This document shows positions 1 to 64,000 of a DNA stretch of 64,000 nt, piece after piece; within the stretch, counting starts at the first letter, position 1; every line of letters starts with the position of its first letter. The stretch comes from Auanema rhodensis. Taxonomy: Eukaryota; Animalia; Nematoda. Both the position numbers and the translations under genes were made by a program. The stretch covers positions 13,950,001 through 14,014,000 of the forward strand of contig OZ059899.1 of NCBI GenBank assembly GCA_964057225.1, in the 5' to 3' direction. The notes under the pieces were generated by a model that made no database searches, was not told where the DNA came from, and was given only the letters and a program-made list of their open reading frames with translations.

Positions 1-41
1 GAGCTTATACTCATAATTATCAATCAATAATTTTATTTAAG

Positions 42-1310
42 CATGAAATTCTTAGTGAAATCAATAATGTAACAGCTAATATTGAACAACTTCATCGTCA
101 AATTGCTTATGTGAAAGAAAGGAAACAAGAGAAAGAAATTCAAATCGAAACAACGCTTGATGAATGTAAAAAATCTACAGAATTGTCAAGAATGTTTGAG
201 GTTTGTACATTACCTCCTTCTAAAATATTCGTTTCTTTTCAGGGTATTTTTGTAAAACATGAAAAAAAGATAAAAGAATATGAAGCAAATAAGAAATTGA
301 AACGGTTAAAGCTTGACAAACGCCTGAATGAGGTAAGTATTCTTTGAAACTTTACCAAAAATGAAAGAAAGTTTAGATTTGGGTAGATCAAGTTAAGAAA
401 TCCTTGTTTGTATTGAATTTGTTCCGAATTAAACAACTACTTGCGGAGCCTGTTACGGTTGAATCACCAAATAATGAGTATTTGCATTATTTCTTTAAAA
501 TTTTCAATTTTTTGTATATTATAGTCATTGGATGATGGTAAATGGAGTACTTACACCTGAAAAGGGAATGATATATAAGGTTCTTTTTTTATTTCTTTGA
601 TTATACTAATATGCAATCTATATAGATCGGAGAAGCTAAAATGCATGAAGCTTCACAAGAAAAGCTGGCTGCGTGTTCATCTACGATCAATCTACCTTTT
701 GAGCTTCGGTTACCTTTTGCAGCTTTATTGCATACTGTACAAGTTTTAAGCATGCTAACGATGCTCTACGAGTTCAGCTTGCCCAACCATGTAAGTGACT
801 ATCTTAATCTCTCTTATTCTATATTCTTAATTTCTTTGTTTTTTAGATATCATATCGTGAAATTGCTATCCGTGATATGACTAGTAAGGAAGACTTTCAT
901 AATGATTGGTAAGTTCAAGCTTGATAACTAACTTTAAAGCTGTAATTACAGGAATACCATATGCGAATTGAGCATGTGTCTAGGTTTACATATTGGGCTT
1001 TCTTATGAAAAAGTAAATTATAATGATCCTCTTTCAAATCTGCTTGAAATTGGTAAAATGCTTTACCAAAGCCGTGTTAGACATCCGGTATGTTTTTAGC
1101 TTTCTCAATCTCCAACCTAAAAGTCTTAATGCTTTTAGCCAAATGGTCAGAATAAAAATCATCACTATAGAACTAGAACAACATTATCAAAATTGCACAA
1201 AAGAGAACAGGAAATGGTTTGAGCTCATGTTTTTAAACAATTTCTTTGTTTTTTTTCAGAAAGACTGGGATGTTTTAGACATATCTGAAGTTCAAGAAGA
1301 TACTAATTAG
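42..1310 (+). CDS. 3' part of an ATG14/UVRAG-family (EPG-8-like) autophagy PI3K complex subunit; multi-exon, 5' end outside the window
   Basis: Spliced translation gives a coiled coil (HEILSEINNVTANIEQLHRQIAYVKERKQE...), then FAALLHTVQVLSMLTMLYEFSLPNH and LGLHIGLSYEKVNYNDPLSNLLEIG, resembling the ATG14/UVRAG C-terminal domain. It ends EMKDWDVLDISEVQEDTN* (TAG 1308-1310) with a LIR-like WDVL. Confidence 0.6.
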
Positions 1311-1523
1311 TATGAAATGAGCTATTACATTGTAAATTAATTTGTAAATAATGAAATTATGTTTGCTCTACAATAAGAAAAAACAAGAATTATGAGATGT
1401 TGTAAGAGGGTTATGAATCAATTTTTTGAACGTAGATCCTCCAAAGTTGCTAATCATCAATAAGATTTATCATAACATTGATAAAGTAAAAACAAATATA
1501 CACAAAGAAGAAAGTAAGTTTAG

Positions 1524-3468
1524 TTATCTTTTTCTCCGGTCATCATCTTTCCTTCTTCTGTCGTCACGATCGCTTCTTCTGTCATCTTTTCCACCTCTTC
1601 TGTCTTCTCGGTCACGCCTATCATCGCGATCACCTCTTCTTTCATCACCTCGTTCATGCCTTCTATCATCTCTATCTCTGATTTCATGCCTTCGGTCGTC
1701 CCTCTCATGCCTTCTGTCATTCCGTTCATTTTTTCGATCATCTCGTCCTCTTCTATCATCACGTTCACTTCTGTGGTCTCCTTTTCGGTCCCCACGTCGA
1801 TCGTCTCTTCTATAATCATCCCGGCCTCCTCTTCTGTCATCACGTTCATACTTTCGTTCTACATGTCCATCACGACTATCATGGTTGTCTTTTCGCCTAA
1901 ACATTGAAGATGAGTTTTTACTTCTGAAAGAGTAGTAACCTGTGCTTGCGCTCAGGGCTTTGACTTCTTTCAAAATTTCGATTATCGCGTTTGATGGGTG
2001 CTTGTTTTGCTTGTTGACGTTTCTCTGTAAACATATAAGATAAGCGGAATGATCTCCATTAACATGCCCATTCTATCCCATTTATAGTTCTTGGCCACTG
2101 ATTGTGAGAAGTCAACATGGACACGACGATCATCAATAAGTACATTGTCCATTTTCAAGTAAGCTTGCTCACAACTTTTTGGCTGAAACCGCAAATGTTA
2201 TCTTACTGTTACTGTAATAAACTAACGTTATCATATTCAATGAAAGCATACTGAAGTGAATCTTTGGTACGTCGGTCACGAATAATCTGAAACAAGAGTT
2301 TTCGTTAGAAAAATATCTTTATTCAGTTTACATACCTCACAGTTCACAATTTTACCGAAACGACTGAAAATGATCTCCAAATCTTCATCAGTAGTGATTG
2401 GATTCAATTTACAAACGAATAACACGTTTTCAGGAGGAATATCGTCAGCTGAACGCAAATCTCCAACCTGTTCAAATAAATTGTTATATTTGAACATTCA
2501 CACTTCAATGAATACCATTTCAAGAATCTGGGCTTGCTCCTCCATCTCACGTTGCTTTAGTTCTTCAGCTATTTCCTCTGCTGTCTTTCCTTCATTTTCA
2601 TCAACAGTTTGATCCATAGCAATTTTGTTAGGCTGCAAAATAATTATATAAATGAGCTTTGACAAAGAAAACTCGTACATGAACAAGGTCTTCGAAGCTT
2701 GGGGAAGGTGATCTAGAAGGATATTTCATATGTGGAGGATCTTCAAATGGATCATCAAGAACTATAGTATGGGTTATTCTAAAAATTGATATACATACAT
2801 ATATATAAACAAAATCTCAATTACCTGATATCCTTATACGGCTTATGATTATCATCACATAACTCATCGTTAAGTTTTTCCAATGTATCCAGTCCTTCTG
2901 TTATTTGTCCAAATATAGTGTGCTGGCTATCTAAGTAATCTAATCTGAAATTTGTTTGAAATGAATAGAAAACGAATAATGGAGAAAACAAACCCTTCTC
3001 CTAAGGTAATGTAGAATTGACTCCCTAACATACCATCGCCATTATTGACAAAGGCGACAAGACCTGATTAACAACACATACTGTTTTAGTTCGAAGAAAT
3101 AAATTACCTAATCTAGAATGTTTCATTTTTGGCAGATCCTCTCTATCAAAAAAACGTCCTTGTTCCCCATATAAATTTACAAATACTGATTCTCCACCTC
3201 TTCCTGTACCCGTGGGATCACCAGTTTGAGCAATATAGTTTTGCTGAACACATGAGATAAAAATAAAGAAAAATAAATAATTAAACCTCTATGGTATGGA
3301 ATTGACATAAATTATAATATTTCATTCTGCATAATTTTATAAAATTTAATGAACCTGAAAATAAAATTTTGAAACTCAGTAAAGAAGAAATAAATTACAT
3401 TTCGGACGTTCCTTAAGGAACAAGTCTACGACTACATCTCCCAAAGAAGTTTCAATTAAAACTGACAT
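1524..3468 (-). CDS. sig-7: Cyclophilin-RRM protein (PPIL4/CYP59 ortholog) with Arg/Asp-rich tail; multi-exon
   Basis: TTTTCAG then ATG at 3468: [23 protein letters not shown]...[15 protein letters not shown] (cyclophilin). RRM: [28 protein letters not shown]...YAFIEY...[21 protein letters not shown]-rich tail to the stop at 1524. Confidence 0.95.
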
Positions 3469-3902
3469 ATTCTGAAAAAAATTAGGGTTTATTTGATAAA
3501 TAGCTTTTCAGCTTCAAAGTTATCAAGTATTTGGTAACGAAACTTGGTAAAAAAATTAGTCCTAATGAGGAAAATTATCAAAGTGGTAACATTTATACTA
3601 TTTCATGTATAGTAAGTTTGCTATGCAGACATGTTTCAACAGAATTTTAGTTAAATATTTCAAAGCTAGATATTTAGCTAAAAATATAGCTCCTGCCAGG
3701 CTCTTTATGAAATTTAAAAACTATAGGTACGTAAATGCGAACGCATTTTCAATTTCACGCATTTTTAGTTATTATTCGAATATGGATAGTTTAGTCATTT
3801 GAAGCTTGAATAGCTTGTTCCACAATGCTAGAACATTATCAGATGATCCATTCGAGAAATATTAAACTATAATATGTACTACTATTGCTAAATTTTTCAG
3901 GT
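3469..3902. promoter_or_regulatory. Short divergent (likely bidirectional) promoter between sig-7 and the GCFC homolog
   Basis: Head-to-head ATGs at 3468 (-) and 3903 (+), each directly preceded by a TTTTCAG acceptor. Confidence 0.6.
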
Positions 3903-6900
3903 ATGTTTCGAAAGCCAAAAAAGAAGGTGACCACTCGGCAACCTATTGGAGGTAGTTGGGATGATACAGAAAACGATGCTCAGCTTGTTGAGAAAGAGAA
4001 AACTATTCTCTCAAAATCTATTGAGGATGACGAGGAAGAATCTCCTTCTTTTGGACAACCTATTAATTCAAAGCCTCCTGCTTTACTAAGTTTCGATCAC
4101 GATGAAGGTGAGTGAAAAATAGTCTAAATTGTCATTTAATTATGTTTTTTGAGGCGCTGATGCTGATTTTACCGTAAAAAAGAACAAGAAACAAGTTGAT
4201 GAACTCAAAAGGCAAATTAAGCTTGAAGATGAACTTCATAAACAACAGGAAGAAATGAAAAAAATCGCGATTAAAGTTGAAAATATAAAAAAAGAGGATA
4301 TTAGTGAAGCGGAACAGAAGAAACTTGATAAGAAAAAGTATTTGAGTAAGTATGGAGTCTCGAATCACGAGGTATGATTTCATCCTTTTGTTCTTTATTT
4401 CTTATTCCTTCAGATCATATCTGATGAGAGTGATATTGAGGTTAATCACAGCGATCCTCATGCCAAATTCTCTACCGCTTTTGGTAAGTTGAATTGATAA
4501 ATTGATTTGCATATCTTTGTTTTTAGAAGGCATCCCAGATTCTAAAGCAGTTTTCGAAGCCAAGAAAAAACGTGAGCGGATGAGAAGAGAGGGTGATGGA
4601 TATATACCACTTGAAGAATCTAACAAAGATAAGCGAGAAAAAAATGTGAGAGAGCGATTAGTGCGTGAAGAAGATCATGATGATTCTGATGAAGATACTG
4701 GAAGGTTTTTTTTGCTTCGAATATTCTTTGATATTAAAGGTTTTTTATATAGATTTTATTCCTCAAAGCAACTTGCCCGTGAAGAGGAAGAACGGAGAAG
4801 AGATGAACAGAATGATTTCCTGGAAAGGGAACAAGGAGATGATGATCGAGATCCAGAAGACGATGAATGGGAAAATCAACAGATTCAAAAGGCTGTAAGC
4901 CGACAAGCTGTATGTTTTATAAATTTCTATTCCAAAATGTTTAGTTACTTTCGTAGATTGGAAGAATACGCCCTGAGTTCGATGTTGGCTCTCAAAATCT
5001 ACAAAAGGGCTTATACGATTATCGACAATATCAGCAGCAACAAGAAGTTGATATGGATATTGATGTCGACTATGAGTACGAAACTTCGCGATATTCAAGT
5101 TCTAATGGTTTACTCGTCTATAAAAAGCTATGAATTCATAAATAATTTAAGGTATGGGTTTACCAACTAGTGGTGGAGTTATCAACATTGAAGATGTTCT
5201 TGCTAAGCTCAAGCTCAGGTTTTACATTTTTTTGAAAAGCTGTTGGTATTGATTATGTTGCAGAATAGGAGATAGAGAAGAGTCCTTGAAAACTAAGAAA
5301 TATGATTTAGATAGGATGGAAAAGAGTATTGAGGAAAAGAAATTTGTCATTCGCCAGGTGAGAAAAGACGGACCTCTTTTTCATAACTTTTATATTCAGA
5401 TTGAGCTTGATTCCCCTGATATGGCTAATCGATATGCTATGTATCAAGAATTGAAAACATTTACAAGAAATTTGCTTGATTGCTTGAATGAAAAGGTTTT
5501 TTGTTTAATTATGTTTGTTGTATAACTGATAGTTTGTTTTTCAGGTTGCTGACATTAATAATATAATGGATAGACGGAGACATTGCATCAAAACAAGGAC
5601 TGAACGTTTAATGCGTAGAAGGCGACGTGATGTTCAAGTATCTCTTTAATATCCCTCTAAAGCACTCTTGTATGATTTCAGGATCAATATGCCGAGTGTT
5701 CAGCATTAGCCAGCGCGAAACCATTGCAGTCTGTTAAAAATGGTGATGCAGCAATTCGAGCTGCGGAAAGAGAAGCTAGACGGTTTGTTTATTTTGCTTT
5801 TTTTGTGTTTCCTATGATTGAATACAATATTTATGCAAATGATACGCTATTACGCGTAGCTAGATTTCATTTTTATTTCAATCTGCATGGAATGCGGTTG
5901 CGCTTGATCATTTTTCATGTTTTCGATTTTGCTTATATTTTGGTTTATTTTAGAGGACGGAGGCGAAGAGAACGAGAAAGTACATTGGTTGGAATTTCTC
6001 ATGAAGAAGGATTAAGTAGTGATGACGAAGAGCCTACTAGTGTTGAAATGAAAGACAAAAGTGTCATAGGTTTGTATTTTTTTGCAAATCCATTGTTTTA
6101 TTTTTTTTTCTCAGAAGAATCGATTGTGGCCTTAGATACTGTTTTCGTTGATACATTAGAAGAGTTCTCAAATTTAAAAAAAATTCTAGATAGGTATTTC
6201 ATATTTCGAATTTTCATTTGATACATATAATCATAGAATTGTTGATTGGTTGGCCGTTGATGGAAAATCATTTGAAGATGCATATGTGCACCTTTGTATA
6301 CCCAAATTGTGCTCCCCATTCGTTCGGATGCAACTAACTAAACAGGATTTGTTAACTGTTAGTTCTTCCAAGACTATCTCGTAAATTTTTTCATCTTTCA
6401 GAATCCCGACTTCACTTATGTAACAACTCAATGGTATATGGACTGCTTATTAGCTGGTACTAACAATACTGAGGTGAAGCAAGATCATCCAATTATTGTT
6501 GACATAATTCCTAAAGTTTTTGAGAAGGTAGTTGTGCCTTATATCACAGGTTTGCCCATACTTAAAGTATTTCTCTATTACTGTTTGTTTTAGATATTGT
6601 TAACGATGAATGGGATCCATTATCCGTAAAGCAATCTACGAATTTGAATCACATCTTGAAAGGTATATCTTTGTTTTTTGGTATTTCAACATACTTTTGT
6701 TTCAGGTCTTTCCATTTACCCTACAATTACTGCAAAATCCAAACCTTTCTTAGTTTTAATGGAATCTATAAAAAAAAAAGTTGTGTCTTGTATAGATGAA
6801 GATCTCTTTGCACCAATGTTTGCAAAACAGTTAGTTGTTTGAACTCATTTTCTATGTATCACACAATTATTTTTTAGAGCCATCGAAAATCCTAACACAG

Positions 6901-7450
6901 GTTGTCGTTCATTTTTAGATCGACAATATTGGTGTTCAATAAAGGTAAAATCAATAAATGCAAGTCAAATGACTCATATTCTATTTTATAATTTCAGCTT
7001 ATTCGTTGTATCAATGCACTTAAAGATATTCTTGCTCCAGAAGCCAGATTTGAGCTAATTGTTGAAAATGTGATCAATAAGTGAGTATTTTTGGTGACCA
7101 CTGATTTGGAAGTTACGTATTTCAGAGCATGTGTACTGGGTATTCAATTTGGCTTAACGAACGATGTTAGCTGTGAAAGAAAAGTATTCGTTTAATTTTT
7201 TAATATTGATCATAAATCTTTCCTCATAGGTAAAAGCTTTGATAGCAGAAGTGTTTCCTCAATATATGGGTTTGGGTGGGGAGCATTCCTTCAGATCACT
7301 GTCTATGTGTCTTACTAAAGTTATGAATGACCAGAAAGAAGCAGGACGGTAAATTAGCTTTCATAATTACTATTCAAACGATATTATTGCAGAGACTATC
7401 ATCGAGAAATTCAGAAAGTTCTTAATAATTTGAATTCTTCTAAGACTTAA
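3903..7450 (+). CDS. GCFC2/PAXBP1 (Ntr2-like) GC-rich sequence-binding factor, spliceosome disassembly-associated; many short introns
   Basis: MFRKPKKK...LLSFDHDE...GIPDSKAVFEAKKKRERMR...EWENQQIQKAV...YQELKTFTRNLLDCLNEK...AAEREARRGRRRRERES...HEEGLSSDDEE...SFEDAYVHLCIPKLCSPFVR...WDPLS. Stop TAA 7448-7450. Confidence 0.9.
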
Positions 7451-7603
7451 GATATATCACGCCGGTTGTTGTATTTTCTATTTTGTTGTTTTATACGAAT
7501 AATGTATTGAATATGAATTTATATTTATTTATTAGTTCAAATGTTACAAATCATTATTACTTTCTTCAATTCGGTTTAAGTTTTTGTTACTTTTATATTA
7601 TAG

Positions 7604-8647
7604 ATGTCATGGGAACGCATGAGCAAAGTTATTGACAGATATGAAAGATTGTGCAAGAGTCAGATAAGAGATTTGAAGCAATTACAGAAAATAGTTCTAG
7701 AAAAATCATCACAAGATAATACATATATCAGAGAACAAGTAACTCTTACTCTTTAAATCATGTCGATAATTAATTCTTCTCAGATTAAACTCTTAGAAGA
7801 TCATCTTTTGAATGGATTACTGAAGTTATTTTCTATGCGAAATGAACTTGAAGAGCATTCCCATGAACAGTTCGATCAGCGTATGGAACCTATTAGGTTT
7901 TTAAAAGTTTTATCTGATTTTTTTATCTGATGTTTTCCAGATCACAGGTTCAAGCTACTGTTGCTATCAATAAGTCTTTACCACCTTTGCGACCGACTAC
8001 TAATTCCAATATTGATGGAGGTGAAACTGAAAATCCTTATGAGTTTGAAAGTAAAAGGTAGAATATTCTGGTTTTTTTTTATATTTGATATTTATATTGA
8101 AGATATGCTCAACAGAGCCTTTCTGAGATGAGGGAAATGGAATTTCGTTTGAAAGAAGCCAAAGAAAAAGCTGATGCAACTGCTAAAATTCAAAAGGTTT
8201 TGAATTTTCAAAGTTCTACAGATTATCAATTTTTAGGATATGCAAGCACTGGAAGATATCATGACTGAATTACAAACCTTGGTTTATCAGCAAAACGAAA
8301 TGGTAGATTCTATAGAGGTAACGTGACAGATGATCTACAATGAAGAATTTCGAATTAACTCCAGGAACATGTAGAAAGAGCTAATCATGATGTTCACAGA
8401 GGAAATAACCAGTTGAAAAGAGCTGTTCAGCATAAGGCTGCCAAAGTATTTTGATGTTGTTCCTGATTAATTTTATAAATTTATTTTACAGGCTCCGATG
8501 GTTGCAGCAGTAGTTGGTGGTATAGCTATTGGCGGCCCAGTTGGAATTGCCGCAGGCTCCACCTTAGCCGGGATTACAGCCGCTGTAGGCGGAATATTTG
8601 CGGGAATTTATGGAGGGAAGTGGCTCAAGAAATCTGCTTCTGAATAA
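7604..8647 (+). CDS. syx-17: Syntaxin-17 (autophagosomal Qa-SNARE)
   Basis: SNARE motif (DMQALEDIMTELQTLVYQQNEMVDSIEEHVERANHDVHRGNNQLKRAV) followed by the Gly-rich double hairpin TM typical of STX17 (APMVAAVVGGIAIGGPVGIAAGSTLAGITAAVGGIFAGIYGGKWLKK). Confidence 0.88.
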
Positions 8648-9271
8648 GCTTTTGAATTTAAATTATTCCTGTCAATACTATTTCTAGTCCATCAAATTAC
8701 GTGTCTTTTAACAGCTGTACATTTTTGTTTATACACTTGCTTACATGGGGTGTTCGCAATTAATCCAAGTCTAATTGCAAACTTATAAGGGTTTTTAATA
8801 TATGTTTCAACACATTCCAAGCCTTAATTCATTTTTGTTTTAATGTCATAAGCATTTACTCATTTCCTGAAGAATTTTTCTATTAAATATGGAATCTATA
8901 TAAATTTTGACTGAAATATATCATATAATTATCTAATCTTTTAATTCATTTCATTGTATTTTTCAAATAATAATCATTATGAAAACAAATTACCTTATCA
9001 GGAATTTCCTTTGAGAATATAATCATCACTGCTTTCTGAAGTTGATTTAAGTAATAATCAATTATCTTTCTTTCAGAAGTAAAACTGTACGATTATATGA
9101 AATTTACTTAATTTGGATGAAATAGATATTCAAAGTTTTTAATAGAATAAATATTGATGTTAATATTTTTCTATATGAAATCAGAATAATAATTGGTTAC
9201 TGTATAACGGATAATCTAATTATACAAATATTTGTGAAATAAGCTGTAACTAATACTTCATAGCCACTTCC

Positions 9272-10872
9272 TCAAGTTGTTGTTATAGAAATAAATGGTT
9301 GAACCTGAAGTATATGAATAATTTCTCAAATAATTGCATTTAGTTATACTAACTCTTTTGGATGAGATGAATATTCTTTTGATAGTGTCTTTATATGATA
9401 TATTAAAAACTAAATTAAGTATAACTAGAGTAATGTAAGAACAGCCATTAGTTATTAATGGAACTTCGAATAAGACTAAGAAAATATTTTTTAAATTATA
9501 CTTAAATGGTCAATTACCCCGAGGAATGTTTACAAACATTGCTAATTGAAAAATAATGTTGATAAAAATTGGGTTTAGTGATATGCATATTGCCTGAAAA
9601 TCTCTTATACTCTTCCTTCTGTAGCAATATAATATCTACTTGAATTGATAAAGTTTTCAATATAGCACGATGAATATTCATATTATTATCAGAAATAATT
9701 GACTCTTTTTGCTTAATTGTCTTAACTATATTATAAATAGAAAATCCAATGATCTGAAAAAATATATATTATTAAAAAATTCCACATTTGGGTATCAGTT
9801 ATAGTTACTATCGAATTTATATTTCCAGACTTTCAAAATATAGCTACTCGAAAATTAAATACTCTGTTTAGTTTCAATTAAAACTTAAGTAAAACCGAGG
9901 AGCAAGCAGCATCTGCTCCACCTCTTTGAGGCTGCAAATTTAAATATTTAAATAAATTCATACTTGTAAAAGTTACTACTTGAATTGCGTACAAGTTCTT
10001 CATATTTAAATTTCTGTTTATAAAAAAAATAGAATAATATTATTTTTATTTGAAGTTCTTCAATTTCATCAAAATAAACTAACTATTTGTGATATTGTAC
10101 TGATTGAAGGAATTACTATCAGAAAAACCAACACAGTTGATAAATATGAAGTGGGAAAATAGCTGATTGATCTTGTCAACAAAAATTCAATATATTCTTC
10201 AGTTAACTGAAATAAATACATGAAAAACATTAATTAATTATATTTAAAATTCACATTCAAACCAAGTTCAGTAATATCAAAATCGGGGAATGTAGCTAGC
10301 CAGCTAGAAACACCTAAAGAACCACTAAAAATAATTACAATACATCCATATATTGCATAAAAGAAATGTTTACTCTGAAATGAAGAAATAGTTGTTAGAA
10401 GTTGAGATGTTCGAGTATCAATCGCCTTTAGTATATGTGAAGGTTCTGAGACAATTCTCCAACGATACAAGAATGACATAGTTAATAAAGCTGTTTGGAA
10501 TCCAAATACAAAACCATACACAATAAATGTGTCTAAGCACGATAAGCTTCCATATCCTTCACAAAAATAATAATCATCAAAAAAAACTGGGTAAATTCTT
10601 CCATAAAATGACCATATAGACTCTTGTGTATATAATATTATCTAGAATTGTTTTATTTAAATTTTATTTTTTTATTAAAAATAAATTTTAAAAAGTGAAA
10701 TATTTCTTACACAATGAGCAAATGCAGTGTATTTGTATCCTTTTGATTCATTTGTTTTTGAAGCGAAAAAGATAAATATATTCAAAATTAACAACAGGAA
10801 CGACAGTAGGCTGACGATATCTTGAGAGGTATTGAAGAATGTAAGATCCGGAACGTCAGAGCTCCTTTCCAT
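9272..10872 (-). CDS. Nematode serpentine chemoreceptor (7TM GPCR, Str/Srd-superfamily-like); multi-exon
   Basis: Hydrophobic exons with family motifs LLTMSFLYRW (TM3) and SDNNMNIHRAILKTLSIQA (before TM6), and TM7 followed by SYKDTIKRIF. Very AT-rich. Last exon VQPFISITTT* ends at 9272. Confidence 0.75.
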
Positions 10873-11947
10873 TTGTGAACGGTGATGAAAAGTGAAATAG
10901 ACTAGCCGGATTTTTCGAAAAACTTAGATATATTCTGACAACGTTAGTGTTCAAATTTATGTTTGAAGTTGTAATTATGCTGAATAAATAATACTAAAAC
11001 AATAAAATATCATATAACTACTATTACACATATAGGCAAAAAGAGTTGTGTTTATGTGGAAAAAAAGTTAGGTATAAATATGATCCATTTTAATTTTTTA
11101 AAATCAGAAATACAGCTGATACTGTAAAAACACATCACGAATTCCAAGAATGGTTAATTTGATGATAATAGTAAAAAAAAAATTAAAACAGATGAAACCC
11201 AAATTTTTATGAATATAAAATTAAAATTTCATTTTCTTAATTCTCATATCATACAGTTGGCTAGTTAATTTCTGATCAGCAAAGATTAATTGAGTAGAAG
11301 TATTAAAACTTTTAACTTTAATTTAAAACCTAAGTAAACTGAATAATAAAGAAATTTGTATGTATATTGATTTTTTTCGAATCTAAATCATAATAAATCA
11401 AAAAAGAAAAGCTAGATAAATGATTTTTTTTAAATTGTAGAAAAAAATGTTTTTATAGTTTGATAAGAAGAAAAAGTTTTTTATTCAAAACATTACAATT
11501 TATTATTTATAACTTTTTGAAGTAAACAGTACCAGAAATTTGGATAAGTTCAATTAAATTTTAATTTTTCATATTATATTTTGAATCTTCGACGCATATT
11601 CTGCATTTTCATCTTTATCGGCAAATTTGATTATTTGAATGAAATATTGTTGTACGGTATTACTTCTTAAATGTATAGAGTTTGGTTACTTTTGTAACTA
11701 ATAATAAGATATTTTTTATTTTTTAATGTAAAAAAACAATGTTTCTACCAGTCTTTATTCCCAATAATAATATATTTAGTTAAATAATATCTCTCTAATA
11801 CACCTTTCTATTAAACCGTTTAAACATGTAAAAATGAAGTTTTACAATTATTTTTCATGGAATTCATTGAATTCATAAATGGAAAGCTTTCAAGTGAATT
11901 AAACGATTTTGCCTGATGATTATGGGAATATTATTTGTTGGGCATGA

Positions 11948-13828
11948 TCAATCACTACGTGCTCCCTCATCTTCGTCACTTGAAGAATCGTAATTCTTGC
12001 GAACGAAGTTAGCATAGACAAGTGTCTCCGTCTGCAATTCATACATAAACTCATGAAATGGTTGTAACTGCTTTCTAACCTCGAGACGTACAAACTGCAA
12101 GTTGGTACGACGATATCCTGGAAGTTCACGATCCCATAATTGCTGCTGAGCATCTTTGCCTTTGACAGAAACATCATTAGCAAATACAGTCATGAGCAGC
12201 TTTCCAGGTCTATAAGCAAAACATATTTCATGTTTATTGTTTCTTTCATTTTAAATCATTATTTTCAAAAACAAAAAACATATGTTGATTATGATGTAAT
12301 TTACCTGAAAGTGTTGATAACTTTCTTTGTCTGTTTGTAAAGACACCAGCTATCTTGGTTTGTTTCGAAAGAAGCAAAAGAGAATGCTTTTTCGGGTGTT
12401 ACATGGATTGTGGCATATTGGTCTGAGTTTGTCTTATAGGCATTCATGCTGTAGCCACAAGGATCAAAAAGTTCGTCCTGAATTTCAAAGTCGGATGGCA
12501 TCAAGCGATCTATGCCGGATCGCTCAGTACATTCCTTAGCATCATCACAAGCTTCTCTTGTGAAAGTTTTCATCACATTTTCGTCCAGATCCGTCATGAG
12601 AATCTCCAAAGTGCTGTCCTAAACAGAATAATATTTTATAATTTCAATTCATATTGATTCAATTATATTATATTTCCAGCAATTATATCAATATGTATGA
12701 TGATTGAAATATTCCTTTCGATCACATCGAATACAATCAGCTTATTGGATTATATGTTTGAATGAACACGAATAACGCGTGAATATGAAACTTTTTGAAT
12801 AGAAGCCTCAACTTACAGCTGTTTTCTGTGGAAGTGGCTGTTGTTGAATGTGCATAGTATAGAGATACCAGCGATCTTGCTTCAAAGATCCCATACAATA
12901 TGCATGTCCACCTGAAAAGTTCAAGTTTCGATTGTGATTACATCAAAAAAAAAAGTTTGTTCATATTTCGCTTGCTTTCAAAACATTGATCTTATCTTTT
13001 TCTTCTCGTAGTATATTATTATCTTTAACTATTTGACAGTTGTTTGAATGAAAAAAAAAACGTGAGTGGGAGCATTCATAAAACAAAAATTTTGATACGA
13101 AATTTGGCTGACCTTTAATCTCATTTCAAACGAAATAAATTTGATATGAGTTGACATTTATCAACGAAATATAATATATTAATGTCTTTTTGATAAATGC
13201 TTATCTAAGTGATCAGAGTAAAAACGGATTAATTAGTATATTTTATGAAAAAATGATAAAAAAATTGCATACCATCGAAGAAAGAGTCCAAGTACTGAAC
13301 TTCAGAATCAAAATTATAATGCAATTCTGGTTGAAGTTCAGGTCTAAGGAAATTTTTTCTTGAATAATAGACACTAACGACCTGAAATATGGTTAGGTTT
13401 AGGAAGATTAAAATATTATTATCGAACCTTGTCAAGCTGAGCATACTGATCAGCCAATTTAAGAATGACTGGAAGAGCATCGAGAAGTCTTGTAGCTCCA
13501 CATGTCTTCATAATAAGTCGGTGATCAGATACAAACAAGCTGCTTTCACTAAAACAGAAAATAAGTAAGTTGAAAGCTAAGTTTTGATATACCTCAAAAC
13601 ATAGCTGTCAAGGTCTTGCTGATGAGAAGATTGAAGAATCTTGCATCTAGCAATATCTAGCATGGCATCAAGCTCATGTCTTGGAATATCACGAAGAGAA
13701 CAGTTTTCCAAGCCTTGGCTATTGTCGAACCATAACTCTAAGAGCTTCTCAGCTCCTTCAAAGAAGTATTCGTCGACTGAACTGGCCAACTCAGTCACAG
13801 CAGTTTGGGTAGCTATTTGAACGGACAT
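11948..13828 (-). CDS. smd-1: S-adenosylmethionine decarboxylase proenzyme (AdoMetDC/AMD1)
   Basis: FFEGAEKLLELWF, self-cleavage site YVLSE/SSLFV, KTCGAT, YSRKNF, FDPCGYSMN, TIHVTPEKAFSFASFETN. TGA at 11950-11948. Confidence 0.98.
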
Positions 13829-13982
13829 CTGAAGATTGAAATTAAAAATAAGGGTTCTGTAGATAGTTTACTTACTGTTTTTCCTGTATTTTCTGCGAAA
13901 TGGAAGTTAATTATCAACTGAAGATCGGTAATACGATCAAGTTCGAATGTAGGTAATGTGTGTGATGTAAAACTCGGACCCG

Positions 13983-14036
13983 CTAAGGAGGACGAACGTG
14001 AAGGACGAGGATTTGGGTCTCAATATCTGGACCCAT
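13983..14036 (-). promoter_or_regulatory. AUG uORF of smd-1, 17 aa: MGPDIETQILVLHVRPP*
   Basis: ATG 14036-14034 to TAG 13985-13983. It is the only AUG in the leader, is out of frame with the main ORF and ends Pro-Pro-stop. AdoMetDC mRNAs of mammals and plants carry regulatory uORFs. Confidence 0.85.
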
Positions 14037-14155
14037 ACAACCCTGAAAACAAACAAAATGTGAAACACGTTTTTATGAATTATTTTGTATGCAAGCATTA
14101 AATTTTTCCGAATGAACAAGCACAAAAATTTGTTTAAAAAAAAAACAAAAGTTTA

Positions 14156-14239
14156 TGTCATCCGCAGGATTCGAACCTGCGCCCTCCGGAGAGGACTGCG
14201 ACCTGAACGCAGCGCCTTAGACCACTCGGCCAGAATGAC
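14156..14239 (-). tRNA. tRNA-Leu(CAG), within intron 2 of the smd-1 5' leader, same strand
   Basis: GTCATTCTGGCCGAGTGGTCTAAGGCGCTGCGTTCAGGTCGCAGTCCTCTCCGGAGGGCGCAGGTTCGAATCCTGCGGATGACA: A and B boxes, long variable arm, CAG anticodon, downstream oligo-T terminator. Confidence 0.97.
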
Positions 14240-14287
14240 TCTACTAAACGGCATAGAAGACATGGTAGACAAGCAAACCTCTTCTAG

Positions 14288-14524
14288 TCAGCGAAAACGA
14301 GCTTTGTAGTCTCCGCGATCTACTTTTGGTGGAATATCTTCTGCCCAAAGGAACAAACCACACGAGGAATGGGACCACGTGGGGGTAGAGAAATTAGCTT
14401 TGGTGTCTTTCAACAGCTGGATTTTGTCTGCTATTGACCTGAACAACAGTGGGATCAGAATAAGTTTGATATATCAGTGATTATACCAAGATGGGCTGCG
14501 TAGGGCTGTTAGATACCCTGTCAC
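14288..14524 (-). promoter_or_regulatory. AUG-less upstream ORF (candidate GUG start at 14524) ending UGA-CUAG, in frame with the 17-aa uORF
   Basis: Spliced frame VTGYLTALRSPSWSIADKIQLLKDTKANFSTPTWSHSSCGLFLWAEDIPPKVDRGDYKARFR*, bounded 5' by an in-frame TAG (14566-14564), with no ATG. It continues UGA CUA GAA GAG/GGU UGU AUG. Confidence 0.6.
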
Positions 14525-17164
14525 AGCTCCTCTAGTCGGTGAGTTAACAAGTAGAAAGTGAGACTATAGAAGCCTGAAAAGTAAGATTGTAAGTTGAAAA
14601 GTTCAGAGATCAAGAGATCAAACAAATCGGAGGAAATAGCAGAAAGACATGATGCATAATATGAAAGCTATGAAAATAAAATTTGATTATGAGATCAAAA
14701 ATGAATAAAAGTAGAATCGAGTTCTTGAATATATAATCAAGATATTCCAATCCCCCTGCATTATAGAAAAAGTTTAACATCAATCAAGCTGGTTAGCATG
14801 GAATTAAACGGAAAATGTTTCCAGCTCAGTTTAAGATTGAATGCTTTTTGAACATTTTTGAAAGGAAATTATCTTAAGGGGATGCTCTAATGAGCTTTGA
14901 AGATGACATGGGTTGGCTCCACATGAGTCGAAAACGAAAACTGAGCTATTGTTCAAAGAAATAGAGAAACATGATGAGGACATAAAAGATCTGATAATGG
15001 TGGAACTTGTGCTCTCTCGGAGAAAAATGTTTCTGAAATATCGTCTAAAACGGAAACACTTTAAAGCAACAACGAGAAAAAATGGGCGGGAGTATATCTA
15101 TCAAAGATAGAGAGAAAGAAAAATATACAGGGAGAGAGGGAATGAGCAAGGAACAGAGGAAGACAGAAAAAACAGAATAAATAAGGGCGTGCGAGCTAGA
15201 TATATGGATAGTGAGATAGAAGACAATATATATTGAAGAATTTCTGGGAATGGATTCGTATGGCTTCATCTCGTTCACGTAAGACTGGTAAAAGACAACA
15301 AGCTTCCATTTTTGATGAAACTTTTGGAAGAGAAGCAACATGAGAAGTCGCAAATGAATAAGTAGGTTAGGAGAGACAGGAGAGGCAATGAGGTGTAGGA
15401 AGAAGACATACCACTTTCAAATGAAACATGAAGTAAGAAAAAACAAAAAAAATGTTCTTTCATATGAAATAGAAACGGAAAATGGACGAAGAAGGAAAAA
15501 GCAGGAAAGCGAGGTAGAGCCAGAGAGATATATTGGAGAAGTTAGAGTGTGCGAAGGAAACATAATGAACGATAGGAGAGAAAGAGATAGAGAGAGAGAG
15601 AAAGAGAGAAAAGAAAAAGAAAAAAGAGAGAGAGAGAGCTCTTTTAAATAAGAAGAGACATGAATAGACATCTGATCGATTTAGCAGAGCACATTGGAAC
15701 TAGGAGAAGGGGAATACCCCCTTTCTCGGTTCCTATGCCATTCCCAGCATGTATTGCCTGTTGTGGAAACTACGTCACTTCATGCTACATCATAGCTCTA
15801 ACCCATTATTTTCTAAGAAGCATTATATCCATTTCTATATTATCAGCTTCTTAACATCTTTGAGATTTTCTGGGGTACTACATCTCCTATTCTGATTCTA
15901 TCTTTTGATTCGTTTTTTACTTCCCTTCGAGACACAAGCATGTATAATCATATATGTATGTATGACAAGACAAATGAGAAAAAAAATAGAGGTTGGATAA
16001 GAGAGGGATAGGGAACAGACCAAGAAAAAGGAGAAAGAACGAAGAGCGTTCGCCAAAAAACAGCTGTAAGCTTGGCTCTTTTTCGTTCCTCCTTCTCTTT
16101 CTCACAAGCGAATGTTCATTCGTGGCATATTGGCTGTTTTGCTCATTTTTCTCCCATTTTTTTGCTTTTTCGCTTGTTCTTGAGCTTTTCATGTTCCACC
16201 ACGTCAAAACTTATGTATTTTGGTAGTCTCTCTCCCTCTCTATCTCTATCTCTCTCTATCTTGATGGCCAATGTGCAACAACATGCACAAAAAGAGAATG
16301 ACATATACAATATAGAAAATAGTTGTATGGAAAAATCGGATGAAAAGAAACTTTCAGTTATGATGGAGCGAAAATACTCAGAAACGATAATGGGTAATGA
16401 AAGAATGGTAAGATAAAACTTGAGCACACGTGAGGGTTTGGTGATATCATCTAGGCTTGACTTGATTACACAATACGGCCGTCACATTATCGTTATTGTC
16501 TGAGTATGTCAACCACGTCAAAGGTTTCAGAAGATGACAAAAAAAAACTTTTGAAGATCATTTGACTCACAGACGTCATATCTCTAGAATACATAACAAT
16601 AACTGGTAAAGAAGTGAGAGAGAGAGAGAGAGAAAGAGAAAAAAACGAGAAAAATCTCTGTCAGTTGGCAAATATCAGCTGTTTTGTGAACAACTACAAC
16701 AAAATAATTTAAAATTTGAAACACATTCATTGTCTATCCAACTGGAAAAAAAATGAAATTTTAAAAATGTATTTGTAAAAATGGCTTAATCGGTCTGGAC
16801 ATGTATTCTTGCCGACCCTGTCTCTCGTCTATAACAAAAAAAGTCGGAAAACAACTAAGCTGGATAGTTTATCCGACGAAGACATGTTGATTACGATGGC
16901 TTCAGCCTTGGAGATAAGCTTGTAGTAGGTCTGTTGTGTTTTCAAAATGGTAGAAAGCTGGCAAAAGGAATGTGGAAGAGGGAACGAAGGAAAAATGGAT
17001 AGCGAATCCGAAACTGACGGAACATGTATGTTTATTTGGTTCAAAACGACTTTGTTCTTGTGATTGTGGCTACTGAAAGGAGGTAGATGGGGTATAGAAT
17101 TCGTGAACATACTCTTAGCAAAAGTAATAAATTGAAAAAATAGAATGTTAGATGGAGTGCATTA

Positions 17165-17172
17165 CTCTCTCC

Positions 17173-17258
<86 letters not shown>
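17165..17258. repeat. (CT)n microsatellite, ~94 bp
   Basis: Near-perfect CT dinucleotide run. Confidence 0.95.
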
Positions 17259-20200
17259 AATGATTCAATTTTCTGTTTGAAAGTATGAGAATTTCACGTT
17301 CAAAAATTGCAAATGTGAGTCTAAAGCCATTTTTTTTTCAGAAAGTTGCTCATTGGGAAGTTGAAACGGCCTTTAGAGCTGCTCAACTCGAATATCTTAT
17401 CTCAAGGCTGAATGAACAGAAGACAAAAAAACTTCAAAAAGGCTGAAGAGAGAAAAGGGACAAGAGGGACTAATTGACTGGAACGCTAGAGAGGCAAGTA
17501 AAGCTGAGAAGTTTTCACCTGGTTTTTTAAAAATTCAATTGGACAGATCCATAAAAACTGCTCTGTTAGTGATGTCATGTTAAGCTTATCGAGAGAAGCT
17601 GCTTGATGTTCGTCAGCTAACGATTTCAGGAATAAATCGTCGATAAAAAAATAAGAAATATAAAGAGGCAGCGGATATTGAAAGTCTTGTTGAAGAGGAA
17701 GGAAGTAACATTGTGAGGCGGTAGTTTGTGGATAAGACAGCTACTGAGCTGCATCTGCTAGCAACTATCATCAGAAACTAGCATTTGAAAACAAAAACGT
17801 TTTGATAAAGAGTTAGATGTTGGTGTTCTCCAGAGAATAATCTGATAATAAGATTGAGCAAATCCAAAAATAGGACGACATCCATCGGCATAGATTGAAG
17901 ACGATGAGACGAAGAAATGATGATAGCGAGCAATGAGATGAGAAGCCGACATTTATATTCTCAGCTATTTTCTTTCAATCCAAACGACAGTAAGCAATTA
18001 GATAGAGAACTGAAATTAATGCTTTCATATTCGCTCTTATATTGGCTGTCAAAGTACAGACAACCAACAGATAACACCATGTAGGGTCATGATATGAGGA
18101 ATGATAAGCAAATACCAACGCAATTCAATTATGATTTTGCAATTGCAAAAAAAGTATTTCTTCATACTTTTATTGACATTTTACCTCCGGATTGCTTTTA
18201 AGGAGGAGTTGCTTTGATTAGATTTCCCACACAAATATCAACTAAATCTCATAAAATATATAATATTACTGTTATATACATGATATTGTGTTGTGAAAAG
18301 AATCTCTAGCTAAGTTATCTTAGAAGCAAGTGTAAACGTAGCGTACATGTTCAAATTTTTCGAATGTGCAAATAGAGTTCCTTGTAATTGATTTTGAACT
18401 AATTGAAAACATGTATACAGAGAGAAGCTTGGAATAATATAATACAATCCTTTGCTTGTAAACCAAACGATAGATAGAACTTTTAAGGTAGTTATAGGGT
18501 GAAGTATCAAAATGCGGTCGTAAACTTGAAACGTTTCAACAATTTCACTTGTCTTCGACAAGTAACGAGCGAAAATTAAGTTAGAAAATGGATTTCTATG
18601 GAAACTCATCCCACTTTTAACTCTCATAATTACCACATTGGGAATGGACTTTGATTAGCTGTGAGCTCGGCTCGCTTTCATCAGGTCTCTAAAAGTGAAA
18701 AGAAGGAAAAAACTAAGTTCGAGAACGAAAATCGAAGAAAATATGCTTATCTAGGGCAAAACCGGGTCTTTTAACTATACTGACAACGAATCCTAACACG
18801 TGAAAAGCACATTTTGACATAGATAACGTGTTCACCTTTCGTATCTGCCATGAATCAACGTAATAAATATTTAAAAAGCCACCAACCCGATGTTATATTT
18901 TTGATTTTCAATTTTAAAAACAAGGTATCAGTTTGTATTCAATGATTATTGTAACATTTCGTAGCAAAACATAAGTTGATAAGTGTCCAATAGACTGGCA
19001 CGATCGTGGTCATAGCTTCTAATCTAATAGCCAACATCAATAACCTGATATAACTGTCAAATGTTGACAATCACAAGATTAATTATAAATAATCACTTGT
19101 TATGAAATAATAATTGTGCTGGAAAGTTTCGGGAAAACAAACCATATTATTCTGTTTTATTTACAATATTCTCTCTTTCCATCTTCCTTCTCTCTTTTTT
19201 TGTATAGATCTTTGGCATTGAGTAACAAAAGCTGTTTGTCAGTTTGTCTCTGTTAATATAAATGAATGCTAGATCAAATGTGAGATATGAATCGCACTAT
19301 ATACCTTAGTTGTAGAATGAATAATGAATTCTTAACTTCAAATATAGAGAAATTTGACTCATATGGTATATCGTAATAGGAATCAATAGTTGTTTCTCAG
19401 CTGTAACTATGACAGATGTGTGGCACCAAGGTTATCTCTTCTAATACAATAGAAACGTATTTCTAAGTATTTGCGATTGAGACAAATCTTTTCACATGAA
19501 CTGCTGAAAGGAAGTCCTTCTTCATCGACATAATGTGCTGACACTTGAGAACTCATAAGGAAACTTTTTTCAATAACAATCTTCTAAAATTGCTTGTCAT
19601 GCTCATTTCCAAGACATTTATCTCATTTTATTCTGAATAATATACGAATGTTAAAGCAGTTTAGATTATGTTCCCTCATAGCTGTTTTACCAACAAAAAA
19701 AAATCTCTGTCTGAGCTTGCTTAATGTTCTAAATTTTCCCGTAATGATGCTGAACAGATTAGCGAAAAAACTGCGAATCGAACATTTTTTGAATAATAGA
19801 ATGAGACGCGCGAATTTAAGGATTAAATAGAATCGCTATAGAGAATAGACATAGAGCACCTTGCAGCTCAGAAAAAAATAAATTCTAGACCAATGGCAAT
19901 GCAGATTTAGTGGGAGGACAGGGGCCATATTATAAAATACTTAGGCTATCCTTTCTATTCATAATTAATATAGGAATAGTATTACATATCTTTGCCCACA
20001 TATTTTATTAACTTCTAAACTCAAACAAAACTAAACTTAACTTAAACTTTATACCTTGTTAATTTGAACCCTGACGTGGACACAACCTCACACCACGAGT
20101 GCACAGGCACAATAAAGACAGCACAATTAAAGGACTGCGCTGCCTTTAGTTTAAACGTCTCAGCTGGAATTTGTTGCCGCGCGCGGCAGCCGTTGTTTGT

Positions 20201-20631
20201 TTCTTTCCTTCTCTCCGGTTCCTCTCGCTATTTTCAATGGGCGTTTTTTATTGCTAGTTTTTAGTTGTAGCTCCTCCCCGTCGCATCAGTTTTTATGACT
20301 ATCTTTCCTGAAGGCCCAAAAAGACCATGTTGTTTTCTTTATTTAATTCCATTTGGCCATTCTCTTCCGAATTTCTTTTTTGGAAGTGAACAAGTAGCCA
20401 GTTGCCGCCTTTTTCATTTTTGAATTCGTTTGAAAGTGAACAAGTTGCTCGCTGCCTCCGATTTCATTGTGAATCTGTCAATAGCACGTAGCCTTGAAAT
20501 GTTTCAGCATGGCGCTATCTTTAAAAGTCACTCAAATGATGTCACGAGGCGTATCCTCATCTTTATCTTCAATTTTCCGTCCAACTCTTTCACAGAACGG
20601 TTTCATTCAAGTTAAACATTTTTCAGGCGCA

Positions 20632-21090
20632 ATGGGTCTTCAGATTGAAACTCTCAACCAAGGAGATGGTTAGTGCTATTTTTTTTTAGTTTTATTATCA
20701 TTGTTTTTTAAGGAGCTAACTTCCCCAAAAAGGGAAACAAGGTTACCTGCCACTACGTCTTGACTCTTGCTGATGGAAAGAAGGTTCTTGTTTTCTTTCG
20801 ACTTTATGATATATTTTTGAATCTGTAGGTTGACAGCTCCCGCGATCGCGGATCCCCATTCAGCTTCAAGCTCGGATGCGGAGAAGTCATCAAGGGATGG
20901 GATGAGGGTCTTGCCCAGGTAAGCAAGAAAATCGATAACATTGTGTTAACTATATTTTCAGATGTCAATTGGTCAACGTGCTAAGCTCACTGTACCACCT
21001 GAGCTCGGATACGGATCCAGAGGAGTTCCAGGAGCTATCCCAGCCAATGCCACCCTTACCTTCGATGTTGAGCTTCTCAAGATCAACTAA
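20632..21090 (+). CDS. fkb-2: FKBP12-type peptidyl-prolyl isomerase, 4 exons
   Basis: [108 protein letters not shown]. Strong C-ending codon bias suggests high expression. Confidence 0.96.
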
Positions 21091-21302
21091 TTTAAGATCT
21101 TTTTAAAAATCTTAAGCTATTTTTCTATGAAAATGCTTGAGTACATTGTTGTTTTTATAAAACATAAATTTTAATGCTTTCTTTGAGAGGTAATTGAACA
21201 ACGAAGATCATTGCGTAAGTCATGAAAATACCCGATTTGAAAATATACAACAGCAAATAAAACTTGTAAAAAAAGTAAATATTGAATATATCGCTTAAAG
21301 AG

Positions 21303-24300
21303 CTAGTCTCCAACTCTCCACCCCGGTCGTAGCCAAGCCATACACACGACCAGTATCGTCTGCCACCCAAATACTTCAGCCATACACCCTTCAGCTCTAA
21401 GATCTGGCTCGTATATCAAAACATTGTCTATCATGTGCATATATCCGTTAATTCCTAAAAAGACCAATCAATACCAATAAAGACTGTAGATTTTTGCCAA
21501 CCTGCAATCTCTCCTCCTTCAATAACTCTTGCGACACGGTTGCCTCTTGGCCAAAACAGTTCGAAATCTAAAAACAATCAACGTCTACGGTATAAATCTT
21601 AAAAAACATGCATCTTCCTCGACGTCTAATAACAACTTTTTCATCATTCATCATCACATAAGTTCTTTCTCTCAAATCTGTATACATGAGTGCCTGGAAA
21701 AGCATACATTTTTGAAGTTAAAATTTGTAGTTCTATTTGTATAAAATCGATTTTTATGATTAAGAAGATCACCTGTCCTTGTAGAATGTGTCTTTTATAA
21801 ACATATTGTAATGCTTGCCAGTGATTACCATCATTCATACGGTTCCGTAACGAGGGTGCAACCTAAAATTTCATAGTTATGCTTTCATTTCCAAGTATTT
21901 GAATTGATTCGTTGTGTAAAGATTGCGGATATCTCACCTTATCCCATGCTTCATTTGTTGGAACAAAGAAAGTAAAATTCTGTTCCGGTGTAAGCACTTG
22001 CCAAGGATCAAGAGCGTAACGTAGTTGTAAATTGCTTAGCATTTGGAAGGACGTTCTTTAAAGGTTGTCATGTCATTCACATTGTAATATTTACAAAATA
22101 TAAAAAACGTACTGTAGGCGTGTCTCATTCCTTAAAACTTCCCAAAGTGATTGATACGGAACTCCCAGAACTCGCTCAATGTAATGTACGATGCCATTAG
22201 TAGCAGCAACATTATCTTGAATAATTGCGGTTCTAATTCCTCCTCCAATTACGTAGTAAGCTGAAATGAAGAAAGATTTCATCATTAGCTCCAACTATGT
22301 ATCGATTAATTTCTTACTAATATTATTTTTTGGCCATTCCCCTTTGACAAAGTACAACTGACGCATATTGTCGACAGTATTAACAATAGTATCGTTATTA
22401 ATTTCGTCGGATGTCAACTCTTTAGCCGGTACAATATGAAGTTTCAAAATCTGCAAAGCGGTAGATTTAAGAAGTTTTTCGAAAGACGCTACACACACCT
22501 GTTCTAACCAGACTCGATCACGCAACAGACGACGCTCAACTTCTTCGGGAATTCGTTCAAAAGCTTCATTATAAGGTGCAAAGAAAGTTACAAGTCCACC
22601 GGTAGCTGAGAAATAGTTTCGAACAATCTGGCCGATAGTATTGATGTATCTCATTAATGTAGTACAACGATAATTATCCATTAGAAGCTGAAATTAAGTT
22701 CTTTGATCTCTGAATACGTAATGTTCAGCTACTCACTTGGTCTATTGTGTTTGAAACAATTCCAAGAACATTATCGATAATGTGTACAACTCCATTCTGA
22801 ACTGGGATGTTGGGAACTAAGATTTTGGCCCAAACAGCTCCTCGACGAAATTGTGAATAACGCTCATATACTTCAGATACAGCATATACTATGATGTAAT
22901 TTTTTAAAAATAAAAACTTGAATTTCCAAACATACAATCATAACGCCCAGTACGACGATCAGTAATATTTCGCATAGAAAGCTTAAGTTTGAAGTTATCC
23001 TCAATAATATTTGATGAAAATCTAAATGAAACTAATTATTAAAATATATTTTCATTGAGCTAACCTAACGGATGGATAATAATGAACACCTCCATCATAT
23101 AGCCATGGCCATGTGAATAAGACACGATTCATACCAGTAACATGAGCAAGTAATACTTCACGATCAATTCTGTTACGATCAATTACCTGAAATTTTTAAG
23201 AAATTTAGTGTTTTACTTGTATTCATAAACGGTAAACCTTAGCAAAAGCTTTGTCAGTAGGCAAAAAAAAGGTATGAAAACCATTCCAAGCTGAACTACC
23301 AAAAATTACGAGAGAAATATCAGGCACACGATTTAAAATATCTCTTATTTCTCTTAAAAAAACATTTTTAAAAATTAAAACTTGAGCAAATATTCATTGT
23401 AAAAACTTACGTTAAATCATTATTGTTATATTGACGATCTTCGAATAGTATTTGTTCTTTATCTCGAATAAATGACAAAGCTGTTCCTGGATATGGTCTA
23501 TGACCAAAAGGTGTGCAAATCTGAAAATTCGAATTTAAAATAGAAAAACATTTAGATTGAAATGAGAACATGAAAGAGATTAACAATGCATTTACACATT
23601 TGCCCTTTGATGAAGTCCACGTCAACTGTAATACAGTTTACGTGAAATTTTTTTCATTTAAGACAAATTCATAATGAAGAACGGTTGCATTTGAATTCCT
23701 TCAATAACGTCTATGTAGCTAGTGCACAAGACAGATTCAAGCAGTTCATTTTCAAGAATAAAAATCAGAAGATCGTACCTTAAAGAGATATTGTTCTCCA
23801 CTAATCATTCCCCATTGGTTAGAAGCGTGGTTACATAACATACCAGCATTAGCAAAATAAGACTAAATGAAATATTTATATGATATATAGCTTTGATAAA
23901 TTAAAAATCTTACAAAATTTCCGGGGTTATTCTCGAATTGAGTTATGTAAATATAGCCGCTGTTTATCGTTGATCGAATTAACGTCTGTTTTTCCCATTT
24001 CTGTCCTTGGGTTATTTCAACAACTTGAGAATCAACTGAAAAATTAATTTCATATAATGTTTGAGTTAATGGGAAATTACCAATATGACTTAAAGTTTCT
24101 TTCTGATCTAAAGCACGAATATCTGGATTGTACGTGAATACATCGTCTACAGGAGCAAAAACTGTTACACGAGCATTACTATCTTCCATATAGGCTTTGG
24201 CTACAGTATAACGACCACATAAAGCTCTCCATTGCTGTAGATCACTGATTCTTTCAGTTTCCGTCCATAGATCAGCAGAAATGTGTTGCTGGCAAGATAA

Positions 24301-24360
24301 TATGAGCAGTAGAATCAGCCAATTCAGTGAATAAGGCGAAGTTATTCGATTTTTATACAT
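21303..24360 (-). CDS. Fasciclin-1-like adhesion protein with four FAS1 domains, signal peptide and hydrophobic (possibly GPI) C-terminus
   Basis: Four FAS1 H1 motifs (TVFAPVDDVF, TFFLPTDKAF, TFFAPYNEAF, TFFVPTNEAW) and H2 motifs (NGVVHIIDNVL, NGIVHYIERVL, NGYMHMIDNVL). TAG 21305-21303. Confidence 0.92.
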
Positions 24361-27300
24361 GGGATATGATGTTGTATAAGTTCATGCAAAATTAGAAAGA
24401 ATTATAGTTATCCTAATAATATTGTATCTGAAAAAAAAAATTGAAATATGAAGTTAAGTGTTGTAGATGAGAACTGAAGATTTTGTACTTAAAACGTTTC
24501 AATTTAATCTGAGATATACGAACTATCAAGTGACTATTTGAAGAGAATAACATCAACAATACATAGAAATATGAGAAAAGCCAAGGAGGATGGGACAGCC
24601 GAAGCTGAAGGTTGAAAGCTAACCTATGTGAACAGACAGGTCAACGGATCGATTGCTGTTTATGCAAATACATGTATCTGCTAAAGGACTCAGAAGGCTC
24701 AGTCAGTTGGCTATTCATATACTAAGGTACAAACCGATCAGTTAAATGAAAGAAGGCAGGAAATCTAGATAGAGAGATAGTGCAATTGAAGAGAGAAAGG
24801 TGCAGAAAATCGAATATAGGACCGCTGTATTAAGGCTGCAATTAGAGGATTATCAGTAGGGTCATGCCCTGGCGATCTGCCAACAACAACTGGACACGCA
24901 TTTTCTTCTAATATAGTATTGGAATGATTATATTTAGCAGACAAAAACTCTTTCAACAGCCATAAATGACGACTAAAGAAAGGATAAGATACATGATTGA
25001 ATGAATCAATTGACGGTAAAACGAGACAACGCTTATGAGTGGGTGAATATGTGAGGTATAACTCATCAAAAAAGCCGACTGCTCGTTTGAATCACTTAAA
25101 GTTTTCCATTTTTAATCGATTATATATTAAACGATTAAGGTGCTATCTCAATGATAGGGGAAGATCATAGGACGTAATTGAAAAATAGATTATTGGTAAA
25201 CAATCATTGAGAAATATCTGATACACATACAAGATTAGTGAAGAATTTATAATGATTTTCAGCTCTATTGATTTGAAAATGAAATCAAAGCAAATACAGA
25301 TGAGATTTGAATGCATCCCGCGAAGGTCAAAGCATTTGCAAAAATATTAAAAAACATTTGGTCGATACATTTTATTATTTTAGATGTGAATGGCATGACG
25401 GCAGAGTGTGAGTAGGAGGCAAGGATGGAATCTTGAAAGCTGTCTCGACGAAGAAGTGGAAGGATCATCCAACTTGCAAATAATAAGAAACAACTTGCGT
25501 GCACTTAGACGAGCTAGCTAAGAATTGATAGACGGTTAACAGCAAAAAGGCGAGAAGCAAGAAGCGGAAGACTTTGAGGTGTGATTTTCAAGGTTTATGA
25601 AACCATTCTCTAAAGAGGTCCTTATGTTTTCTCGATCTGCCTCTTATGATAGGTTGACTGATCAGAGAAGCCAGCGTTCGCCGAATCTCTCATGATACAT
25701 CAAAAAATGGCTCGTGAGATGGAAGAATCAATGAAAATACAACATGTATATGGGAATTTTTTGAATTTGAAGGTTTGTAGCCTATTGTATGGCTGATCTG
25801 AGTCCTTCTTGTCCGGTATTAGTCAGAACAGCATAGTAGGGTCGATCAATACAGGTGAACGGACATTCTCTTAGGTCCGCCCACGGGAGCAAATAAATGC
25901 TGAGCACGGAATAGTACGCTTAGCTATGAGAAACAGACAGTGTCCGATATAAGGTCGACAAGAAGCATATTGAGAAGTCGTATACCATGGAGAGACAACT
26001 TAAGAAGGCTGAACCTCCCTCAAATATTAAAATGTACAAGATAACCCTCGCAACGGCTTCCCATTTGCACGTGCACTTTTAATTCTTTGGTCTTTACTCA
26101 TTGTGAAAAGACTGTTACTCCATTTTAAAATGAATTTCCTGTCTCTAATCAGTGTGTCAACATGTGAATAATTATAAAATATAAGAAACACGTATCACTT
26201 TATATTATTTATCTACCTTCTCGACAAATATTCTAAATTTAGTTGTTGCTGTTAGCCTTTCTAAGTTGGTACTCAACAACGATGAATGGAGCCCAGAATC
26301 CAACGGCAAGGAAAAGAACAGCCTTTGTGGCCAATCCCCATTTGTTGGTAACGTGGAATGGGAGACGCTAAATTGGCAAAATAAATTTAAAAAATTAAAA
26401 GTATATGACTTACAGCAGTTGCCCAACCGTCATTGACGAAGGCAGTTGGGTTCTGTCCAATGTACTTAGCTGGAGCAGAGTGGCTTCCCTATAACATTCA
26501 AAATAAAATCGACCTACTAAACAGTTGAAAAAAGATAGCTATTCAAAAGTGTAAAGCTCAAAAGTTATCAAAGATCATTTAAAAAACGAACCTGGCGCAT
26601 AGCCTGAACGAATGGACGAGCAATCTGACGAGCAAGCATTCTATAATTAGATAGTAATTAGATCATATTTAACCCAACATAAGTGTAACTATAAAAATCT
26701 AATTCGAGACCAAAAGGAATAAAAAAAACCACAAAAAAATGAAAAAGGAGCTGATATTCTCGTATTTACGCTAGATAGCTTGTACAAATTTCATGAATGC
26801 TTAAAAAGATATTCACGGCTTCAAACGCACAATGAATAACCCAAATTAATTATAAATATAAGTTTAATGAAGGAAAAACATAGTAGAATCATATATATAT
26901 TTAAAGTACGCAGTTGCAGCCGCGCCGCCCGTGCCTGCAGATCAGGGTTCGCATTAGAGCATAGGGTTTGAAATACCGTAAATTTTATTTTAAATAAAAG
27001 AGTATGAACGAATTTTTAAATATTATAAGTTAAAAGAAAAAGAACGATATAATGGAGGTTCAATATCAATAACAATGGGAAATTCTGTTGTACTAATTAA
27101 CTTTGTTAAAATTCCGTGATATTATAACACAGATGATTTGAAAAATGTTCTTATGGAATTAGATAATACAAAAAATTATGAACATCAACATGTTATGGAG
27201 AATTAGGAAAGTAGTTGAAAAATATAAGAATTATTCTGAAAAACTGTATCCTTATCTTTATATTCATAATTCTTCAAATTAAACATCTAAAATACTTGAC

Positions 27301-28973
27301 ATAATTTGAAGGAAAAAATAATATTATGTGAGATTATATCTTATAATTTATGTAAAAATTATTTTGTTATCTACTCTATATCACGCTTATTATCTGGAAA
27401 TTCGATTTATTTTATGTAATATGAATTTAATTTTTAAAATTTTTAAATGCAACCGTTCTTCTTGAAATTTGATATAAGAATGACTGATAAGATTACGCTA
27501 ACTTTCCTAAAACCTTGTTCAGTTCATTTTAGTTTATTTAAATAGCAAATAGCTTTGATAGACTTTCATTCAGTGTTCTTTGTTCCTTGGCGAGTTTTCT
27601 TTGATTACAGATCATATTGAATTTTGTTGTCTGAGAAATATTCTCTGTTAATTCAACTTTTTTGCTTTTATTTATTGTGTCCTTTTAAATAAATGTAACG
27701 AACACACTGACTTGAACTGATTGAGTCTGAAACTGTTAGAAATAAGTTGTTAATGAAATTTCGTGTGGATTTCTCTGATTGCTAACGAGTCCAATAACCT
27801 TGTTTTCAGCGTAAAGTCTAACATAAATCTGTATCGCCATTGAGCCCAGAAATCGTTGGTCATATCTCAAAAAAAGTTGGGTTTAGTCTCATTTTTGAAA
27901 ATGTTGCAAGAATAACTTTTATTTTTTTCAACTCTTAACAAAAAAAATTATTTTCAAAAAATCTTTTCGATCAGATTTCTGTCACCATGTTATTGTGTTT
28001 AGATTTTTTAAGGTTAAATAATGATTGTTCCATTGACAGAACTAACGTGGATAATGATTAATTAAGCTCAGAAACCATTGCCAACCTTGAAAACTAGAAC
28101 GAAAAGATTAATTTTTCCAGAACTGGAGTTCAGTAGGATTGAGTGTGATGAGCATGAGAGGAAAAGACTAAAAGACTGGTAGAGATTGAACTTCATGACA
28201 TGTACTTAAAGAAAATGACAGAAATTGATAAATTTGAAGAAGACGAGGAAGTTGTTACATCTTGTTGCATGATAACTGTCCGGATAAGGAAGATATGATG
28301 TATTATAGAAAGGATTGGTCTGCTAAAATCATTGTTATCATCATAATTGTTCTTCATAGTTTCTCTTCATTTACTATGTATTCTAGATATGATACTAAAC
28401 ATAGAATTGTAGAATTGTGTCTCTTGTGCCGTTGTGTATTCCTTGGCCTTCTTTCTTCTCTACTCTTTTAGGTGGATCATTTGTACATGAAAACAGATGA
28501 TAGGTATGACAAGACCTAACCTACGATTCGAAGAGGTACGTGATTAGGACGAGAGGTTAAGAGTGCGATACGGCCCGACGAATCAGACGATTCCGATAAA
28601 AAGACTCTAACGGCCTTACAGAGCCTCGAAAATCCCACACACGTATTTTCTTTGCTGGATTTTCTATCTACCTCTATCTCTTATGTTAACTCTCTTTTTC
28701 GTTCCCATATTAGTGATATTGCGGTAGCTATCCCTTCCCTTCCTTCTATCTTAAATTGTCTCTCTTACACAATCTTTCTCCTTTTCTCTCCATAAGAGAC
28801 TGAGACCGACCCTGTGCTGACTATGGCTGCAGGGGCTTGAGGGCGTGGCCAGTCGACGCCTCGACGACGTCGTTGCTGTCGTCGTCGTCGCCGTCATCAA
28901 CCCCACCGGACTTCTGCTGCTGGTGTTGGTGTCGTTGTTGTGCTTTATTTTCTGGTAAAAAACGGTTGCCATC

Positions 28974-31900
28974 ATGGCAAATACCGTTTCCACTTCCATC
29001 TATGGAAGTGTCGTAGTGGTGTTGTTGATTCTTGCATGTGATCAAACGGTCGACGCAAGAGGTTTCCCAAAAATTCCAGGTTTGTCACGAATTTCTTTTC
29101 AATTATTACACTTATTCATATTTCTTATCAATTTATTCAAACTGTAAATTTCAATTTTGAATTCGTTCTATTCAGGAGCATATTGCTCAGCTCGTTCACC
29201 TACATGTTGTCAAAGCCGTGACGATGACTGTACAGCTCCAATTCTTGGAGATCACTTATGCTACTGTGATATGTTCTGTGACCGTGGTCCAGATGGAGGT
29301 AACTATTCATTGAAATGATCTAAACTAACAAATATTTCATGGAATTTTGTATTTTTTTGTCATATCAAAATAGAAAAGGGGTTGGCGGGAACAATACGAT
29401 ATTTGTGGTGCGGTTATGATGTGAAAATACTTTGTAATAGGTGTTTCTTACACATTCTAAAAGAAATAAAACAAGTTTATCAACATGCTTTATTCATATA
29501 TGTTTCTTTTGAGAGAAATATTTATTTTTGATATTAAGGTAATGACTGTTGTCCAGATTTTGAAGCAACCTGCAAAGGTGTGAGACCAATACAGGATGAT
29601 ATGAATGGGCAAGGTAAATATCATTTTACTTTTATTTCTGTTCTTTTTAAACTTATATCTTTGATATTATAGAATGTAATCATAATGGAATGAGACATTT
29701 TGAAGGAGACACAATTAAAAGAAATTGTGAAACATGGTAAGTAGTCTATTTCAAATATTGTCTTGCTTTCTTGCTTTATATACTTTTTGACATTAATTCC
29801 AAAGACTTCAGAGAATATTATTCAATATCTTTGTTTTAAATCTTTCTTGACTTTTCTTAGTTATATACATGTATATATGCAAAAATAGAGAAAGTTTTGG
29901 GTATAGACCATAGGGAGTGTTGAGAATCATGAGGATAAGAGAGAAAAGAGAGAATATAGGATGAAGGGGTGAAGGAGTATCAGATGATGATTGTCTTGTC
30001 CACACAATTATTTTCCCTAGAGAAATGCTGTTCTTACTGAACTCACAAAAGCTATGCATCTGTCAGTATAAGGAATATCAAGTTCAAACTAACTGTGTTT
30101 ATAAATACAAATATAGAAATACTTTTTTGAAAATTGAGCAACTAATTTATTCTCAATGTATCCTGTATTCTCATGCCAAGTTTGATATTTATGAGAACTG
30201 TATTGGGCAAATTGTGAAAGGGGAAAGAATAGCTTGGTACAGCTGGCTTTCAATATGTACTATGAACGTGTAATTCTGTTCTCTGCCAGTGAAACCCAAA
30301 GCTCTAACTCAAGAAGCTTCTGTAATACCATTATTTCAGTGTTTGTGAAGACAATTATTGGAAGTGTGATGCTACTACATGTTTAATTCAAGATGATCTT
30401 CTAGAAAAAGTTCAACATGGACGTTACACGTATGTTTTACCATATGTTTTAACATTTTTGATATAACAAGCTTTCTATGACATGCTATATTCATGCTATC
30501 AGGATTATATCACATAATTTCTTATTTTCTCTCTGATTGAATTAATAATTGGAGCTGCTTCATGTCTTTCTTTCTTTAGCCAACTTGATTCCGGAGCTTA
30601 ATTATCCAAATCTCCTCCGAATTGTGAATCTTCATGAAATGCTTTGCTAAACCTTTTGTGCCAAATTGATCATTTTCATCTGCGACGCTCATCTCTGTGG
30701 GTCGTCGTTCGTACTCTGCTTGTCTCTTATGATATCTTTTCTCGTAGTTCGAAATTCATCCCGCTGATAGTTATGCGAAAATTTCTTTTTCTCTTTCTAT
30801 CGTTCTCTGTTAAGAGAAATATTCCACCTCTTTCTCTGTACATTCGTTGGAGAAACGATAACAAACACATGAACGAACAGAAGAAGTCAACGAAAAAAAA
30901 TTTAACCTTTTTTTGTTTTTCTAATTAGTTATCTTTTTATACGCGATACCGAAATATGCAGAGAGCGACTGACTTTTGCGAGAAAAAAACTATACAAATC
31001 ATAAAAGAATCTGATACGAACGGTGCGAGCTAGTTGTGGCCTAGCAGGCATGAGGCCAGCCAGCATACCAAACACCTACATGTGCGATTTTTATGGCAAT
31101 TCTGGCACTTTACGTGTTCCGTATCATCATAATGTGTATCGTTTATCTCTTTTCATTGCTATCATATTCATTTTACTTCGTCGAATCTTCTCTCATCTAA
31201 TAGTATATTCCATTCCAATCATAGGTTTTACATACCTTTTCCTGTGACATGGCAGGTAAAAAACATCTTTTAACTACATGTGTATAGCAAAGGATTGATA
31301 ACACTCCGTCATCATGTCTAGCGCACAAATGAACTTCTTGTATCATTTTTGACGTGTTAACGAATAAGACGACATCGACTATGATGATGATAATGATGAT
31401 GAAGCTAATGACAAGACATTTAAACCGTTAACCACATTTTTTCGTTGAAACTGGTCTCTCATACTATCATTTATCATGTTTCCGTCTTTTGTCTTTTATC
31501 ATTTTTATGGCGAAGGCCATAGACTTTTTTGTGTTTCATCGTTTTACCGCAATAAGTCTAGCTTTGAGATGAAAAAATATGACAAAAAGAGGAAAAAAAT
31601 TGATAATATTGGTATTTTGAAGAAAAAAAAACATAAAAACGTTTAAATAGCACATTAGCATAAAAGTTTGATTAGGATTACGCAACGTGATCTCACGTAA
31701 CGTAATCCTAATCAAACTTCTCATTTGAGTTTCAAAATGATGTAATAAGCGGTTGCATTTTTCTAACAAAGTTCTGATAAATTCAGAAATTTGCAACATA
31801 TTTCCAGAATCAAGGTGCTTCTTGCTTTATTATGTATTTAAGAGATTTGTTTTTCCGTATGATTAGGATTCTATCCTGAAAAACAATAAATCGATAAACT

Positions 31901-34323
31901 GTGTATTGCTAATCAGCATCTGTATTTGATACTATATATGTCAACTATCTGTCACCACAAATATCTTTGTCATCTCTAAACGTCTGACAGGGCATATACC
32001 ATGCTCCTTACTATATGTGTTTCCCTATCTGTTCAACTCTCTTCTCTCATCCACATAGTTTTGACCTCTTCAGCCATTTTGGGTTAGTTCGGAGAAAGAA
32101 AGAGAGGAGGTGGGACGGGGGGCATTGTTAACGATAAGGATAACGAATCTCTACTCTAACGTAAATCGTTAACGATAATGACGATAATGATGACAGGTGG
32201 TGCATAACATGAACCTCGTCTCTGGCCTTCCGTATTCATTATCACTATCCTCTGGACCAAAATTATCAGAATAGTTCATGATCGAACATCTCTCTGATGT
32301 TATGACGGACAATTTGCGCCTCAGGCAATAACAAAGTATCAATATATCATTTTATCTATTTGTTCTCACTTCATATCTATTAGTTGACACATCGATGATA
32401 TGAAATCTCAAAGAAATTAATCAAAATTAAGTTTTCATTTGGGCTAAACGGGGATGGGAGCTATAGATTAAACTTTCCAATATCTTGATATGATAACATG
32501 TTTCAATTCTTTTAAAAACGTTCGTAAAAAGGGATTTTTTTTCAGATGGACAGCACGTAATTACACTTTCTTCTATGGCAGAAGCTTAAGTGATGGCATC
32601 AAATATAGATTAGGAACTTTGTTCCCTGAACAATCAGTTCAAAACATGAATGAAATCGAAATTAAGCCTAGAGAATTACCAGATGAATTTGATGCCAGAG
32701 AAAAGTAATATTGAATGATTTTTGTGCTTAATCACGATTTATTCAAATTGCAGATGGCCTGAGTTCATTCATCCAGTTAGAGATCAAGGAGATTGTGGTA
32801 GCAGTTGGGCCTTGTCTACAACAACCATCTCATCAGACAGGTATTATCATTCAAAATACGAAATTCGAATCTTTAATTTTTTTTTTCCTTTTCAGATTAG
32901 CTATTATATCTGATGGACGTATTAATGCTACTATTTCACCTCAACAGCTTTTATCTTGCAATCAACATCGTCAAAAAGGTTGCGAAGGTGGATACCTTGA
33001 TCGAGCTTGGTGGTATATTCGTAAACTTGGGTAAGTCCAATAGCTTTTTTTCCTATTTGAACTATATTTGTGTAACTATACTAATTTACAAAATTTCAAA
33101 CTAAAGTTATACATACAGACATATGTATGACATTAACAGGGACATCACCCTCTAATTTATTACTTTTCAAATGTAATTTTGATGATAATTAAAGACGAAA
33201 GAGACAAAGTAGTTGAACATATTATTTCTTGACGTCAATAATTATCCTGAATGAACATCATTTGAAAACTATTTTTTTTGTTCCATATTGGACTGTCTGG
33301 TATGGGTTGTTAGCGTAATTAGAACCTATGCTCGTGCTAATTTCAATTTAATATTTTTCTTTTCAGAGTTGTTTCCGAACAATGCTATCCATATGAATCC
33401 GGATTATCTCGTGAACCAGGACTCTGTCATATCCCAAAAAGCAGCTACAGATCTGGAAAGGGTATTACCTGTCCATTTGATGAGACTATAGATAGTACTG
33501 TCTTCAAGATGACACCACCATACAGAGTATCAAGCAGGTAAATTGTAATATGAAACAATTTTTTTATTAAAAATGATTAACAGAGAAGAAGATATCATGA
33601 CTGAAATCATAACTAATGGACCAGTTCAATCGACTTTTGCTGTTCATGAAGATTTCTTCATGTACAAGGGAGGAGTTTACAAGCACACAGAATTAGCTAA
33701 TGCTAAAGGAGATAGTTTTGTTGGAGAAGGATATCACTCCGTTCGAGTTCTTGGGTATTAATATAAATAAAAATATTCTAAGTAATAAACAATATTCAGA
33801 TGGGGTGTTGATCATTCAACTGGACGACCAATTAAGTATTGGCTTTGTGCTAATTCTTGGGGCACAGAATGGGGAGAAAATGGACTTTTCCGTATTTTGC
33901 GAGGTGAAAATCATTGTGAAATCGAAAGCTTTGTGATAGGTATGTTGGTTCAATTTATCTTTGAAGTTTTAAAATTTGTAATTAACAAGAAAGATAATGA
34001 TTACTAAAAGGGAGCTAGTCTTGTACTACAGTGAAAACTGGAAAAATCCCATCATTGATGAAATAATTAGGTAGTTAAGTTAGTAATAACCAGTTGAAGA
34101 TGTCATCTTAAACAGCTATTACGATATAATTTATGACTAAATGTTTTGAAAATGAACAAATACATATTGACTATATCTATATAAGAAAAATAATAATTAT
34201 AATTACATATACATTAACTGCTATTTATAATGTATGATTTCAGGAGCATGGGGTAAAGGAGCCAAGAAGAAGAGGAGATTCAGAAAAATGCGCAAGATGC
34301 GTAGACGTCTTCGCAGATTTTAA
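28974..34323 (+). CDS. TINAG/TINAGL1-like secreted protein: somatomedin-B-like Cys-rich region plus catalytically inactive cathepsin B domain
   Basis: Signal peptide, then [28 protein letters not shown]...[28 protein letters not shown] (catalytic Cys replaced by Ser, as in the TINAG family), [32 protein letters not shown], and a basic tail. Confidence 0.93.
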
Positions 34324-34747
34324 ATAATTCGTATATCTTATATAGTAGAATATGTCCTCGCAGGATCTTTCTTTGATTTTCCCTCATGATTTGCCCTCAT
34401 TTCGAAATGTTTTGTGTGTTTTTAACCATTTTATACTTTGCGCTCAACCGTTCTGCCTGTCTACCTTTCTAATTTGTTTTTGTGTCCTTTAAAGAATTAA
34501 AAAAAACTTTTTTTTTGTCAAGAATGACCTCTTCGAGGACATCTAACCTGTGCTGCCATTCCGCTATTAGAGTCATTCCATCCGCCGGCTGTGTGGAAAT
34601 CTCCTTTAATATTTTTGGTTTTTTTTTTGAAATTTACTTCAAACAGTTTATAATTTTCCAGTCAACAATGATGAAATGAAATAATAAAAATAGTCAATTC
34701 ATACTGTTAAATGTTTTATCCAAACCTTTTCATTACAAATTTCAATT

Positions 34748-36662
34748 TCAATTGAGCAATTTGTGTACCAAAGCTGTTAAGTATTCTCGGTACAGCTTTA
34801 ATTCATTTTTGGGCATGAATTCATCTTTAGAAAAAGCATTGGTTATTGATCCTGCTCCAAATAGGTAACGACCTGTATGAATATGGAATTCAAAGCTTCA
34901 GAGGGGGAAATAGTCAAACCTTTGAGTTCTTTCAGACGTCTGTAGTAGGCAATGTCTGTATTGAAAGCCACTTGAGTTTTACCTAAAGGCAGAGGTGGCT
35001 CTCCTAACTCTAATACAACAGGCTCATTGCTGCTAAGGACTTCAATTGTTACTCGACCTAAACATCATAAAATCATAAAAATTCAGTAATCTGATGTGAT
35101 TCACTGTCAACAAGATCCTTCAGTTTCTTCAGAATATCGTCAACAGATGTCGTAACACGGAAGAAAACATTCGCGGACGCTGATTCTGCCCAAGCATTTT
35201 GAGCTTGTCCACCTTGTATCAGACCTATGTTGTAGGTAGTTTCTCCTGTAACAATCCAAATAATATGTTAAAAGCAAACAATTGAAAATAACCGAGGTTG
35301 TCGTCTTTTGGCCACTCGTAATTCATCAAATCATTCAAAACAGGTATCAAAGCATGGATAGCACTTTTTCCTGACGACGGATAACCGGAATGTCCTGCGA
35401 TGCCATTGCTCTTCAGGGAAACCTGTTACAGAAAAAATAATAAATACATTTGCTATTATACTATCATTTTAAATTTACCTTCAATGCTCCCTTTTGAATG
35501 CTACCGAATTTTAATTCTGTCGGCTCCCCAACAATCACATATTCAGGCTTTAGATTCAAAGATATTAACTCATTAGATTTCTAAAGTATATGCACTTGTT
35601 GTTTATTTACATTGACAGTTATGTTTTAAAGATTTTTGATAAAGCGTCTATTTTTAAATTAATGATTTTGGCGCTAATGCAATATGCTAATGTTGCTCAC
35701 GCATTTTTGTACTTGAATGTACTGATGGAGTTGAAGTTATTTGCTTACACTACAGGTTCCTCATTCTTTAACTGTTTACTAATACAATATCTGATTATGA
35801 CCAATTCGAGTCATTATATTAGTTTTGGCTAGCCGTCGCCTTTATAGCTCAGTGGTAGAGCGTTGGTCTTGTAAACCAAAGGTCGGTGGTTCGATCCCGC
35901 CTGGAGGCAGCATATGTTTTTCCTTTTTAAACAAAATCATGCTGCGAGTTTAGGTCGATAAGCGAGTATCAATGTGGCAATTGATAATAATCTAACAGAA
36001 CAACGTGTTGAATATAGGAAAAAAATGGTTTTTGATATAATTTTCTATTGATTAGATGAAAAATTGAAACCTGCATTCCAATATGATCAATTTCTTCCCC
36101 AACTACAAATAATAAAGCAATTTTTTCGGCCATCTCTGGGTTAGAAAGTGCAATGTCTTGGGCTACAGCCAAAATGACAGCAATTTGACCTTATAATTCA
36201 GAATTAAAGAGTTCTTTCGCAACAAAAATTAAACCTTTCGTTTCATTTGAACCGCGGCCATAAATGTTCTGTGAATCCTCAGAAGCAGATATATGAGGAG
36301 GCACAACATCCGTGTGACTGTTGATAAGAACCTTGATTGCTGTAATTACACATGGCTCCGATAATAAGCTCTCATAATTCGATAAAACAATGTGATTGTT
36401 TGCTAGAAACTTACAGCTGAAGTCAGTAAGAGATTTTCTTGTTGCTAAAATATTGAATCGATCACCAACAACGGGTTGTTTCAGCACAGCCCAACCAGCA
36501 TTTTCCAATAAATCAGAAAGTACAGAAGAAAACTCGGCTACAAAGTAGGATTGCCGTATGTTAAATGTAAAAATATAATAAAAGTAAACCTTCTTGTCCT
36601 GTTGGAGAAGGAATATTGACGAACAGCTTAGTTAATTCAACCACGTTATCGAAGGAATTCAT
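34748..36662 (-). CDS. M20A family metallohydrolase (ArgE/acetylornithine deacetylase-like); multi-exon
   Basis: LFVNIPSPTGQE, LINSHTDVVPPH, IYGRGSNETKG, LFVVGEE, IVGEPTE, GIAGHSGYPSSGKSAI, TTYNIGLIQGGQAQN, AFNTD, LFGAGSITNAFSKDE. Confidence 0.9.
35838..35909 (+). tRNA. tRNA-Thr(TGT), antisense within a 490-nt intron of the M20 gene
   Basis: GCCTTTATAGCTCAGTGGTAGAGCGTTGGTCTTGTAAACCAAAGGTCGGTGGTTCGATCCCGCCTGGAGGCA, followed by a T-run terminator. Confidence 0.97.
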
Positions 36663-36899
36663 ATTAGTTCATATATATGTTATGATTCGATAAAATGACT
36701 TTGAAAACTTTGATAAATCTATCAAAAACTTAAACTAAACCTGTTCTCGAATACTGTATTTTCTTTTCTTAATGTCAACAACGATATACGTGTTCATGAT
36801 ACCTATCTTCCTTGTAAATCATTTTTAAAGAAAGATGAATGAAAAAAAACAAAACAGTTCAAAGACTACTACTGATAGTTTTATCTTGCAAAAATAGTT

Positions 36900-37293
36900 T
36901 ATTACTTCAATATTTTCTAACATGTCTTCAATCCCAGTCGAAGAATATGATGCTGAATTAGCAAGTTCATAATTCCCACGTACTTCCCCACAATCAGCAT
37001 TACAATATCTACAAGCTCGCTAGAAATTTGAACGAACATTCGGAAAATAAACGTTTTCCGTTTTTTCCAACATGTAGATTATATATTATATACTATTCAT
37101 GTCGGGTAGGAGGAAATAGTTTCTTATCAAACCCTTCGGCAGTCAGTGGGTCTGCACTGAGTACAATTCGTATGGACCAAATAGTCAATATCTCTAAGAT
37201 CAAAGTTTATATTTATTTTTGTAAAATAAACAAGGTCCATATATATCTACATCCAACATCAAAAGGAGCTATCAGTGGTGATATATTTGTCAT
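36900..37293 (-). CDS. Putative small Cys-rich protein (tentative; 3' end unresolved)
   Basis: AAAAATG at 37293. Phase-compatible exons give MTNISPLIAPFDVGCRYIWTLDIDYLVHTNCTQCRPTDCRR/RACRYCNADCGEVRGNYELANSASYSSTGIEDMLENIE. The second intron has good sites; the first donor is weak. Confidence 0.3.
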
Positions 37294-37958
37294 TTTTCCA
37301 AATCAATACTACTGTTTGTACTCCAATATACTAGGTTTACTGCTTATTGCTTTAAACTCTTTCCGAAACATTCACAATCGTCAGCACTTGAGAAAAAAAA
37401 GAGAAACGAAGCTTACGATAGCACACCCTCAACGTTCTTTGGTGTGTATTGGCGTTCCAGCGAAAATTCATCCGTTACCTCGTCCGTTGTATTTTCAAAA
37501 AATTGTACAAAGTATTTTTTATCGAAACCAGTTATAACTTTGGAGTAACAAGGATTTAGAAATATACTTTTTAACTGTAATGTGTACCTTACTTAAGAAC
37601 GCAATAATCAGTGGGTGTTGTATACTATCAGGTGATCCAGTTGATAGTACATGATCATACTCTGGGTATATAAGTTTTTGTAAAGTGCATTTTGCCGTCC
37701 ATTTTGCTCTTTTGGACGAAGCTTGCTGGCGTAAAAGCCATCCTTTTTTTTTTCTTCTTTGAGTACTTTTATTTCTTTTTCTTTGCCGATTTGATCTGTC
37801 ACCCCATTCCTTATCAATGCTTAATTATGGTCTTCTATATCTTATCATATTCTTCTGTTACACTTATTACTTGGGAATTTTGACTTCGTGGTTGTTTCTT
37901 TTGACAAATATTCTTTTTTTATTCATAATTTACTGAGCTCATGTTCAAGATTTACAGA

Positions 37959-38785
37959 ATGTCTTTGGTTCGTAATCTCTTCAGAGCAACTCTTACTGTT
38001 GAACGTGCATTTGTTAGCGCTCGTTTCATTTCCCAGTCTCCCGCTCTCCTCGCTGGTTCGTTTCATGTTCTTCGTATATGATTTTTTAAAAATATACGTT
38101 GTAGAAAGAAGATATACCAAGAAACACGAATGGGTTTCCTTTGAAAATGGCGTTGGAACTGTTGGCATCACTGACTTCGCTGCTGTAATTTATAATAATC
38201 ATATTTAGTTTCCTCATTTTGTATTTTTTAGGAACAATTAGGAGATGTTGTATATGTTGAATTGCCCGAAGAAGGAACAGAAATCACCCGTGGAGACTCG
38301 ACTGGTGCTGTTGAAAGTGTGAAGGTAAAAATTATTGCAAGCTTTCTTCCAATTATACTGGATCAACTTTAGGCTGCTTCGGATATTTATGCCCCTATCT
38401 CTGGAATTGTTTTAGAGAAAAATCCAATGCTTGAATCGGAAAGTGGAAGAATTAACCAGAGTCCATTCGTAGACGGTATGTATTCAGAATTTCGTCTTTA
38501 TCGTCATTTTTACAACATTTCAATGATGTTATCAACCTTTTGTTTTCACAAAAACATGTCGTAGTGCAAAGATACTTCAACAAGTAAATAACCGTTTTTG
38601 AGATGTCAAGTTGTTCTTTCTAAGAACAACAAAAAAATCTGTACTTTTTTCATTAATACTTTGAATTATTTTGCTAATTTTCAGGATGGATGTACAAATT
38701 GAAGGTTAAGGATGCTTCCGAACTCGCTGAACTCATGTCGGAGAATGACTACGAAGAATTCAAAAAGAATGAAGAAGGTCATTAA
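37959..38785 (+). CDS. Mitochondrial glycine cleavage system H protein (gcsh family)
   Basis: Arg-rich transit peptide, [29 protein letters not shown], lipoyl motif [28 protein letters not shown]. Confidence 0.96.
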
Positions 38786-38926
38786 TTGCTCAACTTAGGT
38801 GCTCATTCCCTTTCTTAAATTGTACAGATTTCATATTTGTTTGAAATAATTTCCGATATTTTTTATTAATTCATACAATTATATTATTAAATATTACAAC
38901 AAATTTAACAGTTTTTGGTTTGACCT

Positions 38927-41900
38927 CTAATGATTCATTCTTCTGTTTGGATCTGGTTCTTGAACATCCTAAACAGAGAATATATTACATTATTTATGAT
39001 AAACAACCAAGACAACATACCCTGTGGTCGGGACGTCTAGGAGGAAGACGTGGAGGAGGAGGAGCTGGCGCATAGGTACCGTAAGGAAGACCCTGAAATG
39101 CATTAAAGTAGAAAGGTATTAAGGCTCAAAACCAACATAGAAATTCCATTGAGGTAGCAAAGCTGGAGGAGGTACAGCTAAAAAGGAAAAAAGAAGTTCC
39201 ATTTTTACGACGTATACTTACGGAAAGCATCTGCTGCAGTTACTGGTGGAGGGAGGTAAGGCCAAGGAGGCATTGGTACAGGTGGGGGTGGAGTTCCTGG
39301 CCTGGAAATTCAAAAACGAAAACGGAAATTAATAAATTCAAGCTCAAGCTTACATATACATAAACATGGGATTTGCAAATGGTGGAGGCATCATCTGAAA
39401 ATAAAATTAATTAACGAAGTGCGCCAACAATCTTACGGCACTAACCATAAAATGTTGAGAATGTTGCGGGACGCTAGGAATTGATTGTGGTATTAAAGGA
39501 GGCTAAAGGTTTTAAGGTAATCATAGATTAATAAAAATATACGATTACTTCAGACTTTGCAGAAGCAAGAGGACGCTTTAAAGCTGCATGAAGTACAGAT
39601 TCCACATTTGATTCCGGAACAGTCTGTGAACAAACAACTCTGTTAGCCATTAATGAAGGTAACGATCTGTTGTTATTATCCGAAGTGGTAGCAATCCCGA
39701 CTTTAATATAAATTTCTTCGATAGATTTGAAAGTAGAAACTTACTCTTTGTATTATGATAAGAGGGAGAAGCTTCAGCTTCAATGTATTCTCCATGTTGA
39801 TTTATATGTGGAGCAATGCTTAAGGTAACCTAAATACTTGCTTGGATGTGAATATTTCAGAATTCTTACCCTAGCATTTCCTGCATGCTTCCCCAGATTT
39901 TCTGAGTAGAAATAGAAAATGTAAGACATAATAAGAGGATTACTAACTTTCGTAGAAATGAGAAGGCACAAAACACTTTGTAGAACTCGGCTCATCGTCA
40001 ATGGGAGGTGGCGGAGTTACTGGATTCCTTTTTATCGGTTCGCTTGGAGGTTCAATTTTCTGAAATTGAATCAAAAGCATAATTACTAAAGCAAAAAGGC
40101 ATACCACCGTAACAGGTGGCTCTGGTGGAGTTTCCTGAAGAATTTCATCGACAACGTTCTGAGAACCAGAGTCTATATCCATATCAACTGAGCCTAAATT
40201 ATTTAGAAATTCAAACTTAGTCTAAATAATCGTGCATGCTATCCTCAGAGTTATGAGATATGACTTACATACCTCTTTCAGAAATCATTTCCATTCCTTG
40301 TTTCATCACATCTCCACATTCTGATTCATTGTCTTCAATCTTCAATGCGTTTTTTAAACATGGCATATCATCAATTTCCTTTTTTTTTCGGCGATATGGT
40401 GGACTTCTCTCAACTCGCCGGGTTTCAATAGAACAACGAGATCTTTTTTTCCGACCATATTTAGATTCCTCTCTTTGCTTTGTTCTTTTTCCAGATCGTA
40501 AATATTTCGATGAACTGTATCTTCCCGTTTCCTCACTTGAAGAGGAAGAAGGTAATCGACTGTGATATGAAGATCTGAGCCTAACAGAGTCAGCGTAATT
40601 ATCTTCATCGCTATCCGAAACACATAGAATTTTTCTTCTCTTCCTTTTTCGAGAAGCTACAATATCTTCCTCATCCTCGTAGAATGCCAATTTTGTCGGA
40701 GTATTGTGCAACTCATGAACTCTATGACGAACGAGTACTTGATTCTTTTCATTTCTTATATTATCGAGATCATCCTGATTTTTTATATGACGAAGCTCTG
40801 GTATTTCATGGTCATCATCACTTTGCACGTTTTTAGCATTTCGGGAAGCACGCTCGAAAGTAGGAAGTCTTTGTGAAGCATCACTATCAATGTTGTTGAT
40901 CCCATCATCCCATTCGGCAGCAGAACATTCTAAACAATATCTCTAAACATTTTCATAAATAAACCTAGTACCAGATGGCCTTCTTAATTTTGGCATTTTG
41001 TCTGAAGAAATACAAATTTATAATTTTTGAAAATTAGAACAAAGATACATACCATAATTTATAGGCTCATCGTCTGTTGGATCATCGGAAGCTTGAACAT
41101 TCTTCACTTGTTTCTTTGGTTTATCATCCTTCGTTTTACTATTTTTTACGTGAACAACCTTCGCTTGATCATCCTTTGTTCTATCGTTCTGTTTTTCTTT
41201 AACATCCTTCACTTTGTTCTCCTTAGATTTGGGATCCTTCATTTTAACCTCCTTAGATTTTGTATCTTTCTTTTCTTCCTTAATCTTAACTTCTTTCACT
41301 TCCTTAACTTTAGTAGCCTTCACTTGATTTTCTTTCGTTTTAGCTTCCTTTACTTGGTACTCCCTCGTTTTAGCTTGTTTTACTACATCTTCTCTCGCTT
41401 TAGCTTGTTTTACTAGATCTTCTCTCGCTTTAGCTTGTTTCACTAGATCTTCTTTCGCTTTAGCTTGTTTCACTTGATCTTCCCTAGCTTTAGTTTGCTT
41501 CACTTGATCTTCTTTTGCTTTAGTAACCTCCTGCTCATATGCCTTGTCTTGCACATCTTTTACGAGATTCTCCTTAGCTCCGGCATCGTTTTCTTGAGCC
41601 TCAGCACCAGCATCATTTATTTGATCACTCTTCATTTTTGAATCCTTTACTTTATCCTTATTACTTTTACATTTAGCGGCAGATTTTAAACTATTCAATT
41701 GTTCCGCAACAGATTTCAAAAGATCTAAACAGGATATCAAAAGCACATTAAATATTTCTTACTTTCTGATTCATCAAAAATAGACGACAATGATTCGGTA
41801 TTTTCAGCTGGCTTTTTTTCAACTTTTGGACTTGAACAACACTCAAAGAAAAAAATTGTAAGAAAAAACCTTATGTAAAACATACAGAGCATATCTTGTT

Positions 41901-42589
41901 TTCAAGTTTGCAATTGTGGTCATCCCGAAAAGAACATTTCAAAGCAGGAACCGCTTTGACAAAAGGTAAATATTCAAATCCAAATTGTAGAATCTTGTAA
42001 ACCTATAAAATAATTTTTATGAAATTAAAAATTGAAAAGAACTGACAGTATGTTGCATTTCTATAATTAATTTTAACGTGGCATGCCTTTCGTCTTTATA
42101 TTGCTTAGCAAAATTACGACTTGCTCCTATTGTTGCTGCAGCATAATGAAGTTCTCTTTTATCCCTTTCTAATAAACATTTGTACTTATCTTCCAAATCT
42201 TCTAAAATTTGATGAACATTTAAGTTCAGGTAATAATAGAGATAATACCTAAATTCTTAGCTTCTTTGTATGTATTCTCGATAGCATAAAGCAACATAGT
42301 ATGTTCTCGCATTACGCTTTTAGTATGTCTATTACAAGCAACAGCATTGGAAATCATATTTCTAAGCATTTGCTATAAAGTAAAAATTACTGAAAGTAAT
42401 AAACTGACAAAGTACTTTTATGTTTCCCTCATGTTTAAGACGAATATCAGCGTCTAAAATAAGCGGTTCAACTTCTCAAAAATCATATTTTTTTAAACCT
42501 AGAGCATTTTGCCGTTGGAGTTTGATAACTTTTTGTAAGTACGGATTATCTATATCCAACTTTCTGTGTGGTGTCAATGACATAGACAT
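38927..42589 (-). CDS. Orphan low-complexity protein: N-terminal helical region, 10-aa K/E-rich tandem repeats, basic NLS-like segments, Pro-rich C-terminus
   Basis: Chain of phase-compatible exons with canonical short introns from MSMSLTPHRKLD to DVQEPDPNRRMNH*. Includes ORFs 41018-41746 and 40265-40828. No family recognised. Confidence 0.75.
41309..41524. repeat. Coding minisatellite: ~7 copies of a 30-bp unit (encodes VKQAKAREDL-like repeats)
   Basis: Unit TTTAGCTTGTTTTACTAGATCTTCTCTCGC and variants at 30-bp spacing. Confidence 0.9.
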
Positions 42590-43088
42590 GGCTTCCACAT
42601 TAAATTTTGAGGTTTAAACTAGTAAAAGTAATAAATTTAAGCATTAAAAACAATTTGGAAAAAAAATAAAAATTTTTATAAATCGTTAATGACAGATACA
42701 GTTAGGTTTGAGTGACAAAGTTGGACAATTTTTTAAAATAATGATCGATAATGATATTTCTTTCAAATGGTTCCACCACGATACTGTAAACCCTAATAAT
42801 TAGGATTTTAATTTCACAGAATTTACATATAGTAAAGAAATAAAAATTTAAGTATAAATGTTATTTAGATATAAATAATATTATATATATATATATATAT
42901 ATAGCCTAATTTGCGATCTCATTTCTCACATATCTGGTTCCAATGGAATTATCAGTAGGAAGCTGATAAACAATGTAAGTGGCCACAATATGTTACAAGT
43001 AATTTACACTTGGAGAGGTAGATGATTTTAATTTTAATTCAACGAGTAATTTCATTATTTCTAGTCGTTTTATTCATAATATTTTAAT

Positions 43089-43861
43089 TTATTTAATTAA
43101 CGGTGGATAAGCATTGATGTTTTTTAAACCATCCAAGAATCCTTTTTTCATATGAGATACCACATATAGGGAGAGTGTACGCCATACCTGTAAATAAGAA
43201 TAATTTATGGATTATTGATTGTTTGTTTTTTAAATATATGAAAATATCAATTTCACAAACCTTAACTGCATTGGCTTTCGTTTGTTCATCAAAATCAGGT
43301 AAATTATTCATATGTTCTGACAGTGAATTTTCCATGGCATCCTAAAGGTAAGTATTAGATAATATTGTTTTTAAAATTTTTATTTTAATTTGTATTCTCA
43401 CCTCAAATATGTCCCAATACTCGTGTTTGAACCCTCTGGAGGCAAATTTGCAATGACGTTGCCCTATACCATATAAATAAGGCACAAGTCTATCCGTGTG
43501 ATACAAATTTTTAACTACTTGAGATAATGTCTAAAGTATGTATAAGTGTATTACAATTCATAAATTTCAGAAGTTTGGTAATTACCTGAACAAATTTTAA
43601 AGCTTGACTTCTGAATTCTTTAGAATCTTTCCAATTTTCGCCATAATGATCCAAATAGGGAAATAATTTTTTACAATTAGGATTATGATAGAAAATATAT
43701 TGATAAATTGCGGATCTGTAGAAAAATATTAAGATTAATATTTCATAAATTCGTTAATTGTCTTACCCAAGATTATACAAGAAATCAAATTCATCACTCC
43801 ATGTCCGTCGTAAGAGTTCTTTCTCTTGTACATTTGGCTCCCAGTTTTCGATGTTTTCCAT
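43089..43861 (-). CDS. Nematode globin (glb family), core domain in 5 exons
   Basis: MENIENWEPNVQEKELLRRTWSDEFDFLYNLGSAIYQYIFYHNPNCKKLFPY...FRSQALKFVQTLSQVV...IGQRHCKFASRGFKHEYWDIFEDAM...VWRTLSLYVVSHMKKGF. A12 Trp, B10 Tyr, CD1 Phe, E7 Gln, F8 His. Confidence 0.92.
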
Positions 43862-44903
43862 TTTAATTCTCTGTAGAATGAAATGGTGAATTTTGTTTTA
43901 TTTTTTTGGAAAATAATGTCTAGAAGTGAAGATGTAAACGATGAGATTAGAGCTGTTTTTGATATTTAGTCATTTTTTCCAAAATCTTGGTAAGTATAGA
44001 TTTTTCTAACCTTATCGATTCCACTAATATTAATTATGTAAGTGTAAGTATAGATTAGATTAAATGTCTATGCAGACATTGCGAGCGAAAATTAAACGAA
44101 ATAAGGAAGAAAATGAGTTTATAGACAGAAAAATAGTTTCAGCTGTAGCAGAAAAGAGAAGAAGCAACTTAGTTCATTATCATCATACGCATCATGCATT
44201 GCTGAACTTCAATAGCTGTCAAAGTTTTTGAACTTTTTTAGTTCATCACTCACATGTAGGTGAGTGATGTCATATCATGAAATGCGGTTAACTTAAACAT
44301 CATTTGACCAACTATGAAGTTTTTGATAATTTGCAAGATGATTATACAGTTTAACTAATAGATTGACGTCATTTATATATAAATATATATAGTTATATAT
44401 AGTTATATGCATATAAACACATATAGATGTACAAGAAATAGTACAACAACTACAATTTCTACAACTTGACTAACCAAATCCAATGGTGTCAGCATAATCT
44501 AAAACTTCTGGAGTTGAGTGGAGTTTAGAAGACAAAGGGGATTAACAGCTCATTAATAGGAGATTTTAAAATGAAAACTTGACAGAAATGACTCGTTATC
44601 TTGATATTTCTTGTTGAAATAGAAAACGATAACGTTTCTGACTGCAATCCCTCGAGGGCTGTCCGTCTTTTCAAATGTTTTTTTTCAGAAAAAAAACACA
44701 ATACCGGTGAATTTACATACGAAAAAAGCAAAAATTTGACGAAACATTTAACAATTAAAAGTGCTGTGTTTACTCAAAGCGCGAAGAAAATATATTCTGT
44801 GCTTGAAGCGTTTTATAAATAAAAAATTAAAGCAGCCAATGTAGCAGCAAGAAATGCAATACATATGGCATATTAGCTGAATTTCATTAGTTTTTGAGCT
44901 TAC

Positions 44904-45006
44904 CCTCTCTCGATCATTCATCGTTATGTCGCTACTACGCCGTTCCACTTTCAGCTTTCGATCAATCTGTGGTGTTGAGAAATCCTTGATTCCTTTATCA
45001 GAATTC
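44904..45006 (-). CDS. Probable upstream exon of the globin (N-terminal extension)
   Basis: TTTGCAG acceptor and G/GTAAGC donor. Encodes NSDKGIKDFSTPQIDRKLKVERRSSDITMNDRER and splices in phase 0 onto the acceptor at 43870 (RIK-MENIE...). Confidence 0.6.
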
Positions 45007-46338
45007 CTGCAAAGAACCAAAATGAACTGTTGAAATGACAAGAAAATTAATGAGCAGCTTGGTCGGTGAATATAAGCAGTTGAATGATGCTAAGCAGGAG
45101 AAAAAAGTTGCTAGAAATTGTCTCTATATGAAAGCGTTAGATTTATTGCTGCAGGCATTTTGGATACACAATAGCTATGCCGAAGTATGGAGAAGAAATC
45201 AGATGTCGGTTGCTATCCTCACGAGACCATTTTAAGAAGTCTAGAGTAACAACAAAAGCAAAGGAAAAGAAGAACAGAACGAGAGAGAGGGAGAGAGAGA
45301 GAGAGAAGAAACAAGAAAAGAATAAGGAAAATTCAAAAAGTTAACTTAAACTTCAATAATTATGTAGCAAATGCTATTTGAATAGGTAGCAAAGACAAAA
45401 CCAACAGTAAGTGATTAGGAAGCAGTTGAAAATGAACATGATGTAGAAGAAGAAGAAGAAGAAGAACCAACCCGTCCTCTGCATCAAACAAAAACGAAAT
45501 GACTTATATGGCTAACAAGTACATCACGCAAACATGACGTGTATTCACGTGGATTAGAAGAGAAGCAAACTTATTAATTTCATTGGAAGATCCATAGAAT
45601 TTGAAGATGAAAACAACAAGTTCATAATGATTTTGAAACTATGAATTGATGGATGAAGTAGTAGATATTGAATGAAAATATTCAAAAACAAGACATTATT
45701 TTCATATAAAAAGCATAAAATATTATTATTTTAGGAATGTTATTTGAGGAAATTAGTTTTTTTTCTAAATTAAGCTTCTGTTGATTAGAAAATCAAATTG
45801 ATCATATTTCTTAAGGAAAAAAATCTCTTAAAACGAATAAACATATGCTCAATTGATTACAAAATTTATAATTAATGGTAATGATAAAAGAAGCAAAATC
45901 ATCTTAGATTAAGTTAGATTAAGTTGAATCAACCATGATCAGAAAAGTAAAAGTAAAATGAAAAGTAGAGAGCGAATAGAACGAGGGTTTAACGAGAGAG
46001 AGAGAGAGAGCAATAGCAGTGATACAATGGAAAAATCAAACAAATTTTGGTGCTTGTGGAAGAATTTTTTTTTTTCAAGAAGAAACATATGCAATTCGAG
46101 AAGATATGGGGATTGCATTTACAATGAATAATGAGGTGAGAATGAAATGAATTCTGAGCTCTGGAGCTCAAGGTTTCATATTTCTCTCAAATTCTGTAAA
46201 ATCACATTTATCTTAATGAACATGATCACATTAAAATGAATTAAAATAAAGAATAACTGAGTATTTGAATTATCTGTTTCTAATAAACGATGAAGATATT
46301 TAGTTAACCTTTTGATTGAAATTGGAGAAACGATTGTA

Positions 46339-46390
<52 letters not shown>

Positions 46391-48914
46391 AAGAACAAAG
46401 CGAGGGAGTGGTTGCAGAAGTAGAATCGTACTTATTCTATGTGATTGGAAAAAGAAAACATTTTCTTAGCTAGAAATAATTTGAGATGGAAGAATCGACA
46501 TCAGATAAGTTAACTTCCACACCAATTATAGACACATTCTTGTTTCTTTTAAAAGATTTAAAGTCTTTCTTCTTACTTACTTCCACAACACATATGCATA
46601 TACTTTAAGTATGAAGTATATCAACAATTGATTAATTAATTTTTGTTTTTTCGGTCAATCAAAATACTAGAAAAGTTGAAGAAGTTGAAGCGAAACTAAT
46701 AGGCAATGTGAGAAATTTCATATTAAAAAGAATGAGGAGAAAAAACAACATTTTTTCAACTCTCGGAGGAAGTTGGCACGATTGGCGTTTGATGTTGGTA
46801 GTCTGTTTATGTCAGTTTTCAATAAAAAAATTGTTTTGTTTGGAAAGAGAAATAGAAGTAAACCGACTGAACATATGAGAGAAGAAGACAATTTCGGAGG
46901 ATGAGAGATAAAGAGAGTGAGGATGGATGAGAGTGATCTAGTACATGAATGAAGAGGGTCGATAGATTGGGTAAGAGATTTTGAATAAAAGAAAAAACAT
47001 CCAAGTTATGAGGTTGGAATGCACAAAACGGAGAATGAATGTGTTACGACTGGCTAAGTAGCTAAGGGGGTTGCTGCTTTTTATCTTTTCTCTCTCTATG
47101 TGTATTCCTTCAATTCTTGCTCTCTCTCGCTCATTCTAACTGGTGGCAATCACCTCTAGCTGCTCTCTTTACGTGTTCTTTGGAAGGATTCTATTTAAGT
47201 TGATGTGTTTCCATATTTGGCATTAGGGTATAGAAGAATTTGATAGTTGAAATGGAGGAAAAGCTGCCGGATGATGATGGCAAACCAAGATGCTCTTCCG
47301 GATCTGATAGAGAACGATGAGCAGCAAATGAAAGAAATAAAAATTGATTCGGGAACGCATTGAACAGCATAAATTGTTATTTTTAAAAGTTGAATAGATG
47401 TCCTTGTAAAAAACGTTATAGAGAAAGAGGGAGAAGGAGAGAAAGAGAGAGAGAGATTACGAAATAGAAAAAAGAGACGGGTCAAACCAAAGAGGCTATT
47501 TTTCTCTACAGCGTCAAGTTGGAAACTGTGTGTCATACCTGCTGATACTGACAATAAAATAAAACATATTGAAAGGTTATGCTGCTTGCTCATCGAAAAG
47601 TTTCAAAGTCTCAAAAAATGAAATGTAGAGAGTGGGAAAGAAAAAAGAATTATAAAGCTGAGTTTTTGAGATTAAATTTAATATAATCCATTAGAAACAC
47701 ATTACGTTAAGAGCTAAATTAATTCAATAACATTCATAAAGAAATAAACAGAAATTAGGAAAAATTGAAGAGAAATGGAGGAGATGGAGAAAGGCATGAG
47801 ATAGAAAGATAGAGAGAGAGAGGGATTGAGATAGAGATATATAGATAGATAGCGATAGAGAGAGGAGATTGAGAAAGAGAGAGAGAGGGAAAGATAGAGA
47901 GAGAGAGAGAAATATAAATGCACAACCGCTTCAAGCTAGCCAACACAGAAAATATATTAGTTACTACGTGAGGTTTGACTGCGGAATTCACGTAAATATT
48001 CAAATTTTGAGAAAAAATTGACAGAGAAAGAGACAAAAAAGAAAGATTGATGCTCAATGAATCACAAACTATGAAGCTATTAGCGTTCTGTGACTGGATG
48101 ACTGACTGCCTAATCGGATTTGTTGAGCTGCTATTAGCGAAATATCAAGAAGTCAAATGGAAATCTCAATTTTTTTTTGGTTGGTTACCATGAGTGTGGT
48201 CATCAGAAGCGAATTTCGATGTGACGTTCGTGTTCCGGTTAAAACTAGATACGAGATGTAGGAAGAACAAAACAAGTGAGCAGAAGAAGAGACAATCATT
48301 TGATTTGATGGTTTGACATTGAGATTTCGAAATTTAATCGTTTCCAATGGAAATTGCTTAGTTAAGCAGACTTATTTTAGATGAGAAGCCGATGAGGGTC
48401 AGGAATGAAATGGTGTTGAAGGAAGGTTCCTTCTTCCTGCTTCACGGAGCTTGTAGAAAAACGAAGAGAGGAGAGGGAGACGGGAGGGAGTGAGGATGTG
48501 ATGGAGAGGTTCGAAATGAAAATAAGGAAAAAACATGTGATAACGGGAAGAGATGAACATATTCTCGATGAACAACAAATGGCACACATGAATATGTGTG
48601 TCAGTTATCTTAGTCAGATGTAACCTAACATGATTGACTATGGACAGGACTGAATGATATTTCGGTGACACACAGAATAGTATACATAGTTGAATATAGA
48701 AGAATTCATGCTAAAGCGAATAGTACTCAAGCAAGTGGTTAAATGAATTTCTCAAATGCTTGCGGATAAAATGAATATGATGAATGGGAAATAAAGAAAA
48801 TAAAAAGATTGAGGAAGACGAAGATGTTATAGAGATCTGCATACGAGAGAAGATGCGGAAATGGAAGAATGGTAGAGGTAGAAGACCAATAATAAGAGAA
48901 AGAAGTAGAAAATG

Positions 48915-48957
<43 letters not shown>

Positions 48958-50080
48958 CCGAAGATGGACGAGGGCAAAATTTATAAAAATCATTGCTATG
49001 TGATTGTAATAGAATAAATTTAAATTACTTACATTAAGATATTCGGGCTTAATTCTTTGGAAAAGACCAATGATGGTTTGAGGGTAGACGGATGATGTTC
49101 GATGCAAGGTTATATAGAGCCAGTTGATACAGCAGAGAATTGAATTGACCCGAGCAGTAAAGTAGAAATGGATGGAAGAAAGGACAAAGGGGAGGAGTTG
49201 TAGGTTGAAGCCGTTAGATAGAAGACATACTGATGAGAAATCACGGGATGACTACTAACAACGATGAAGATGAGGATAATGAGGATTATGAAGATGAAAA
49301 GTATTTAGAATGAAATACAAAAAACTATAAGATCTATGAATATATTGAATATTATTGAATGATGAAAATGAAAGAGAAGATGTGGAATTGAGAGGGAATG
49401 GAGTATGGAAGCTATGGGGATAATGCAATAGCAATAGCATGTAACATGAAAATGAAACAGACAACTGAAAACTAGCGAGACAATTAAAAACTTGAGCGAA
49501 TAAGTTGAAGCATTTTTTGAAAAATCTTAAAAATGTGCAAATGACAGATAAATGTCTTTAACATCGAAGAATTTCGATGGAACGTTTCTAATATAGTTTA
49601 AGGCTAAAGATAATATTATTGAATGAAGTCATAGGTAGTAAGGAAGTTTCTTTTTTTTTTTTGAAAAAAAGCTAATTTAAGCTTTGAAATGGTTGTTTTT
49701 TGGTTATAAGGATACTTGAGAGGAGAATTGAAAGAAAGAAAAATAAATTTGTTTCTAAACTTTAAAATAGCTAATAATGAACTTTAAAGAAAAAACAATA
49801 ATTTTAGGCTTATGCTACATCATGACTTAGGTAGTTGGTGCTTGATACGAAAGAAGGAAATACACCGGAAATTGATGGCTGCAACCAGAATATCAGAAAT
49901 AAATTGAGAGAATCTTAAGTGTAAGAGGAAGAATACATCAGAAAATGACGATGCATGAAGAAAGACTAGATTGATACAAATTTACAAATCAGTGAGATGC
50001 GGGAATTAAGGAAAAAGAAAACGACGACGACGCTTAAGCGGAAAAAGAGAGAAAAACTATAAAGTTTGTTGGCCACTTAC

Positions 50081-50176
50081 CTTGTATGTGTGTTCGTAGT
50101 TTGAAATATAGAGAAGATATTCACGACGAAATTCCTCGCAGAGGAGGGAATCTGCTTGAAGGACGTCATGCAGTTC
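50081..50176 (-). CDS. Probable distal 5' exon of the globin transcription unit (open in two frames)
   Basis: ATTACAG acceptor and AAG/GTAAGT donor. ATG 50169 gives MTSFKQIPSSARNFVVNIFSIFQTTNTHTR, phase 2, matching the 45006 exon. Confidence 0.55.
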
Positions 50177-50917
50177 CTGTAATATACAAATATAATTAAA
50201 TATTCATAAAGTACATCATAAGAAATTATTAATTTATGTAAATAATAATAAAAATTTTGATTGCTAAAATAGATTTTCAATTTTCTTATTCTTTCTTTTT
50301 TTTTTTTTTGAAAAAGAAGATGAAGCTATTTGCAGAAAATGAAACAATGCTCATATGAATCACAAAAAAAAAGTAAAAAATGAGAACTACTTCCCTGAAT
50401 TAATTATATAAATATATATAATTAAAAATAATTATTATGTCTAAATAAAGAAAAAGATAAAAAAAAACATATAGATAGAAAAAACCAAATGAAATCAAAA
50501 AATCAAATGTTTTAATACAAAAATTGAAGAAAAAACTCAAATAATCCAATCGAAGTAGAGAGTTTTGAATTCACTCGACGCTTAGTTTTACTTTTTGACC
50601 TTATAAATCAAAAAGTTTGGTTTAAAAAGAAATTTGAAAGAAATAAGAAGCTGGTGAATTGTAATCGAAGTTTCAAACAACATTGTGAATGAAATCTCAT
50701 GAATCGAGGCTGTTATCGAAATTTGCTTCAAAATGAGAATGGGTGGTTGGTTGACTGCCAGAGAATAGTCGCTACCATGCACGACAGAGCTGACGAACAG
50801 ATTTGGCGACAAAAAATGAAGAAAAAATAACCTCTAATCTAGGTACTTTCTATTTCTCAAGCAATTAACTCAGTGTTTTACCGGATAAAATGATCGTCGA
50901 CCTTTTAAAGAGTCATT

Positions 50918-50920
<3 letters not shown>

Positions 50921-50971
<51 letters not shown>

Positions 50972-50987
50972 AAGAGAGAGAGAGAGA
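50921..50987. repeat. (GA)n microsatellite
   Basis: Dinucleotide run. Similar runs occur at ~46339-46387, ~48917-48957 and ~59576-59604. Confidence 0.9.
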
Positions 50988-51707
50988 AGAAGAAGAAAGG
51001 AAGAAAAGAATAAATATGAATATATTCTATATTTGGAAGAGTAATAATAATATTCTTATCAATCTCAATATATATGAAAAAAGGAAAAATATTAATATAA
51101 ACAATCAATGCCCTTTGAAACAAGATGATATGTGACGAGAAGATATCATAGTAATCCTGACTTGTTATCAAAGATTAAGAATAATTCTTTAGAATATAGA
51201 TGTTTACTAACCTTTTGATATAAAGGAATTTTTGGAACAAAAAGAAAAGTGTGGGCAACCCCCTCCCCCCTTCTCTCTCCCTTTGTTTCCCGACGAACTC
51301 TCTGCTGTTTGACTCTTTAAAAAGCAGAAATGAATAAGCACTATAGCTTGATGAGTTTGGAACAAAAATACGAAAAATTGGAAAAAATATTCCAAGATGT
51401 CAAGTAAAAACTTCCAGGTTGGTATTGTTTGCTGGCATTACCTTGTTAGATCGTTGATTCAGAAATTTCTGAAATGTGACCTGAATGTGCTTAAGACTCT
51501 AAGATACTTGAGATAGCGGAAAAGCTTATTTTCTCACGAGAAAGCATTTTGAGAGGGAGAAAGGTAACATGAGGTGAAATGAGTGAACTGACGCAGTCAA
51601 AAGTGGGTGGGAAGGGTTCTCCCTAGCTTGGTTGTGTAGTAGGTATTAGCAATCTTGAGAGTAAAAGCATCAAAGATGGACACAAGGAGTCTAAGAATAG
51701 GTAGAAG

Positions 51708-51835
<128 letters not shown>

Positions 51836-54800
51836 TGGAAGAAGTAAGTAGTATTTAAAATAAAATGGTGATGTGTATATACAAAGAAAATTGAAAAATT
51901 ATATGATAATTTGTAATATTTTGGTTCTCTGATGTAATAGTTCAAGTACCCGATTAGTATAGTTTACATATTAACTCAAATAGATAGAAAAAGAAATGTA
52001 AAAAATAGTACGAATATGGATATTGTTGGATGAAAATATATAAAATGTGAGAACTTGATTGATAAAAAATGAATGAAAAATCATATAATTCCAAAGATTA
52101 TATGTAATAGTACTTCATACTTCATATTATCTATAATATAAATCAGTTTTAATATATTTTTAACAAGATATTCTGAGAATACAACCGGTCACTGATGTTC
52201 AATAAAGAAAAATGACATTGATGCACAACACGTTACGTGGAAAATGGATTGTGACGCCAACGACGTTAGCATACAGAATGTAGTTGCGAGCAAAAAGTAA
52301 TAGCTGATATTTGTATCGATAAGGTTGCCTTCATTGCCACGTGAAAATGCTGTAAGGATTCACTGCGAAAGCCTTCAATCAAATTTGCATTCAGCTTTTT
52401 CGTTGGAAAATTTTTTTTCAGATTTTTATGAATTGGCGAAGATGACTAAAGCTAGGAAGAGCGAGAGATAAGCAGGCGATGAGAAGAGACAGTCTAAACG
52501 GACGGCAACAGCAACAACGTAGATCACAAGTTTAGAGTTCTGATGTGCTGTGAAAAAGAGACACAGATAGAGATTAGATGATGATGTTGAAGAAATGGAG
52601 CTGATGAAGGATGATGGCGACAGAGAGAAATAGAGAGAGAGAGAGAATGAGCATCAAGGACATAGTCAAGCGGACAACGAATAGCAAGATACTCGGATGG
52701 TTCTCCTGGGAATTTTGGAAGGAATAGGAGAAATTTTAAAGATGAGAAGAGACACAGAGAGATAGACAACGAATTAGACAGGAAAAGAGAGATAACGAGA
52801 GATTGAAGAAAGAGAAAATATTAGAGGGAAATTTAAGTAATAAGAGAGATATTGATAGAGAGAGAGAGAGAAAAGCGTGAGTACCAACAGGGCAACAATC
52901 TCATAAAGCTGGAGCATCATATTCATGTAGTAGAAGCATAGTTCGAGATAGCTTTACACCGGAACTCTAGTCATCTCCGGCTAGAACAATGGTCGTATAT
53001 GAATATGGATTTGGAAATATTATGCGTATAGTAGATAATCAGAGAGGACTATTGTCAATTTTAAAATTCATGAGCTTCGTAGATTGAAAGATGTATAGAT
53101 TGACCTCCAAACAAATGAAATCTGGCTTTGGATGTTGCAATACGCACTACTCTCATAAGCTGAATTAACATGTTTGAAATGAAATATTGAATTAAAAGAA
53201 ATTAAGGAGAATAAATCATTGAAATGATAGAAGAAACTCTTTTTCTTTTTTTTAAATACAAAATATGGTAATTGTTTGTATTGAAGAGACAAAAATAAAA
53301 AGAAAAAAAGGAAATTAGAATGAATAGTTCGAGGACTGGTATATGTTAAAAGCTGAAATATGTCTACCCAAAGATAGAAAGGAAGGAAGGAAGAAGAAGG
53401 AAGATTTAGAAGAAGAGAGGAAGAAGAAGAAGAAGAAACTTTAAAATGAAAATATAAAGATAAGCATGATGAAAACGTGAATGAAACATCAAAGATGCCA
53501 CTGAGCATCCTCAGTCGAAAATACATGAAAGAATGAAGTGTTCGATTAACTTAATTAGAAACAAAAAATAATTTTAGTTGGATTTAAAATAAAAAATAAA
53601 AAATAAAAAATAATAAAAGGCTGAAATGGATGAATGTGGCGAAAAATTGAAGAATAAATATGAAATAAATAATAAAAATTGATTATTTACTATGCAATCA
53701 AATAAGAGATTTAGCTGTTTTGTTGTTGTTTTTTTTTTTTTCAAATTTTTTCATTTATTTTAGAATAATAGCCATCAGATTATTATTAGATGAGAATTTT
53801 CAAAGCTTAATATTGATTATAATTATAATTTATTTATATATTTCAAATATAAAAAAAAAGAAGTACAAGTGAGAAAATAGTATTAAATGGAAAAAACAAA
53901 TGTTTTTTTATTCTTTTTAAACCATTGAATATACTTAGTTTAGTGACAACATATGACATAACCGTAATAGAAGCTAATCAGAAGAACAATAACAATTCAA
54001 AAATGATTTTTTTATAAATATATAAACATTTATTTTGTATTTTCAATGCTTAAAATGCAAAAAAAAAAAAAAGAAATGAAAAAGGAACAAATTGAAAGTT
54101 TCACATACATTATTTCAGTTTTTGAGAATGTTTCCTGAATGTTTTTTTTTTGTCTTTCCATAATGAATGTTTGAATCGCGAAAAAAACATCATATATCGT
54201 TAGATGGGAGAAGATGATCATTTTACAAATTTTAGTTTCAATTAACAATTCTTTTTCCTCCTTTTTTTGAAGAGAACTGAAAGAGACATTGAGAAAGATA
54301 GAGAGAATGAGAGGAAATCAAGAAGAAGACGAGTTTTGTAAAATGAATACTTGGCCTCGGCTCAAATAGGAAGAATCTGAATGGTGCAACATAAAAATGC
54401 TGCTTGTTTCAAAGCTCATCTATGAGATTAAAGTTATCGAAGAGCAAAATTGGTTGGTTGAGCTCATCCATTCTTAACGACAACGAATTGATTTGGTGAC
54501 CAATATTTCTCGATATATTGTGTAGAGAGAGAGGACAAAAGATAGATAGATAGATAGAAAGAGAGAGCGAGAGAGAGAAAGAGAGAGAGAAAGAGAGAGG
54601 GAATGAGAAGAAAATGACGATAAACCGTTCACGGCGAATGCATATGCATGATGACTGCAAGATCATTCTCACGTTTTCTCGCTTGAAAAATTCATTTATG
54701 TAAAACAGATTGAGATGAGAAACTTGGTAATTTCATCGAAATTAATAATTAAAATTACGTATAACAAGAATAGTTAATATAGTTAATATCATGTGAAGAA

Positions 54801-57800
54801 GAGTACATCATTTTATGTAAAACTTGTTCAGAAGAAGATGAAATGGCAGGATGAAAAACTACCATGTGTGTGTGTGTGTGCGTGTGTCTGATACTCCAAT
54901 CGTATTTTCGGTAGACAAGCAAAATAGAAAATGAGTTGCAGATATCCGAAAGAAAGAGAAGAGAGAAGGAAGAACTGACAAAGAGACTGGCCAATTTTCT
55001 ATTTGTGGTCTTGATCCGGAGGAAGCTCCGTTGGCGAGAACTGTGGGTGTTTAATCTATCTGGATTGGCTACATCTCATCAGAATGCATGAAATGAAAAG
55101 AAGGCATGGGTTATAACCCAACACGTTAGTTCGTCACATAAAACATAAGAAAGATTGGATCCAAATAGAGCAGAGAGAAACATCATGATCCAGTTGTTTC
55201 ATTGATGCACAAAAAACTAATAAAATATGAATGAATGATGGAGATTATCTATGATAATCAAATGAAAAAACAGAAATACAAACATCAGCACACAGAAGAT
55301 GATGAAGCTTTGATGCTGTTACGTAATCGTATGATGCTCACATGCTCAACAGAAAGACATATGAATAGAAAAATGGAATTTGAATACTCTTTTTTCTGAC
55401 GACGACAACATCGGGCGAGCATGATGGAATGAGGAGGACACAAGGACAAATTGGACAACAGAACTTTAAGGCCTGTGCATACAGCTTGAATTGGCGAAAG
55501 TTAGGCTGAAAACTTGCAGACAGAAGTTAAGAAAACTGAGAGAGTTTGCGTGTGCGAGAGAAATGAGAGAAAGAGAGAGAAAAGGAGGATATAAATTCGA
55601 TTGGTCCCGCTTTGCCTGAAGATGTCGAAAAGCTTAAGCAGTGATGACCTTAAGTTGAAACTATTGGGTGAGGTTGTTGTGGACGTTAGCGAAAAGGAAC
55701 AGGGGAAAAAGCAGCAGTAGCAGCGTAAGGAGCTGAACAATAAGAAAACGGGGAGTTACGAAATTGACAGAAGAATAAGGTGGTGTTGGTGATGCGGCAA
55801 TATTCGTTTATGGAAAGAATCATGATTCGTTCTCTTTCTCTCTCTTCTCTCTTTCCCTCCCTCTCTCTATTACTTTCTTAGCAAAGTGACAACAGAAACT
55901 GAAGGATAATAAATGAAGCAAATGGATGGACTGATGAAAGGAGAAGTAGAAGCGGTGATGGATTTGACGTCGGTACGACGATTATCTTCTTGCAACTTTG
56001 CATCATGATGACAACGAGATATCTGACGACATTCAGGAAAAGAAAAGCTGCTGCTGATCAAAGAAAAATGAAGACTGATAGGTAAGTAAGAAGTTCAATA
56101 CATCAAAATCAACAAGAGAGAGAGAGGGAGAGAGAGAGAGACAGAGAGGGGAGGGAGGGAGAGAGAAGGATTCATACAATCAGAAGACGAATACAAAGAT
56201 TATAGATTAGAGTGTCAACGTTCAATCAATTTATATTTATAACATTCATTTAATAATAATAAAAAATACAGATTAGAATAATAATTAGAAAATAGAATAA
56301 CAACGGTTCTATTTGTTTTCGGAAGGAAATTAGAAAAAGTGAATGTTATTCTTACTTTTTCCAATATTAAAATAATAAAAAAACCATATTGTAAGCATAA
56401 TTATACGAAAAAAAAAACATTTTTCGGTATAATTATGCTGTCTCCGCATAGTAATTTAAGCGATTAGCTGGATAGCGGCGAAAAAAAAAGGAAGACCACC
56501 CAAATGAAGAGCATGAACAACGAGTGGAACGTCGAATTCGTAGTAATGATGAAGAAATGCGAAAAGAGAAACTTCAGAAAAATAGGGAATAGCATGTGAT
56601 TTGTTTGAAATTCATTGTTACAAGCTCATTAAACAGACTGATGAAGTTATTTGGACGATATTAAGAGCTTAAAGAGGAATTTTTTCTTTTTTTTTGGAAA
56701 GAAAATAGATAGAGAAACTGAGTACTATCATCGTTCTAAGAAAAAGTTCGACTCGATTGAATCTAAAGTAACATACACACAGCTAGTTTGGTAGTTTGGC
56801 TACAAATAAGATTTAGATGTTGAAGAATTGAAGTGGAATAAGTATGTTTCTCTCTTGCTTCCCTATCATCACCAACCAGCGCTAACCACTATGACCACCA
56901 TCCTGCTTCTCCTCTTTTCCTTCGTATTCATAAAATCTCTCTCTCTCTCTCTCCCTCTCAATCTCTTTCTACTACTCATTACTTCCTTATGAGAGAATAT
57001 GGGAGATTTTTACCCGTAAGCTTTTGTGAATCGTCTTTTCAATAAGGTTAAAAGTCATTTGACAAGATTTTTGACTCAAGTTTGAGATAGTAAAGTCATA
57101 TTCAAACTTATTTTTCTCAAAAACTAGAAGAATTCGTCTGTTCCTATCATCATACTTCCAACAAAGAACAAAGTTTTTGAAAAATTTGCAACTTGATCTT
57201 AACACCTGCATATACATACTTCTATCTATCATTCATTCATTTGCAACTGATCAAGTTTCAAGATATTAATGCTCATATAGTCCAAGCAAAAGATAAAAGA
57301 AAGAATAAAAACAAAACAAAGAGAGATAGATAGAGAGAGAGAGAAATATCTTAAATATGGTAATTTCCATTATAGAATAGCTATGTATATGTATGTACAT
57401 TTCAAAAAAATGCTATTTTTTACACAAAAGTTATGTTTAATACAGATAATTATATGAAAAATATTATAATAATTACAATTCGTTCTCATCATCCCCATCC
57501 TCATCCTCATCCTCATCCTCATCATCATCATATCGTCATTGTCATTAACATAATTTTCTTTTCTCTTCATTATGTCGTCATTTATGATGATGACATCACA
57601 AAAAATAGTTAAAGTTTATTTATTTATTTACTATATACATATAGTTAAGTTTGAAAATTAAATAAAAAAGTTTGAAACATACCAGTGACAGCAACCGGAC
57701 GGCCGAACTTCTACATCTGTCGTCTCAATTCTTACCGACATTGTTGCAAGACGTATATAAATATAAATATATTTATATATATATGTGAATAGATTAATCT

Positions 57801-59572
57801 ATAATTTGAATTTATAAAAAAGAAGAAAAGAAAGAAAACGATATAAACTATATGATATGGTTATGATAATTCATAGAATAAATATTTTTTTTAAAACAAA
57901 GATCTGTGTTGAATAAAGAAAAGCATATAAGACGATGTGAGGAAATGCAAGAAGCTAAAACAAACAACAACAAAAAAAGTTAATAAACTAGCGAAATAGG
58001 AAGCTTGATTCGTTTGTATGGATGTAGCAAAAATAATTGATGATTTGTGTGCGAAAGGATGTAAGACTAATTTTATAAAAATATAATTAGCATAGTTAAA
58101 AAATATTGAAATACTTTAGAGCGAAGTTCCAACTAGAGGTGTATTTCATATATTTTTCAAGTTCAAGTATGACTTCAAGTTTACACAAAGATATTGGAGA
58201 AGGTTAAAAATGATAATACATCATATAATCTCTAGAGAGTTTTGAGAAGCAGAGAAGAAACGAATTGAATGAGCATGAGAGAAGCAGGAAAGACAAGAGA
58301 AATATGGAGAGAGTAATCGAACGAAGAGAGAAAATAAGGATAAGAAAGAGGGGAGATTTAGAAGGATTATTTTGCGACACAACTTTGAACTGGATATTCT
58401 TATTTTTTTTGTGTGCAAAGTGAGTTCAAATGGAGAAACGAATGGATCATGTTGGGAGACAAAAAAGAAGACGTAAGAGAAGACGTAAGAGAAGAAAAAG
58501 AAGAAGATTAATCATATATGCATGTAATAAATATGTATTTAATCGTTTTCTATTATTTATTATATAATAAAAACAATTATATATATATAGTTAATAGTTA
58601 ATAATATAGTTTATAACTATTTATAATTTATAATAAAAGTTATATTGTTATACTGTGCAGTGTGTATCAGGATTGATAGAGAAATGTCGTTCCATATAAT
58701 GCAACCGACACTTCACATATACATATCTCATAATGACTATACGTGTGAGATATCACGTGATTTTTATGCTAATTTTCACGTACATAATACTTTTATTGAT
58801 TAAAATAATATTGTAGAAAAAACAATTTAAGGTGCAATAAATTGAAAATTAAAAGAAATTGCAAAAAAAAGAGAAAAAAGAAAAATATCGAAACGTAATA
58901 GTTTTATAGCTTTATGAGAGATGTATAAAATGAGGAAATAGTTGAGGTAAAGCTAAGCTAAGCAGAGAAAGATATGTGAAATCAAGCATCTGTCAAGATT
59001 TATGCTGCCAGGTAAAGATGATAAGCTTGAGACAGCATTCAGGTAACAACTTGAAAATAAGTTTAAATCTTGTTTGCGGTTAGGAGCATAACCTATTTGC
59101 TTTTAAAATAAATCATATAGATAACTGTAGCTCTTGCTGCTGTGTCGTCGTGGTAAGCACGACAACAGAAATAGAATGTTAAACATGATCAAGAGAATGA
59201 AACATACATTGACATCAGCATCAGCATCATAACATTAGCTTTTTCCAATGAGATTATCAGTTATGAAATTAGAAAAATTGGCCACTCGTGATGCAATAGG
59301 TTATATAGCACAATAGATAGAATATATGATTAAGGCTGTATATAGCGGATGCGAAATTGATAACTTTATACAAACGGATATTAGAAAGTTGAAAATTATC
59401 TTTAAAAACAAAACAAAAATAGAAAAAAGTAAGGTTATGTGGCTATTTAGAGTGAAAAATGAGGTTAGAAAATTTAAATAACAAATTAGTTTTTGAAGGA
59501 AGGAAAGTAGTAAGACGGTAAAAACTATAATACCCTTAAGCCATACTTTACGATAGAAGGAGAGTTTGTAAT

Positions 59573-59608
<36 letters not shown>

Positions 59609-60295
59609 TCCCTCCCTCTCTCTCTCCCTTTCTTTGTAATTTATTTTCATAATTAAAATGAAAAGCATATAAACTTGGATAAACTAGACCTATGACCGTT
59701 GACCATTTGAATAATATTATATATAATTTTACTTATTTCATAAGATTATATCAAAACCTTTATAATGAATGTTAAGTTTATTAACTATATTATTTTAATT
59801 ATAATATGTTATCGATCATAATACATAAAATACGTATAGTTAGTAGTCAAGTGATTGAAAATATATAAATTAATGAGTTATACGTATATAGGAGGACCTC
59901 ACCTAAACATTAAAGTTTGAAAAATCTAAGAAATCAAAAGTATAATCACCTCTTTTTATCTTTTGTCTTAACTATATGCGCATGATTAACTATATAATCT
60001 CCTACACATTATATACTATTTCATCTGAATATGATCCAATCTTGTTGTCGTCACAAGATATCACATAGTTAAAAATTAAATAAATATAAATTAAATATTA
60101 GATTATATGAAATAGAACATGTGCGTTATGTAATATTTGGACCAAAAATTATGCGAAAACATAAGAAAAAGCGATTAAACGCCTAATATACTAACAATAA
60201 ATGCAGCAGATTTATCAGTAAGTATATAAGAAAAACATGATGGAATGCTATTTTCAACTTCATTTGTCTCCTCTATCTTTCAGTTACCCTTGTAC

Positions 60296-60299
<4 letters not shown>

Positions 60300-60343
<44 letters not shown>
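60300..60343. repeat. (CT)n microsatellite
   Basis: Dinucleotide run; another lies at ~61021-61051. Confidence 0.9.
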
Positions 60344-60347
<4 letters not shown>

Positions 60348-61015
60348 AAGCCCATTCTATCAAATCATATACATATAGTTATATATATACTATATATAAC
60401 TATATAATTATATCATATATTGTAAAATACCAATACAAATTAATACTTTAGAGAAGCTAATTTGAACAATATACTTGAATATCGAAGAAAATAATCATAT
60501 ACACCTTATTTATTTTTTATTTGTTGATTATACTAAAAAAAAGAAAATTATTTAACCCCCACAAACAAAATAAAAACAAAACATTTCAAATATTTAAAGG
60601 TTGGAAGATATAGCAAAATGTCTTGAAAAAGAGCTTTTTCCAACGGTTGTACTGAAACTGAGAAAAGACTTTTTCTTTCCTCTTAAGTATTTTTTTAAAT
60701 AAATTCATTTACATTACACAGTAAATAATACAAATATTTTTTTTTAAATGCATAAATTAAAAGAAAAAATGAAAATGTTTGAGACGATGAAGAATCTGAA
60801 ATGTTGGTCTAAAGCTCAAAGCTTTTTGCCCAAATTAAGAATTGTATTTGTGGAGTGCATTCTGATGGAAGAAGATTTTTTACTCTGAAAAGTTTTTCCT
60901 TTTCTCTTCTTCTCTCTGTTTCTCTCTCACATCCTTTTTTTTTCTGTTAGTCCGGCTCTGTTTGTTGCTCTCTGGAATGGCTATGAGTGATGTCGCCTTT
61001 ACCTTTTCTCTCTCT

Positions 61016-61054
<39 letters not shown>

Positions 61055-63909
61055 ATGTGTACATTCAAATGAATCCGAAATATTTTCATTGTTTTCCAAC
61101 TAGACATGTTCTCTCTTTGGTATTTACAAGTATTTCATTTTACATGGCTTTTACGTTTAAAAAAAATCATTTTTAGGTTAGATGAATGTGCTGAACGGTT
61201 GTACTTCCTCATTTACTACATTTCTTGGCAGGAAAAAATGTTTTATCCATTAGTTGAATTTGGAAGATTGAATGTAGAAATGGAATAAAGAGAAGAAATA
61301 CTTTAAAAAGAAGGTTGAGAACAGAGATACAAGTTTAAGCATTTTATAGAATATGTTGAACAACTTGAAAATCATTATTAGATCAACTATCCTATCTAAT
61401 CATCATAATTGCATGATTTCATAGTCGCCAATCAAAGAACTATTGGTTTTTTGTAAAAAACAAAAAGCAATATTGAGATATAAAATAGAAATAGCAGTAG
61501 CAAATACATACATCAATTAGGAAAAGCAACCAAATTTTTATTTTTTTTGAATAAAATGATTGAAGTGAAGAGACTGACTTGAAGTACTGCCGAAAAGGGT
61601 GTAGAGGTTACATTACAACGGAAAAGAAAGATTAGCAGAAAACGGAAATGAGTTTCCGAAACAAAAATCTATTGTTAATTTTGTATAATTAACATAATTA
61701 ATTTATTTTTTAACAAATGTCTTTTCTTGGAAATATTTAAAATTTTATATTGTTTACATTGTTAATTAAAATGAAAGATTTGAAGCATTGAATAAGATGA
61801 GAGAAAAAAAACGAATGAAAGACGATTTTTGGTGATGATGAAGACTTTTGAATCTTTCCAAAATTCTTCGACAACTCCTTCTTCAAGACTTTTGGCTTTC
61901 AAAAAAAAAGCTGATTTTTTGCCGTTTAACAACTTAACGTTGCTCATATTGCATACGAGTGAAGAAGAAAGTTCCAAAAATCGTCCAAGATGAATAGTTG
62001 GAGAAGAAGGAGAAGGAGGAGGAGGGATAGGCAGAAGCCGCGAATGGACGAATAATGCGTAGTACAAATGGAAATTAGCAGAAGGAAAAAAGTAAATCAA
62101 AAAATGAAATTTTTATTTTTGAAAATTTGAATCAAAAAATAAAAAATTTGATCTGAAGTTGATGAGGTTAATGAGGAAATTATCTTAAATGAGTTTGAAA
62201 AAATAATTAACAATAAAGATATATGGAAGCATCTAAACAGGGATTATCCAGATGATATGAATGACGACGACAGAATTCTGAAGGCTGAAACAACGCCCTG
62301 CAACACCCCCAATCCCCTTTCTCCCGTCCTTTTTCGTACCAAGCCAAAAGACAATAAGACTTGAGTGGCTATGTGATGGTGAAAGCTGCTCGAAGAAAAG
62401 CATATGAGAAAAGCTACTGGAACACGGAAAGCAAAAGCAACGATGATGAGAACGAAAATCAGAAGAATATCGTGAGGTACACATGTAGTCGTCCACGATT
62501 TCTCTGGGGGCTTAATGCGAATATTTCGGAAGATCTTTGAAAATCTACGACAAAACGAACGAAGGAACGAACGAGGCAAAAGAAGAAATTTTGGCAAATA
62601 GAAAAGAAATATGAAAGTAGGTAATACGAATGAAGAAGATGATGATGTCAGAAGATTCTTGTATATACATATATGGAAGAATATACGCAAATTGGAAGAA
62701 AAAGCATAGAGCAGATCTTTGGTTAGAAAGAAAGATTGAAAGTAACCAAAAATGATTCAGCAATTTAAGGCTTATAATCGAATTGAAAAATAGATTGGTT
62801 GGTGTGAAGTTCTAAAAGACCATAAAATACAGATGTATCATCTTATATTTTTTTTATTAAAAAATATTCAAATAGCTTTGTATTTGGTATAATATAATAT
62901 TATTTTTTGGAATTTGAATAAAAGAGAGAAAATTATTTGAAGCATAAGAATTGACATGAAATTATTAAAAATGAAATTAATTCTATATATGTTACATGTG
63001 ACTTAAGCTGTTTAAGTTATAAGAATTCATTTAATATGAAAGATGCTTCAATATGCTTTAAGTTTAAATGACCAAGTTGTTCACCTACATGTGCATATGC
63101 ACAGGCGTGAAGATAAGGCCAAGCTGAAGCTGAGGTTTTGACGCCGAGTAGGAAGATGAAGACACTGAACAAGATGATGAAGCTTTAAGATATTTAACTT
63201 AAGTATATTATAAGTAATTCAACAGATTCATATATTAGTTAAGTGGCTTTTAAAATATGAATTGAATTGTGTTATATATGCATAAACGGCTAACGATACT
63301 GGCAGAATATGCCTTTTTCGGATTTTTTCTTTGCTCAATCCTTTTTTCAAGTCATTACTTATTATTAATATCATCATAAGAGCATGAGCAGAAGCATCGT
63401 TGACGTGGAGGTGGCCAGACGACAAAGATGTTCCGTGTTCTTCAGAATTCATGTAACCCATGCAAGTTAACGAATGTAAGATGTTTACGTCATTCTTGTC
63501 ATCTGAAGTAAGTTGAAGAAGTGAATGAAGTTGTTCACTTTGTCTCACAACTACTGAAAGTTTAATGATGACGGAATTAATGTGAATGTAAGACTTTCTT
63601 CTTCTCCTTCTTATTCTGCTCCTTCGTCGTCTTCTTCTGCTTTTTTTCAACTTCAACAATATCTTCAACATCATCTTCATCTTCATCTTCTTAGTCTCTT
63701 TCTGTGGTTTTTTTCCTTTCAAACTGATTCAAATGATAGTAGAAGGTCAATTGAAAGAGATAATGAAATTGAGAATGGAAGACTTTCTAAGATAATCAGA
63801 TTGTCAACTGGTGGGTAGGCAACAAATGAAAATGTGCGATACAACAAGATAGTTTAGAGATAACAAAATTCCAGAGAATTAGAAAGACAATGAGAACTAG
63901 AGATATCGA

Positions 63910-63984
<75 letters not shown>
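63910..63984. repeat. (GA)n microsatellite
   Basis: Dinucleotide run. Confidence 0.9.
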
Positions 63985-63989
<5 letters not shown>

Positions 63990-64000
63990 TTATTTATATA

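What the first reader, a model, noticed from the sequence alone, without database searches (positions are those of the whole stretch)
13983..14573. smd-1 leader: AUG-less uORF joined by UGA-CUAG readthrough to a Pro-Pro-stop uORF, a candidate polyamine-sensing translational switch
Seen: after removing three introns, the ~414-nt leader has exactly one AUG. One frame runs from an in-frame UAG (14566) through near-cognate starts (GUG 14524; later AUA, AUC, CUG, UUG, ACG) to ...DYKARFR-UGA(14290)-CUA-GAA-GAG/GGU-UGU-AUG-GPDIETQILVLHVRPP-UAG. A single UGA thus separates a 62-codon ORF (from GUG) from the 17-codon AUG uORF; readthrough would give an 85-aa peptide. Established: UGA-CUAG is the best-known efficient readthrough context; AdoMetDC is feedback-repressed by polyamines through uORFs (mammalian MAGDIS, plant PS-stop); AZIN1 uses a non-AUG uORF with an eIF5A-sensitive PPW stall and ribosome queuing. 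Inference: high polyamine stalls ribosomes at PP-stop, queuing raises near-cognate initiation, and readthrough feeds more ribosomes into the stall, repressing the enzyme. I recall a short uORF reported in the C. elegans leader but cannot confirm whether this readthrough architecture has been described.
Basis: partly seen in the sequence, partly recalled or inferred. Interest (0 to 1): 0.95.

Follow-up and report, generated by a model that had tools for sequence, protein, structure and literature searches.

The report
Two tandem regulatory uORFs, AdoMetDC leader
The leader of this nematode's polyamine-synthesis gene (AdoMetDC, smd-1) holds two short conserved upstream reading frames, and the first, which has no AUG, is still evolving like a protein-coding sequence, so it is probably translated from a non-AUG start and helps set enzyme output.

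Summary
One frame reads ...DYKARFR-UGA-CUAG...-AUG-GPDIETQILVLHVRPP-UAG.

The window comes from an Auanema-like rhabditid; its AdoMetDC is 88% identical to that of Auanema sp. JU1783. I compared nine nematode leaders, six of them RNA-seq transcript contigs.

- **uORF2** (MGPD...RPP-stop) is a conserved-peptide uORF in clades III and V.
- **The AUG-less ORF (uORF1)** matches an AUG-initiated uORF in Ascaris and an oxyurid (...YKERYS-UGA). All seven Rhabditina leaders lack that AUG, yet the peptide is under purifying selection. Against JU1783, all 10 differences in its last 25 codons fall at third positions, at the synonymous rate of the main CDS.
- **Stop context:** the uORF1 stop is followed by C in five of six lineages.
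- **Frame:** the single-UGA in-frame link to uORF2 occurs in four of six lineages (spacers 15, 21, 21, 42 nt). It is broken in strongylids and a Caenorhabditis-like species; Haemonchus and the Caenorhabditis-like species carry a back-up stop within one codon.

Translation of the AUG-less ORF is well supported. Readthrough is plausible but not shown, and it is dispensable in some lineages. Polyamine sensing is inferred by analogy. I class this as a new variant of known polyamine-uORF control. Another agent in this scan reported an ODC uCC in the same genome.

The parts
14487..14573 (-). Leader exon 1 (putative). The 5' end is set at a consensus TTTTCAG acceptor at 14574. It contains the in-frame UAG (14566-14564) and the conserved motif GGAGCTGTGACAGGG with GUG 14524-14522.
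   Evidence: The exon end matches JU1783. The GCTGTG motif is shared with L002 and Haemonchus. The 5' end is not verified.
14279..14438 (-). Leader exon 2. It carries uORF1, the AUG-less conserved ORF (in frame from 14437), its UGA, and the first 9 nt after the stop.
   Evidence: Exon 2 is 160 nt in both the window and JU1783, with 32 substitutions and no indel. The donor position ..GAAGAG|GT is shared with JU1783 and Haemonchus and supported by transcripts L003 and L004.
14291..14365 (-). The constrained C-terminal 25 codons of uORF1: SCGLFLWAEDIPPKVDRGDYKARFR.
   Evidence: All 10 differences from JU1783 are at third positions: 9 synonymous, 1 Phe/Leu. The C-terminal pattern [YF]-K-x-[RK]-[FY]-[RS]-stop is shared with Pristionchus, Ascaris and the oxyurid; Haemonchus, L003 and L002 share its R-F-R-stop end. 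Different codons are used across these leaders.
14420..14422 (-). AUC in the motif GACAAAAUCC, the best candidate near-cognate start of uORF1 (44 codons before the stop). Other conserved in-frame candidates: ACG 14380, UUG 14356, AUU 14335.
   Evidence: The CAAAATC motif is conserved in the window, JU1783, L002, Haemonchus and L004. It is in frame with uORF1, with no intervening stop, in the first four. The actual start is not determined.
14284..14290 (-). uORF1 stop codon UGA plus CUAG.
   Evidence: It is identical in JU1783. Other lineages have UGA-CAU (Pristionchus), UGA-CAA (Ascaris), UGA-CAG (oxyurid), UAG-CA (strongylids) and UGA-UAG (L002).
14043..14278 (-). Leader intron 2, which contains a tRNA-Leu(CAG) gene at 14156-14239 on the same strand.
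   Evidence: ARAGORN and Rfam tRNA at 53.9 bits. The same tRNA lies in the same intron in JU1783.
13876..14042 (-). Leader exon 3: a 6-nt spacer (GGTTGT), uORF2, and 107 nt down to the intron that immediately precedes the main AUG.
   Evidence: The acceptor position is shared with JU1783 and Haemonchus.
13983..14036 (-). uORF2: AUG, 17 codons MGPDIETQILVLHVRPP, UAG, followed by the conserved CGGGUCC.
   Evidence: Present in all nine leaders, with synonymous variation among distant species. The UGU-AUG-G context is invariant. There are no synonymous changes against JU1783 (P about 2e-4).
11947..13828 (-). Main ORF: S-adenosylmethionine decarboxylase proenzyme, 362 aa in 7 exons.
   Evidence: It is 88% identical to Auanema sp. 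JU1783 P0182. Homologues carry Pfam PF01536. It sits as sister to JU1783 in the tree.

Best explanation
This is the 5' leader of the AdoMetDC (smd-1 orthologue) mRNA of an Auanema-like rhabditid nematode. It carries two tandem conserved-peptide uORFs.

uORF2 has an AUG in a weak UGU-AUG-G context and 17 codons ending RPP-UAG-C. It is the nematode form of the AdoMetDC regulatory uORF with a penultimate proline. It most likely arrests ribosomes at Pro-Pro-stop when polyamines are high or eIF5A activity is limiting. That would block scanning to the main AUG 107 nt downstream and expose the mRNA to nonsense-mediated decay.

uORF1 is older than Rhabditina. It starts with AUG in clade III nematodes and lost that AUG in Rhabditina, yet it is still translated, from a near-cognate codon (best candidate AUC 14422). 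Its conserved end, ..D-Y-K-A-R-F-R, sits on a weak UGA-C stop only 15 nt upstream of the uORF2 AUG. I infer that uORF1 acts through its nascent C-terminus at termination, as a second and weaker arrest or leaky-termination site.

In this genome, ribosomes that read through UGA-CUAG stay in frame and are caught at the uORF2 PP-stop. Readthrough is therefore a likely side route and perhaps an amplifier. It is not the core of the mechanism.

Shown here: the sequence anatomy, homology, coding-type constraint, stop contexts and frame relations. Inferred: translation start, arrest, polyamine dependence, readthrough.
For: - **Anatomy:** reproduced.
- **Identity of the gene and organism:**
- **uORF2:** conserved in nine leaders from clades III and V, with synonymous codon variation and an invariant UGUAUGG context.
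- **uORF1 constraint:** 10 of 10 differences from JU1783 in the last 25 codons are third-position. The third-position change rate is 0.375, against 0.41 in the main CDS.
- **uORF1 C-terminus across lineages:** DYKARFR, NDFKQRYR, DQRNRFR, DKRSRFR, AYKERYS and GYKEKYS. Arg is encoded by CGU, CGA, CGC or CGG and replaced by Lys AAA; Phe/Tyr by UUU, UUC, UAU or UAC.
- **Start codon:** AUG in Ascaris and the oxyurid. There is no AUG in any of the seven Rhabditina leaders, each of which has exactly one ATG, that of uORF2.
- **Stop context:** C follows the uORF1 stop in five of six lineages and the uORF2 stop in all nine leaders.
- **Back-up stops** in two out-of-frame lineages (Haemonchus and L002): UAG CAU UAA and UGA UAG.
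- **Literature:** AdoMetDC uORFs with a penultimate Pro occur across metazoa (PMC2811004). C. elegans smd-1 is a uORF-bearing NMD target (10.1101/2023.09.29.560204) and is treated as a polyamine-responsive uORF gene (PMC13578949). PP-stop (hCMV) and Arg/Phe/Lys-rich C-termini (AMD1 C-tail) arrest termination (PMC13025110).
Against: - There is no expression, 5'-end, Ribo-seq or reporter data for this species; the splicing is inferred by homology.
- The uORF1 start codon is not identified. The N-terminal half of the open frame is not constrained at the amino-acid level (12 synonymous against 11 nonsynonymous codons over the whole ORF).
- The length of the open frame is not longer than in shuffled sequence for most leaders.
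- L004, a basal strongylid transcript, has no uORF1 stop. Its frame runs 12 nt past the main AUG.
- L003 lacks the 5' part of exon 2.
- No uORF was found within 6 kb upstream in Caenorhabditis sp. 36.
- The resemblance of RFR-stop to the AMD1 Arg hook is one of composition only.
Confidence: 0.6

Rival explanations
1. Programmed UGA-CUAG readthrough is the functional link. High polyamine stalls ribosomes at PP-stop, queuing raises near-cognate initiation on uORF1, and readthrough delivers those ribosomes into the stall as an 85-codon fusion, amplifying repression.
For: - Exact UGA-CUAG in the window and JU1783.
- In frame, with a single UGA-C and no other stop, in four of six lineages, with spacers of 15, 21, 21 and 42 nt, all multiples of three.
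- By the tree, these include the deepest branches, so the arrangement looks ancestral.
- Back-up stops where the frame is broken suggest the first stop leaks.
- A readthrough-then-stall precedent exists at the 3' end of vertebrate AMD1 (PMC13025110, PMC8831848).
Against: - Four of six lineages in frame has a chance probability of about 0.10 at 1/3 per lineage.
- CUAG is not conserved outside Auanema.
- Strongylids and the Caenorhabditis-like L002 keep both uORFs while out of frame (spacers 16 and 23 nt), so fusion is dispensable.
- The spacer peptide is not conserved (LEEGC, LEEDC, QLLPARC, QSKLCYC, a 14-residue spacer in Pristionchus).
- uORF2 has its own conserved AUG.
- GUG 14524 cannot be the start in JU1783.
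Confidence: 0.25
2. uORF1 is a positive element, like the plant 'tiny' uORF or GCN4 uORF1. Ribosomes that translate it terminate 15-42 nt before the uORF2 AUG, too close to reinitiate there. They skip the inhibitory uORF2 and reinitiate at the main AUG. The weak non-AUG start would tune how many ribosomes take this bypass.
For: - The gap between the uORF1 stop and the uORF2 AUG is short and conserved: 15-23 nt in most lineages, 42 nt in Pristionchus.
- Plant AdoMetDC mRNAs use a two-uORF logic (PMC2811004).
- uORF1 is only 18 codons in clade III.
Against: - A bypass role needs no conserved peptide, yet the C-terminus is under strong amino-acid constraint.
- If the start is AUC, the ORF is about 45 codons, which disfavours reinitiation.
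- The conserved weak stop context and the back-up stops are not explained.
Confidence: 0.1
3. The exon-2 conservation is not translational. It could be an RNA structure, a protein-binding site or a DNA element such as the CACGTG box or an intronic/promoter signal for the nested tRNA. On this view the open frame and the in-frame UGA are coincidence.
For: - Several leader blocks are conserved at the nucleotide level without a coding pattern: the exon-1 GCTGTG motif, CACGTG, and CGGGUCC after the uORF2 stop.
- uORF2 itself shows excess nucleotide conservation against JU1783.
Against: - Ten of ten differences fall at third positions, at the synonymous rate of the CDS.
- Amino acids are conserved across clades with different codons, including an Arg CGC to Lys AAA replacement.
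- The homologous ORF in clade III starts with AUG.
- There is no significant fold and no covariation, no Rfam hit other than the tRNA, and no competing ORF on the other strand.
Confidence: 0.05

Closest known systems
AdoMetDC (AMD1/SAMDC) regulatory uORFs: vertebrate MAGDIS, the plant tiny plus small uORF pair, and other eukaryotic AdoMetDC uORFs with a penultimate proline (Ivanov, Atkins and Michael 2010, PMC2811004)
   Same: Same gene family and same position in the 5' leader. uORF2 is a short AUG uORF with a conserved peptide whose penultimate residue is Pro, and its C-terminus RRPP-stop looks like an arrest site. The two-uORF layout recalls the plant arrangement.
   Different: The upstream partner is itself a conserved-peptide ORF, not a 2-3 codon tiny uORF. 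It does not overlap uORF2. It lacks an AUG throughout Rhabditina and is in frame with uORF2 across a single UGA in several lineages. I could not see the supplementary alignments of that review, so I cannot say whether the nematode uORF2 is shown there.
uCC (upstream conserved coding region) of ODC and antizyme-inhibitor mRNAs
   Same: It is a non-AUG-initiated ORF of some tens of codons, conserved at the peptide level, in the leader of a polyamine-pathway mRNA, with most of the conservation in the C-terminal part. Another agent in this scan reported a 46-codon AUG-less uCC ending PPP-stop in this same genome's ODC leader (s1-378780, not checked by me).
   Different: It sits in a different gene. 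It ends in R-F-R-stop, not in a Pro-Pro-Trp or PPP motif. It is followed by a second, AUG-initiated arrest uORF. There is no sequence similarity to uCC peptides.
[quoted passage not shown]
   Same: It involves the same enzyme's mRNA and the same logic: a leaky stop, then an in-frame ORF ending in a termination-arrest peptide. The C-terminus is Arg/Phe/Lys-rich (FRK clamp and Arg hook in AMD1; K-x-R-F-R-stop in uORF1).
   Different: That system lies at the 3' end of the main ORF, not in the leader. Its tail is about 127 residues long. There is no sequence homology. Neither arrest nor readthrough is demonstrated here.
hCMV gp48 uORF2 and other Pro-Pro-stop termination-arrest peptides
   Same: uORF2 ends in Pro-Pro-stop, the C-terminal feature that distorts the peptidyl-transferase centre in the hCMV peptide (as summarised in PMC13025110).
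   Different: The peptide is otherwise unrelated, and no structural or biochemical data exist for the nematode peptide.
UGA-CUAG class of efficient stop-codon readthrough in animal genes
   Same: The window and JU1783 have exactly UGA CUAG.
   Different: Here it is in a 5' leader between two uORFs. The CUAG tetranucleotide is not conserved in other nematode lineages; only the C at +4 is. That this motif is efficient in nematodes is my recollection of work in mammalian cells, not something tested here.

Membership tests
AdoMetDC regulatory uORF with penultimate proline | Lies in the 5' leader of an AdoMetDC mRNA | tested here: met
   uORF2 (14036-13983) lies 107 spliced nt upstream of the AdoMetDC start at 13828. 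It is at the same place in six transcript contigs.
AdoMetDC regulatory uORF with penultimate proline | AUG-initiated short ORF whose peptide is conserved between species | tested here: met
   MGPD[IR][EK]T.ILVL[HY].RPP is conserved in Rhabditina. Ascaris has MGPYKTLILVHHRRPP, the oxyurid MGPFKALILIHHRRPP and Pristionchus MPAVINIFLVRFRPP. Synonymous codon variation is present.
AdoMetDC regulatory uORF with penultimate proline | Penultimate residue is Pro | tested here: met
   The peptide ends ..R-P-P-stop in all nine leaders.
AdoMetDC regulatory uORF with penultimate proline | Polyamine-dependent repression of the main ORF | not testable with these tools
   This needs reporters or Ribo-seq with and without spermidine or DFMO. 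The only indirect support is from C. elegans: smd-1 is a uORF-bearing NMD target and is treated as polyamine-responsive (10.1101/2023.09.29.560204, PMC13578949).
uCC of ODC / antizyme inhibitor mRNAs | Conserved ORF without an AUG, started at a near-cognate codon in a conserved context | tested here: inconclusive
   No AUG is present in any of the seven Rhabditina leaders. The candidate AUC in CAAAAUC is conserved and in frame in four leaders from three of the four lineages that have the motif, but the start is not determined.
uCC of ODC / antizyme inhibitor mRNAs | Purifying selection on the encoded peptide | tested here: met
uCC of ODC / antizyme inhibitor mRNAs | Resides in an ODC-homologue mRNA and ends with the conserved Pro-Pro-Trp type pause motif | tested here: not met
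   The host gene is AdoMetDC and the conserved end is K-x-R-[FY]-[RS]-stop. The IPPK in the window is not conserved in other lineages. It may work like a uCC, but it is not a member of that family.
Programmed stop-codon readthrough | Leaky stop context conserved among relatives | tested here: inconclusive
   UGA-CUAG occurs only in the window and JU1783. C at +4 occurs in five of six lineages (about 0.005 by chance if the lineages are independent). CA follows the stop in Pristionchus, Ascaris, the oxyurid and the strongylids.
Programmed stop-codon readthrough | Downstream sequence stays in frame, free of stops, and shows a coding signature up to the next stop | tested here: inconclusive
   It is in frame and stop-free in four of six lineages and out of frame in two. 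The spacer peptide is not conserved. The downstream coding signature belongs to uORF2, which has its own AUG.
Programmed stop-codon readthrough | Measured readthrough product or footprints | not testable with these tools
   No Ribo-seq, proteomic or reporter data were available.
Termination-arrest peptides (hCMV uORF2 type, AMD1 C-tail type) | Conservation concentrated in the last residues before the stop codon | tested here: met
   This holds for both uORF1 and uORF2.
Termination-arrest peptides (hCMV uORF2 type, AMD1 C-tail type) | Peptidyl-tRNA retained on the ribosome at the stop codon | not testable with these tools
   This needs in vitro translation, toeprinting or Ribo-seq.

The most novel reading that the evidence does not exclude
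The ancestral chromadorean AdoMetDC leader encodes one composite sensor: a conserved uORF1, a deliberately leaky UGA-C stop, and an in-frame PP-stop arrest uORF2. Polyamine-dependent slow termination at the first stop both stalls ribosomes and diverts them by readthrough into the second arrest site. In Rhabditina the first ORF has moved to non-AUG initiation, so that queuing behind either stall feeds back on its own start. This would be programmed readthrough acting inside a 5' leader, between two uORFs.
Probability: 0.2. Interest if true: 0.85.

Novelty: new variant of a known kind. Interest (0 to 1): 0.62.

Why it matters
AdoMetDC commits S-adenosylmethionine to spermidine and spermine synthesis, and its translational feedback by uORFs is a textbook case.

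The nematode leader adds a second element: an older, conserved-peptide uORF that lost its AUG in one clade but kept its protein-level constraint. That is a natural AUG-to-non-AUG transition within one regulatory ORF. It brings the non-AUG 'uCC' logic, known from ODC and antizyme inhibitor, into the AdoMetDC mRNA.

Two further features make specific, cheap predictions for termination arrest and leaky termination inside a leader:
- the conserved weak stop contexts (stop-C at both uORFs);
- the frame link in some lineages and back-up stops in others.

These can be tested in Pristionchus, Auanema or Caenorhabditis, where genetics and Ribo-seq are available. If readthrough proves regulatory, it would be a 5'-leader counterpart of the vertebrate AMD1 3' readthrough-stall.

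Tried and rejected
- **Metagenome pattern scan.** None encoded AdoMetDC, so it gave nothing.
- **Pfam scan.** Eight uORF1 or uORF2 peptide pieces at E up to 10 gave no family. A possible kinship with plant AdoMetDC leader peptides, which I recalled from memory (plant '..PLGYS..' against nematode '..P[IV][AG]YK..'), stays untested. A literature search for the plant peptide string found nothing.
- **Protein search.** The 49-aa uORF1 peptide gave no candidate.
- **GUG 14524 as a conserved start.** Rejected: JU1783 has two in-frame stops after it, one at the exon 1/2 junction.
- **Long open frame upstream of the conserved part.** Not significant against dinucleotide shuffles in most leaders (P 0.05-0.9).
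- **ATG depletion.** Each Rhabditina leader has exactly one ATG, but against dinucleotide-preserving shuffles the individual P values are only 0.06-0.4.
The outer GAGGAU/AUCCUC stem exists in Auanema and the strongylids. It is absent in Ascaris, the oxyurid and Pristionchus. Fold z-scores range from -1.3 to +0.9, none significant, and there is no covariation.
- **Caenorhabditis sp. 36.** No uORF2 or RFR-stop ORF was found within 6 kb upstream.
- **Da'dara and Walter 1998.** I could not retrieve this paper on C. elegans AdoMetDC, so my recollection that it reported a short uORF is unconfirmed.
- **Further relatives.** Diploscapter and A. ceylanicum loci were not on record.


Full report
**What is in the window.**

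The minus strand between 11947 and 13828 encodes a 362-aa S-adenosylmethionine decarboxylase proenzyme in seven exons. Its closest relative in the protein collections is Auanema sp. JU1783, at 88% identity. A maximum-likelihood tree places the window protein as sister to JU1783 within Rhabditina. The genome is AT-rich, about 33% GC.

It gives 414 nt with a single ATG at 14036. One frame reads UAG(14566)...GUG(14524)...DYKARFR-UGA(14290)-CUA-GAA-GAG/GGU-UGU-AUG-GPDIETQILVLHVRPP-UAG(13985-13983). A tRNA-Leu(CAG) gene lies in the second leader intron.

**Are the junctions right?**

There is no RNA evidence for this species, but homology supports the junctions.
- The JU1783 locus (L001) has the same three leader exons, the same exon ends, and the same tRNA in the same intron.
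- The Haemonchus contortus genome has introns at the same two positions..GAG|G.TTGTATGG and immediately before the main ATG. It also has one between the GCTGTG exon and the CAAAATC exon.
- RNA-seq contigs with an intronless CDS show the spliced ..AGAG|GATTGTATGG junction (L003, L004). L004 and L132 begin with the 3' end of SL1 (GTTTGAG), so these leaders are trans-spliced and complete.

The window's 5' end at 14573, a consensus TTTTCAG acceptor, remains a guess.

**uORF2.**

The 17-codon AUG uORF is present in all nine leaders examined:
- the window and JU1783;
- L002, whose protein groups with Caenorhabditis;
- Haemonchus;
- L003, Angiostrongylus-like;
- L004, a basal strongylid;
- Pristionchus pacificus (transcript L009);
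- Ascaris (L130, L131);
- L132, whose protein groups with the oxyurid Syphacia.

The peptide ends R-P-P-stop everywhere. Distant species differ by synonymous codons, the UGU-AUG-G context is invariant, and the stop is followed by C and usually by CGGGUCC.

This is the AdoMetDC uORF with a penultimate proline that Ivanov, Atkins and Michael described as widespread in eukaryotes (PMC2811004). C. elegans smd-1 is listed as a uORF-containing NMD target and is treated as a polyamine-responsive uORF gene in a recent Ribo-seq study. This part of the finding is therefore known in kind.

**The AUG-less ORF (uORF1) is real coding sequence.**

Exon 2 is 160 nt in both the window and JU1783, with 32 substitutions and no indel. 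The unconstrained 3' part of the leader, by contrast, is hardly alignable.

All 10 are third positions: nine synonymous and one Phe/Leu. None of 200,000 random-substitution trials gave one or fewer nonsynonymous codons. The third-position change rate among identical-residue codons is 0.375. That equals the 0.41 seen in the main CDS, so the constraint is on the protein, not on the RNA.

Across lineages the C-terminus is kept with different codons:
- DYKARFR-stop in the window and JU1783;
- NDFKQRYR-stop in Pristionchus;
- DQRNRFR-stop in Haemonchus and L003;
- DKRSRFR-stop in L002;
- AYKERYS-stop in Ascaris;
- GYKEKYS-stop in the oxyurid.

These include an Arg CGC to Lys AAA replacement.

In Ascaris and the oxyurid this ORF starts with AUG and is 18 codons long: MHVERPSEQPIAYKERYS and MLFDHSAKEPVGYKEKYS. 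In all seven Rhabditina leaders the only ATG is that of uORF2. The simplest reading is that an ancestral AUG uORF lost its AUG at the base of Rhabditina and has since been translated from a near-cognate codon.

**Where uORF1 starts is open.**

GUG 14524 is excluded as a conserved start, because JU1783 has two in-frame stops after it. The best candidate is AUC 14422 in the motif (G/C)CAAAAUC. That motif is conserved in the window, JU1783, L002, Haemonchus and L004. It is in frame with uORF1, with no intervening stop, in the first four. UUG 14356, ACG 14380 and AUU 14335 are also conserved with JU1783.

The N-terminal half of the frame is not constrained at the amino-acid level. The open frame is not longer than in shuffled sequence for most species.

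**The stop and the frame link.**

The uORF1 stop is UGA-C in the window, JU1783, Pristionchus, Ascaris and the oxyurid. It is UAG-C in Haemonchus and L003, and UGA-U in L002. C at +4 in five of six lineages is unlikely by chance, about 0.005 if the lineages are independent. The exact CUAG is confined to the two Auanema-like genomes.

uORF1 and uORF2 are in frame, separated by that single stop, in four lineages: Auanema-like (15-nt spacer), Ascaris (21), the oxyurid (21) and Pristionchus (42). They are out of frame in Haemonchus and L003 (16 nt) and in L002 (23 nt). Four of six has a chance probability of about 0.10. By the tree, however, the in-frame state includes the deepest branches and survived spacer-length changes.

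In two out-of-frame lineages a second in-frame stop follows at once: Haemonchus UAG CAU UAA and L002 UGA UAG. In L003 the next stop is 10 codons on, inside uORF2. This pattern fits a stop that leaks enough for a fail-safe to matter. In the in-frame lineages the fail-safe would be the PP-stop itself.

It also shows that fusion of the two ORFs is not required, since strongylids keep both conserved peptides without it. L004 is an exception. It has no uORF1 stop, and its frame ends 12 nt past the main AUG.

**Mechanism.**

Shown: two conserved-peptide uORFs, both with conservation concentrated at the C-terminus, both on stop-C contexts, the first 15 nt upstream of the weakly placed AUG of the second.

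Inferred: both act at termination.
- Pro-Pro-stop is the arrest feature of the hCMV uORF2 peptide.
- An Arg/Phe/Lys-rich C-terminus (FRK clamp, Arg hook) blocks eRF1 on the vertebrate AMD1 C-tail, which is itself reached by readthrough (PMC13025110).

The uORF1 end, K-x-R-F-R-stop, resembles that tail in composition only. Slow termination at a weak stop would also raise readthrough. In this genome, then, some ribosomes probably continue in frame to the PP-stop. I rate that as a plausible accessory rather than the core of the switch.

The alternative that uORF1 is a bypass element, as in plants, does not explain its peptide constraint. A purely RNA- or DNA-level explanation is contradicted by the substitution pattern, by the AUG-initiated homologues, and by the lack of fold or covariation signal.

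**Novelty and limits.**

I found no description of a second, non-AUG conserved ORF or of a readthrough link in AdoMetDC leaders.

The element works like the uCC of ODC and antizyme-inhibitor mRNAs but fails membership on gene and motif. Another agent in this scan reported an ODC uCC in this same genome; I did not check that.

All functional statements await Ribo-seq and reporters.

Noticed in passing
window 14156-14239 (-); L001 5687-5770: A tRNA-Leu(CAG) gene is nested, in the same orientation, in the second leader intron of the AdoMetDC gene. It is conserved in position in Auanema sp. JU1783, while the rest of the intron is not alignable.
   Followed up: partly
window 14516-14530 (-): The exon-1 motif GGAGCTGTGACAGGG is identical in JU1783. 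It is recognisable as GGTGCTGTG(A/G)G in L002 and Haemonchus. It is not consistently in any reading frame, and its function is unknown.
   Followed up: partly
window 13976-14036 (-): uORF2 shows no synonymous change against JU1783, where about 6-7 would be expected (P about 2e-4). GGGUCC occurs both right after the AUG and right after the stop, with GACCC between them. The non-coding CGGGUC after the stop is conserved in seven of nine leaders (Haemonchus has CAGGUC, the oxyurid differs). This suggests a nucleotide-level role, either stop context or alternative pairing, on top of the peptide.
   Followed up: partly
window 14376-14381 (-): A palindromic CACGTG (E-box-like) lies inside leader exon 2. 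It is also present in JU1783 and Ascaris, and as CACGTC in L002, but in different reading frames relative to uORF1, so it is not coding conservation.
   Followed up: no
L006 6060-6160 (Caenorhabditis sp. 36): No uORF2 was found within 6 kb upstream. The annotated N-terminus reads ..EQRKSRFYSN directly in frame before the likely true start MPAYSD. It resembles the uORF1 end (DKRSRFR) but has no stop.
   Followed up: no
L004 203-409: In this SL1-bearing strongylid transcript the uORF1 frame has Ser-Arg where relatives have Arg-stop. It runs on for 68 codons, across uORF2, and ends 12 nt past the main AUG. This is either a real overlapping uORF or a contig error.
   Followed up: partly
L003 1-60 versus L007 8158-8230: The Angiostrongylus-like transcript lacks the first ~70 nt of the exon homologous to Haemonchus exon 2, including the CAAAATC motif. 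Haemonchus has an AG (CCCTAAG|GAAAGATCC) at the corresponding point, which suggests use of an alternative 3' splice site.
   Followed up: no
P0176 (Ancylostoma ceylanicum) and P0166 (Panagrellus redivivus) gene models: Public gene models extend the AdoMetDC protein N-terminally by translating the leader. The A. ceylanicum model contains ..EDCMGPDIETLILVLYR. The Panagrellus model contains the +1 frame of uORF2 (..VYGCEAPHPRASPSTSLAGP), which suggests uORF2 also exists in clade IV.
   Followed up: partly

Follow-up and report, generated by a model that had tools for sequence, protein, structure and literature searches.

A conserved hairpin around the start codon of an upstream ORF in the nematode AdoMetDC leader, a candidate RNA element for start-codon tuning

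S-adenosylmethionine decarboxylase (AdoMetDC) is a rate-limiting and tightly autoregulated enzyme of polyamine synthesis, and the upstream ORFs (uORFs) of its mRNA are textbook cases of metabolite-sensing translation, so far explained by the nascent peptide and the position of the uORF. In the upstream conserved coding region (uCC) of antizyme inhibitor/ODC-like mRNAs, which is non-AUG, Ivanov et al. reportedly described in 2018 a polyamine-sensitive Pro-Pro-Trp pause with ribosome queuing. Kozak is said to have found in 1990 that a downstream hairpin boosts initiation at a weak-context AUG, with an optimum ~14 nt after the AUG. Except in vertebrates and sea squirts, AdoMetDC uORFs as a rule carry a penultimate proline, and non-AUG uORFs are treated in the same work (PMC2811004). 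Publications on C. elegans take its AdoMetDC gene, smd-1, to be controlled by a uORF and responsive to polyamines, and count this uORF among the features that elicit NMD (PMC13578949, PMC10557752), the literature on polyamine-dependent repression through the uORF being indirect (PMC13578949). Type II read-through signals combine UGA-CUA or UGA-CGG with a stem of at least 11-12 bp after a spacer of 7-9 nt (PMC3159437).

The window, by which we mean the whole 64-kb stretch of DNA analysed, carries smd-1 on its minus strand; the exons of the main ORF match Pfam PF01536 (SAM_decarbox) with E = 3e-16 (exon 1) and 2.5e-31. The main AUG, at 13828, is immediately preceded by a predicted 47-nt 5'UTR intron (13829 to 13875, minus strand) with the consensus ends GUAAGU...UUCAG, and its context reads AAACA-AUG once this intron is removed. 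It lies ~110 nt downstream of a short uORF, uORF2, the end of which is separated from it by 155 nt of genomic sequence. uORF2 (13983 to 14036, minus strand) has 17 codons, encodes MGPDIETQILVLHVRPP followed by a stop, begins in the weak context UUGU-AUG-G and ends in RPP-stop. Orthologues with the RPP-stop end were found in 14 other nematode or nematode-like leaders, the taxa being Auanema, strongylids, Caenorhabditis, Ascaris, an oxyurid, Pristionchus, Bursaphelenchus, Wuchereria, Trichuris and metatranscriptome nematodes, and the AUG context UGU-AUG-G, with a pyrimidine at -3, is conserved. As a short uORF in an AdoMetDC leader with a conserved peptide and a penultimate proline, uORF2 has the sequence features of the AdoMetDC conserved-peptide uORFs. 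A scan of metagenome contigs with a DNA pattern for the 3' end of uORF2 gave no match; a protein-based metagenome scan yielded four more nematode-like leaders (L020 to L023). Ribosome queuing at uORF2 was considered and dismissed by reasoning, as 17 codons would not put a queued 40S on the uORF2 AUG.

Upstream lies a leader exon (14279 to 14438, minus strand) containing the 3' part of a second conserved ORF, uORF1, which ends in EDIPPKVDRGDYKARFR and a stop and has no AUG in an open frame of 75 codons or more. Identity between this exon and its counterpart in an Auanema relative is 86-100%, and all eight differences in the last 17 codons of uORF1 fall at third positions. The stop is a UGA (14288 to 14290, minus strand) in the context UGA-CUAG. 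Its position is conserved as UGA or UAG, and the next base is C in 8 of 9 leaders and U in a Caenorhabditis cDNA (L008, UGA-UAG); the contexts outside the window and its Auanema relative are UAG-CAU, UAG-CAC, UGA-UAG, UGA-CAA, UGA-CAG and UGA-CAU.

Between the two uORFs we infer, from orthologues, a cis-splice across a 236-nt leader intron of the GU...AG type (14043 to 14278, minus strand), with the donor GAG/GUUUGC at 14278, the acceptor UUUUCAG/G at 14044-14043 and exon 2 starting at 14042. A tRNA-Leu(CAG) gene, detected by ARAGORN, lies within it (14156 to 14239, minus strand) in the orientation of smd-1 and is followed by a T-run. Orthologous introns occur at the same place in the Auanema relative, where the exon ends agree and the tRNA recurs inside the corresponding intron, in a strongylid (120 nt, no tRNA) and, by prediction, in C. 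bovis (46 nt). The junction equivalent to 14279/14042 is present in a strongylid cDNA contig (L009), and the exon end ...AAGAG/GU also occurs in strongylid genomic DNA. The anatomy of the original prediction, namely a cis-spliced leader with a tRNA in its intron and a hairpin that spans the junction and contains the uORF AUG, was thus right, the splice being supported by orthologues.

The hairpin that had been claimed, 7 + 6 bp with a 3-nt bulge and a 10-nt loop after UGA-CUAGAA, was found on the minus strand with 14279 joined to 14042, and is called H1 here. Six nucleotides after the UGA (14290-14288), beyond the spacer CUAGAA (14287-14282), the last bases of the leader exon, GAG (14281-14279), form the bottom of the hairpin; the remainder belongs to exon 2 (14007 to 14042). 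The lower stem pairs GAG plus GGUU (14042-14039) with AAUCCUC (14013-14007), the bulge is GUA (14038-14036), and the upper stem pairs UGGGUC (14035-14030) with GACCCA (14019-14014) around the loop CAGAUAUUGA (14029-14020). The uORF2 AUG (14036-14034) straddles bulge and upper stem as described, its A being the last base of the bulge and its UG the first two bases of the upper stem. Folding the spliced 42-mer returned exactly the claimed structure at -18.8 kcal/mol, against a mean of -9.05 (sd 2.44) for dinucleotide-preserving shuffles (z = -4.0), of which 2 in 1000 were equally stable. The 39-nt core, at -17.1, is matched by 13 of 25,586 39-nt windows (0.05%) on both strands of the 64-kb window. 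Removal of the three exon-1 bases weakens the local fold to -10.6 kcal/mol (z = -1.5), and folds of exon 2 alone are unremarkable (z -0.8 to -1.6). In the predicted fold of the whole mature leader, H1 has a base-pair probability of 1.0. Spliced leader folds were computed on the leader joined in silico at the inferred splice, whereas the orthologue alignments used exon 2 or cDNA references. Mature cDNAs fold alike, at -16.6 kcal/mol (z -2.4) in a strongylid and -17.3 kcal/mol (z -3.2) in a Caenorhabditis species.

A trans-splicing account of the same region was also considered, in which 14042 would be an SL1 trans-splice site and the UGA would belong to a separate upstream gene. It was rejected as the main form because cDNA contigs of relatives run on into a homologous upstream leader exon; the separate gene was rejected because the upstream ORF has no Pfam match and is the leader ORF conserved with the Auanema relative. 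A minor SL1 isoform at 14042 is possible. The stem might also act in the unspliced RNA, where AG/GGUU at the intron end would pair with AAUCCU and modulate use of the 3' splice site, for example between cis-splicing and SL1 trans-splicing at 14042. Such a role would suit an organism with thousands of SL1 genes: in the unspliced fold the upper stem persists above a lower stem of 6 bp in which the acceptor AG takes part, and SL1, which ends in GAG, would rebuild the same 7-bp lower stem. However, all five cDNA contigs reaching the uORF2 exon extend into the upstream leader and none of the five carries SL1 at that exon. The sole SL1 tail seen, in the oxyurid (L018), is at the far 5' end, upstream of uORF1, and what is conserved of the hairpin is its upper stem, which begins 8 nt into the exon and keeps register with the AUG. 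We consider a role in the pre-mRNA very unlikely.

Conservation is concentrated in the upper stem. GGGUC/GACCC is present in all eight MGP-type orthologues, which span Rhabditina, Ascaris and an oxyurid, with 91.7% of cells paired, and no other helix remains in the RNAalifold consensus of 9 leaders; the pairing of the original prediction holds across orthologues for its upper part, the lower stem being poorly conserved (75% of cells paired). Three third-codon positions of the upper stem (Gly2 GGU, Glu/Lys6 G and Thr7 ACC) take no parsimony steps, against a mean of 1.7 steps at the 11 unpaired third positions (permutation P = 0.007). Those of the lower stem take 4 and 1 steps, so that synonymous variation at paired sites is suppressed in the upper stem and not in the lower. 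Amino-acid changes are located in the loop (D/E, I/R, Y, F), and in the only stem codon to change, from Thr to Ala in the oxyurid, a U-G pair replaces U-A. Between the window and its Auanema relative, synonymous differences number 0/16 in uORF2 against 18/61 in the main ORF and 8/17 in uORF1 (Fisher P = 0.016 and 0.003, respectively). In every species with the hairpin, the register between stem and AUG is identical. The sample comprises 8 sequences, or some 5-6 independent lineages, and the search for covariation across these orthologues found substitutions on both sides in none of the 10 H1 pairs, so that the support for H1 comes from conservation and not from covariation. One-sided changes that preserve pairing occur in three upper-stem and two lower-stem pairs (U-A to U-G, G-C to G-U, G-U to A-U).

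The leaders of Pristionchus, Wuchereria (filariae), Bursaphelenchus and Trichuris have no H1 and all retain the uORF; H1 is thus dispensable for the core mechanism. Species with a different N-terminal half of uORF2 have no hairpin and retain the C-terminal RPP-stop, which suggests that in the MGP group the constraint on the N-terminal codons acts on the RNA rather than on an arrest peptide. We tentatively regard H1, with rather less than even confidence, as an RNA element, kept by selection at the 5' end of uORF2, that would tune the use of its weak-context AUG in the smd-1 leader. H1 would form in the mature cis-spliced leader with this AUG held in its 5' arm, as part of a more extended predicted fold. 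Most likely it would set how often a scanning or re-scanning 40S starts at the uORF2 AUG rather than passing to the main AUG, and thereby the gain of a polyamine-responsive block by uORF2, which for its part most likely represses through slow Pro-Pro-stop termination at high polyamines. That H1 forms in vivo, which way it shifts initiation and whether it responds to polyamines are points that we infer. In Kozak's experiments, a hairpin of -17 to -19 kcal/mol far from the cap reportedly does not block the scanning 43S, which makes simple masking of the AUG a weak mechanism. A further point against this reading is a competing partner for GACCC, the conserved copy of GGGUC after the uORF2 stop.

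The same conservation might have arisen with no separate RNA function, the pairing being a by-product of the conserved peptide N-terminus (MGP..ET), the +4 to +6 start context and codon choice, and the GAG of exon 1 being merely a common exon end. Both arms of H1 are coding sequence, compensatory double substitutions are lacking and the folds of exon 2 alone are, as noted, unremarkable. Furthermore, well-expressed nematode genes favour the codons ACC, AAG and GAG, and since exons often end in AG and SL1 ends in GAG, the junction-spanning pairs come cheaply. The frozen sites of the upper stem, in particular, might stem from the start context at +4 to +6 or from codon choice instead of pairing. 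On the other hand, GGU is not the favoured glycine codon in nematodes and is nevertheless invariant in 8/8, and the loop codons change both synonymously and in amino acid whereas stem positions do not. In arrest peptides it is the C-terminal residues, lying in the exit tunnel, that act, and in other nematodes the first half of the uORF2 peptide is free to change. The suppression of synonymous divergence in uORF2 relative to uORF1 and the main ORF is a further point against a by-product, and on balance we hold that explanation to be unlikely, with an appreciable chance of being correct.

The original prediction had proposed that the stem stimulates read-through of the uORF1 stop and/or tunes recognition of the AUG. 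If the first were so, UGA-CUAG and a stem-loop 6 nt further on would carry uORF1 ribosomes in frame into uORF2, the product being uORF1 fused to the RPP-stop arrest peptide. The window and its Auanema relative do have UGA-CUA(G), a 6-nt spacer and a 13-bp stem resembling Type II signals, in both cases the UGA and the uORF2 AUG share a frame and are separated by 15 nt that contain no stop, and C follows the uORF1 stop in 8 of the 9 leaders. However, the spacing from the uORF1 stop to the uORF2 AUG in nine leaders is 15, 15, 16, 16, 23, 21, 21, 42 and 17 nt, a variation that leaves the frame unconserved, and roughly 3-4 of 6-7 lineages are in frame, where chance alone would give 1 in 3. Only the window and its Auanema relative have CUA following the stop, the other leaders having neither UGA-CUA nor UGA-CGG, and one Caenorhabditis species has the tandem stops UGA-UAG. 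The spacers that are in frame show no conserved peptide (QLLPARC in Ascaris, QSKLCYC in the oxyurid), so that, with spacing and spacer peptide both variable, a conserved frame does not continue past the stop. The stem also moves relative to the stop, beginning at 6 nt in the window (13 bp), ~7 nt in strongylids and more than 15 nt in the Caenorhabditis cDNA and Ascaris; this distance thus ranges from 6-7 nt to >15 nt, whereas the register of the stem to the AUG is fixed. The variable stop distance and the unconserved frame make read-through stimulation unlikely, and with a stem that tracks the AUG we regard it as unsupported and give it very little probability. Tuning of AUG recognition, the other half of the original prediction, fits better, given the fixed stem-AUG register, the frozen synonymous sites and the conserved weak context UGU-AUG-G.

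H1 might further be one arm of a larger, ribosome-operated switch, as suggested by modelled folds of the leader. Directly after the uORF2 stop lies a conserved element, CGGGUCCGAG (13973 to 13982, minus strand), with a second copy of GGGUC; it is the predicted partner of the uORF1 3' end and an alternative partner for GACCC. In such a switch, a helix termed H0 would join the region of the uORF1 stop (UUCGCUGA) to that of the uORF2 stop (UUAGCGGG) and enclose H1, and GACCC would have a choice between the GGGUC near the AUG (H1) and the copy after the uORF2 stop (H2). A ribosome ending uORF1, or stalled at the uORF2 stop, would then make the uORF2 AUG more or less accessible. UAG-CGGGUC persists in 9 leaders, among them those of Pristionchus and Wuchereria, which are without H1, and is more widely conserved than H1 itself. 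H0 is part of the minimum free energy (MFE) structure of the complete leader in the window and its Auanema relative and of the RNAalifold consensus of five Rhabditina, with duplex energies of -8 to -11 kcal/mol in 5 leaders (Rhabditina), in the lowest 0-9% of controls. With the AUG arm left out of the fold, H2 (GACCC:GGGUC) is the MFE structure in 3 leaders, starting at +18 from the AUG; 85% of its cells pair, and its probability is 0.34 in one Caenorhabditis leader. Against this, H0 is weak or absent in a strongylid (L005), Ascaris, the oxyurid and one nematode-like leader (L020), and its CGC-UGA segment can also be put down to the conserved peptide end RFR-stop. H2 has only 5 bp around a 34-nt loop. 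Clean covariation was seen in neither helix, the only two double changes in H2 being both in one divergent sequence and probably due to chance. We judge the switch improbable. Somewhat more doubtful still is a fuller version, in which H1, the long-range helix pairing the stops and the duplicated GGGUC would form one conserved RNA domain around uORF2, remodelled by ribosomes. Translation of uORF1 would open this domain and so decide the use of the RPP-stop uORF2, and in the window and its Auanema relative UGA-CUAG plus the stem would add programmed read-through into the arrest peptide. If this were true, the nematode AdoMetDC mRNA would be a structure-assisted two-uORF polyamine switch.

Turning back to H1 as a possible tuner of the uORF2 start, the smd-1 leader would offer a compact system, testable in C. 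elegans, for the influence of local structure on start-codon choice at a regulatory uORF. Its resemblance to Type II read-through signals of alphaviruses, tobraviruses and furoviruses (PMC3159437) lies in UGA-CUA, a stem no shorter than 12 bp and the small distance between stop and stem (6 nt here, 7-9 there). The viral stems, however, have compensatory changes and a continuous conserved frame, whereas here the frame and distance of the stop vary, the stem keeps its place relative to the downstream AUG, and the ORF beyond the stop has an AUG of its own. A motif like those of viral read-through can therefore arise where comparative data argue against read-through.

With the downstream-hairpin enhancer of Kozak, the leader shares a weak-context AUG near a moderate hairpin, and H2 would begin at +18, that is 14 nt after the AUG. 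H1 differs, as its AUG lies in the bulge and upper 5' arm, so that H1 must melt before the AUG reaches the P site; this is not the geometry of a downstream barrier, and the base of H1 does not lie ~14 nt after the AUG. Similarly to the uCC, the smd-1 leader belongs to a polyamine-pathway mRNA, with uORF1 as a conserved upstream ORF that lacks an AUG and uORF2 providing a Pro-Pro pause site, but the AUG-less ORF and the Pro-Pro-stop are in two separate ORFs, and the uCC model has no RNA structure.

The smd-1 leader also comes close to the AdoMetDC (AMD1/SAMDC) conserved-peptide uORFs, with which uORF2 shares its short length, its place 5' of the main ORF, the conserved peptide and the penultimate proline (PMC2811004). 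Two consecutive conserved uORFs are also found in the tiny and small uORF pair of plant AdoMetDC; here the upstream one is AUG-less in rhabditids, and the two do not overlap and lie 15-42 nt apart. For the AdoMetDC uORFs of mammals (MAGDIS), plants and metazoans, the literature cited describes dependence on peptide and position and mentions no hairpin at the uORF start. In the smd-1 leader, in contrast to these descriptions, the uORF AUG sits within a hairpin that has frozen synonymous sites; a selected hairpin at the uORF start, beside an AUG-less conserved ORF, would add a layer of RNA structure to the AdoMetDC circuit.

The smd-1 (AdoMetDC) gene lies on the minus strand of the window. Pfam SAM_decarbox is matched there by main-ORF exon 1, which carries the main AUG (13828), at E = 3e-16, and by a later exon at E = 2.5e-31. 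The nearest database protein to this SAM decarboxylase is that of Auanema sp. JU1783. On the same strand, a leader exon (14438-14279) ends ...CGC UGA CUAGAAGAG before a GU donor, a GU...AG interval of 236 nt between 14279 and 14042 contains a tRNA-Leu(CAG) gene (14239-14156) in the same orientation as smd-1, and a second leader exon begins at 14042 with GGUUGU AUG GGU CCA. A 47-nt intron is predicted directly before the main AUG (13829-13875, minus strand); its removal would place that AUG in an A-rich context (AAACA-AUG), in contrast to the UGU context of the upstream AUG at 14036-14034. GA/CT dinucleotide microsatellites occur upstream of the leader at 15576-15638, 16616-16652 and 17165-17258, the longest being (CT)47.

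The originally predicted removal of the tRNA-containing intron, by a cis-splice from 14279 to 14042, is supported by comparison with other nematodes. The Auanema contig L007 has an equivalent leader exon with an identical UGACUAGAAGAG|GU; its intron likewise contains the tRNA-Leu gene, and the acceptor preceding GAUUGUAUGGG is shared as well. A strongylid genomic contig reads ...CAUUCAAGAG|GU, a 120-nt tRNA-free intron and CAG|GGUUGUAUGGG, and the spliced junction, ...CACUCAAGAG-GAUUGUAUGGG, is present in a cDNA contig of another strongylid. In the cDNA contigs from one Caenorhabditis species, from Ascaris and Pristionchus, and from an oxyurid, the uORF exon runs on into a long upstream leader. 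Given these shared exon ends, the junction cDNA and the continuous leaders, a main form in which SL1 is trans-spliced at 14042 and the UGA is part of a different gene was rejected; the only SL1 tail among the relatives' cDNAs lies upstream of both uORFs, at the extreme 5' end of the leader in the oxyurid. The tRNA-Leu(CAG) gene lies in sense in this intron in the window (14156-14239, minus strand) and in L007 (about 3685-3770); in C. bovis and in a strongylid the homologous intron has no such gene. The SL1 gene complement of the 181-Mb source genome is unusually large, with thousands of tandem genes: the 22-nt SL1 sequence occurs some 3,450 times without mismatch, in tandem arrays with periods of ~252 and 341 bp (C3:6741531-6766485 and C3:14134320 onward).

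Once 14279 is joined to 14042, the spliced RNA is exactly as predicted, and RNAfold recovers the described hairpin, H1 (14281-14279 and 14042-14007), with stem segments of 7 and 6 bp separated by a 3-nt bulge, and with a 10-nt loop in which the program places two extra pairs. The AUG does straddle the bulge and the upper stem, its A being the last bulge base and UG the start of the stem. H1 has an energy of -18.8 kcal/mol (z = -4.0; 2/1000 dinucleotide-preserving shuffles were equally stable), its 39-nt core is matched in stability by only 13 of 25,586 39-nt windows across the 64 kb, and in the predicted structure of the complete mature leader its pair probability is 1.0. The local fold becomes unremarkable (-10.6 kcal/mol, z = -1.5) when the three bases from exon 1 are left out, so the junction-spanning pairs matter for stability; the 3' end of SL1, also GAG, would restore the same stem. 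We consider a role of H1 in splicing most improbable.

The AUG opens a 17-codon ORF, uORF2 (MGPDIETQILVLHVRPP-stop), which by sequence comparison is a deeply conserved peptide uORF. Its counterparts are MGPDIKTQILVLHVRPP in Auanema, MGPDIETLILVLYRRPP in strongylids, MGPDRKTRILVLYRRPP and MGPEIKTRIIVLYRRPP in Caenorhabditis, MGPYKTLILVHHRRPP in Ascaris, MGPFKALILIHHRRPP in the oxyurid, MPAVINIFLVRFRPP in Pristionchus, MGAEPLILVHYCRPP in Bursaphelenchus, MNNPCKIIIIFHHRRPP in Wuchereria and MGTDLEHTFFGHRERPP in Trichuris, and additional RPP-stop uORFs were found among metatranscriptome contigs. The UGU-AUG-G context is conserved, with a pyrimidine at -3. In L019, the cDNA contig of a rhabditid SAMDC (P0163), the 166-nt leader (1-166) lacks both an AUG and an RPP-stop uORF; the contig is either 5'-truncated or a uORF-less isoform.

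The UGA (14290-14288) terminates a second conserved upstream ORF, uORF1, an AUG-less coding region at 14288-14438 (minus strand) that continues into an upstream exon near 14487-14575. Its last 17 codons differ between the window and Auanema at eight sites, all third-position and synonymous, and its C-terminus (...DYKARFR, ...RTRFR, ...RSRFR, ...DFKQRYR, ...YKERYS and ...YKEKYS, each before the stop) follows the pattern (D/G)(Y/F)K.(R/K)(F/Y)(R/S)-stop from rhabditids through Ascaris and the oxyurid. uORF1 is AUG-less in rhabditids (at least 75 open codons in the window, none AUG) and begins with AUG in Ascaris and the oxyurid, with 18 codons (contigs L010 85-141 and L018 132-188) and 21 nt to uORF2 in both. 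The AUG context is UUGU-AUG-C in Ascaris, like that of uORF2, and UUGC-AUG-C in the oxyurid.

The stem had been proposed to stimulate read-through of this UGA and/or to tune recognition of the AUG. Type II read-through signals combine UGA-CUA or UGA-CGG with a stem 7-9 nt further on that has 11-12 bp or more (PMC3159437), and the window and Auanema do resemble them. However, nine leaders have 15, 15, 16, 16, 23, 21, 21, 42 and 17 nt between the stop of uORF1 and the AUG of uORF2, which preserves the frame in roughly half of the lineages only; tandem UGA-UAG stops occur in one Caenorhabditis species; and the peptides encoded by the in-frame spacers of Ascaris and the oxyurid are unrelated to each other. 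Stimulation of read-through as a conserved function is therefore very unlikely, and lineage-specific read-through is possible but unlikely. The second part of the proposal fares better: the distance from stem to stop varies whereas the register of stem to AUG is constant, which suggests that the element belongs functionally to the uORF2 start.

The upper stem, GGGUC/GACCC, occurs in all eight orthologues whose uORF2 peptides begin MGP (91.7% of cells pair) and is the only helix retained when nine leaders are combined in an RNAalifold consensus. Since both arms are coding, such conservation alone is weak proof of RNA selection. With a species tree assumed, parsimony steps were therefore counted at third codon positions: the three in the upper stem (GGU, GAG/AAG, ACC) show 0 steps, against an average of 1.7 for 11 unpaired ones, the chance of three random third positions all being invariant being 4/560 = 0.007. 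Synonymous differences between the window and Auanema number 0/16 in uORF2, 18/61 in the main ORF (P = 0.016) and 8/17 in uORF1 (P = 0.003). Amino-acid replacements sit in the H1 loop; the only one in a stem codon, the oxyurid Thr to Ala, turns U-A into U-G. Covariation was not found, as none of 10 H1 pairs shows a change on both sides. The lower stem is kept in part (GAGG/CCUC in three rhabditid lineages, arranged otherwise in C. bovis and Ascaris), and no significant folding around the AUG is seen in Pristionchus, Wuchereria, Bursaphelenchus and Trichuris (z near 0). These three observations argue against selection at the RNA level, and that H1 is a by-product is a less likely but serious alternative.

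In the predicted mature leader of the window H1 is enclosed by a further, long-range helix, H0, ...GCUCG..UUCGCUGA (uORF1 end) with UUAGCGGG..UCCGAGU (uORF2 end), which recurs in an RNAalifold consensus built from five Rhabditina. Five leaders favour H0 energetically (-8 to -11 kcal/mol), and in another four it is weak. Directly after the uORF2 stop, UAG-CGGGUC(CG) (13973-13985, minus strand) is kept in nine nematode leaders; this CGGGUC is more widely conserved than H1, being found in Pristionchus and Wuchereria too. A C follows the stop of uORF2 in all leaders examined and that of uORF1 in 8/9, and such a C is a weak termination context. CGGGUC is also a second possible partner of GACCC, in a helix starting +18 from the AUG that reaches probability 0.34 in one Caenorhabditis leader and, if the AUG arm is kept out of the fold, is the MFE structure in three leaders. 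Together, H0, CGGGUC and the alternative pairing suggest in these models a possible switch, although a larger switch incorporating H1 seems rather improbable.

We tentatively favour, at somewhat less than even confidence, RNA-level tuning of the uORF2 start by H1. In line with what is established on AdoMetDC and AZIN1 uORFs and on eIF5A, uORF2 would repress the main ORF when its termination at Pro-Pro-stop is slow, as at high polyamines. Recognition of its weak AUG would set the number of subunits entering uORF2, and H1 is placed such that it could modulate this recognition, for cap-derived 43S or for 40S rescanning 15-40 nt after uORF1. A hairpin of -17 to -19 kcal/mol is not known to block scanning by itself, so any effect of H1 would be kinetic or act via exchange with the post-stop element. 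Translation of uORF2 would be NMD-prone, as the exon junction of the predicted 47-nt intron lies ~107 nt downstream of its stop.

In a limited literature search (PMC2811004, PMC2075485, PMC13578949, PMC10557752), no description was found of a hairpin at the uORF2 start codon, a stop-to-stop helix or a conserved post-stop CGGGUC. uORF2 itself belongs to a known kind of uORF: it fits the penultimate-proline rule for AdoMetDC uORFs, which holds except in vertebrates and sea squirts (PMC2811004), and is consistent with published work that treats the C. elegans smd-1 uORF as polyamine-responsive and NMD-eliciting (PMC13578949, PMC10557752).
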